From Bigelowiella natans CCMP2755 (taxonomy: Eukaryota > Protista > Cercozoa): a stretch of DNA of 64,000 nt. The notes under the pieces were generated by a model. It worked only from the letters and a program-made list of their open reading frames with translations, made no database searches and was not told the DNA's origin. The stretch is from contig ADNK01000267.1 in NCBI GenBank assembly GCA_000320545.1, forward strand, positions 1 to 64,000. Reading direction: 5' to 3'. Positions 1 through 64,000 of the stretch are shown here, one piece after another. The stretch's first letter is position 1; each line of letters begins with the position of its first letter. The position numbers were made by a program, and so were the translations under genes.

Positions 1-140
1 CGCTCGAGTGAGAGAGCGCGCGCACATCTCCCACTATCTCCCCCACGCCATCTAACCACTCTCACACACACACACACACACTCCCACCCCCACACCCCCC
101 CCCCCCCAGCTAGATAACGATAGCGTTCGCTCGATCTAGC

Positions 141-164
141 TCTCTCTCTCTCTCTCTCTCTATA

Positions 165-258
<94 letters not shown>
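141..258. repeat. (CT)n-(TA)n microsatellite
   Basis: Directly visible; source of the spurious poly-YI ORF 110..328. Confidence 0.95.
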
Positions 259-263
<5 letters not shown>

Positions 264-274
264 ATATATGTTAG

Positions 275-1239
275 GCCACATTTAAGCATAAAAAGGGTGA
301 AATCGTTTGGTACAAATCCATTACGCACCTGGTAGTTAATACTCTAGATAAGAGGAGGTGGTGGTGGTGGTAGTAGTAATAGTAGCAGTGTGCGATTGGA
401 AGTGGTGATGGTGATGGTGATTGTGGAGGCCCTTCCGATATCTCCCACCGGTATTTTTGTGTTATGATGCACTTTATCAATGATAGTGGCGAGTACATGC
501 TTAAGCGATAAGATGTTTGAAAATTATTCTTAAAACAGTTCGTTGTCAGTCAGTAGCAGCAGAACCATCATTATCATGTGCTACTATATTTAAACAAAGA
601 ATCAATGGATTCAAGCGGAAATAGAGGGTTATTCAGGACAGGACTTAGAAGGTAGCGATGTTCTTTATAACAAACTATAATCAGTTGTTTCAACAACATG
701 GTTGAGCTCAGTTCAAAGCCTGCTGCTGCTGGGATACGTAATTCATGAAATTGTACTTGCAATCGATTTCTACTCATGCTACTCTTGTTCCTTGCCATAT
801 GATGATCATAATCATGATCACCATCCTAGGCATCCAGTACTATATGCTTGACATTACAATGTCGGCTCTCAAACACGACCCGTGCGTCAGAAGGGAGAAT
901 GTCAACGAAAATATACTCAGATCACTGGAAGTAATACAATAGATTTATGGTCTAGATACTTAATACTCTGCTGATTGCAGCATGGGGGCGGAGAAATGCG
1001 GTTTCATTTATATCATTCAATATTGTGTGTTCGTGGAAAGAAAGTTTTAGAACATTTATAAACACTCGAAAAGCTGGGAACACATTGCTTGAAGATTGTT
1101 GTTGCAGTCATTGTGTTGTTATTTGTCCATGATTCATTTACTAATTTTTACATAAAAGTATTGATCGGTTGCAATGTAATGATGTTCAGGATGGAATACC
1201 TGAGGGAGAGGAAGAATATAAAGGGGGTAAGTAAGTATT

Positions 1240-1271
<32 letters not shown>

Positions 1272-1714
1272 GGTAGCAGCAACGAAGAATTTCTAGATTT
1301 AGAGGGGGGGGAGGACGGGGAAGCTACCCACACCCGGAAACAATATGATGATGATGATGATGATGACGATGATGACGATGATGATGATGCTTTATATAAG
1401 CAGTACGTACTTCTTATGATACTACTGCGCTTGGTATTACCACCTTGTTTTCTTTGGTATAATGACCCTTACCCCTCCGTTCTTCTCTCTCTTCTTTCTC
1501 CTACCTATATATTAGGAGCTGCAATGTGGATTAATCCTCACATGACGCCACCAAGAAGACGACAATTTAGACCGCAGGTGCTGCTTCTGGTGGTGGTGGC
1601 AGATTGTCTAATTTTTTTGTTCTTGTTGTTGTTTGCACTTCGTAACGATGATGTGAATTCATGCCGTTCTTCTTCCTCTTCTTCTTCTTCTTCTTTTTTG
1701 TTGTTGTTGTTGTT

Positions 1715-1758
<44 letters not shown>

Positions 1759-2162
1759 GCCTTTAAAGATCAAGAAGAATGTGGGCCATCCCGGAACGAT
1801 GTTGTGGAGAGATGGGCCGAGGAGGAGAGGGATGGAGGAGGTGCTAATACTAGTTGTAGTTGCATTAGTAGTAGTAGTTGTGGTTGGATAGTTGTCCAAT
1901 AAATAGTACAAAAGGAATTAGCACTTTAGCTAGCGAATCGTCAAAGGAGTACGGTAGCTGTTGTTGCACGTAGTCGCGACTTTGATTTATACTGTATTGC
2001 TGATATACCGTGCTTTTATTACCAGCCTTCCTTCACATACGTTGATGACACGGGAGCCCCTGGGGAATATATCAAAGTGTGTGGTCTTAATTGACGACAG
2101 GAGGGAAATTGAGAGATGAGGCAGTATTGAGTAGTAGTGGCAACATGGATACCTCTTACTGA
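275..2162 (+). CDS. 3' part of an unidentified multi-exon gene (hypothetical protein), probably starting before the window
   Basis: A series of AG...GT-bounded, non-repetitive segments on + (e.g. [19 protein letters not shown] ~276-330; [19 protein letters not shown] followed by GTAAGT ~1227; [17 protein letters not shown] ~2026) separated by microsatellite introns. No recognisable domain; exon phases not resolved. Confidence 0.35.
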
Positions 2163-2269
2163 GATACTATATATATATATATATATATATACATATGTGT
2201 GCGTGTGTGTGTGTGTGTTTATATTTCATGATCACAATTGTGATGGACTAATATTCTCGAAATCAGGTT

Positions 2270-3500
2270 GAAGAGAATGAGGAATGAAGTTGTTCTTCCA
2301 TTTGCCGTACACTGGTGCATGCACCATGGAAAAAGGAGTGGCATCAAAGAGAAGAACAGCGCCAAATGTTTTCGAAGTCCATGCAAGAGACGAAGAGAAA
2401 CCCTAGCCATACACCTCTATGTGTTGGGTAACACATACGTTCGGTGCCCGGCGTAGCGTGTAGTAGATGTGCAAATGACGCTAGAACAGCTGCACATGCA
2501 CACTACCTATGCTACGCGTACAAAACAGGTTGCTGCACAAAACCATCTAGCCATACCTATACTCGCTACATAATGTAAAACGTAATAAGGGTGTACTTTG
2601 CTTGTCATAGCATGGGCGCATAGTTATCGAGCGAACATGCTAGCATGACGATGTAATGATACGATGTCCGACGATGCGATGCGATGCGCTGCACCCCATG
2701 TATATGTGTACGAGTGTACTCATTGCATAGCTAAATTTAGAGATAGCTACATGAGGATGACCATTGAACAAATTTGTTGCTTGATCAATTACCGTAGTGA
2801 AAACATGATGGTGTACGTTGTCACGATTCATAGATTACATATCCGTCAGCTTGCTCCATCGTGCATGTACACCAGATCAGCACATGCTAGCATGCATGGT
2901 GATGCGCGACGACGCAATTATATTGACATGTGATGTCTAGATATGCATGAGAAGGAAACACGAACTGCGCTGCGCGAAATCTAGAAATAAATGCGAGACA
3001 TTCCAGACCGAAACAACGTGCATTTGCATGCATGATGATTGCATGAAATAACACACATCGATCACAGCGGATCGAAACCAACAAATTCAACATTAGCGCT
3101 GTGCTATACTAGTATGGCCGCTGCATTTCATGGCTACACAAGCTAGCAAGGATGTGACCATCATGCATTTCTCTTTGAACAACAAACTAACTATAGACAC
3201 AGTATATATAATATGTCTATTGTACTAACTATACCAGCTTTCTATATATATCCAACAACAACAATAAGATACGACATACGTAGCACACATGCACAATATT
3301 GCACTACTAGCTAGCTAGTAGTTGCAATCTAGCAAATGGCACATTGTGCACAACCAATCGATGACCAATCGTCTGCTGGGCATGCATCATCATTGGTGCG
3401 GCCTATTACATCATTGCATGCGCGCAAGCGTTGCTCTTATCCAGAGCTGTTTCGTATCGTGGCTGCAATGTTCTAGCTGAGCTAGGTACATGTAGTTCTA
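2270..3500. repeat. palindrome-rich intergenic spacer with degenerate dispersed repeat (copies at ~2740-2850 and ~3090-3170)
   Basis: Dense GCATGC/CTAG/GCGC/GTAC motifs; GGATGACCATTGAACAAATTT (~2754) matches GGATGACCATTGAAAAATTT (~57849). Confidence 0.6.
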
Positions 3501-3701
3501 GATTCATCAAATATGAAGGTTGATATCCCGAAATAGATTGTTAATTTCAAATAAATTGTTCAAGAGGTGCGTCGGTGAATTTAAATTCTCAATGCATTAT
3601 TTATTTCAGCATCTTTTTGTCGGCTACCGCCTTTCACAATGAGTTCCAGAGATGCCATGTGGAAATGCTTAGCATTCTGAATTGATGTGCAATATAATGT
3701 T

Positions 3702-5934
3702 TTAATTATTTGCTGTGGAATAATTCTTATCTGTGTAAGAGAATTCCTCATCGGTGTCTTCGGCAATTCCCTGAGCTGCCTTGTAGGCTCTAATTCGATC
3801 CTCCATTTGTGGTCTGAAGTGCCTAATTAATCCTTGTACAGGCCATGCTGCAGCATCTCCAAGTGCACAGATTGTGTGTCCTTCGATCTCATGTGTCAAT
3901 TCTTCAAGCATATCGATTTCCTCAACCTCCGCTTCGCCAGTTTCCATCCTCTTCATCATTTTGTAAAGCCATGTAGTGCCTTCCCTGCATGGAGTGCATT
4001 GGCCACAAGACTCGTGCTTGTAGAAGTACCTTAAAAAGGACACACACATATCCACACAATTTCAATCCTGTTTTCGCACATGAGTATCCTGTAATTGTAT
4101 GTGTGTTGAAATTAAATTAGTAATGAGTGTTATTATATTTCTTACGATAGTCGGGAGATTGCCCTGATCATGTCGATACTGTTGTCCATGACAGTTACTG
4201 CTGCAGTGCCCAGACCAGATTGAACTCTCTTTAGGTCATCGAAGTCCATGAGCACTTCCTCACAGACGTCCTTCGGGATAACCGGAACAGAGGAACCCCC
4301 AGGAATAATTCCCTAAGTAGCAGTAGTAGTGGTAGGAGCAGTATGAAGGGACAGTAGTGGTAGCAGTAGTATTAAGGGATTTGGCAACTCTAAGGAAGCG
4401 CCATTTTTTAGCCCTATTACCTGCAAGTTGTCCCATCCTCCAATGACCCCCCCACAGTGCTTGTCGATAAGGTCTCTTAATGGAATACTCATCTCTTCTT
4501 CAACAGTAATAGGATTGTTCACATTTCCAGAGATAGCAAAAAGCTTTGTTCCTGAGTTTCCCTTACGACCAAGTCCTGCAAACCTGCGGGTAGAAGGTGC
4601 GTGAGGAAAATACGTCCACGAAAAAGAACTCAATTTACACAAGTCACTGTACTCCCTCGTAGAATGTTATATATGTAACTATCTTCAGACTTGTTCGTTA
4701 ATTGAAGTCGTAGAACTAATTTTAAAGGTGGAGTACACAGCATCGCGAAAATTTTTTAACTCATTTCGAATACCAATCAGCTCCACGTCGTAAAATGGTG
4801 GGGGCCACGGCAACAGTCTCGACATTGGTAACGGTTGTAGGACAGCCATACAGTCCAACATTTGCTGGGAATGGCGGCTTCAATCGTGGTTTGCCAGTGT
4901 TGCCTTCAAGTGATTCAATGAGCCCAGTCTCTTCTCCACAGATGTAGGCCCCGGCACCACGAGCCACATAAATGTCGAATGGAATGCCCGAACCTGCAGC
5001 ATTCTTTCCAAGAAGTCCTTGCTCATAAGCTTCAGCAACTGCTTTCTCCAAAGCCAATGCCTCACGCCAAAATTCGCCGCGAATGTAGATATAAGCAGTG
5101 TGAGCTCCCATTGCAGTCCCCGCAATGACACAACCCTTAGTGTAGAGAAAAATTACATTCAATAACATCATTTTAGTATACTATCATATCACAATAAATT
5201 GCTATAAGGTTTTGATAAGTACATTTGAGTGTCAAATGCAATGCAGTGTTACTAGACTCCAAATAGTTTTCTCTGGACTAGCTTTTGACCTCGAGGAGTT
5301 TTTGAGGCTCGTGACGCATAATTTCACGGTCTTTACAAGTTCCAGGCTCCGACTCATCGGCATTGATTACTAGGTAGTGCGGACGACCATCTGAAGACTG
5401 TGAATATCATAACAGAAAATCATTCGCTTTATCCCGTGGCAACTGAACATTGCAAACCTTTGGCATGAAAGACCACTTTAGTCCGGATGGAAACCCTGCT
5501 CCGCCACGTCCCCGTAGTCCTGACTTCTTTACTTGATCAATGATCCACTCACGGCCAAGATGAAGAAGATCCTTGGTTCTATGCCAGTCACCCTAAGCAA
5601 AGAAAAAGTGAAAATTAGAAAAAAGGGTAGATAAAGTAAAAAATATTAACTCACCCTTTTCATTGCAGCTTTAACGCCTGTATCATATTCACCGTATATG
5701 TTGGTGAAGATACGATCTGAATCGCTCAAGCCCCCATGCACACGAACATGTGTTTCAACAGAGGTACTGAACTTGCTTTCACCTACGTTGTAATCGAAGT
5801 TTTCAGTGAATCATACAGAACGATAAACTGAAACAGTTTGAACCATGAGTAGGTAAAGTTGCAAAGACTCTTGGAGCCCTCGAAAGAAGTGGAGCGACGA
5901 ATCGCAGTGATTTTGCACACTTCACTTGAAGCAT
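3702..5934 (-). CDS. NDUFV1: NADH:ubiquinone oxidoreductase 51 kDa flavoprotein subunit (complex I), about 8 exons, with N-terminal mitochondrial presequence
   Basis: Spliced exons give [96 protein letters not shown] and [17 protein letters not shown] (FMN/NADH and 4Fe-4S N3 motifs). ATG at 5934. Confidence 0.97.
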
Positions 5935-6881
5935 AGTGTTTGGGTTTTGGATGGGGAGTTCTTTAGGGCCATACAGATTTTTCAGACAACAGTAGAACGC
6001 CTAAATGCATCGAAATATCTAATATTTTCATATGCGACATATTTTAAAAGTTGTCGTATATATTTTATCACAATCCCTTGGGGAGTTAGTCATTTGTCGC
6101 TGTGGTTTTAGCTACGCTAAAAAATAATGCGGGGTGGTAGAACAACAAGTTTACATGCCAAATTAGGTATGCGACAATTTTTTAATTTTAAATTTGGTGA
6201 ATCTTCAAAAAACCAGGCATATTTCCTGCATTCCAAACGGATTTCCAGTGATTTATTTTTCAATCGCTTCCGGACAACACCAGCCATTCGAGACCGCTTT
6301 TTTAACTTTTAGTTCTGAGGCCAGAAATTGGTTTTCGTGACGCCCCGCATGGATAGTGGGGCAATTTCCTGGTTTCATCTTCAGTTCTTTATGAGGAGCC
6401 AACTAGTTTGGTTGGTTAGTTTTAGTTAGTTATTCTTTTCGCATCCTTGACTTCCCAACTATGATTTTTTCACCGAAGTTAGTTAGTTAGTTAGTTATTC
6501 TAGTCGCATCCTCAATTAGCGAAGGACATGCACAAAATCTGTGCGGTGATCACAACAGTGCTTACAACAATGTCTACTACAACAACAATGCTTACAACAA
6601 CAACAACAACAACAACACATATCCATCCATCGGTAGTTACCAGTAGTAGGGAGTTACCAGTGGTAGTTACTACATGTACTACAAGTACAAGTAGGAATGG
6701 TGCAGGGAGTAGCTTGGTTGTAGTACGTACACACACACAACAAGACCGCCTCTACATACCTCAATCCAAACGAAAACTCTTGTGGGACACGTTGCCCCTC
6801 ACTCCTAAGCCGTTCATGCTTGGCACGAGTAGATCGCATTACGAATCGATTTAATTCGAAGCGTTGAAGGAGCATTGCAGG
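5935..6881. promoter_or_regulatory. putative bidirectional promoter region NDUFV1 / ADAM
   Basis: Head-to-head start codons about 950 bp apart; inferred from gene geometry only. Confidence 0.45.
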
Positions 6882-8740
6882 ATGCATGAGGAAGGGTTTC
6901 TAGGATGGGCGTGGATCGCTCTACTTGTTGTCGGGGTGAGCATGCCCAAGATCGCTCTTTCGTCGTCAATGGCTGGCATCTCAGACAATGGAGATGCAAA
7001 TTTTTCGATTTCGTCGCGAACTCCACAACAGTGGCAGCAGCTGAAATTTGATCCACGATTAGAATCCGAGGATTTTGAGTATGTAGATGTTCATATAAAG
7101 AATGTCCACGACAAAGAGCCTGTGCACCTAGAGAACCTCGAAAATTATCCGAGGAATTTACACATAACGCTAGGAGTCCACGGTAAATGTTCAGATTCCC
7201 GAGATGTGACAAATAATAACAATGGTGGTCATCATTATTCGTCATTAAACCCACCCATATTTCTTTCAACCATTCGAGTGATGAGAGAACCAATGACCAA
7301 TTATCATGTATTTTAGGAGTTGATCATACCATTGACGCCGAGGCAAACAATGAGATGTTCAAAAGTACTTACAAAGAGTACGTTATGGATACGAATGGGT
7401 ACCACTTGATGTATATGTATCGGCATATGGTATTACTACTTGCGCTCTAGATTGATGCTGTGATATGTGTGTGCCTTCATTAACTTCTCTTCTATGTCGA
7501 CTCACAGCAAAATCCGACCAAAATCTGATGGCAATCGTAAGCCTCCGGAATGTTTCTATCGTGGTTTTATCAAAGGACGTTATGCAAGCAATACTTCGGT
7601 TGCTCATCTTAGCATTTGTAATGGAGGAGTAACAGGCATCCTTGTCAATATTGCACCACTTCCGTCATTGACAATAATCAATGGTACTTTTGATAAAATT
7701 CCTCCGAGTGCAAACAGCTCGCACTATGAGTTGCATTATCTCAAGCATGAGGCCAAGCACATCCTCTACAACTTCGAGCATTTTCGCCCCAAGAAACCAA
7801 TGAGATGTGGCTTTACTGGGAAAAATAACAAACACCATGATCACGATCATCATCATTCTCATGCACACTTTCAAAGTGACGAGGAGGAGGAGGAGGAGGA
7901 GGAGGAGGAGGAGCACAGGAACAATGATCAATATGCCTCAATCAAAGGGAAGGATGATGATCATATTAACCCAAAATACGATATGGTTTCCGGAGCACCA
8001 CGACATCAAAACAACACTAGCACTACTACCAAACCTGGCCTACTCTCCGCAAATGAGTGTGAAAACTCTCCAAATAAATATGTAGATGTACTTATCATTA
8101 ATGATTACACACGATATGGATTAAGAGGTATTGACACTGAGGCGCACAGCGCATTGGTGTTTAGTTACGTATACTTTTACTACTTTGGAGGCACCACCAA
8201 TGGAGGTACATCGTTTCCTGGAATATACTCTAATTCTGAATTCAAGTGTAAAATCAAGCTACGACTTGTCGGGCAGATGACATGGTCTCATGGTACTCCG
8301 TATCCTGTAAGTTATTACCAAGGTCCTTTCTGTGGTTATTTCTGTGGTAGAACTGACAGCTGTGCGACACAAGAGTATTCTTCCTCGTGCCTTATATCGA
8401 CGTACGCTCAATATCTTGACTTCTACAAGCCACAGCTTCAAAGTAGTAGTAGTAGTAGTACACTGTGTGTGTGTGTGTGTGTGTGTATGTTATTCAACGA
8501 CATGGTACTACATAGCGGCTTGCACATTATTATGACAACACTGAAGAAGTAGGTCCGGAATGATGATTTGTTGTTATCTATTGTCGTGTGTGTTGTTGGT
8601 ATGTTTCGATAGATATTTTCGGTTCTATCGATAATGCGCCGATGTTATCCGGTGTGGATTTTGATGGTGGAACTATTGGACTAGCATATGTGGGGACAAT
8701 GTGCAATGGGGGACTGTCTGTTAGCATTAATCAACTCACC

Positions 8741-8787
<47 letters not shown>

Positions 8788-9534
8788 TATAATATTTATA
8801 TGAACACGTATATGTGTATATGTATTATATTGGATATCAGAAGAAGGAATCTTTATTTCGCAAAAGAAGAAGGAATAGCCTCAGCAACTGCCATTTAAAG
8901 AACGTTTTTTAGCAGAGTACGATGTCGAATAAATATTGCTATAATCATAATCATAATCATGATAATCCTGTCCGTATTGAAGGATCTTCTGCTGCATTCG
9001 ATGCTTCAATACTCGCTCACGAAATTGGACATAACTTTGGAATGGGTCATGATAGAGTAGGGGGCAACGTCATGGCACCGTAACTCCCCCCCCCCCTTTT
9101 TTTGCTTTTCCTACTACTCCTCCTATTACTTCTCTCTGGAGTATTTCATTAAGATAAAGCGTTTCAAGTAATGATGACGATGATGTATTAAAGCAAGGAG
9201 TACATGATCCCATTTTGTTTTCACAACAAGTATCTTTTTGTCATCATCATTATCACCGTCCTGCGTGTTTTCTTCATCATCGGAATATTCCTTGCTATAC
9301 AGAATAGATTGCTGCAATATAACAATAGCAATGTAAAAATGTTTTTTCTTAATAGTAAAAAAGCGACAAGTATTGTCGTTCGTCATCTGTTGCATATAAT
9401 ACTATTTTTCCTATATTGCCTCTTTGGTCAGATATGCGTCGTATTCCATAGCGACTTCTTTCTCATCCGAAAGCAAGATGTCAGTAGTAGTAATAGTAGT
9501 AGGTGAAGTAGTAGTAGAGTAGTAGCGGGACATA

Positions 9535-9567
<33 letters not shown>

Positions 9568-10064
9568 ACCAGGTCCCTCCCTTTTGTTTGTTTTTCTTGT
9601 TAATTCAACCTGCTGCTGCTGCTGCTGGTGGTGGTGGTGGTGGTGACAGGTATATCAGAAACTTTTTCAACAATGTGTACGGTGGTACGGACTCCCGTGG
9701 TACTCCAATCCCAAAATGCTTGGAGAACGATTCTGGACTTGATGGCTACAATAGGACATTGTGTGGAAATACCAGGTAGGTAGGTAGGTAGGTAGGTAGG
9801 TAGAGGCAACCATGAGATATCATAGGAAAGTAGGCAGATAGAGGCAACCATAATAAATCGTAGGAAAAAAAGAGAAAGAAGATCATATTATATACCATCC
9901 ATATCAAGAAGAAGAAGAAGAAGAAGAAGAAGAAGAAGAAGGGAAAAGAAGGGTTCTCTTCTTCTTCTTCCTTCTTCTTCGTCCTCCTCCTCCTCAATGT
10001 TGATGGATATCTAGGCCTTCTACAAATAGGAGTTTATCATACTCCACATAAAATTCTCCTTCTT

Positions 10065-10095
<31 letters not shown>

Positions 10096-11288
10096 TCATT
10101 AATATTGAATCTGCTGCTGTTTAGGCTTGATCCTGGAGAGCAATGTGACCCTGGATTTGATGCTCTTTATTTTGACAAATGCTGTCAGTGGAACTGCAGA
10201 CTAGCTCCTGGTAGTAGTAGTAGTAGTAGTAGTAGTTATAGTTTTGTCACTCAAAATATACTACTCTTCTTTTAACGTGTTGAAGTAGAATGCTCTTTTT
10301 GTCGCATCATTACCTATGACATTTGTTTACAGTCTTCCTCTGAATCAAATGTGTCATCACCACTTTTGCCAATCCCCCCTACCACTTTGTGTTGAAAAGC
10401 TTTTAGCAACGTGATGATTGGGTATAATCTCATCTTATCATTATCATTAGGTTGTGTTTGCAGCGATTTTGATGAATGTTGCGCTGGTGGTTCGTTCCGC
10501 CCATCCACACACATTTGTCGTATGTCAAAAGATGGCCAGTGTGACATCCCGGAAACATGCACAGGTGCTTGTAAACAGCAGCAGCAGCAGTAATAGTAGT
10601 AATAGTCACTGAAGAAGAAAAAGAAGACACGAGAGGCAATGTTATTGTGTTTACTTATTAATAATGAAATCAAACAAGCGGACGACGAGATGAGAGATGT
10701 AGAGAATCGTTAAAATATCGTTCGTGTGGAGAAAGATTCGTAGAGAATGGATGGTAAATAACACAATGAGGAGGGGCCAAGCTGTTTCCACAATTCTCCC
10801 AAAAGTATTTTGCCGCCAGGCACAGGCAGCATCTAATTCAATTAAAAAACCGCATCCTAACTAACAAGTACTTCATTATCAGGTCACAGTGGATTCTGCC
10901 CTCCTGATTACCACCACGTACCTGGGACAGAGTGTGTAGCGAACATCTCATCAGCGGGGGGGGGGTTGATGGGTAAAGAGCCTGGAGTATGCTATCAAGG
11001 CGCGTGCATCGGAAAGTCTTCTAGTTGTGAATCAAATGTTGATCGGTGATGATTTACAGCATACAATTACCCAAAACATCTAAAATATAAGTAGTACAAA
11101 AAATGGATGATCTCATGAACAAGTAGTAGATCAAGCAGCGGTATATGAGCATTTTACTATTTCTACGCTCTGTGGCTAATTTCATTTGCTTTGCTTACTC
11201 CACTTAAATGATGGTACTACCGAGGAGGAAAGTAAAAAATTGAAAAAATCCCTATTTTTTTTTTTTTCCTACCCCCCCCCCCCCCCCC

Positions 11289-11329
<41 letters not shown>

Positions 11330-14040
11330 CCTCAACAAGATTTCAGTTTGACAATGGACTATCAGAAGAGGCGATTTGTACGAGTGTGCAATGTAGAAGC
11401 TGTCAGAACTGCCAATCCGGTCATGAATATAGTGATAGCTTCTAATTGGCACATGACAAGTTAATCCTCGAAAATATCTTACACAATCGGACTCTGATTT
11501 GGTATTCCCAGCTAATGAAGAGTGATGCTGTTTTTTCAGGCTTTTCATCATCGTTGCATCCTGCTGCAATGACAGGCACCAAATGTGGAGACGGAAAATT
11601 ATGTAAAGCAGCATCTGATAGCAACGGTTAGTTGGCTGAGTGTGTGTGTTATTGACGATGATTTCGTGTAATTTGAATGGAAATTTGAATTCAGAGAAAG
11701 TGAATTTCTTTATTACATGTTAAATCTTATATTTCCTTCCAATTGCTATGCTTTCCAATACACATAATTCATCATACAAAATGTAATAATATCTCAGGAT
11801 CTGGAGGTCTTTGCGTGGACAAATACGAGCTATTTACCTTCAAATATGAAATCATCGACTGCAAGCCGGTTGTTTACGTGTTTAGTTTCACACTAAATAA
11901 TCCATGCTCACGATTAAGAGTTGTATGATGATGATAATGATGATGATGGTGGTGGTGATGTGTTAGGTATGCACAATGGAAAACGGGACAATTGTCCCTT
12001 CACGTCATTGCCCTGAAGCTCCACCATCAACAGCACTACTATCTTGCACACCATCATCATCAACAACAACATTATCTCCTACTACCAATTCTCCTGGACC
12101 ACCTGCTACTCCTTCATCTACTCCTCTAACCTCGAGTCCTCGTAATAAATACTACCACTACCAATAAACTAAGAATAACTAAATCCAATAAAAATACAAC
12201 TGGAGAAATAGTCAGTAATCTGTGCTGTATCAAATCTATACGTTATTGAATGATATCTTTGTTGTTGTGTTTTGTATAATGTCTATCATCGTCATGATTA
12301 TCATCATCATCATCAGTGACTAAGGTACCGAGTAGTTCCACCCCAAGCACGAATTGTCCAGTAACTTCTTGTCCAAGCACAACCATTCCAACCACTTACA
12401 CTCCATCAACCTCTCCTCCGTTTTCTTCCTCTCCATTGACGTCGCAGCCTTCAGTTTTTGATGCTACTTCTTCTACTAGTGCTCCTGTCCTCTCCTCTTT
12501 GACACTTACTCCATCATCCCCCTCCTCCTCCTCACCTCATCGATACTCATCACCTAGTCTTTGTCCTACTACCATGGCTCCTTCTTCTCTATCATCATCA
12601 TCTTCTTCTACCTCACCTTCTACGTCGCCTTACAACCATCATCATCAAGATGGTAGAGATACAACAAGTGCGCCATTATCATCCTCATCACCATCAACAC
12701 TCCTTTCACCTTCTACATCCCCAACACCGCTGCCATTAATATCATCGCCGACGGCTGTTCCAATCGTTTCGAGTTCCTCATTATCACCTACTAGTTTTCC
12801 TCTCACATCTCCCTCCCCCCCCTCCTTGGAACCATCATCTTTAACACCCACAACATACAACAACGGTGGTGGTGGTGGTGGTAGCGGTGGTGGGAGTGCT
12901 GCTAATCCTTCCTACCGTGTAGACGGCACCTTATAGATCTCATTGGAACAAGTATCCCTCGTGATTCAAGTATACATTAAAAACAAAATAGCTGCAAGGT
13001 TGGTAAGATAGATCAAGACCAAAAAGAACTTCCTGAAGATACAAAAAAAGTTTGTTAGATTGTGGTAGCTACTGGTGGTTGTTATCAGGCGCTTGTTCAA
13101 TTATGTGACTACTTTCAGTTATGTCGTGTGTGAATACTCACTATTTCTTCCTCGCTACCTAACATCTCTTGTCAGGTATTGCATTTCTCTTTCAAGTTTC
13201 AACCTAAGCTTTAGACCAGGTCCTTTAATGAATTGATTGTTGTACTCGTAATTGGAAATGTAGTATTCACTCTTCCAGAAGTTTGAAAATAAGTGGTACA
13301 AATAACACAGTTAGTTTATAATTACTACTACCGCTAGAACACAGACAGACACTTTCATACTGAAGGAAATGAATCATCGGTTTTGATTCTTTTTCTTCAG
13401 GAAGCACCATCATGACAGTGGAATTTAATACAACGGACAATGCCGTCGGAGCACTTACCCCAACTCCTATAGTCTCATCATCACCATCATCATCACTGAA
13501 TCAAGCATTGGCATCAAATCTGTCTTCGACTAGTATTCAGGATTTATCTCTACTATTCAATGTTACAGTTCTTCAAGTCAGCCCTCCAGTCGTTGTGGTA
13601 TTACTACGCTTTGTGTATGAACAACCATGGAAGATGTAAATTCTATCTTCAAAACTGTGAAATGATGATAATAACAAAATATGATCTATGGAGATGACAT
13701 GACGTGATTCCCTCTCTTCCCTTTTTCTAGCCGTTATCTGGGTCCGAGCAGGGGGACTCCACAAAGAATGATGAGAAAGACTCTGCAATGTGGTTTCTGT
13801 CGCCCCTTTTCGTCACTGCTGCCATTGTCACTGTCCTGTTACTTTTAGTGGTAATTGCAGCTGTTAAATGCTTACTAATAACAAGGAGACGTAGACGACT
13901 AGCCACTATCAAACCTATCTCGAGTACCATCACACATAGTGGCACCATGATGACGACGAGGAGGAGGAGGGGGAGACCCAACGAACCTGAAACGCAATTA
14001 GTGTCAATACCGCACCATATGAACGACGCACGGGATATGG

Positions 14041-14074
<34 letters not shown>

Positions 14075-14312
14075 ATTTAATGCACACCAAAGCAACATAG
14101 TTTCATCTGATGTTGCCATGGATTTAGAGGCATCATCACTCAATCCACCAAGTGATTGGTACATTGGCAGCAGCCATAAGAAATCTACAGCAATAGCAAC
14201 GACGACTTCTACTACTACTGTAGCACAAACGAATCATAACAGAAGGCAAAGTGGGATAATGTGGTCTCTTGGAGGAGAAGAAGAAGAACATAACTCTCTT
14301 TTCTCTAGATAG
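6882..14312 (+). CDS. ADAM-family (M12B reprolysin) metalloprotease-disintegrin, type I membrane protein, multi-exon
   Basis: Hydrophobic leader (LGWAWIALLVVGVSM); prodomain (CFYRGFIKG..SVAHLSICNGGVTG) with cysteine switch PMRCGF; IGLAYVGTMC; zinc motif HEIGHNFGMGHD at 9018 and Met-turn NVMAP; disintegrin (PGEQCDPG..CC, CRMSKDGQCDIPETCTG, SGFCPPD); Cys-rich region; S/T/P stalk 12316-12900; TM segment and tail in 13788..14312. Confidence 0.9.
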
Positions 14313-14819
14313 TATTGTCGAGCAGGGGCACAGTGACTACTATTCCCACAAGCAGCTTCGAATATCAGAGGGTGGTCGTCCAACTAATCCTTGATATGAT
14401 CACCACGACCATCGTAGAAAAGCCAACCAAAATGTAAACACGAGAAAGAATCTTAGATTCAAAGATTGCAAGAGTGGAGGTCCAAAGCCAACTGTTATGA
14501 GTAGCAAACACGATGCCAAGCAGCAAGACGAACGGAGCATTCTCCCTGGAAGATTCAGCTAGCGGAGCTAGGGAGGGCTGGGTATAAATAAGGAACATGT
14601 CTGTGAATGCCAACACTGAGAATAGTAGTGGCGATTAAAAGAAAAAAGAATGATGGAATAGTAGTGGTGACTAAATGAAAAAAGTTGGGTCACTGTGAGG
14701 TTTCTGCATGCATTACCGTTAATCTGAATACGTACCAGTACGTTAATTTGGTTATATCGAGATTTACTCAATGCTCGTACGTCGTTTGATTTGAAACGAA
14801 GAAGGTTAGCTGCTACGAA

Positions 14820-15290
14820 CATTGCGACACTTCTATGCACATGCTGTGACCTCTCTAGCAGATCTACCTAACACTGAAATCTATAATAGCTAGATAGCTA
14901 AATAGATCTGCGCTCGAGCTATAGCTATATATACGTACAGCAGACTAATACTGCAGCGCACACGCTTGCGTAGCAACACAATAATGTGTGTGTCTCGTTA
15001 AATGTGGCAGTCTCGCGTAGTGTAGACAGACTTATAGACTACACAGAACTAGGTGGAATTTCTAGTTAAACTTGCTCGCTTAAGCGCTGCTACATGATAG
15101 CGCATGGTATTTCTTGCTCCGTGCACGCGGTCGTCAGTAATGCTTGCTGCTGCTATAAGTGTCAAACAGTAGCGACGCTGCTTACGGCGTTCCGGCTCTG
15201 ACGATTAGCATACATGCAACTAGCGAGCTAGTAGCATCGAAGTTAGCGCCGCGAATTGCAATTTAGGGAGCTAGATAAAATTCGATCTGA
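14820..15290. repeat. palindrome-rich intergenic spacer between convergent genes
   Basis: High density of CTAG, AGCT, GCGC and TGCA motifs; no coherent ORF; lacks the trinucleotide microsatellites seen in introns. Confidence 0.45.
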
Positions 15291-15676
15291 GTGTTGAAAT
15301 CGATTGTTTATAATCAATCTACTTAGAATTCAACAAGTACACATCTTTTCTAGTGGCACTTGCATCGCTTTGACATGATTATTTTCAGTGGATAATTCTA
15401 TATAACAATCTAAAAAGTAATTTGTAGTTATCATTTTCATTTTAATATCGTAATGGATGTTGGGTGTTGTTTCGAATGAATGTGTGTCTACTATCTCTAT
15501 TGATAAATAAGAACTAGCTAAGGAGGACGGAGTATGAATGAAACACGCTAACATAAATTTACAAAGTAATGGTTACCACCACAACGAAATGGCGGGAATC
15601 CATCGATTTTTGGCTTATCTTTTCTCTTTAGTTAAGCACATCATAAATAGTAGTAGTGGTAGAAGAAGAAGAAGAA

Positions 15677-17930
15677 CTATATACTAGGTGTACCACCACG
15701 CTGCTGTCTCCCTCTTCGATGGTTGATGTTCTCCATCATCATGTTTCTCCTCCTCAAAGACTTAATCATCGCACTGAATACTTGCTCAAAATTAACCCAG
15801 GATGGGAAACTGAATATCCTGCTGCTGCTGCTGCTTCCTTGCGATGATTTCTTTGCAGCTGCCGATGAAAGGCCATACTTATGGACGGCTGTTACCCAGT
15901 GATAGTCAAGTTTCTTCTCATCCATCATATGGAGTCCATTTGGTTTAAGATGCCCTTTTTTCTCTACAATGATGTATTCAATGTGTTTGTCCTTTTCTAA
16001 ACTCTGCACCAATCCAGATAATAGCTGCAATTGATGATAAAGCTCAAGGTCAAGGTCCCATCTTCGATGTTTATAGCTAGTCATAGATCGCAACCACTTT
16101 TTGCTCTCTCTGCAAAATACGTCCTTAGAAATGGGTTCTTGACGCTTGATTTGCACTGCTAGAGAAGGTATTTCCTTCATGACATAGCCAATAGCGTTGA
16201 CGAGGAGGAGAAACTGCTTCCCCTTGGTCATGCTATCATCAAATAATAGCCTGTGAAAATCTATTGCAAATTCGCCTCCTGTCTTAAAGCGTACTAGTGA
16301 ATTTGTTGGACTGAAGTCAGGAGGGTAAACTCCAAGTCTGGTATTTGTGCGAGAAATCAATGATCCATCTCGATTGTCTAAAGTGTACATTTGCGTTGAA
16401 GATGATCCTATTGACAGTGCGAGTGCATTGTCGCGCTCTAGCGTAGGTCCAGCAAAAGGAAGGTTGATATCTATCATTGAAAGATCTTGATATTTAAACA
16501 TCATCAGTCCCTCGAAATAAGCCTCATCAGAGGAGGAGAGCAGAGCGTGTTGAGGAGGAGCAGGAAAATCAACGAAGGTCGCAGCACCAAATGCAGCCTG
16601 AAGTTGTGCTCGCATCAGATCTTCCCATTCTGGACCTCCAATCTCTCTGATCTTTCCAGTTTGTAGTACAGTTAGTCTTGCTGTGGCAGCAAGGGGATTT
16701 ACTTCCGATATCTGCCTGCACGCACTGCGAATAACCCTCGCAAGATACGATGAAACTTCTTCCCAAGGATAGGCTGAAGAATCACTGTAGTCGACGAATG
16801 TGTACCCAAGCTCAGCGTAATCTGGAGGTGTTCTTTCTTTTATTAAACCACGTTCCAAGCCTTCCTTCCTTAGCTCTATACATTCGGAGCACGAGCTATT
16901 CGCAAGCATCAACTAATAATAATAATAATAATAGAGAAGAATATCTTAAATCGTTGTTCAATATATATTCGGAGCACGAGCTATTCCCATGCATCAGATA
17001 ATAATAATAATAATTATAATAATTATTGAGAAGAATATCTTAAATCGTCGTTCACGTATATGCGGATACTACAATCGTATAGAAGGGGGGGAAATAGGAG
17101 GAGGGGGAGGGGAGGGGGTGTGCACAGAAATTTTAGACCTTGCTTTTCATCACAGATCGTTGATTTCCAGTGCCATCAAAATAGTGTACCGTAAGGCTAG
17201 CCTATTTTATTAATCAGAGTAAAACCAGGCGAGTGTTATGAAGTATTATTAATAAGAATTTCTTAATCTCAACGATGGTGGCAGGGTAGCTTTTTTGTCC
17301 AAAAATCGACGATTTTATGAACTCAATGAAAGCTGGTGGTAGTATTATTCTTCTTCTTACCCCTCCAAGATCCACAAGAATCTCTGGATCTCGGCTATTA
17401 CTTGTTCCCGTAGTGGAGGCACCGACGTCGCCAACCACCCCCCTTCCAGTAATGAAGCTCGCAGCACGCCTAACCGCCTGCAGAGGATTGTTAGTACCCA
17501 TCGACGAGATGAGAGGGGAACCAACACCGTCTACTGGTGTAGATTTCCTACTATGATGGCTTTCACTCAAAATAGAAGCCAACGTATGGCGCCCAGATTG
17601 TGACTGATGTTTACATCTTTTCCATCGAAGAGGACTGTTGACAGCACTGAAAGAAGCAAAACACAAGAAGCAAAACAAAATTTAGACATCACCGGCATTG
17701 AAATCATGGTTGTGTCAGGACCTCTGATGATGAAGTTGCCGAAATCCTCTCGTTTTGATCGAAACAGTGTCTCTTAAATTTTTCCCATTTGACTTTGCGA
17801 TACCGAGAAACCCCCTTGCATCAAGGCTGATGCAGCAAGATAAGAGGCTGGCGCACACCATCGCCGCAACCACCTCTGCAACTATCCATCCACCTTTCCG
17901 ACTCCGCCGCACAGGAAACCAGCGGGCCAT
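15677..17930 (-). CDS. divergent ASKHA-fold phosphohydrolase (GDA1/CD39 NTPDase or Ppx/GppA-like) with N-terminal targeting leader, 4 exons
   Basis: Exons about 17930-17722, 17645-17227, 17200-17138 and 16915-15677. Motifs in ASKHA order: ILVDLGG, LTVLQTGKIRE, LLSSSDEAYFE, LSIGSSSTQ. Basic then hydrophobic N-terminus. Confidence 0.6.
16877..17065. repeat. imperfect ~90 bp tandem duplication spanning a 3' splice site
   Basis: ATTCGGAGCACGAGCTATTC and GAGAAGAATATCTTAAATCGT each occur twice. Confidence 0.8.
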
Positions 17931-18789
17931 AGGTGTGGATTAGATAGTCGATAGAAAAAGTTTGATTTGGAAGATAATTTCCCCAAGGCTGTGGCAATTA
18001 GGTGTGTGGTTTCGGAGGGGCGGGGCGTATCGCTCTCTTACTCTCTTTACGTTTAAACGAAAATTAAGTCAGAAACACATCTTAAAATAGAACACTGGAG
18101 ATATGACAATTCTGGTGATATGCTACTCTTAGAGGAATGTATATTCTAATTTAACCCCCTTAAAATAGAATACATCAGGTTTTCTTGTGGATATTTGAGT
18201 CTTAGCTGTGTTTTCCTTTCCCCCAAAATGGCCTTGGTTAGGATAAATTTAAGAGGGTTGTTCCGAAAGATAGCTAAGAAAGATAGCTCCGAACAAAACA
18301 ACGGAAACGCCCCTGTTTTTACGTCCTTTTCCTGCATAAGAAACATTTTCATCACAAAATTATTGAAACTCTCCGTACTTTTGTCGGACTTCGCAGAGCC
18401 GACAAAATCGTAAAACAGTTTTTCCGGCTCCTTTTGAAAAGTGTCGCCTGTTGTTGTTGTTGTTACTATGAACTTCAGCAACTGGATAATCCAGTGCAGA
18501 TAAGTCTCGGATGTCTGGAGAAGTAACAAATATAATTTCTGAGATCCGGTATGTTCATTGTAATATTTTCTGAAATAATTTTTGGTCCAAATATTGGTTG
18601 TTTGATATGTAAATTGTGACAAATTGCTACTAATATTAAAAAAGTTTCAAATTGTTCTCTCTGATGTTATTTCGAAATAGTTCATTTATTACTTAGACAT
18701 AAAAAGTATCGGGAAAATATTACCTTCACATTGCTCGACTATCATTTGACAACTAACTCACGAACTCTTTGACTGCCTAGCCTACAGCA

Positions 18790-20207
18790 AATACATTCGA
18801 AATATCCATCCCACTCTCATGCGAACGACTATTGACCAAAACAATAAGTTGAATGCAACAGTAATAACAATAAAGATATTAATGAATGTATGAGTGATAA
18901 TTCTTGCATGTCTCTCGAATGGCGAAGTGTCTATTAACGATGCAGCAGCATTAGGGTTTGCTGGGTAGTGTATGATGTACTTTCATAGTCGTCCCACCCA
19001 ATATCCGGTAAATAGGATATACATGTTGTCGCAGGATAAAGATGGTATGGTAGTAGTGTTATAAGACACACACAATATGACCTTCATCATCTTAAAAGGG
19101 TCCTCCTCTATCATCACCGTCATCGTCTTCTTCTTATCGTCCCCTATCCGAGTGGCATAGACATCACATATTGCATTACATAACATAACCTACCACCTGC
19201 AACAACAACCCTCTCCCCCCCGTCGACCTAGGCTGCAGCTCATCATGCGGTGTTTTACGTGGAAATTAATAGCGTAAAGTAGATAGAAAAGTAAGTTGAC
19301 AAGGGCCTGTATCTTGGAGGCATCACTTCATGACGCTGGAAACACTTTAATGGGTTGAATAATTTGACACTACGACGACGAGTGCAATAGAAAGAATAAT
19401 AATAAAGTAAGTGGTGCTGCACTGGGGTATACTCGGGGCCTGCTTAACAAGCCGAAGATGGTCCAATGGGGTGGTGACCCGGAAGTACAAGTGTACTCCC
19501 TAAACGGTAGTAGTTGTAATACACATACATACAACAATACTTATGGCTTTTCTTCTAGTAGAATCGAGGAATATCTCGACATATTCTAACTACGAATCAT
19601 ACTTAATCAGCCGATGGTCAAAGCGTGGAATCAAGCTTATCTACCGAAAATAAACTCATCTTTGTCTACACTATCACGATGTAAGTATTAAGAGTATGTT
19701 CACCTTCACATTTTCAAGGATGATTCGTTTTGATAGAAATTATTTTTGATGACTCCTAACTTGTACTTTTGACGACCCCTCCTTACACCACGTTGAATCA
19801 GAATCGAGTACATCCTGCTGTGGTGGTGGATGCGACAAAATAAACTCGTTTTGCGGCACAAAGGGCAGCGGGAATCTGTAAAGAAAATGGCAGCTCGGCA
19901 GATCCTCTTGCCTTTCTTCGAGACGATTATCCTGTTGTCTAGATAATACTACTAATTTATTCAATTTTTAAAAATGCAAATATTCATTCAACATCTATGG
20001 TTGCTTAAATATACATATGATATCTTCATTCCCTCTCTCTCTCTCTCTCTCTCTCCCCCCCCCCCCCCCATCTCTCTCACGTGTGTAGATTATCAATTTT
20101 AGAGATATGTAAATTATGAAACAAAGGAACTTATGAAATGATATGTATGCGTCACACATTACGTCGTATATATTATATGTTGCAAGTGTCGGCATGAGTA
20201 GTAGTGT

Positions 20208-20238
<31 letters not shown>

Positions 20239-20785
20239 CACTCATGTGATGGATCAATCATCTTGAAGAAGAAGAAGAAGAAAAAGAAAAAGAAGGCCTC
20301 TGACGACATTGCAGCAGCCCCTTTTCTTCTTCTTCTTCTTCTTCTTCTTCTTCTTCTTCTTCTCACATGCTCTTTCTCTAGGCTGTTTCCGTTCCTAACA
20401 TTAATGAGGGGCTTCTGCGTCCATGCGTTTGTCGTAAATAACACATTTGCGGAGATGCAATCCCTGGAGCAATGGTTTGATAAACACATGATGTGTGTTA
20501 ACTCCCTCCTCTACTTCTTCTCATCATCATCATCATCAATTAATATCTCTGTAGGGCTGATCTGTCTTTGCTGGAAAGTGCCACGTATGGCGCTTTTCTA
20601 CTGGGAATGCTTCTTTTTCAGGTACTAGTCTTGTTTATGTAGTAGTGTGCTGTTGTTATTATTATCCCAAGTAATAATAAAAAAGGAATCTACTTTAAAT
20701 TGGACGTGGTGTTTTTCCTCCTTCATTTTCAAACCTTGATTCTCGCAGTATAAACAATCACAGACACCCACACCCCCCCCCCAAC

Positions 20786-20822
<37 letters not shown>

Positions 20823-20831
20823 AATAAAGTG

Positions 20832-20894
<63 letters not shown>

Positions 20895-21339
20895 TGTGTG
20901 TTTAATTTTTTTTGTTACGTCGGCTTATTTCCTTCAACCGTGGAAGCTTGACACTAGAGTCATCATCATCATCATCATTATTGTTGTTGTTATTATTGTT
21001 ATTATTGTTGTTATCGTACTTGTGAAAAGATCTCTTTTGTTCCGATGTACCTCCTCGAAACAACTATTGGACCTGAGGTAAGAATATGATGATTGGGGTT
21101 ATAATTGAGAAGAATCATGCCTAATCACGACGACTACTAAATATGATGATCAAGTAAGTCAATCAAAAAAGAAAGATAATAAGAGGGTATTATTTAAACG
21201 AACAAAAATTTTGTTTGCCTCATTTAATTTAAGGTGTATAAATCGGCGCTCTGGTGGTCCTCATGGTTAGAATTTATTTACCTCAAAAGATGATTAAAAT
21301 GATGTTTGTTCTTGACGATACTTTATGCAGAAGCTAATC

Positions 21340-21371
<32 letters not shown>

Positions 21372-22267
21372 GGCTAGCTGGGGGATTGTTCGTGACATCT
21401 CTTGCCCCGAGCATATTTGGAGTTATTGCAGCAAACTTAGCAGCTGCTGCTCCGGTTTGCTAGATATTACAACAACAACAACTACTACTACTACTACTAC
21501 TACTATAGCACAATCCCACACCCACACCATACATAATAATAATAATAATAACCACATATTGTGTTGATTCATGATCAATGATAACGATAATAATGATCAA
21601 TAGTGTGGACCTAGTAGTAGTAATAGTAGTAATAGTAGCGTCATTATCATTGTTCCGTTGCAAGTAGTCATCTTTGACGATGGTGATGATGATGATGATT
21701 TAATATGAATGTAGCTTGGAGTATTCCTCACCTACTAAGAAGTTGGATTTGTTGCCTTCCTTACTCTTCCTTCCCCAGCATGAAAACATGATGATCATCG
21801 GTGCCAGTGGATCTGCTGAATCGTCATCATCGTTGTCCTTCTTTTATTCGTCTTCGTTGTATATGGTTTGTTATTGTCAATCACTCGATCATCGAGATCC
21901 CTTCATCATCATTATCACCATCATCATTATTATTATCATCATCGTTATCATCATTATCCGAAGATATAGCAGCATCAGCAGCAGCAGCAGAAGAAGAAGA
22001 AGAAGAAGAAGAAGAGAGACGCTGCATACATGTGTGCGTGTGTTTGTAACTGATGTTGATTGTTTGTGTGTGTAATCAGAAGATTGATGAATTTTTACAC
22101 AACAAGAGTGCACATGTGTACCCCATTCTAGGTACACAACAACAACCACCATATCCACCATAGTCACTATCTATTACTACTGTAAGATGATGATGATGAT
22201 GATGATAGCAGTAAATGACATAATTATGATGACGATGATTATGAGCTGTTGATGTTGTTATTGTTGG

Positions 22268-22300
<33 letters not shown>

Positions 22301-23644
22301 AGGATATTTGGGTCTTGTTGCTTTTGGATGGGTGTGCCTTCTCGTGAGAATAGCACAGTACAAAAATCCAAGATGGGGGTATTACTCACGAAAATCAATA
22401 ATAAAATATAACTCATTAGTAGTAATAGTAGGAGGAGGAGGAGGAAGGGGGTGGGGGGGGGGAGAAGAATACTACTGCTACTTCATTTATTAACAAATAA
22501 GTAGTGTTATTGCTGTTTTACACGCTAATTGAGCACCAGCCTTAACAACCTTTATGCAAGATATGTGATATTTGATAATCATAATCGTATTAATATCGTT
22601 AGGTGCATGTTGCAAAGTTATGTTGGAGTGGCCGCATTATACTACATCATCGTCGCATTTGCTCTTTTTCATTTCTTGCATCAAAGTACGCCAACAGCTA
22701 TATTCTCCTCATCAGTATCACCACCAAACTCATCACTATCGAGCACAAGGGGGGGGGCGGAGGGATTTGGCAGTTTGATAAGCGGTTCCGCCTCCTCCTC
22801 TTCTAGCATGGGAGGAGGAGGAAGAAAAGGACTGCTTACATCCAGAGCACGTAGTAGCAGTGGTGCTGGTGGTAGTAGTGCTCGAGACACCGTCGAGGAG
22901 GGGAAAATGGTAGTACCATCATCATCATCATCATCATCGTCATCAACATCATTATCATCATCATCATTATCATCAACCATTACCATCATTATCAGTACCT
23001 TGCTTATGCGGACTGTGGAATGGCAATGATCCTTCCTCTGATGTTGTGGTGAGTAAGTAGCAGTAGGAGTAGTACAAGGAAGAAGAAGAAGAAGAAGAAG
23101 AATATAAATAGTAGTGTGCAGTAGTAGTTGTAGTAGTAGTAGTAGTACCTGTAATTCTAGAGCAAGGAAAATGATGATGATGAGATGAGGATGATGAGGT
23201 CTTCTTCTTCTTCTTCTTGTTGGAATAATTGTGGTAATAATCAACAGGCTGACACTGAGAGAGGAAGCTCAATGTAACAACCAACATATCATTATAATAA
23301 ACAAATAATGACAAGATAATGCAGAAGAAGAAGAAGAAGGGAAAATAAAAATGGTTCATTGCTGATTGATCGTCATTCGAGTAGTTAGCCAAGCTGTAGA
23401 AGCTGAAAGAAGACATCGATAACGATATAAATATATATATATAGGATTGTACTTTGCAATCTTTATTTAACAAGTCAATGGTTCTTTTTTTGGTCTTCTT
23501 TTTCATTATTGTGTTATTATTTTCCATTTTTTCATCATTACCTTGATATTCATTATCATAATCTTCATCTATCAATCCTCGAATATCTTCCCTCCCTCTC
23601 TCCCTCCTTCCCTAAGGGTGGCGAGCATTTGCTCTGCAGGTACC

Positions 23645-23678
<34 letters not shown>

Positions 23679-23705
23679 CGTAGTAATGAGGTGTTGTAAA
23701 ATACA

Positions 23706-23743
<38 letters not shown>

Positions 23744-24098
23744 AATGAATGGCGGAATAGCTGTGAATCATTATCCTCCTCCTCCTCCTCCTCCTACTAC
23801 TACTACTACTACCACTACCTAGGTAATGGGGACTAGACGTACCATGTCTGGCGTGGAGAACATTCCCATACAAACTGCTCATCAAATGCTACGAGAGGTA
23901 CTAGTAGTACTCATGCATGCACGCATCAAATCCCACCAAAATAGTAATAGTAATAATAATAATAATAATGGGTAGTGGTGGTGGTAGTAGTAGTAGTTGT
24001 TGTTGTTGGCCTTCTTGTCATCAAGATGTTACTACTACTACTGCTACTACTGCTACTACTGCTACTACTACTGCATTCAACAGAAGCATTATCAGGCA

Positions 24099-24137
<39 letters not shown>

Positions 24138-25045
24138 CCTCTTCTTCTTATCTGTGATCTCTCAATAATGTCATTCTTCAGCATCTTATAATGATAGACT
24201 TTACGGAGTTGGACTTCTTAGGACGTGGTGGATCAGGTATAACAACAACAACAAGAAGAAGAAAAAGAAGAAGAAGAAGACACAGTAGCACTACCGAAAC
24301 CAGCAGTAGCAGCAGCAGCAGCATCATAAATAAATAAACGCAGCAGCATAAATAAATAAACGCAGCAGCATAAATAAATAATCGCTGGCGCTGAACAAAA
24401 TGTTATTGTTGTTGTTGTTATTATTATTAAATTCGATTGAAGTACTTCCTTCTCCCCTACTACCCTCCAACAACACCAAGTGCTACTACTTTGTTCAACA
24501 AACAAATAAATAAACAAACAAACAAACAAACAGGTGCCTCAGGATCAGTCTATCGATGCAGATATCAAGGTCAACTTGTTGCTGCAAAGACCTTTTTAGA
24601 AAAGGTACTACTACCACTTCTACTACTACTACTACTATTGGATACTGATTGGTGATAATTAACAATAACAATAACAACAATAATGATATGAATCATGATG
24701 ATGACGATGATGGTGAGAGCATGTTGTCTGTTGTCTATCAATTGCTGCTACCTACATCCAATAGAATAATCATAATATATATATAGGAATATACAAATAT
24801 ATAATAAATATATAGATGTATATGTGTGTCAAATTAGTAGTAGTCGTAGTAGCAGTAGTAGCCAATCTCTTGTTGTGGTCCTCCTCCTCCTCCTCCTACT
24901 ACTACTACTAGTAGTAGTAGTAGTAGTAGTAATTGGTGGTGATACTATGTATTATTAATAAAAAAAAAACAGTAGCAGCAGCCTAGTAGTTTATTAGATT
25001 GTTGTAATTTGGAAGAAGGAGGAGGACCTTAAAAGTATCAATATT

Positions 25046-25081
<36 letters not shown>

Positions 25082-25228
25082 GATATGATATATGTTATTT
25101 AAGGCAATCTCCATATCCGACCTGTTGAGAGTCGCAAAAGAGGCATTTCTGTGTCATCGTGTACGGTATGAAAAAGAAGACCAAAAACAACAACAACAAC
25201 AACAATTCTAGGACGCTACTCTAACTGC

Positions 25229-25272
<44 letters not shown>

Positions 25273-25819
25273 TGTGGTTAACTTAGTAGCTGTTAAGTGC
25301 CGTATCATGATCATCACGATAATGATGATGATGATTATGATGATGATGATGATGATGATAGTCGTTACTTGATTTTTTAATTGATTGATTAGACACCCTC
25401 ACGTTGTAGAGTTCCTTGGGATGTGTGTTTCACCTCCCAATCTTTATTTGGTACTAGTAGCAGTAGTAGTAGTAGTAGTAGTAGCAGTACCACGCCTCAT
25501 GATGATGGTAACGATGATGATGCAGCAGATGCATGATAATGATGAGGAAACATAAACGACGATTAGTTGGTCTATTCTATTATTTATGATTATCTATTCT
25601 AATTAATCAACACAAGCAGTAGCAGTAGTACTAGTTTATTCTATCAAACAGCAGCAGCATGTACTAATTGTCTACCTTCATTCCTACTCGTAGGTGTTTG
25701 AATGGTGCACACATCGATCACTTCTCAATATGCTATTGGATTTGTCAAACACCAAATTGCCTTGGAGAACACGTGTCAGGTTGCTCTCACTTAATTATTT
25801 GTTTTCTATCTCACACAAG

Positions 25820-25854
<35 letters not shown>

Positions 25855-26333
25855 ATCAATATGAAACATGAGCAACATCCTTCATCGTCAAATATGAACA
25901 AATTATTATGGTTTTTCGGAGACAAAGAAAGAGGGGGATGAGGAGGAAGGGGAAGAGGAGGAGGAGGAAATAATGATGTTCAACAATAATATCATCAGCA
26001 TTCTGTTTGTTCGTTGTCTACTACAGCTACTACTACTGCTACTACTACTACTATTTTCCATTGAGGAAAATGAAATAAACAGCAGCATCATGACTCTACT
26101 ACTTGCTGATAATGCTGTCACCTGTCCTATTATAATCTTTTTCTTATACTTATTCACATAGCATTGATACTATAATTGATATAGATAATTATACAAATAT
26201 GAATAATAATGATGGATCTCATAGGTTTGCTTTAGAGGTTGCAAAAGGTTTGAATGCTCTGCACAAGATTGGTAAAAGAAATACTACCTAGCATCACCAC
26301 CACTAAAATTGTTGTTGTTTGGTAGAAAACACA

Positions 26334-26365
<32 letters not shown>

Positions 26366-27852
26366 ATGCCCTACTCTATGCTACTTACCCTAACCATAAA
26401 GCAAAGAATCACCACCTATAATATAGTATGGTGATGATGCGTATTATGTGCCTGTATTAAAAATTGCATGATCATCTATCTTCTTCTTCTTCTTCTTCTT
26501 CTTCTTCTTCTTCTGCTGCTTACTATTATGATTTATTATCATTATAATTGTTTTTCTTTACGTCTTGTTGTTGTTGTTGTTGTTGTTGTTTAGGTGCCGT
26601 TCATCGAGACGTCAAGACAGAGAATATTTTGGTCACGCTCAACCAAAATGGTAGTTATAATAATGCTCAAAAGAACCAAGAGAGGACAAGTCATGATGAT
26701 GTACTAAATAATACTTATTAGTAATACCAAATCTTCTTTTTCTTCTTTAACATCTTCTTCTTCTTCTTCTTATCAGGGAGATTTACATGCAAATTGTGTG
26801 ATTTTGGAAGTTCTCGTCTAATCGCTACTCTGTACAACAACAACAACAACAACGCGGTACTACTACTACTACTACTACTACTACTTTGTTCGTACTGCAT
26901 AATCATAATAATAACAATAACAATAAATAATGATAAATAATAGTGATGATAACAATAATAATAGCAAAAGGTGAAACACACGATGATGATGATGATGGTG
27001 ATGATGATGATGTTGTATTATCACCTAATATTGATGGAGGGAATCTGCTATGTGTTTTCTTTGGTGGGGTTATGCTGGTGGTGCTGCTGCAAATCTTTAT
27101 TTGTCATGAGTTAGATCATAGCCGGTGCTACCGACTCCAAGATTAGGAGGGGGAGGAGGAGGAGGAGGAGGAGGGGAAGAAACAGCACACGGACAACAAC
27201 TACTACTAGTACTAGTACTTCTCATAACAGTTGCACCAACATGGTGATCGATATTGCTGCAAGTTCGGACAACAACAACAACAATACTACTACTACTACT
27301 ACGGCAAAGGAGGCAAAGATGGTGAGATTCCTCCCCTCCATACAACAATACTACTAATAGTAATAGTTATTACATGACGTTGATGATAATGATGATAATA
27401 TCATCAGCATAGTAACCGTTTCGTTGATAACAAGACCAACTACAACTACTACCAGGACAGCTACCAAAACAACGGTGAGTAGTAGTAATAGTAGTAGTAG
27501 TAGTACATAAGATAAGATGCGGCAGCTTTGCGTTTAAAGATAAAAGCATATTGGTATTATATTGATAGAATATTGGTATTATATTGATAGATTCTCTTTT
27601 CTGAGATGGAATTGTTGAATGTAGATCATTAAATATGCATTATTTGATGATGAGAGGGGGTTGTTCTTGTGTATTCTTCTTCCTCTTCTTCCCATTCCTA
27701 TTCATCAACATTAATCAACTATATATTGACTGCTGTACTTAGAGTATAAGGGCTATCTGGTGGATGATGCTGATGATGATGATGATGATGATAAAGGTCT
27801 TCGTCATCGTGAAATTCCAAGTGGGTCAACAGCATCACGGTACTTTGTTATT

Positions 27853-27888
<36 letters not shown>

Positions 27889-27951
27889 GCACTGCACCAA
27901 AACATGTCGGTGATGATGATCAAACACTGAATTCGTAGTAATTTCATCATT

Positions 27952-27983
<32 letters not shown>

Positions 27984-28042
27984 ATTTATCAATCTTAATA
28001 GTATCACGCACACAAGCACACACACACACACACACACACACC

Positions 28043-28088
<46 letters not shown>

Positions 28089-28421
28089 ATTCGTTTAATT
28101 TATTCACTTAGGGATCATGACGGTGGTGACGGTTGTGACAATGATGACTCATCAGATAACCACCACCAGCAGCAGCACCACCAGCAGCAGCACCAACAAC
28201 AACAACAGCATTTCCGATTAGACCTCGATTTATACATGCAAAAGGTAGTTACTTACGGAGTTGTTTTGGTTTGTGGTCGAGTATAGTAGTAGTAGTAGTA
28301 GTAGTAGTAGTAGCAGCGGAAAGAAGAAGAAGAAGAAGAATGATGATAATGATGATTATTATGATGATGATGATGTAGCCATTGCATAGTAATAACAACT
28401 ACTAATATTAATAAATGTACA

Positions 28422-28454
<33 letters not shown>

Positions 28455-28470
28455 ATATAACAATATCTAT

Positions 28471-28514
<44 letters not shown>

Positions 28515-28962
28515 TTGCTGTAACTACACTCTGATTGTACTACAATTACATCTACTACTACTAACCAATGCACACATTGTGTATTATTAGGCATTCCAAG
28601 AAGATCGATTTCTGACAGGACTGGTACAAGAACAAGAAGAAGAAGAAGAAGAAGAAGAACAACAACAACAACAACAACAATATCAACATCGTAGTAGCTG
28701 AAAAAGTAGTAGTAGTAGTAGTAGTAGCAGTAAGAGTAGTAACAAGCACACAGCAGCCCTCCATTCCATTGAGGAAGGAGATAGAAACGTACTACACACG
28801 TAATAGCAGTAGTAGTAGTAGTAGTTAGTACATATAATAGCATATAGTAGTATTCGAAGACTACTATGTAGGTTGGGACACACTATTGCTACCTACTACT
28901 ACTACTACTACTACTACTACTAAACACACTTATCATACCAAAGTTGATGATGATGATGATAA

Positions 28963-28993
<31 letters not shown>

Positions 28994-29666
28994 AACAACA
29001 ACTATCATGTTGTAGGTTGGTACACCTGCATACATGGCCCCTGAGCTACTGCAAAACATTCACTGTGGGAGGAATACAATCACTGCTTTATCGAGAAAAG
29101 TAATAGTAGTAAGTTGTATTGGTAGGAGTAGTAGTAGTAGTGATGATGATGATGGAGGTGTATAATGGTGAAGATACATCAATCATCATGTTGCATTATC
29201 ATCATGCGACAAATGATGATGATGATCATCATCATTATTATTATTATTATTTTCATTATAAGGATAATGAGGAAAAGGATTATCACGCTACTACTACAAA
29301 AGCACTCAATCTTGTTCTTCTTGTTGCGACATTATCATAATGATCATGATTATCATCATCAGGTGCCTTATGGACAAGCTATCGATGTGTTCAGTTTTGC
29401 GTATGTTATGTGGGAATTGCTCACCAGAAGACAGGTAAGTAGTAGTAGTAGGAGTAGTAGTAGTAGTTGTTGTATACGATGGATGATAATCATTTCTGAT
29501 GTGTCATAATAATGATAATAATAATAATAATAATAATAATAATGTAGTGTATAGTGTTTTTATTACACAACAACATTAATCAATGGTGGTGGTGATAATA
29601 ATAATCAGGTATACTCAAGTAAGAAATTCACCTTCAAGGAAATACACACGCAGGTACCTCCTCTTC

Positions 29667-29703
<37 letters not shown>

Positions 29704-30002
29704 AATTACGACTACTTAGTAATAGTAATGCTGCTACACGTTGTAGATAATGATAAAAAAGGAGTAGTTGTAGTAGTTGTTGTAGTAGTAGTAGTAGGTA
29801 CCATTTCTTTCTTGTTTCTTAGGGTATGTTGTTTCACCTTAGACTTCATTAAAACTGATAATATATGAAGACAACTAGCTTGCTTCATTATATATGTATA
29901 ATATGAATAATATTGAATAACCAAAAGGTTCTAGCTGGTAAGACCCCATCGATGCCACCGCCAATGCCATGCCAAACACTCCACTCTGACTTCACAGGTA
30001 CT

Positions 30003-30051
<49 letters not shown>

Positions 30052-30715
30052 GTCAAATTGGTGTTATTATGCTGCTGATAAATAGTAATGATGAGGAGGA
30101 GGAGGTGGAGGACGGGGGGGGGGGGGGTAACATATTTCTCTCATCATCGTATACTAGAAATCAAACATTATCATCGATCGATCGTCGTTATCAGAATTGA
30201 TGCGAGATTGTTGGCTGATGGTCCCGGCGAAGAGACCGACTACTGCAGTAATAATAACAGCTTATAAATTAATATAGGAGTATATAACAAATGTGTTCTT
30301 AATATGATGTAGTAAGGAGTGGAAATATAAAAATGATGATTAATGATAATAAGAAGAAGAATGAGAAAGATCAATATGATGATGATGATGATGATGATGA
30401 TAATGACAACATCCAAGTGATGTGATAATATCCTTTATGCAACTACTACTACTATTACTACTACTACCACTGCGGTAATTAGCACCTCGTAAGGAAGTTA
30501 AAGGGCATGTACCAGCGGATAAAACATATTCAGAAGGTAGTAAGAACAAGTTAAAATACATCACTGCTACTTGTAGTAGATACATAATGTGGGTGTATGA
30601 TATTTTTGCTTCTTATTGTTCTTTTGTTTTTTAGTCTGAGACGCCAGCTGCCATTGCCCTCAACGTGAATACGGACCATATCGACTACAAACCTTTATCT
30701 CGGAACAGCACTTAG
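18790..30715 (+). CDS. multi-pass membrane protein fused to a C-terminal tyrosine-kinase-like (TKL) kinase (GPCR-TKL-like), more than 30 small exons; 5' end uncertain
   Basis: Kinase exons: IDFTELDFLGRGGS/GASGSVYRCRYQGQLVAAKTF (24182-24604), HPHVVEFLGMCVSPPNLYL, VFEWCTHRSL, VHRDVKTENILV (~26600), KLCDFGSSR (~26790), VGTPAYMAPEL (29016), IDVFSFAYVMWELLTR, LMRDCWLMVPAKRPT. Upstream exons encode several hydrophobic helices (YGAFLLGMLLFQ; WGLFVTSLAPSIFGVIAA; GYLGLVAFGWVCLLV; YVGVAALYYIIVAFALF; GMAMILPLMLW). Confidence 0.8.
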
Positions 30716-30779
30716 AGAAGAACACCCACTCTACCTCTAGATCTGTTGGTAGCAGAAGAGTGCATCTCTATGATTATTA

Positions 30780-32158
30780 AGGAACCAGTTAGATGTTGTT
30801 AGTGCATTGTTATAGATTATGACTAGATTCAATGTGACCCTGCTGGCCTGCTGTACCACAATGCTCCTGTACATGCTAGCATGGCATGTGCATCGTAGCG
30901 CGCGGATGTGTACTTTACGCTTAGCGTTGCTAGGTTGGTTGAAATGGGTGCGGTTTCACTCGGTAGAATCCGCCAAAACCAATACCACTACTACTGAAAA
31001 AGGGGCAATTTCGGCGCATTCCGCCAGCAACATGCACAGTGGAGAAATCAAAAATTGATCGTCGATCTCAGTCTGAGTTGCAGCGGATCAAGCGATGCGC
31101 GATGAAGTGATTGAACGTTTTGACAACATACAATCCCAATGCAGCTAGCTGTGCAAAGCAGCGGCCACAGCGACGTGCGACAGGATGGCTGAGATGCTTC
31201 ATTTTGAACACAGCAGCAGAGACAAACAGGCGCAAGGTACACGCGAACATCGCGACACCTGTTCACAAGGTTGTGCACATCGCATGCTAGCATGTGCTAG
31301 AAGCACACATAGCATGCCAGACAATCTAGCATAGCAATGCAATGTCTAGAATGTGCATCGCATGTTTCAAAAATTGTATGTGTAACATATATCATACACA
31401 TAATAAAAGTGCAAATGCACCTTGCGATGCGTCGATCACACATCTAGACATGCGTCCCATGTGACGCACACCCAAAGAAAACGTGTGTGCATGCATGCTA
31501 GCATGAGCCTAGCATGCTAGCATGCATGATGCAGGGGTGCATGCACGAATAGCTAGCTAGACAGAGCTGTTGCTGCTGCATTGATTTGGCGGAAACAAAC
31601 AGACATGTGCGTGCGACGTGGCTGTTCTAGCTGTCGTCGTTGCGCGCAGGATGACTAGATGGGCTACATGGATGAACACAACATGTGACAATGTGTGCAC
31701 GTCTAGACGTGCGTGCGGGAGTTGCTAGCTAGCTAGCGTTGTCATGCAGTCACGCCCTCATCAATTTTCATGACTCATGCATCATTGGACACTGCTAGTA
31801 GTAGACTGCTGCGATCGACACTGCTAGACTAGCTAGACCAATGCACACGACGCGCATTGTTTTGAAAAATGCGAATTATATGCGAAAGCAAACGCAATGT
31901 GTCCGATCGATCCATCGCATCGTCCACCACGTACATTTAGACATGCTAGCAGGCAATGGCTAGCTGGCTACCTAGCTGTCACCGCGGGCTCTAGCTAACT
32001 AGCTAGCGCTTGCGATGTGGCGGCACAGAGATAACCACGAGCATGACACATAGCTAGATCATTGGATGTTAGATGTGCACGTCAGGGCAGATCGAGCTAC
32101 AGCTAGCAGGTCTCCGTCTGCTGCTGCATTCTAGCATTGCCTACCACATCTATACATG

Positions 32159-32160
<2 letters not shown>
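30780..32160. repeat. palindrome-rich intergenic spacer with degenerate dispersed repeat (copy at ~31100-31175)
   Basis: ATGAAGTGATTGAAC...ATCCCAATGCAGCTAGCTGTGCAAAGCAGCGGCCACAGCG matches 38924-39005. Confidence 0.65.
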
Positions 32161-32215
<55 letters not shown>

Positions 32216-32341
32216 GTGTGTGTGTGTGTAGACTTATGCATACGATAGACTAATATCATACGATGCAATTATTTCACTGAAAGCAGTGCTATTATTCTTC
32301 AATTAACGTCAAACGATGCCGAAAAATGAGACATCCATGCT

Positions 32342-33262
32342 CTATTCCTCTTCCAAAACATGGCCTTTTCCGCTGACGTAAATTCCATCGAGGAACTTAC
32401 GAATATCTTTGTTGCGAACCAAAGCAAGGTGGTGCACTTGCGATGTTGCAACAGAAACCTTTGTGATATCATTTCCTTCGAAAACAAGTTCATCCTTTAC
32501 ATCACTACGCCTGCATGTAACACCCTCTGGAAGCTTACACACTTTTGTCATTTTCTGACCAACGAAGTTGCGCACCTCAACCTGATAAGAAGAACGTGCA
32601 AGTTAATAATAAATCAATCATTTTAGGTTGAAATTTGACAATTCTCGCACGATTTCATAGTGTTCGAAGCTTCACTGACCCTGGTTCCATCGTCCTCAAT
32701 TGTAGCTTGAATGGGAAAGTGATTGTAAACTAGACGCATTTTGTACTGGTATCCCCTCTTGAGACCGGTAATCATATTGAGAATCTGAGATTGGATGGTA
32801 CGGACGAGAGCAGCCCCCCGGCGGTTCGACATGTACTTCTTCACGAGGATTTGTTTGCCGTCCTTGCTTTTCTCAATTGTAAGCTAACATTATAATCATA
32901 TATTATTATTAAGTTTGGACGAAGTTCTTTCAAAAATGAAATTCACAGTGTAATTTATCTACGTATATCACCTTTGCGTGCTTGAAGTTTTTCTTGAGCT
33001 CCCCACGCTCATGGGAAATAGTGACAACCCCAGCCTTAATGGTAACTTCGACTGATATAGAGAATATAAACACGTGAGCTTTGGAAAGCTTCATTGCTCG
33101 CTGTCATTTTATTTTTCCCTTCCCCATAACTAAATTCAGTTTCGCAAAAATGAATATTAAAGTTCAATTAATCTTTTTATGGACACTATTTGATTGCGTA
33201 AGATTTGTATACTTACATCCTTCAGGGATGTCGATTTCGCGCTGGACGAGAAGAGTCTTCAT
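32342..33262 (-). CDS. RPL9: 60S ribosomal protein L9 (uL6), 4 exons
   Basis: MKTLLVQREIDIPEG / GELKKNFKH / VRTIQSQILNMITGLKRGYQYKMRLVYNHFPI / VRNFVGQK...KDELVFEGNDITKVS...VRNKDIRKFLDGIYVSGKG. Confidence 0.97.
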
Positions 33263-33919
33263 TGTTTACTAGGGGAGGGAGCGAAGCCGGTAATGTTTCA
33301 GACTCAGCTTTACCCTTGCCTGTAATAAAAACTCAGTAATTTAATAGACGTCAAGTGATATTTTATGACGCAACATATAATTATAAGGTAATTTATTCTC
33401 ACTGTAAATTTCACAGTTGAATTCACTGTGTTTCAGTGCGTCGGCGAGTTTGCTCGTTTAAATTCGCCGAATTTTCCAAATTACACACCACAGAGACTAT
33501 TTCATCGTTAAAACCCATTGAAAACTATGAAGCATTTTAATTATCTGCTACGATCTTATATTGATGAAAGCGTCATCATGAGAATGTTGTCGTAGATATA
33601 AACTGAGCTTTGAGCTACAGGGACGGCCTAGAGATCCAAATCTGGTAAAAATAACATATTGATCTAACCCCGCTTGTTTTATCAAATAATGAGAGAATAC
33701 GATCCTATATTTTATACATATGGCACAGAATACGCATACGAGACATGTTCTCTCAAAATAATTCATCTCTCACCAATTCTCGACAACGCATGTGCAATAA
33801 TTGGAGTCAGCAAACTGATTCCATTGTGTCTGATGAGTACGAATAAAGTCATGTCGTAATGCTCGTATGGCCTTGTTTCGAAGATTATAAAACAAACAAC
33901 CAAGCGCAGGCACACAAGG
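33263..33919. promoter_or_regulatory. putative bidirectional promoter region RPL9 / CHAT-STAND-SH2
   Basis: Head-to-head starts about 660 bp apart; geometry only. Contains a short imperfect inverted repeat CGGCGAGTTT...AAATTCGCCG at ~33442-33469. Confidence 0.45.
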
Positions 33920-34201
33920 ATGTCGGCGCCCCCTGATTTGGGAGAGGCACGCTCGGAACCGCCTCAGCCTTCTCCTTCCCACGGTCCCAATACTACATCG
34001 AAAAATAAATTGAATCCAACTTGTTGAAGTAGTAGAAATACCTACTACATGCGAGATTGTGATTTCTCATTCGTATCTTGATTTTTAATGTTAATAAACA
34101 ACAAAATGCAAGCGACGTTTTAAGGGGGGATATTAAAGCCTAAGGGGTATTTGAAGGAGATGATTTGATTTCGTCATTATACATAACTTTATGTATAGAA
34201 A

Positions 34202-34252
<51 letters not shown>

Positions 34253-36979
34253 TGTATACTAAATATTTCAGGTACTACCATCTTCTCGTCTTGTTCTTAT
34301 GTAATTTATTACCCTCACTATTTTTCTTCGCATATTTCTCAGCACCTAAACTTCGAGCGGTACATTCAGTCCCAGTGGATCACAGGGGTTCCGACACTAA
34401 ATCGAAGCCATTTGATCTTGTTTACCTTGCTTCTTGCCCCTTAATCCAACGAGCCTATAACGGTGTCACACCAATCGAAGCACTTGATTTGAGAAGGTAA
34501 CTTACGAATGCTGTATAAAATGCATGCCTTGAAATTATAATTTTTGATTCTTTTATGTAATGATTTCCTTTACTCGTCGGTCGTCTAGTGAGCAAAAGAA
34601 CTTCATCACAACCATCGGAAAATCTAGCAAGCGATTCCGTTTCAAGAGAGATTATGCGACTATCCGGAGGCTGGGGACGAATCTAGTACTAGGGTGCAGG
34701 GTTCTCCATTACACTGGGCATGGATTGGAGAACGGACTTGCTTTTGAAGATGAGTGTGGTGTAATGCACATTGTCCAGACTCAGACTCTAAGGGAGCTCA
34801 TGGCTGCAGGGGCCAAGGAGGAAGAAGTCAAGCTGGTATTTGTCGCTGCATGCCACTCTGAATCTGCCGGTAAGGCATTCGTAGAAGCAGGAGTGAAGCA
34901 CGTGATTGCTGTTAAGATATCCGAGAAAGTGGCTGATACTGGAGCTCGACATTTTATGAATTCCTTTTATCTTGCCTTGCTCATGGGGAGAACAGTAGCT
35001 AATGCCTTTAAAATGGCACGAGAAACTCTCAAGGCAATTCCTGACCTACCAACCGCTGACGATGAAGCGAAGAAGTACCTTTTGCTTCCTAAGGAAGGTA
35101 GTTCTTAATCTTACTGTTCAGACTGCTCATGAACGTTTTCTTTTTGCCTTTCAACGCACTCACCTGGATATGGTAGAAACTAGTCTATGAAGCTGCTTTG
35201 CCTCATTTTCTCCGCATCGCTTTGTGCCTTCCCCCCCCCCCCCCCCCTGTGTATGTGTGTGTGTGTGTCCCTTCTTTCAGCGGATCACAATGTTCAAATA
35301 TTTCCCGATTTACCAACGGGAATGGTAGAGGATTGTACAGATAAACGTGCGGTGGAAAATCTGCCAGCTTCTGTGGACCACTTTACTGGGCGCAACTTTG
35401 AAGTTCAGCAAATAGTAGAATACTTTGTCAAAGATCGGTACGTACTAAGATAATAACAATAGAGAGATCTAATAAACATCTTGCGCCATGATAGATGTAT
35501 GTATGTATGTATGTCCTCTTGAATGAAAATGCTACTGATATATGTTCAGGAAGCGTCTAGTGACGATTTGTGGTGAATCTGGAATTGGAAAGACAGCCGT
35601 AGCTATCTATACAGCACGTTTCCTCCTTGAGCGTGGATTGTTCAAAGACGGGGTTATTTTCTTCCGTTTTCAAGGCAAAGGTGATTTTGATGTGGGTCAG
35701 ATCGCTGAGATGATAGCTGAAGGACTTGGCCTAGACATTCCAACACATGGCTTGATCCGAGCGCTTAAGAGTAAAATCCGTAAGAAGGAGCGAGGGGTTC
35801 TGCTGGTGATGGATGGATTGGACGAGTTTGTTTCTTTGCAGGAAAAAGACCGGAAACAATTCACTGTTTTCATCTCTGAGCTCCTCCAAGATTGTAGAGA
35901 TCTTAGAATCCTAGCTACAGCGACCACACCTATTGGAATATCGAGGGGGGTAGAGGAAGTTGAGTTCCCATTGAAGGGCATGAGTGTGTACGACATATGC
36001 AACCTATTCAATAAGCTCACTAACGATAAAGTAACAGCTGAAGTTGTAGGAATTAAGGATGCCTACTTTGCAACTAGAAACGACATATTTCAGGGTCTTG
36101 CTCAGCACAAACTGATAAAAGAGATCGTAAATGGGCATCCTTATCGATGCTGGATGGCAGCAAGACGATTCAACAAACACCCAAAGTTAGACCAGGTGGC
36201 CAAGATTATGTCATATGAGCTGAGAGCGCTTGAGGAGCAGCAGCTTGAGGAAGAACAGTCACGTGCTGCTAAGAATAGTAGGAGAAGAAAAGGATATCAA
36301 CATCCTAGTAGCCAACATACTAGTAGTAGTAGTAGTAATGAGCAGCATTCTCCAAGTAGTAATGACCTCAAGATGGTAGTAGGTGGTGGTAGGAATAACA
36401 GTACAAGTACTAGTAGAAACAATGTAGATGATGTCTATGCCCCAGTTGGTCCAGGGGAGTTTGCAGCATCAGGAAGAGGAGGACACAAGAGCAGCAGCAG
36501 CAGCAGCAGTAGTAGCACGATTGTGTAAGCACCAACACTGAACATCTCTCGTCTATTACTACTAATTCTGATGTTGTGATTGATGACAATCATAAGTGTA
36601 TGATGATGCATTATCTATCAATTAACACCATGAAATAATACGATGATGTAAACAACAACAACAACTACTACTACTACTACTTTTCTCCTTCTACTGGTTT
36701 CGATGTTGTCCTAACGGCTGTCCATTTAATAATATATGACGAGTATACTAATAATGTCACAAATACTACTGCTAATACCAACTAGTATGTTCGCTCTTAT
36801 CGTATTTGAAGTTATCCTTCCTCCAAAAAATGATGATGGCCACAAATCACCACAAATACCTCATCATCATCAATCATCTTTCCTCCCTTCTAGGACGAGA
36901 GAAGAACTTGACTATGAAAACAAGATTAGAACCATCCTCTCGCAGGAGGCAAGAGTCTTTTGGGATAGTTTCAAGGTGC

Positions 36980-37021
<42 letters not shown>

Positions 37022-38353
37022 CAATAGTAGTAGCACGCAATAACTACAACTACCACTTGAAGGTATAAGCGTCCTCCTCCTCCTCCTCCTCCTCCTCCTC
37101 CTCCTTCTCTTTCTCTTACTACTACTACTAATAATAATAATAATAATAATGATGATAATAATACCACAATCTCTATCACAGCCACGAATGGAAACTAATG
37201 ATGATAATAATACCACAATCTCTATCACAGCCACGAATGGAAACTAATGATGATAATAATACCACAATCTCTATCACAGCCACGAATGGAAACTAGCTGG
37301 GAAAGCTTCAAAAGAAGGCTTAATTCTCACTTCAAGGCATACACCGGAGTAACCAGGGGGCTAGATGAACATGACATTCACTCTGCAAGCCAATTTGTGC
37401 AAAAATTTGCGAGAAGGAAGAATATACAGTAATAATTGAGAATACTACTTATTGCAATGTTGTATGAAAATGATGAGACATGATAAAGCAGCAGACGATG
37501 TTAGAATGTTTTCCTCCTTTCCTCCTTCATGATCATATCAATCTTATCTTGATGTTGTCATCATCAGAATTAGCCATAAAGGCCTTTCTGTGTCAGCATT
37601 CAATGTATGGTGGGAGATGTGGTACACCCCATTGGTAAAGACCATTCAACGAATAAGCAAGATTTGGGACAATAACTACATTAAGGGGGTAGCGTACGAC
37701 AAGAACAGTGTCAGAAATAGCATTGTAGGTGGGCCTGTAGGAACCTTTATGTTGCGCCTAAGTGGTAATAACCCTGGCTGCATAGTGCTGGGATTTGTCG
37801 GCAGCGACAGGCCCAAGAAAATTCTTCATATTCTGATAGATGGGTACTAGATGATATATTATAAGTATGGATTGATCATAGCGACGATGACGATGATGAT
37901 GATGATGATGATGATGATAATGACAATGACGACGATGATGATGATGAGAATAGCGACGATTTTTCGTCCTTGTGCTTCTCTATCGCCATTCGTTGTGGAT
38001 ATTGACGAGGGGGGCAGGGAGAGAGAGAGAGAGAGTACTTGCTTAACGTCAGATGAGGCTGCTATGCTCTAACAATATAAAGCTTCTTCTGTTGGCTTAA
38101 TCAATCAATATTTTCTGTTGTGTTCATTTCACGCAGACGTCACAGTGATTTCAAGATCAAATTTGATGATGGAAAGTCACAAAGCTATGCGAGGCTTGAG
38201 GATCTTGTGCTTCAATGCAAACGCGTAACCATCCTGCACCCCAATGTAGCAAAACATGCTGCCTTTGGGAATTTGATGATAAATGATGATCACCAAAGTC
38301 GTAGTAGTAGTGGTCAATATGATTTCGCTTGTGACGATGAAGGACCTTCATAG
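33920..38353 (+). CDS. CHAT (caspase-like) protease - STAND/NB-ARC-like P-loop NTPase - STAT-type linker/SH2 domain protein, about 9 exons
   Basis: CHAT: VLHYTGHG (34707), LAFEDECG, LVFVAACHSE (Cys at 34851), FMNSFYLAL. STAND: NLPASVDHFTGRNFE, Walker A GESGIGKT (35572), FKDGVIF, Walker B LLVMDGLDE (35800), ILATATTP, VNGHP. SH2: WDNNYIKG...GPVGTFMLRLSGNNPGCIVLGFV...ILHILI...YARLEDLV. ATG at 33920 is inferred. Confidence 0.88.
37147..37293 (+). repeat. 49 bp tandem repeat x3 spanning a 3' splice site
   Basis: TAATGATGATAATAATACCACAATCTCTATCACAG|CCACGAATGGAAAC at 37147, 37196 and 37245. Confidence 0.92.
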
Positions 38354-38639
38354 CAGTAAGCAGTAGTGTTAGTATTAGGTAGTTGAAGTGGAATAGTAGT
38401 AGAAGCGAGTGGTAGTAGTAGAGGGTAGAGGATTATTTGGGAAGAAGAAAGTATATGATGCCATAACTGATAACAGACATTATGACTTATCAATCAATGA
38501 CAAATACAATTTTACATGGAGAAAAATAACAGCATCGGTTCGCATTGCTGTAGTTGTTAGGCGCGATCATCGCAACATCTAACCAATAAACGATATAGAA
38601 GTAAATCCAAAGAATATTATGCATTATTATAGACACCTA

Positions 38640-39830
38640 CATCTCTATGAATAAGACATACTAGCATATATACATACATAGCAGACAAATAAGACATGTG
38701 TATACATGCACATAAGACGGATGTAATGAAGTGATTAAATATTTTCAATTGTCATCCATGCATGTGTACCTAGTACGTGTACGTACATGAACATGTATGT
38801 GCACCCGTGCTAACGTGCCTTGCTAGCTTGATGTACATGCATGCTTGTATGTGACACATGTGATGATAGAATCTTTTCAATGCGTGGTCATCCCAATGTG
38901 TGCGTATTTGTGAGACGGATGTAATGAAGTGATTAAATCTTTTGTAATAGCCATCCTAATGTAGCTAAGCTATCTAGCTATGCAAAGCAGCGCGGCTACA
39001 GCGCGCTTAGCTCTAGCTTAGGTTGTGTTTGTTTGTTGTACTTCTCGTCTGTTGTGTGTCTCATGCATTTCGATTCAAATGAACATCTGCATCCTGTCGT
39101 CGATCGCGTGCATGCGGTACGTACGCGCGCAGCAACGGTCCGTGCTTCTTTTCATTCAGCTTGTTCGATTCAGTCAGTCGTTTCGCGCTACTACATCGTT
39201 ATTTCGATTCATGATGGCATTCAATTGGGTCGTCCCCGCGTGCAATCCAAGCTGTTGGTGCTCGTATGCACATCAAAGGAGATGATCCACATGCGTAGTT
39301 GTAGTGCAAAGCATGCAACGGCTACATGCAGCGCTCATGTTCTATAGATGTTGTCTAGTTACGTTGAGTCTAGCTACACTGTGCATGTCCACTTGTTTGA
39401 TTCTGTTGTCCATCATCATCATGTGCTTCACATGCGAAATGAGCATTTTAGCATCGCTGCTGTAATGTGTTGTCGTCGATGGATGTCGCGGTCGATCTAC
39501 CCACTTATTTTCACAGAAAGGCGCCCGATGTCACGTATCACGTACACCAACTAGACAGACTTTAAAGCTTGATGCGTAGCACATGATTCGCGTAAGATAG
39601 ATGCAATTGATACAATGTATTAATTCATGCAGTGCATGACTGATGCTGCACATGATTCGCGGAAGATGCAAATGATGCAGTGCATTCATGCCGTGAGTGA
39701 TCGATGAGTATAGCTAGATAGCGTGTACAAGTCAAGTACGGCCTTAAGAGATAATAAGGATGAACAACGGGAGCGATTCATAATTGTCTTAACTGACATT
39801 ACAGTATGCACGTGCATGATCTCATTTCAA
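38640..39830. repeat. palindrome-rich intergenic spacer with degenerate dispersed repeat (copies at 38715 and 38913)
   Basis: Exact 26-mer AGACGGATGTAATGAAGTGATTAAAT occurs twice; 38912-39230 is an inverted homologue of ~57600-57905. Confidence 0.7.
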
Positions 39831-39980
39831 CATAACATACAAATGAATGAATTTTTAATGGTGCGCATCGTCGTCATCAATGCTTTGTAACATTATTACT
39901 AGATTATGTATAATTATCCCAGTATAATAAGAGCAACACATTGTTGCCTAAATGAGAAACATCAGCTCTACCGTTTAATT

Positions 39981-40520
39981 TCACAGGACGTCTAGAAGCA
40001 CGTCCTGCAACCGTCTGCATGTATGAAGAAAAATGCATATATCAAGAAAAAACAATCGCATCAAAAATTTAAGATAATAAACACTTAAAAATCATACGAG
40101 AGATGCCGAACAATGTTCAGATGTAGCTAACAAAAGCTTAATGTCCACACACGCGCACGCACACACACACACACACACACATACCACAATCAAAAAGGAA
40201 GGGTGGATAAAAAAGAAGGTCAGTGCCTACTACTACTACTACTACTACTACTAATACTAACCCTGCAGCGAGCATTCCTTCAACATCAAATACTTTGTTT
40301 GGACGATGAATGAGCGGTGATTTAAGAAATGCGTACATCTTCTGGGGGAATTGGAACTTGATTTTCTGACGAATTGGCACTCCATCTCCAAGGGGGCTAA
40401 TAATATAGTAGTTATTATTATTATCACAACAACTGCAGTATATATAACAGTTAGGTAGTGTAATCAGGAGTCTACTACATGGACAATGTTGACCAAAAAT
40501 GAGGTGAAATATTTACAAAA

Positions 40521-40556
<36 letters not shown>

Positions 40557-40985
40557 TGACAACAATAATAATGAACAGCAGCATAGAAAAAATACTCAAG
40601 CCAGCAGCAGTAACATCAGATAAACAGCATCACGAAGAAGTAGAAACAACAACAAAATAATTGTAGATCGATCTCAAGAGTGAGTGAGTGCGCGTCTTCT
40701 TCGTCTTTTTGCTGTAATTGAAGGCTAGCATCATTATCATCATCATCATCATGCATCATGCATCAACTATTGATTACTTACTCATATATTGCGCTACTCC
40801 GACGTACACTGCCACTTTTGTTGGTGCTGAAACCATGCGAACTAACAATTAATAATTGTGTCACAAAGCAGTAACATATGACTACTAGTACTGTTGATGA
40901 TGATGATGATGATGATGATAGCAAAGAGTTGGTTATTCAGCTGGTTGGTTAGTAGAAGAGAAGATCCTAAGGCACAAACATCGAT

Positions 40986-41027
<42 letters not shown>

Positions 41028-41299
41028 CTACTACTTATTCTTCTTCCTGCTCACGAATTTGAAACCATCATCATAAGATAGTCACTGCTAGTGTTGGTGT
41101 TGTTTACTCTTATTCTTACCTCTCACCAACTTGATTGATTAGCACACTTCCTGTTTTGAGCACGAGCTCCAGCGACATGATTAGATTCCTCTCCTCGGTG
41201 CGTGCAAATGCTTTCTCAAAAAAACCAGGTTCTTTGTCCTACAGCAGCAACCAAGATTGACAACAGCCCCATAATGGATTGACAAAATGAAAAAGAGGA

Positions 41300-41333
<34 letters not shown>

Positions 41334-41856
41334 CGTCCCTCATGCTGTCTTTATCAGCATCTTGAAGAATCGTCATATCATATCATATCATTCATTCATT
41401 CATTCACACTTGCATCACTATATATACCGAGTATGTGATGTTCAGATTGACTAGGTCTGGTCGCTCCGAGGTGAGAAAGTAAAATGTCAGCCCTCTCTGA
41501 AAACACGAGCAGCAGAAAATAATGATCAGGATGAAGAAGAAGAAGATGATGATGATGATGAGGAGGAGGAGGGGCTTGACAAATGCACGTGTTGATATTC
41601 ATTTTTGGAGAAACTACTTAGTACTGATGATCTTTTGCTGACATTATTATCTATCATCATTATTATTATTATCATTAGAGTAGTTTGTTAGTATTATTCT
41701 CGTCGATGATGCCGAATACCAATTAGTATCACGTTAAATTGGTGAATGAATCTTGACAAGTTGATTAATATTATTATTACATCCACCACCTTAAATTGGT
41801 TCATCTTGACAACATCTGCTGGTAACATCGCCATGCAGCAGTGATACGTATCCTAA

Positions 41857-41892
<36 letters not shown>

Positions 41893-42220
41893 CATACAGT
41901 AGCATAAACGGGGTGGTGTGTGTCAATTACATCGTCACTATTTATGCTGAGAGGAGTTGTTACAAGAGCAGCAGTATATATGTATACCATCAGATATATC
42001 AATAATTTATATGATGACGATGATGATGATGATGATATGATATGATGGATGTTGCTGGTAAAGAAATACTTTTCTTCTGATTTTCTACTTTCTTTTCTTA
42101 AAAATGCTGCTACTACATACATCTCCAGTCTTTCGCCACACTTTTCTCCATTCTTTGGTCTCTGCGTCTTGAATAGTTTTTAATATTTCGATCTCACTCA
42201 ATAGACCTTCGTTCACCATC

Positions 42221-42278
<58 letters not shown>

Positions 42279-42335
42279 GGGAGGACGGTTAGTAAGGATA
42301 GCAGCACATAATCGAAAAGTAATTTCATAAATCAG

Positions 42336-42367
<32 letters not shown>

Positions 42368-42946
42368 CCATTCGTCGTAGTATAGTATATGCAGTTGTTG
42401 TAGTAGTAGTAGTAGTAGTAGTAGTAGCAGTAGTTAGTAGCAAATAAAAATAATAATAACAAACAAATGAACAAAATACTAGCAGTAATAATACCTCTTG
42501 GTAGGACTTATGGAGAACATTTCCTCTTTTCAAGCACACATCAACTGTTTTATATCGTCTGATCGTAGAATGATCGTTGGGGCCTTTCCAAATACCTGAT
42601 GATCATAATGATCATAATAACAACAATTATTATTATTATTATTAGTAGTAGTAGTAATAGTAGTAGTAGTGGAAGTAGTAGCAGAGAACAATTCAATACA
42701 CTACAACACCACCCATCAACACGCATACATACACACCAACATGCATACATATTATACGTACCACCGAGTATTTATGGAGATTAATATTGGATTTATCACC
42801 CTTAGTTTTTAATTAATTATTAATTAGTTATCACCAAAGTATTCATGCAGATTCTGCTTGGATTTCTCATCCTCGCTGCGGCGTGACATGACTCGAAATA
42901 CCTGTAAGTGTGAGTGTAAGTGTGAATGAATGTGAGTGTGAAATAC

Positions 42947-42980
<34 letters not shown>

Positions 42981-43135
42981 TACATGTATGTGCCTTATAT
43001 AAGTTGTTGCGTGTAGGACAAGTGCAGGGAAAAGAAGGGCGGGGGAGGAGGAAATTAAAGTTTGATTTAGGTACTGCCTCCACCCATTTCAGAAAGTATT
43101 GTGCTGGTAGAAGTTGTATAAATTAGTAATGCCCT

Positions 43136-43170
<35 letters not shown>

Positions 43171-43342
43171 CGTAGTACCTCAATGAGTTTTTTGGTGTTG
43201 TTGGCCACCATCTCCTTTTCCTTCTCGACGTGGTCAATCACCAACTGTTGTGTGAAGGTTCAATCATGAGTCAATGACATCATCATTGTCATTAACATCA
43301 TCATCATCATTATAGTGTTAATAGTAGTAGTAGCAGTAGTAG

Positions 43343-43373
<31 letters not shown>

Positions 43374-43394
43374 TAGTAGCGAGGAAAATATATA

Positions 43395-43434
<40 letters not shown>

Positions 43435-44044
43435 CAATGGTGATGATGACAACGTTACCTTGATAATATCTCGATTTCTCTCTAATCTATCACAAGCCAT
43501 TCTCACTCGCTCATCGATTGCACGTAATCTAGAAGATAGGTAGCAGTAATTGACAGCATCACCCTCCAATTATAAAGAAGTGATAAATAATACCCACATG
43601 ATGTTTACCTCTCGATAAGGGTAGCTGGATCAAGGGAAGCTTGTTGAATGCCTTGGACACTGTCTTCTGCATTCTTTTCGCCTAACAACAGTACAACACA
43701 ATCATAGAGTAGACAAAGACAATTCAATCATAATCATCATGATCATGATGAGATAATAACACCACGCCATGTTCCCCAATGCATGGTCTTTGTTGTTGTT
43801 GTTGTTGTTGTTGTTGTTATCATTAAAGTATGCATGGTTCTCGCTGCTACTACCAGTCATTGTTGTAGTAGAATCGTGATAATAATATATGATTAATTAT
43901 TATGTAATATGTGGTGTGGTTGTTATTGCTACTACCTCCAAAGGTTCTTGCTTCAGGAACTCCAAGCTTGATAACAGCTTTCTTGTCCTGATGTATGATT
44001 GACCGGATTCTTCTACGACACCTGTGCAAACAACCAAAAGCAGG

Positions 44045-44076
<32 letters not shown>

Positions 44077-45788
44077 CATCAACAAAGTGAGTGTGCCCTT
44101 CTACTACCAATAGATGATTATGTAGTAGTAGTAATAGCAGTAGTACCACTCAAGATGCTGCACAAGGTTGTTGTTGGACTCTTCAAGAGCATCTTCCCTT
44201 TCTCTAGACATCTCACTTAAGATTGAATTCCATACTTCTCTAACCCTGGTATTTCTTATGATCTTCGTATACTTCTCGCTTTTCAGTGTGAAGTACAACT
44301 TAACACCTACATCAATAGATCAATCAAGCAAACAATCAATCAATCATGAAACATTTAGAGGCAACATGAATTGTTTAGATATGAAGTCTATATCAACAAG
44401 GATAAAGAAGAAGAGGAAGAAAGGAACGATAACGAACAAAGACAAGAGCATTAGATACCAATTATGACTGATTATCATCATCATCACCATCATCATTATC
44501 ATTCTTCACAACTATAATGTGGATATACTACTACTAATCTACTGTTTAATGATTACGCACAATCTTCCTCCGAAACAATGATTGGTTGTGTAGGTTGGCC
44601 AAAGTCTTGCCTTTTCTTCTCTTCAACCTTCTTCTGAATCACGCTACTATATTCAGGAGTCCACAGGTTGTCACATTGTCGGTTTGCTATTATACGACAG
44701 TTTTGATCTGCCATAAAGAGATCCAGCCTCACGTTGGTACAGACACCTGAAACGAGTGAAATATAAGAAGAATAAGGATGAATAATAATTAGAATAATAC
44801 AAATAAGAGGAACTATCTTACATCCAATATCATCACCTACCTCCTGGAATTTCTTCATATCTATCTTTCCAGATTGAAGGACCTCCATCAGAGAATATGC
44901 GGTCCACAAATAAAGATGCTGATGCCTGAGGCTGATGGCTGTTGTCTTTCTTCTCAGCCATTGGAGATATACTGTTCAGCTCGTATAGTAGCAAGTTCCG
45001 CCAATAGCGTTTGGGAACGTTAAGTCTTGGTAAGAGGAATCGATGAATGCCCTTTTATGTGTAATACGACTACGATGAGACGATATAACTTCTTATTCTT
45101 ATTCTTCTTGTTGAATTGCCAAGAATTAGGCAACAATAACAACAACAACAACAATAACAATAACAACTACTACTACAACCTGTAACGGTAGCTGCAAAGT
45201 GCGTGGGGAGAAAGTGGATCGGTCTTTGAGAAACTTGGTAAGTATACGACGCTGTGCTTCCTCCTTTGGATTGATTTTGGTGAATACTTTATGCTTGTTT
45301 TCTTCTGCAAACTTTGCACGCTGCGTCTTGATGTAATCAACAAAGATCGAGAAGGGGGACCTCCACCTAATTTGTAGTGGTGATAATAATGATAATAATA
45401 ACGATTATAATGATGATGATGATGGTGATGATGATGATGATGATTACTAATAGTAAAAGCAATGATAATAATCAAGTCGACTACGATGATGTTAATGATA
45501 ATACTGACGATATTAAAACAACACAACACAAAGAAATCAAGGACAAGAAGAAGAAGAAGAAGAAGAAGAAGAAGAAGAAGAAGAGAAACGACCAAAGATA
45601 CGACTAACACACAATTGTCCGATTACTTATTCTCTAGATCATCCTCCGTATCGTTGGTGTATTCTATAAGACGTCTTGAATTGAAGGCAGAGAGGGGCTC
45701 AACGTGTGACTCAAGGTCCAGAGCAAAACGATCCAAGTTGATTTCTTTGTGGTCTTTCAGCTATGTTTATTGATTCATTCATTAATAG

Positions 45789-45827
<39 letters not shown>

Positions 45828-45939
45828 AACGATGATGGTATCTCACATCATAATAATCAGCCAAAATGAGCATGCAGTAGTATTATGTGTTGAATGTATG
45901 TTATAATGTAATGAATACTGTACCAATAACACAGTTATC

Positions 45940-45971
<32 letters not shown>

Positions 45972-46185
45972 ATAAATAGTACGGTGTCTTTGAGGTATTT
46001 TTTAGCTTCAAGAAGGAAACAGTTGTCTGCAGTCAGTGTCCTTTTACTTCTCATCTTAGACTCTTTACTATCATCAAATACTTCGCCGTCCTTTATCTTC
46101 TCATGCTTCAACAATAGAAGAATATACCTTTGAACGGAAAATATATATAATCATCATCATCAATAGAAGAATATATCTTGAACGG

Positions 46186-46233
<48 letters not shown>

Positions 46234-46617
46234 CATCACGTAGTAGTAGTAATACTGACTTGAGAGCATCTCTCTCCACCACCATATTATCCTCGTCTTT
46301 GCTATGATAGAATGGTAAATCATCCAAGATATTCTCCACCATTGCTTTGATAAGATACTCCCCAAGCATGAATGTACGATGTGAGCGCTCTAGCACATCG
46401 TAAGCAACATTAATAACCACTCTGCAGTAGTCCATAATACGTTCAACGTATCTATTTTTAAAAAGAAGAAGAAGAGGTGATGAGTTGTAGTTGTAGTAGT
46501 AGTAAGAAGAATTGTTTGTAGTTTCATCAAAGCATTATTGTCCGCGAATGAATTCATAGATGATGATGTTTTGCATAGTGTTACTTCAATCGATCAATAC
46601 TTTTAATTTACATTATC

Positions 46618-46667
<50 letters not shown>

Positions 46668-48027
46668 TCTCTCCTTCTTTTTCTTCTTCTTCTTTATCAG
46701 CTACTACTTGCCTACTTTTTGGAAATAGTTTGCACCAAACGCTCCGCCAAGAGCTTCATATGTCTTAGGTTCTCTCTCACGGTTTTTAATTTTGAGGTTG
46801 GATTGCATATCTCTAGCCATGGTGTTTGCTTTCCAGCCTTCTTCATCTCGGATGTGTATCTTAGAAGAATATATAATAGTGTAAGTACATATAATTGGTG
46901 ATAATGGATGATAGATTATAGGAGCAGCGTCGTATTTCTCACATAATTATTAATATTATTATCTCTTGATATACACATTTAGTCGTTTTCTCACTTGACA
47001 GAAGAAAGAGCCGGTAGGAGAGCTTGCTTAAGACGCAACCGCATTTTCCCCCCCACAAGAGATTCGCAAAAGATCATCCACTCAACTGAGTGTGGAGAGA
47101 GGAATTCTCGGTCTGCTTTGGTGGTATCGTTGTGGTTTTGGAGAACCAGTTTCAGGAATACCAAAAATCGGTCAAAATGTGCTGGCTCGTAGACATCGTA
47201 CACGCTGAAAACCATGTTTACAAAGCATTTCTTCTCCTTGATGCAATAATCCCCATTCTTCAAAGCTTCTTTCCAGTGCCTGATGAGATAGATCATGATG
47301 ATGATAATGATGATAACACACATCAACAATGATGGGATGATAAAAGAGGAAGAGAGATCCATCATCATCATCATTATCATCATCATCATCATTATCATCT
47401 AAATCATATAAATCATCGTCATCATCATCATCGTTTTACTTTTTCTCTGTTTCATATAAACGGAAGAACTCAGAGGGCGCCATATGTATGCGAGCCACGT
47501 GTCTTTCAAGAGGGTTAAGTTCGTAAGGACTCAAGAAATCGTCTAAGTCGTCCATTCCTGATAGTAGTAGTAGTAGTAGTAGTAGTATATCAAAATGATG
47601 ATCATATTCAGATGATGTATGTATGTGCTGCAGACAGTTGTAAGTTAAAGATGATTTATCAATCAGCATGCAGCTAGCTAGCTACACCTTGATCTTCCAT
47701 CTCCTCTTGAGCAATGTTGTCATCAGGCAATGGCTGGTAAGTAATTGCGTCCACACTTTTCATGTATTTATTTTTGGTTTCTTGTGGTACTCGATGGTGC
47801 TGCAACATGCGGTGATATATTGCCAGCTTGATAAGTTTCACCTATGAAGAAGAAGAAGAGAGCAAGAAAACAAAAAGAAGAATAAACAACAGTAAGAAGG
47901 AGAGGTACTATACGTGTACTAAGTATGTACTACACGTCAGTGAATCTACCAACTCTTCCTATCATGATAAGCATCATCTGCGGTATCAACAACAACAACA
48001 ACAACATCGTACAGCAGCAGCAGAAGG

Positions 48028-48060
<33 letters not shown>

Positions 48061-48793
48061 GATCTGCATATTTCTCGAAAGCGGTGGAATACTCACGCAT
48101 GCACATGCCATATCTGAAGAAGAAGAAGAAGAAGAAGAAGAGAGGAGGAAAGTTAATTAAGTAGTCCTCAAGTACAGCAGCCGTGCAACTATAAATATGT
48201 ATCATCCTAGGAATCGAGGAGTAGAAGAATTGTGATGGTAGTAGTAGTGATGGTGATGATGATGATGATGATGATGATGATGGTGATAGATCATCATCCC
48301 GTTTGTCAACAATTCAAGTTAGTGTGATGATGATGATGGTGATAGATCATCATCCCGTTTGTCAACAATTCAAGTTAGTGTGCTGCAATGGTGTCCTCTC
48401 TCGTTATAACTATACTACTATTACAAGTACTACTACTACTTTTTAACGCATTCTTTGATATGATTCTCTGATTCGATGGTAGTTAATATTGAGCTCAAGC
48501 GTTGTTTCATCAGGAAAAGAGGGTCTCTGCTGCTGCTTCCAGATACTGCTGCTGCTGCTGCAGATGATGATGATAATACATTCTTGTCCCCCTTCCTATC
48601 GTCTAGATGATTATTATGATGATGCTTTACATCCTCCATCACCTGTGAATGAATCATCATTATCATCATCATCATCATCATCATCATCATATGTTTAGGT
48701 AGATAATAGAGTCAAATGGCGGTTAGATATACTAGGAGAAGACTAGCTACTGCTACATTATTGATTACTTACTACACCACTGTGATAATAAGC

Positions 48794-48829
<36 letters not shown>

Positions 48830-49135
48830 AATGGGGATCATACATAGCGAACACTACTCATCATCATAAATATATCATATCATCATCACCACCACCAGCA
48901 GCAGCAGCAGCAGCATAATTTTGATGCCGTCTTTGCCCATACCTGATCATCATCATCACCAGCTTCTTCTTCCTGCCCCTCATTATATCTCTCCTCAAGT
49001 TCTCTATCAGCATTGCGATCAAAGATCTATGCATGCACACATCATATATCATTGTAGACACAATAGTACAACAGAAAAGTACAAACAACACATCTCCTGA
49101 GTGTACTGTACACACTCACACACGCACACACTCAC

Positions 49136-49173
<38 letters not shown>

Positions 49174-50060
49174 CTACACATAACGACTTATCTACTATTA
49201 CTAGTAGTAGTAGTAGTACACATAACGACTCATCTACTAGTAGTAGTAGTCGCACACATACTGGTATGGAACGTGGTTCTGTTTCTGAACGACTCATTTC
49301 CAATTCCCCAAGACCTAATCTTCCATCACCAGCATGCCCCCAAGCAAAAACCTAAATGAACAACAAGAAGAAGAAGAAGAACACAGCAGCAGAGAAAGTA
49401 TCATCGGAATTACTGAGATTTTGAAAGAAGATATTTTGTGCATATGTATGGTAGTGGTGGTGGTGTTAGTGGTAGCAAAGAGTGAGTGTGATGATGTATG
49501 TATGAATGATAACAGTGTGTACCACCACCTTATCTTTGGACGCTGCGAGAGAATGATCTTTTTTGCTTGCTACAGATGAAATACCGTATTCACCCAAAGG
49601 AATTGTCCTTGGAGGTGCAGCTCTATCTCTCATTTCAACACCTTTTGCCTATTCATCATTGCAAGTAAGAAGAGTGTGGTGATTGTGATGATGATGATCA
49701 TAACAATGATGATGATGATGACGATGACAGAATACTGCAATCTATTTACTTGAACACAATAATATATCGACTAGGACTATTAAATAACCAATCTACCATT
49801 TACACTGCACTACAACAAGTGTTAGCATCAATTCAGAAGCTAATAATAATACTATTGCAAGTAGTAGTACTACTACAACTTACATCATCATGATCTTCCA
49901 GCTGGCTTGCAACATTTCCAATTCCAAGTTTGCCGTAACGCGGTTCTCCGCATGCAATGACTTCAAAACGTTTTTCTCCATTTTCAACACATACTAGCAT
50001 GTGCGACTCTGCAAGTGCCGCATCAACAACACGAAGATCGGGACTTCCAAGATAACTTTG

Positions 50061-50118
<58 letters not shown>

Positions 50119-52394
50119 CATTATCTGTGTGCGCGTGTGTGTGGTTGAATCATCGGGAATAATAACAAACATTTTCCTTGATCATCATCATCTATGCACA
50201 GAATAATGTAGTAGTTGTAGTAGTAGTAGTAGTAGTAGTAGTTGTGATGCTGCTGCTACCTTATTATTATCATTATTATTATTATTACTACTACTAAAAT
50301 TGGTGGATATAACTACTACATACCGATTGCAGCAGTTTTCCTAATTTCTCGATTTGTTTTGGAGTGTTGATATCATAAGCAAACAGGCCTCTAAGAGCAC
50401 CCCAAGCATATACGATGTGTAATTTGCTATTCTTTTCATGCTGAAAGACTGCCATAGATGACGTAGGGCCAGCAAATATATGCTCAATCCGAGTAGTAAT
50501 CTTTTGTTGTTGTAGTTATAATAATATATCTTAGGTTAGCAAATATATGCTCAATCCGAGTAGTAAACTTTTGTTGTTGTAGTTATAAATATATCTTAGG
50601 TTAGCAAATATATGCTCAATCCGAGTAGTAATCTTTTGTTGTTGTAGTTATAAATATATCTTAGGTTAGCAAATATATGCTCAATCCGAGTAGTAATCTT
50701 TTGTTGTTGTAGTTATAATAATATATCTTAAGCTAGCTTTCAACGGATTAATTAGTGTTAAAGAGTGTACGAATTTGAGTGAAATGTCTTCGTCATTTGA
50801 TTATATCAAATTAAATGTAGATAGCGTTAAGCGTAGTAGTCGTGATTGTTGGTGATTGTTGAAACAACCCTTCTGTCATTGGGGCTGGAAGAAGAGTGAA
50901 TTCCTGAGGCCGCCTTATCAGAAGTTGTGGTTTGAAAATCGATCTTTTCAAATTCCCAACGGTCATCAAAATCTCCCAATCCAAGCTTACCGTTACGTCC
51001 TTGAGAACAATGGGTTAGAAGAAGAGAGGGGAGAGGAAGAAGAATGGTAGGTACTACTTAAAATGTTTCATTCAATTGCCGTATTGTCGTAAGTAAGCAA
51101 GAATCAACGTGGTCATCGTGCTTGTCAAATTTATACCTTCTCCTGATACATACACATCGCTCTTAATACGAGGTTTTTCCCCATGAGCTTTGGCCTTATT
51201 GTGCTGCACAAGGATGAGAGTATGCTTTCTTCCCAGAACAACGTCTAGTCCTGTACCCTCCCCTTCTTCCTCACTACTGTACACAGGAGTGATCTTGAGC
51301 TGCAACTGTTTTGGGGATTTAAGCTGTTTGATTTCAGGACCAAATCTGAGGATTAGAATTAGGATGATGTTGATGATGATGATGATGATAATGATGATAA
51401 TACATACGCAGTAATAAAATAATCAGAGTGCTAACAAGTGTCGCACTTGCTGCTGTGGTTAAAAATACTAGTACCCAAGCTGTCCTTTGCTGCCATCTCC
51501 CCACAAAAAGAGGTAGGGAAATCGTTCTTCATCTTCCTGTGGTTGCTCTGGAACTGCTGCGGAGAAGTTTCCCCCAGCCTCTACCGTGCGTATATCTTCA
51601 CCTTGCAGCAATTCCACCAATTCAGGCTTATTTCGATGCCTCAAATCGCCTAGACCGAGCTGGCCACAGTCATTTCTTCCCCAACAAAACACGTTTCCCT
51701 AATCATGTAGGAATAGTAGTAGTATTAATAGTAGAAGTAGTAGTAGGAAAATAACAACATCATCAAAAATAAGTGTTGTCGTTTTTCTTATAATCATGCC
51801 GTATAATATCGTGGATTATTACTATTATTAATAAATAATAACAATAATAATAATTATATTTATATCACCGTCTTGGAGCGTGCAATGGTGTGGTAGTCCC
51901 CACAAGACACATGCACAATGGAGGTGTACGCAGTAATTCGATCTTCAATCACCTGTGTGTGTAGTAGTAGCAGCATGATCATCATCGTTTGCATCATAGT
52001 AATAATAAAGAGAATTACTAGTATAGTACCTCATGATCTAGTGAAACTACAACTTTGATAGGCTTAAATGCACTCTTATGAGGACCAGTCCCCATTTGTC
52101 CATACCTTAACAACAACAAGAAGAAGAAGAAGAAGAAGAAGAAGAAGAAGAACAAGAACAAGACGGAAACCATAAATGACGTAGTATCAATGAGCTCCTC
52201 CTCCTCCTTCTCCTCCTTTGAACCATTAATAATAACTTGGTTTGCTGCTGACCGCCCTCCCTTTGGTTGAGTCTTCTTCTTCTTTTTAACTACTACAAGT
52301 ATTTCTCAAGTGCTGGTTGCTAGTATGTAATGTATGGTGTTGTTAGGAGTCCTCACTCGTTACTTCCCCACGCCATAAGATACCTGAGGGATCA

Positions 52395-52432
<38 letters not shown>

Positions 52433-53378
52433 ACAACGTCGTTAATAATTCTTAATAACAATAATGGCAGGAATTAAAAAGTGAATGATTGTTGATGGTG
52501 GTTTATGGCAGGAATTAAAAAGTGAATGATTGTTGATGGTGGTTTATGGCAGGAATTAAAAAGTGAATGATTGTTGATGGTGGTTTTAGTTGTGTCTGGT
52601 GTGCTTCATATCTGAACGACGTATGTCGTTTCCATATAAGATAGAGGTGTTATTATATATTAATTATTATCATTCATGATTAGTATCAAAACAACATGTG
52701 CTGTAGATAGAAAATACATACCCTCCCTCTTCGTTCCCTAAGCGAGCGACTGAATGTTTCACACCGCATGCAAGCTGCTGCACACCAGATTCTGTTGAAT
52801 CTGCAACCTTTTGCTCCCCAACCTGAAATCCTACTATCTGGCTAGAATCTAATCCTACAATCTCCTTAGGTTCAGATATATAGCTTTCTTGGTTGCTGCT
52901 GCCATTGTCCAGCGTATTCACTACGTTATCGAATCCGCACCGACTGATTCATGATTATCATTATCATTATTATCATTATTATTATCACTACTACTACTAA
53001 CGTAACCCCAAGCAAAGATTCACTAACTACTAAGTACTACCGATTGAGAACGTAGCCCCAAGCAAAGATCCGACCAGATTTGGTAATTGCAGCCGTATGT
53101 TCCAATCCACATGATGCAATGATTACAGGATCGTTTGGAAGTTTCCGGCTGAACCATCTCACTGGAGTGGGAATGACTTTATTTCTAGTGTCACGTAAAC
53201 CGAGCTTGCCAAATTGCCCGCCGCCCCAGGTATATCTAACATGATAGAAGAAAGTATCAAAATCTATCTATCACGAGTAGCAGCAGTATTACTACACATG
53301 ATGGGAATAAAGCTTACTTTAACACAACACACATTCACACACGCATATACACATATTATATTCATTTTTACTTGTATA

Positions 53379-53416
<38 letters not shown>

Positions 53417-55000
53417 CAACTTACAATGATGTAGAACAGATTTAAGAGGCATGCAGTGGTTTTGATTATTATTATTTTCAGTGTCACCATCATCATCAGC
53501 AGCAGCAGCAGTAGCAGCAGCACTAACACAATCACTTACAAAGTTATCCCTGTTCCTGAGTTTTGCACCACAACCAGAGAATGGAACGTATGGCAAGATA
53601 TATGTTTAACTTTATTGTTTCCAAGGCCCTTAACTACGAGACGTGGTGAATGAACATTCTGCAGCGTTCCAAGGCCCAATCGGCCATAGCTTCCCATCCC
53701 CCACGTGTAAACCTAATCGTTAGTTATGATGGCGCGTATTTAAGTGACAAGAAACTTGATGGAGTGATGGCAACAAAGGGTGAAAAGCAGCAGCAAATTA
53801 GTGCCAGAATCCTCTTCTTCTCGTAATACCCTGCCCTCCTTGTTGAGTGCCATTGAGTGTGCATCTCCTGCTGCAACTTGTATAACACGCTCTTCCTGAG
53901 AAACAACTAAGTCTTCGATCAAACGAGGACATGTATGCTGCTTGGAGTTCCCATGGCCTAGACGTCCATATGTACCCCGACCCCATGAATACACTTGTCC
54001 TGTACAAGGAGGAGAAGGAGGAGGAGGAGGAGGAGGAGGAGGAGGAGGAGGAGGAGGAGGAGGAGGAGGAGGGGGGAGAGCTATTCAATGGAGGTATATT
54101 TAAAAGCGGTAGATGTAAATATAGGGTGGTATGTGTGAACATATGCTGCGGATGTAGGAGTAAATTTTACATTTACAGATATGTGCTCATGGTATGCTTC
54201 AATGTCCCGCATCATCAACAATAAGATAATTCTTTTCTAACCATCCATGCACAGAGCCAGGACGTGCTCGGATCCGCACGATATTTTATGAATCCTTTTG
54301 GGCATTTTGGTTGTTTTGTCCAATATGTGGAAGAGCTGTGGAATGCCCTCCACCTCAGATACTTTCCCAAGTCCGAGGTTTCCAAACGCATTGATACCCC
54401 AACCGTACAATTTACGAGATTTTTCACCGACCACGGCGATCGTAAACTCTGCGCCACATCCGACGATCTATGTCCACATGCAACGATTATCATTTTTCTC
54501 ACTCTCCCCCCCCTCTCAATCGTGCATCATCCATCACACGGTTGCACATAAATCTCATCACGACCTGCACTTTCTTATCTTTTCCCTCAAAAGAGACTTT
54601 TCCGTAACGGCCTTTCTCATGACCAAGACGCCCATGTTCGTTACTTCCCAATGTGTACCTATGTGATAATGGGTAAATTACTGCTGCTGTTAATGCTACT
54701 ACAAATTGCTGCAACCAAAGTATTGTTTTGTGTTAGCCAGCACAATATTTCTTACAGATTGCCGTCGCAGATAAGTGCAGTGTGCTTGTTTCCAACATCA
54801 GCTTGAGTTCTTCCCTGTCCGTTTCCAAACCAAGCCTCTGGTATATCCAGCTGTTGAGCTCCAAACTCTGTGAATCCTTTCTTCGTACTCAGCTGACCGT
54901 CAGGTCCTAATCCCCAACCTACGACGCTCAGACCGCTACCAGGCACCAAGACGGTGTGTCCCCATCCACAAGATATGGATAAAGCTGATGCCCCTGACAT
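39981..55000 (-). CDS. large protein: N-terminal RCC1/BLIP-II repeats fused to an IQGAP-like GAP-related domain and RasGAP_C-like region; more than 30 exons; 3' end approximate
   Basis: RCC1 repeats: SISCGWGHT, YTLGSNEHGRLG, YGWGINAFGNLG, YSWGRGTYGRLGHG, VAAGDAHS, FCWGRNDCGQLGLG, VFAWGHAGDGRLG. Downstream exons resemble the IQGAP GRD: FVNMVFSVYD..FLVFLKLVLQ..LKQALLPAL, VRENLRHMKLLAERLVQTISK, IMDYCRVVINVAYDVLE..LGEYL, PIIVSEE. Exons run continuously with no obvious intergenic gap. Confidence 0.7.
46108..46190. repeat. ~41 bp duplication spanning a minus-strand 3' splice site
   Basis: CAATAGAAGAATATA(C/T)CTTGAACGGAAAATATATATA twice. Confidence 0.8.
48270..48382. repeat. ~56 bp intronic tandem duplication
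   Basis: GATGGTGATAGATCATCATCCCGTTTGTCAACAATTCAAGTTAGTGTG twice. Confidence 0.88.
50471..50730. repeat. 65-67 bp tandem repeat x4 spanning a minus-strand 3' splice site
   Basis: AGCAAATATATGCTCAATCCGAGTAGTAA... at 50471, 50538, 50603 and 50668. Confidence 0.92.
52464..52587. repeat. ~41 bp intronic tandem repeat x3
   Basis: ATGGCAGGAATTAAAAAGTGAATGATTGTTGATGGTGGTTT repeated three times. Confidence 0.92.
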
Positions 55001-55649
55001 TTCCAATGTCTTCTTCTCGTATTATAACCCACCAGTGGCTGGGAGGGGGGAGGAAAAGGCTCGCCGCGACAGGTCCTCTAATTTATCTGAACAGTTACTT
55101 TTAATTGCAAAACCGAGGCAAATACGAGGCCGTTTGTGCATCTTAAGTTTGGAAATATCAATCAACGAGTAAGACCGCTGATCATGATCGGTATTCGTAA
55201 TCAGCATCACCTTCCAGATACGACATCCAGTTCATTTAGTCGCAGTGGGTTGATTTCAGGGGGATTTCCTAGGATTTCCCAGAATTTCTCGTGTGCCCGA
55301 CTTGTTGCTCTTTCTGTTTTTCCTTGATTTTATGCAGAATTTGAGAATCTTTATTTATCTTTACAAAGAAATTCCCTTTATTTGTTTTTAATGACAAGGA
55401 ATTTGAATACTTCCGGGATACATGGTATTCCTGTGCAAAAAGATTATTTGCGCTGAGATAGGCTTTGTCGCACCATAGAAACGCTGGTTCAATCCGTATC
55501 ATTTTTATTGTTAATGTGGACACAGGTAGTCACACACCCGTAGCCCCCCGAGAAAGTGTAACTCCGACCGTGCAAACTCCGACCGTGCATACTCCAACCT
55601 AGATATTCTTCTATATTCGCCTGCAACGTTAAACACTACGCAGCCAGAT

Positions 55650-56980
55650 AATGGAATCTTACAGCTATCAAAATGAGGACTGTGAAGGTATTAGTACCAA
55701 GCATTATTTTTTTAAAAGTGATTTGTGATGGATCAATTTCTGTGTCAGTTCAAAGTAATGTGCTCGTGCTTCCCACACAAGCTTCGATGGATGAATGTGA
55801 CAATTTTAGCTTGGAGGAAGATATTTTATTGATGGGGTATGCTACTTTTAGATATACAAGTTTTTTTTTATAAATCATTTGGTTCTTCAGAGGGGCAGCC
55901 AGCTTCTCCATTTTGAGAGCATTCCCGGACTTGTTGGCATTTAGATGCTTCTGTCAAAAGGTTGCAACACAGTGCTAAGTCTTGAATATAAATCTGACAC
56001 AAATATTTCACAAACTGCCCTCACATTTTTTGGTAGTGTTATATGGCAAATCTTCCTGACTGCAACACAGAAGACTTTTCCAAGTGCACCTGCTGCCCGT
56101 TTAAGGCTGGATGCGGTCTGAAATAGATTAGAATTTGCAATAGCATGTATCTTACTATTCCTTCTTCAAAGTCTTTTTAAATTATCTCGTTTTCTATACG
56201 TAGATAATATCGATAGAATTTTCACAAAAGAAAAATCATAACCTGCCGCCGCAAAACCTCCATCATATTGCCTGTATAAATTGCGTGCACATAACTATAT
56301 GAACATCACATCCTATTTCTCCTTTCGCTGTTTCACTCTGCGCGATTCTTCACTTGCTCTGTCTTCCTCATATCAGGCTGTGAAAATTGGAAAGATCCTA
56401 CGTACTGCCAGCTATTTTGCGTTGCTTGTGCAAGGTGGTACTAACTAAAGAAAACTTCGTTGATTTATTGGCTCCGAAACATAGAATCGGAAGATGACTT
56501 GCATACTGGAGCTTGCTTCCATCGCTGCCGCTACTTTTAATCCTATTGCTATTTACGTCGTTCTTCTCACTATGCAGTGCTGGTCCTAAATTCTTCACTA
56601 GCATTCCATCATGCATCCGCATTCAGTGTCTTTTCTACAAGGTGCTTCTAGCTATTATACATTACACTGATGATGATAGTGAGTAATCATTTTATACTGA
56701 TGTATTGTTATACAGTGTGGGGTCCGAAATGAATTTTTAATGAACTGGAAAAACGAAATTACAGCTGTGAGTATTTCCTAATCAACCAACGCCTTAATTT
56801 ATGAAGTGACAGTTTGATGTTGCAGGGAGAATGGTGCACCTCCATGTGCTGCTGCCTACACAATGATTTTGGCTGTAAGGATATTTGTAAGATTCAATGG
56901 CTCTGTCTTCTATGTACTTTCTGAGATGGCCCATAGGCAGATTTCACCCCACTGATGCATTGTTACTCGAGGGCTGATAA
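55650..56980. other. unresolved possibly transcribed region (hypothetical gene, strand uncertain)
   Basis: Non-repetitive sequence with splice-like signals on both strands. Minus: a phase-consistent chain MRKTEQVKNRAE/QYDGGFAAA/DFEEGI/TASSLKRAAG. Plus: CAG...GTAAGG at ~56826-56880. No recognisable domain. Confidence 0.25.
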
Positions 56981-56989
56981 TCGCCGGTT

Positions 56990-58100
56990 ATAGATATGCA
57001 TGCGCTGTACGTGTACGTAGCGTGTGTGAATGGATGATGTGTAATAAGCTAGTAAGCATGGCACCCAAGGCATTCGTATGTGCATGACTCGACCACAAAC
57101 ATGTGCATGCATGTGTGTACATGTACATGTATGTTAAAACAATACACATGTGTGCACACATGACACAACTGCATCAAATGATGTGTGACGAATGGCATGA
57201 ATTTTCAATTGAGGGTCATTGAGCACACACCTGCGCGCTTACGCGCGCCCAGCTAGCCAGGTGCATGCTTTTTGCGTGCGTGTGCTGAAACTTCGCACGT
57301 CCATGAAGCTAGTGTGCACACACCCTCATGAGCTTGCAAAACTTGTGGCACGCAAATGCAAATGCGCTAGCGTGTTCAAAAGTTCAAAAGTGGTGAGAAT
57401 TTTTCAATTTTCGCCCGCTGGCAGGCGTTGAAAAATGAGGTTTTCAAGCTGAAATTCGAAAAAAAAATCAAATTTGAACCTCAAACAGGCTCCAGTGTGC
57501 TTCCAATGTCCAATTGCAACGATTGAGCGCGCCAGGCCGCATGCGCAAAGCACAGTTTGTTCAAAATCCACTCGTCACCGGGATTGACACAGTTGTTTCC
57601 ACAACTGACGGCCATGTCATGGATCATAACGACAAGACTGTGCGCCTCTCAAACACAGAATATGAGAAAAAAGAACTCGCGCGGCGGCTGCGCGCAATGA
57701 TGCACGACATCGATCATTGCATCATGCCAGACCAAATCGCCATGCATTTTCATGCACACTAGCACATGCAACACGTGACCAAAGAAACAAACAGACACAA
57801 CTCAAGCGCTGTAGCCGCTGCATTGCACTACTAGTGCACAGCTACATTGGGATGACCATTGAAAAATTTTTAACATTTCATTACATCCGTCTCATGCACA
57901 TTGAAAATGCATGTCCTCCGCCAGCGTCGTCCATCATTCTAACATTGCACGTAGAGAGCTAGCGCTAGCTAACTAGCTAAAAGCTAATAATATAATGCTA
58001 TCATCGTCATCATCAACATGCAGAAGTGCTGCGTCAAGTAGCATGAGCACTTCATGGCTGCTAGCATAGATTTATGTTTACACAAAAAGCAATGCATCTG
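56990..58100. repeat. palindrome-rich intergenic spacer with the least degraded copy of the dispersed repeat (~57590-57905)
   Basis: AAACAAACAGACACAACTCAAGCGCTGTAGCCGCTGCATTGCA...GCTACATTGGGATGACCATTGAAAAA...TTCATTACATCCGTCTC is a reverse-complement homologue of 38912-39035. Confidence 0.7.
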
Positions 58101-58175
58101 TCATTCCAATCTCTCCAATCATGCATAGCAGTCATCTTGTTTAGTAGTATCTTAATCTGCTTGTTGAAATCTTCG

Positions 58176-58961
58176 TCATTTTTTAGACGATTTTTTGTCC
58201 GTTTTATCCTTCTTACCCATTAGAGCATCAATAAGTTCTCTGAGAGGTTCTTGTTCATGGCTGGTGATGAGCTGCAACACAAATATTAGACACAAAAAAG
58301 AGCAAAGTATAAATCCGCACACCTTGAATTCGGCCACGAAGTAGATGAAATGCTTGAAGCACGTATTCCTGCGAAGTAACGAAACATTAAGAAAATACGT
58401 ACTTCTGACTTGACAAAATATTTCTTACAGGTGTGCCTCAGCTCCCAAGCCAATGATCTTCTTAAAATGTGAATGATAGATGTGGGCATACACACGAAAT
58501 AGCCTCTTGAAGATTGTCTTCACGATGTTAAAAAAATTTTTTGGAAAAGGGGTTCCAAGTTGGAGGGGGAATATGCTTTCATCATTGAGCTGGCCCTCGA
58601 CCCAAGTCATCAAATGATCCACGTATTCAGGAGCGTTGCACTTTATCGGTTTCTTAACTTTTACTCCATCTGCCCAGAGGTATTCATATTTCGAACCAGC
58701 ATTCATCACAGGGCAATTGTCAGGAGTGCAATAGTCTGTTATAGTTCCATAAAGAAGACTGATCTCGTTGAAGAAATCGACGGTATTAACTGCCAACCAT
58801 TCGTTAAGATCCTCGCCCTTCGGAAGAACTACTGCGCTTCTCATGTTTCCGCTTCCCAAAGTTGCTTTGGCATAGTCAGAAAGTTTCTTACGCTTTTCCT
58901 TTTTGTGTGTCTTCAAAGGTTTGAAAGTCTTGTTCCGTGATGATCTCAGAAAAGAGAACAT
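58176..58961 (-). CDS. MOB1: MOB kinase activator 1, 3 coding exons
   Basis: ATLGSGNMRSAVVLPKGEDLNEWLAVNTVDFFNEISLLYGT, CPVMNAGSKYEYLWADG, FKRLFRVYAHIYHSHF, EAHL/NTCFKHFIYFVAEF/LI..EQEPLRELI. Confidence 0.97.
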
Positions 58962-60163
58962 CTGACCATGAAAGATTCAAAACGTGATGATTTTTTTCAG
59001 AATCAACTTCGGAGAATTGGCACAGGAAAATATTGATTCTACATAGTCAGTAAGCTTTGAGAAAATTTATTGATTGAAATTCAGGTACAATGGAATTTAA
59101 TGCGAAGTGAACATCTGCGGAATAGTTTCAGTTGTACTAAAAAGAACTAACGTTCCGCATTTCAATTGTTAGCACGAATACTGCAACCTCTTCTAGTTAC
59201 GAACAACAACGTAGGAAGGATTTAGGATTTCTTTTTTTTTTGCAACTCATCATCTTTGACATCATGGTGAATCATCTTCATCATTCTATGTTCCTTCGTA
59301 CATTCAGGCAAGGAGCAGCAACACACCTCTCGTCTATCAGAATCTGTTTATCACGTCAGACCAAAATCAGCACTTTCAATATGACCATCAAGGAGATAAT
59401 GTAGGCCAATTATTGTTGTCGAGATCTACAATTCTTGTCGTATGCGAGAATAATTATCTCGTCGTATCCGTTCTCGTGAAAAGGCCAAAACAGGAAAAAC
59501 ATTTCGTCATGCTCGAAGATTTAACGAAATGTCCTGCAAATGGAATATTTTCATCCTTTTTTATGTCAAATAAATTTGGAGTAATAATAATGATACGGAA
59601 TATTTCGAAGAATAAAAATCTTGACTGCATGTAGATGTTTCCAGGTGTAGATCTACATTCATGCTGTTTTTTCCTAGTTTTTCTTTGTCTGAAAACAAAG
59701 AAGCAGATGATTGTCCAGTTCTCAATGATGATCTAGTTAGTGATAGTCACTGTGAGACGTTGTCGTTGCACAAATATTCTGGGCGTTTCTTTCCTAGAAC
59801 AGCACATAATTTAACACACAATCAGATCTATCTACCGGTTCCTACAGGGCCGAGAAGAAAGAAGCCTTTTGTTTGTCATAATCCGCGATGGTAATACATG
59901 GTGGTCCCCCCCCCCCCCTCCCAGACCACAACGTACCCGTTTGTAGAACATAATTTAAACTAACTTCATTTTTGCATGTATTTCGAATTAAAAATGTAGA
60001 TCTTCAATTTTGGCCTAACACGTTGAATTTCTAGATAGATTAATTTGCATTATTTCTTCACAGAGCACCGTCCTGTCGTCTTGATGATCGATGATGTTCC
60101 ATTTTTCTCCTGGAACAGAAGAACCTTACACTAAATCTACAACGCTAATCGACGTTGCTTGCG

Positions 60164-63610
<3,447 letters not shown>

Positions 63611-64000
63611 ATAGAAGAGTGAACATTATTTTGTCCCTTTTGAAAATATGGAGTATGATTGTCATGAATGGAAACAACGTCTGATATAATTGTCATGGAT
63701 ACAATTCAAAAGGTTTTGAAAGAGAATGAATTACTAATCGAGAACAGTCTCACGCCAAAACATCCTTTGCCAGAAGCTCTGATTCCGGTTAAAAAATTCT
63801 CTGTTTTTTATTTCTTCTCAATCTTGCATCATGTGCGTGCACATTGCATTTTTTTTTAAATTGTTCAGTTTGTCAATTTTTCAATCTTGGTAGTAGATCA
63901 GACATTGCATGCCAGGCATTCTGATGCAAAGTGTTTGTAATCACCGAGATTCGTCCAGTGACAATTTGTGTTGCAACATGTCAGAAATGGGTCAAAGAAA

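What the first reader, a model, noticed from the sequence alone, without database searches (positions are those of the whole stretch)
33920..38353. CHAT protease-STAND NTPase-SH2 fusion: a candidate phosphotyrosine-gated NLR/apoptosome in a protist
Seen: one spliced reading frame carries an N-terminal CHAT domain with an intact His-Gly/Ala-Cys dyad (HYTGHG, VAACHS). A central STAND-type NTPase follows (FTGR..E, GESGIGKT, LLVMDGLDE, ILAT, GHP). After a low-complexity linker comes a STAT/SHK-type helical linker plus SH2 domain that retains the pTyr-binding arginine (GTFMLRLS). Established: STAND proteins follow an effector-NTPase-sensor layout in which the sensor is normally LRR, WD40, TPR or ankyrin repeats, and CHAT-STAND proteins act in bacterial and fungal cell-death immunity, for example by cleaving gasdermins. 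Inference: here an SH2 module takes the place of the repeat sensor, so tyrosine phosphorylation could trigger oligomerisation and caspase-like proteolysis. I do not know of a characterised protein with this architecture.
Basis: partly seen in the sequence, partly recalled or inferred. Interest (0 to 1): 0.9.

Follow-up and report, generated by a model that had tools for sequence, protein, structure and literature searches.

The report
Phosphotyrosine-reading caspase-like protease family
This alga, and several unrelated groups of single-celled eukaryotes, carry a gene for one protein that joins a caspase-like cutter, a shortened immune-receptor switch and a STAT-type reader of tyrosine phosphorylation, a combination not found in the papers searched, which suggests that tyrosine phosphorylation can switch on a protease directly.

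Summary
The architecture is real. Nine GT-AG exons (33920-38353) form one open frame of 860-909 aa: CHAT protease (His117/Cys161 intact), STAND-type NTPase, flexible linker, STAT-type linker+SH2 (Arg bB5 and Ser bB7 invariant). The genome is Bigelowiella natans. Orthologues are single transcripts or intronless ORFs in chlorarachniophytes, Mataza, Leptophrys, Mantamonas, Nannochloropsis and unnamed picoeukaryotes; I found no paper describing the family.

It is not a full NLR. The NTPase stops after helical domain 1, with no winged helix or repeats, and this copy lacks the sensor-1 Arg. Related proteins join the same core to FHA, receiver, LRR or SAM domains.

New here: six of seven chlorarachniophyte linkers keep a Y-x-P-[VM]-x4-F motif (window Tyr591), and the genome encodes kinases with tyrosine-kinase-type loops. 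Best reading: phosphotyrosine-SH2 contacts in trans, STAT-style, cluster and activate the protease (about 0.5). An apoptosome or gasdermin role is unsupported.

The scan earlier noted a paralogue in this genome (s1-417284).

The parts
33920..33983 (+). Exon 1 (ATG, Pro-rich leader); donor uncertain (GTCCCA after 33983, or GTTGAA after 34022)
   Evidence: both donors keep the frame; no orthologue support at this junction
34343..34496 (+). Exon 2: first strand and helix of the CHAT domain
   Evidence: matches the N-termini of orthologues P0001, P0002, P0165
34589..35097 (+). Exon 3: CHAT catalytic core; His117 at 34719, Cys161 at 34851
   Evidence: Pfam CHAT 43.1 bits; orthologue model matches SAVED-CHAT 8tl0 at Z 24.7, rmsd 2.3, 193 aligned
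35281..35437 (+). Exon 4: CHAT-NTPase connector and the FxGR motif (35382)
35550..36225 (+). Exon 5, 5' part: STAND-type nucleotide-binding domain and helical domain 1 (Walker A Lys 35590, Walker B Asp 35812, sensor-1 strand without Arg 35917, GxP 36133); no winged helix follows
   Evidence: Pfam NACHT 46.5 bits; orthologue model residues 229-483 align to Apaf-1 112-366 at Z 15.0, then a disordered stretch
36226..36524 (+). Exon 5, 3' part: low-complexity linker with the conserved Y-x-P-[VM]-x4-F motif (Tyr591 at 36436, preceded by acidic residues); candidate phosphorylation site and SH2 ligand
   Evidence: motif in 6 of 7 chlorarachniophyte linkers that are otherwise 17-39% alike; shuffle frequency 0.002 or less in each
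36786..36975 (+). Exon 6: end of the linker and first helices of the STAT-type linker domain (the true acceptor may be 36894 or 36812)
37280..37428 (+). Exon 7: STAT-type linker domain; its acceptor lies in the third copy of a 49-bp tandem repeat
   Evidence: Pfam STAT_linker E 0.021
37568..37843 (+). Exon 8: end of the linker domain and SH2 core; Lys aA2 at 37701, Arg bB5 at 37755, Ser bB7
   Evidence: Pfam SH2 E 0.0018; 61% identical to the Norrisiella orthologue, whose model matches STAT6 at Z 17.0 and Dictyostelium STATa at Z 16.8
38137..38353 (+). Exon 9: SH2 C-terminal part and an acidic tail ending D-D-E-G-P-S (38333-38350), then the stop codon
   Evidence: E 4.9e-11; penultimate Pro in 13 of 25 family members versus 10 of 140 other proteins

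Best explanation
A cytosolic caspase-like protease gated by tyrosine phosphorylation. SHOWN: one chain holds an intact CHAT His-Cys dyad, a STAND nucleotide-binding domain plus helical domain 1 without winged helix or repeats, and a STAT-type linker-SH2 with a conserved phosphate pocket. INFERRED: the resting monomer is inactive. A tyrosine-kinase-type enzyme phosphorylates a tyrosine: in chlorarachniophytes the protein's own linker motif (Tyr591), in members without a linker Tyr a site on a receptor or scaffold. SH2-phosphotyrosine contacts in trans, as in STAT dimers, bring protomers together. The truncated NTPase acts as a nucleotide-bound spacer or assembly surface rather than an NLR-style lock. 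Proximity orders the CHAT active sites, as oligomerisation does in SAVED-CHAT, and a specific cellular target is cut. The target and the outcome (defence, death or development) are unknown.
For: Dyad His invariant-or-nearly and Cys nearly invariant in the family. CHAT fold Z 24.7 against SAVED-CHAT, whose protease is switched on by ligand-driven oligomerisation (bioRxiv 10.1101/2023.06.23.546230). Linker-SH2 is STAT-type: E 1.7e-30 to Dictyostelium STATa, model pLDDT 93.7, Z 17. Arg bB5 and Ser bB7 are invariant in 22 rows, with Lys/Arg at aA2 in most. The linker Tyr motif is kept amid diverged flanks. Five of the ten best kinase hits in the genome have HRD[IV]ACRN catalytic loops of tyrosine-kinase type. 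Three of the four SH2 genes detected in the genome are such fusions. Relatives join the same core to other phospho-readers, FHA and receiver domains.
Against: No experiment, no RNA data for this copy, no oligomer model. Many non-chlorarachniophyte members and the C1445 paralogue have no linker Tyr, so the self-ligand is not universal. In STATs the phosphotyrosine lies after the SH2; here it lies before the linker domain. The Nannochloropsis clade has lost both catalytic residues, so the architecture can persist without proteolysis. Only one weak tyrosine-phosphatase match was found in the genome.
Confidence: 0.5

Rival explanations
1. The SH2 is a targeting device, not a switch: it carries an otherwise regulated protease to tyrosine-phosphorylated substrates (for example activated receptor kinases), which it cleaves to end or relay a signal. 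The own linker Tyr may then act as an inhibitory cis ligand, as in Src.
For: Many members lack a linker Tyr. The module also resembles the Cbl EF-hand/SH2 recruiting unit. The switch parts of the NTPase are reduced.
Against: CHAT enzymes studied so far are activated by oligomerisation or allostery (own knowledge). FxGR, GK[ST], the Walker B Asp and GxP are conserved, which suggests that assembly or nucleotide state matters.
Confidence: 0.22
2. One reading: a true NLR or apoptosome in which the SH2 replaces the repeat sensor, releases an ADP-locked state and drives a ring that cleaves a gasdermin-like death effector.
For: The NTPase folds like Apaf-1, CED-4 and plant NLRs (Z 13-15). Bacterial kin and paralogues in this genome are CHAT-NTPase-TPR receptors.
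Against: There is no winged helix, the part that locks ADP in NLRs (own knowledge; absence). No sensor-1 Arg in this copy or in about half of the family. No gasdermin match in the genome and no PADLOC match. The genes are conserved and low-copy among housekeeping genes, unlike the expanded TPR paralogues.
Confidence: 0.14
3. The SH2 pocket binds something other than phosphotyrosine (phosphoserine/threonine as in Spt6, or the protein's own acidic C-terminal tail), making it a structural or autoinhibitory module.
For: An acidic tail ending in P-x is conserved even behind long spacers (13 of 25). Non-tyrosine ligands are known for the Spt6 SH2 (own knowledge).
Against: The closest structures are STATs, which bind phosphotyrosine. 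A conserved Tyr motif and tyrosine-kinase-type enzymes are present. The tail is unstructured in the model.
Confidence: 0.12
4. Two neighbouring genes (CHAT-NTPase and linker-SH2) were joined by the reader.
For: Exon 5 runs into a stop just after its donor, and no RNA reads were available.
Against: Complete transcripts from Partenskyella, Norrisiella and others, and intronless genomic ORFs, carry all three parts. Exon 6 has no own start supported by homology, and two paralogues have the same layout.
Confidence: 0.02

Closest known systems
SAVED-CHAT of Haliangium ochraceum (PDB 8tl0)
   Same: Best structural match of the protease (Z 24.7); His-Cys dyad; a signal-reading domain in the same chain; activation by ligand-driven oligomerisation.
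   Different: Its sensor is SAVED and reads cA3, it has no NTPase, and it belongs to a CRISPR system. Here the sensor is an SH2.
STAT proteins (STAT6, STAT5, Dictyostelium STATa) and other linker-SH2 proteins
   Same: Linker plus SH2 unit over about 186 residues (Z 17); same phosphate pocket residues.
   Different: No coiled-coil or DNA-binding domain. The output is a protease. The candidate Tyr lies before, not after, the SH2.
STAND/NLR proteins: Apaf-1, CED-4, plant NLRs; bacterial and fungal CHAT-NACHT-TPR receptors
   Same: N-terminal effector, FxGR, Walker A and B, GxP, nucleotide-binding and helical-1 folds; caspase-superfamily output. Bacterial CHAT-NTPase-TPR proteins are close in sequence (e.g. 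P0026, Thermoanaerobaculia).
   Different: No winged helix, no second helical domain, no repeat sensor; sensor-1 Arg often absent.
Protist CHAT-NTPase proteins with N-terminal FHA, receiver, LRR, SPRY or SAM domains (found here, unnamed)
   Same: Same CHAT-NBD-HD1 core; several end right after helical domain 1.
   Different: The sensor is N-terminal and is not an SH2.

Membership tests
CHAT peptidase (PF12770, caspase superfamily) | Pfam CHAT over the cut-off and caspase-like fold | tested here: met
   43.1 bits versus cut-off 24; Z 24.7 to SAVED-CHAT with the orthologue model
CHAT peptidase (PF12770, caspase superfamily) | His-Gly and Ala-Cys catalytic dyad | tested here: met
   His117 and Cys161; conserved in the family except the Nannochloropsis clade
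CHAT peptidase (PF12770, caspase superfamily) | Proteolytic activity | not testable with these tools
   needs an assay
STAND / NLR | P-loop NTPase with FxGR, Walker A, Walker B and a GxP helical domain | tested here: met
   NACHT 46.5 bits; Apaf-1 Z 15.0 over 220 residues; motifs
STAND / NLR | Sensor-1 T[ST]R arginine | tested here: not met
   the window reads ILATAT; Arg present in about 8 of 18 family rows
STAND / NLR | Winged-helix domain after helical domain 1 | tested here: not met
   orthologue model: disordered 489-519, then the STAT linker; the Apaf-1 match ends at residue 347-366
STAND / NLR | C-terminal LRR, WD40, TPR or ankyrin sensor | tested here: not met
   linker-SH2 instead
STAND / NLR | Nucleotide-exchange-driven ring formation | not testable with these tools
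   monomer prediction only
STAT-type linker-SH2 module | Helical linker domain packed on an SH2 fold | tested here: met
   E 1.7e-30 to STATa; Z 17.0 and 16.8, against 12 or less for Src-type SH2s; all 22 rows hit PF00017
STAT-type linker-SH2 module | Arg bB5, Ser bB7 and a basic aA2 residue | tested here: met
   Arg and Ser invariant; window Lys778 and Arg796
STAT-type linker-SH2 module | Phosphotyrosine binding | not testable with these tools
   needs a binding assay
STAT transcription factors | DNA-binding domain and a conserved Tyr after the SH2 | tested here: not met
   upstream domains are CHAT and NTPase; tails share acidic-G-P-S, not Tyr
Gasdermin-protease death systems | A gasdermin gene nearby or in the genome | tested here: inconclusive
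   PF04598 gave no match and none is evident in the window; divergent or intron-split gasdermins could be missed

The most novel reading that the evidence does not exclude
Several protist supergroups share an old signalling device in which tyrosine phosphorylation of the protein's own linker drives STAT-like reciprocal SH2 dimerisation and so turns on a caspase-like protease. This would be a new output class for phosphotyrosine signalling, built by grafting a STAT linker-SH2 onto a bacterial-type CHAT-STAND core, and in this alga the main reader of tyrosine-kinase signals.
Probability: 0.33. Interest if true: 0.92.

Novelty: new variant of a known kind. Interest (0 to 1): 0.78.

Why it matters
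SH2 domains are known on kinases, phosphatases, adaptors, ubiquitin ligases, GTPase regulators, lipid enzymes and STATs; I know of none on a protease, and the paper searches found none for this combination. A conserved SH2-protease outside animals and amoebae gives a concrete, testable answer to what phosphotyrosine does in lineages that lack STATs: here three of the four detected SH2 genes are of this kind. It also shows a STAND core working without the winged helix and repeats, reused with SH2, FHA and receiver domains, so phosphorylation-gated proteolysis may be a general protist theme. A single-chain phosphotyrosine-switched protease would also be a useful synthetic-biology part.

Tried and rejected
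Following the operators' rule, no database search or fold used the joined model: searches went exon by exon by reference, and structures were predicted from the orthologues P0002 and P0167. Exons were joined only inside scripts, to check the frame and to compare 25-residue junction flanks with proteins already fetched. A word-based search with the SH2 region of P0002 found only itself. The ML tree did not finish; the FastTree tree groups SH2 members apart from TPR members with support of only 47, so a single origin is not shown. PADLOC and gasdermin searches were blank. Of ten paper searches, nine sought this family or its signalling context and found no description; the two SH2 mentions in PMC8195603 concern another family. 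ESM Atlas gave only SH2 and STAT-linker clusters at scores under 0.9 and bacterial CHAT-NTPase clusters. Rejected: two separate genes; a unique fusion; a STAT-like Tyr after the SH2 (not conserved).

Full report
Observation. The window is contig C3470 of a 91.4 Mb, 3736-contig assembly. A paralogue on contig C1779 matches a JGI Bigna1 model at 100% in several exons, so the genome is Bigelowiella natans. Exon by exon, Pfam finds CHAT (43.1 bits), NACHT (46.5 bits), STAT_linker (E 0.021) and SH2 (E 0.0018). Six junctions align straight through transcript-derived orthologues. The donor of intron 1 and the acceptor of intron 5 are ambiguous, but the alternatives give open frames of 860-909 aa. The acceptor at 36894 has the best pyrimidine tract and fits orthologue spacing best. 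The joined model was never sent to a search or fold.

It is a family. A search with the CHAT exon against 1.84 billion representatives, followed by a linker-SH2 profile, shows 22 of the best 150 hits carrying CHAT, NTPase and linker-SH2 in one chain. Named holders are Partenskyella glossopodia, Norrisiella sphaerica (two genes, one with tandem linker-SH2), Amorphochlora amoebiformis (GAB5364538.1), Mataza sp. D1, Leptophrys vorax, Mantamonas plastica and Nannochloropsis oceanica: Rhizaria, CRuMs and stramenopiles. Several are complete transcripts, and others are single intronless ORFs among housekeeping genes on eukaryotic contigs. This all but rules out two separate genes. The genome holds three such genes, on C3470, C1445 and C1779, and one other SH2 gene; these counts are lower bounds. 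All sources that name these proteins call them hypothetical or give no function, and the paper searches found no description. The library lacks most subscription journals.

Anatomy. The model of orthologue P0002 (mean pLDDT 85) has three folded units. Residues 9-220 match SAVED-CHAT (Z 24.7). Residues 229-483 match Apaf-1 112-366 (Z 15.0), that is the nucleotide-binding domain and helical domain 1. Residues 489-519 are disordered, and the rest matches STATs (Z 16-17.6). The C-terminal part of the closest orthologue P0167, 61% identical to window exon 8, folds at pLDDT 93.7 and matches STAT6 (Z 17.0) and Dictyostelium STATa (Z 16.8) well above Src-type SH2s; by sequence the profile hits STATa at E 1.7e-30. 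Arg bB5 and Ser bB7 are invariant and aA2 is mostly Lys or Arg. The His-Cys dyad is conserved except in the Nannochloropsis clade, which has lost both residues. In the NTPase, GK[ST], the Walker B Asp and GxP are invariant or nearly so and the FxGR Arg is invariant, so nucleotide binding is probably kept. The sensor-1 Arg is absent here and in about half of the family, and there is no winged helix. Bacterial relatives with the same core keep about 220 residues between the NTPase and their TPRs. A large related clade carries the core at the C-terminus, behind FHA, LRR or SPRY domains; some of those ends may be gene-calling artefacts, but the C600 paralogue ends at a stop just after helical domain 1. 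An orthologue of the C1445 paralogue adds a receiver domain. So the unit is a shortened CHAT-NBD-HD1 core that is repeatedly coupled to signal readers, three of them phosphorylation readers.

First, the otherwise unalignable linker (17-39% pairwise identity) keeps Y-x-P-[VM]-x4-F in six of seven chlorarachniophyte proteins, with a shuffle frequency of 0.002 or less in each; in the window it is Tyr591, preceded by acidic residues. Acidic residues before and a hydrophobic residue three after a Tyr are typical of kinase sites that bind SH2 domains (own knowledge). Many members outside this group, and the C1445 paralogue, have no linker Tyr. Second, an acidic tail ending in P-x is kept in 13 of 25 members against 10 of 140 other proteins; its role is unexplained. 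A writer for the signal plausibly exists: five of the ten best kinase hits have HRD[IV]ACRN catalytic loops with tyrosine-kinase-type P+1 loops. An eraser is only weakly seen.

Mechanism. The best reading (0.5) is phosphotyrosine-gated proteolysis by induced proximity. SH2-phosphotyrosine contacts in trans, on the own linker in chlorarachniophytes or on a receptor elsewhere, cluster protomers, and clustering activates CHAT as it does in SAVED-CHAT (bioRxiv 10.1101/2023.06.23.546230). The domain inventory and conserved residues are shown; binding, phosphorylation, assembly, activity and substrate are inferred. Rivals are SH2 as a substrate-targeting or cis-inhibitory device (0.22), a true NLR or apoptosome with a death output (0.14; no winged helix, no gasdermin match, no PADLOC match), a non-tyrosine ligand (0.12), and two genes (0.02).

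Verdict. The gene is real and belongs to a conserved, apparently undescribed protist family. It works like a signal-gated CHAT protease and is a member of the CHAT and STAT-type SH2 families, but it fails defining tests for NLRs and for STAT transcription factors. I class it as a new variant of a known kind, interest 0.78. The scan noted a paralogue of it in this genome before (s1-417284); the linker Tyr motif, the missing winged helix, the tail motif and the FHA and receiver relatives were tested here.

Noticed in passing
window 37147-37295: A perfect 49-bp tandem repeat (3 copies) duplicates the exon 7 acceptor. Use of either upstream copy gives a stop at residue 705, removing the SH2.
   Followed up: partly
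window 32342-33094, minus strand: A spliced gene that reads like ribosomal protein L9 lies head to head with the CHAT gene, about 800 bases away (recognised from the translation, not searched).
   Followed up: no
L024 (G000:C1779:3000-12900) and C1779:14427-14549: Third CHAT-NTPase-SH2 paralogue. The public model P0004 (Bigna1 139177) seems to fuse it to an upstream gene and cut it short; a second linker-SH2 match suggests a tandem module as in Norrisiella P0151.
   Followed up: partly
proteins P0021, P0082, P0135, P0044: The same CHAT-NTPase core, with an intact His motif, fused to FHA (phosphothreonine reader) or receiver (phosphoaspartate) domains: possible sister systems of phosphorylation-gated proteases.
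   Followed up: partly
proteins P0091, P0179 (Nannochloropsis oceanica VYU27_002850): This clade keeps the architecture and the SH2 Arg but has lost both catalytic residues: a pseudo-protease in a genetically tractable alga.
   Followed up: partly
L011, L012, L014, L015, L016: Expanded CHAT-NTPase-NTPase-TPR genes in this genome; in L016 a further CHAT-NTPase follows the TPR array in the same frame, and L014 shows Tyr-to-His/Cys changes. More than 20 CHAT-like loci in all.
   Followed up: no
L030, L031, L033, L034, L036, L038: A family of kinases with tyrosine-kinase-type catalytic loops, some with N-terminal hydrophobic segments: candidate writers of the signal.
   Followed up: partly
window 4764-5180 and 58428-58976, minus strand: Exons that read like complex I 51 kDa subunit and MOB1 (recognised from translations, not searched); no link to the finding.
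   Followed up: no
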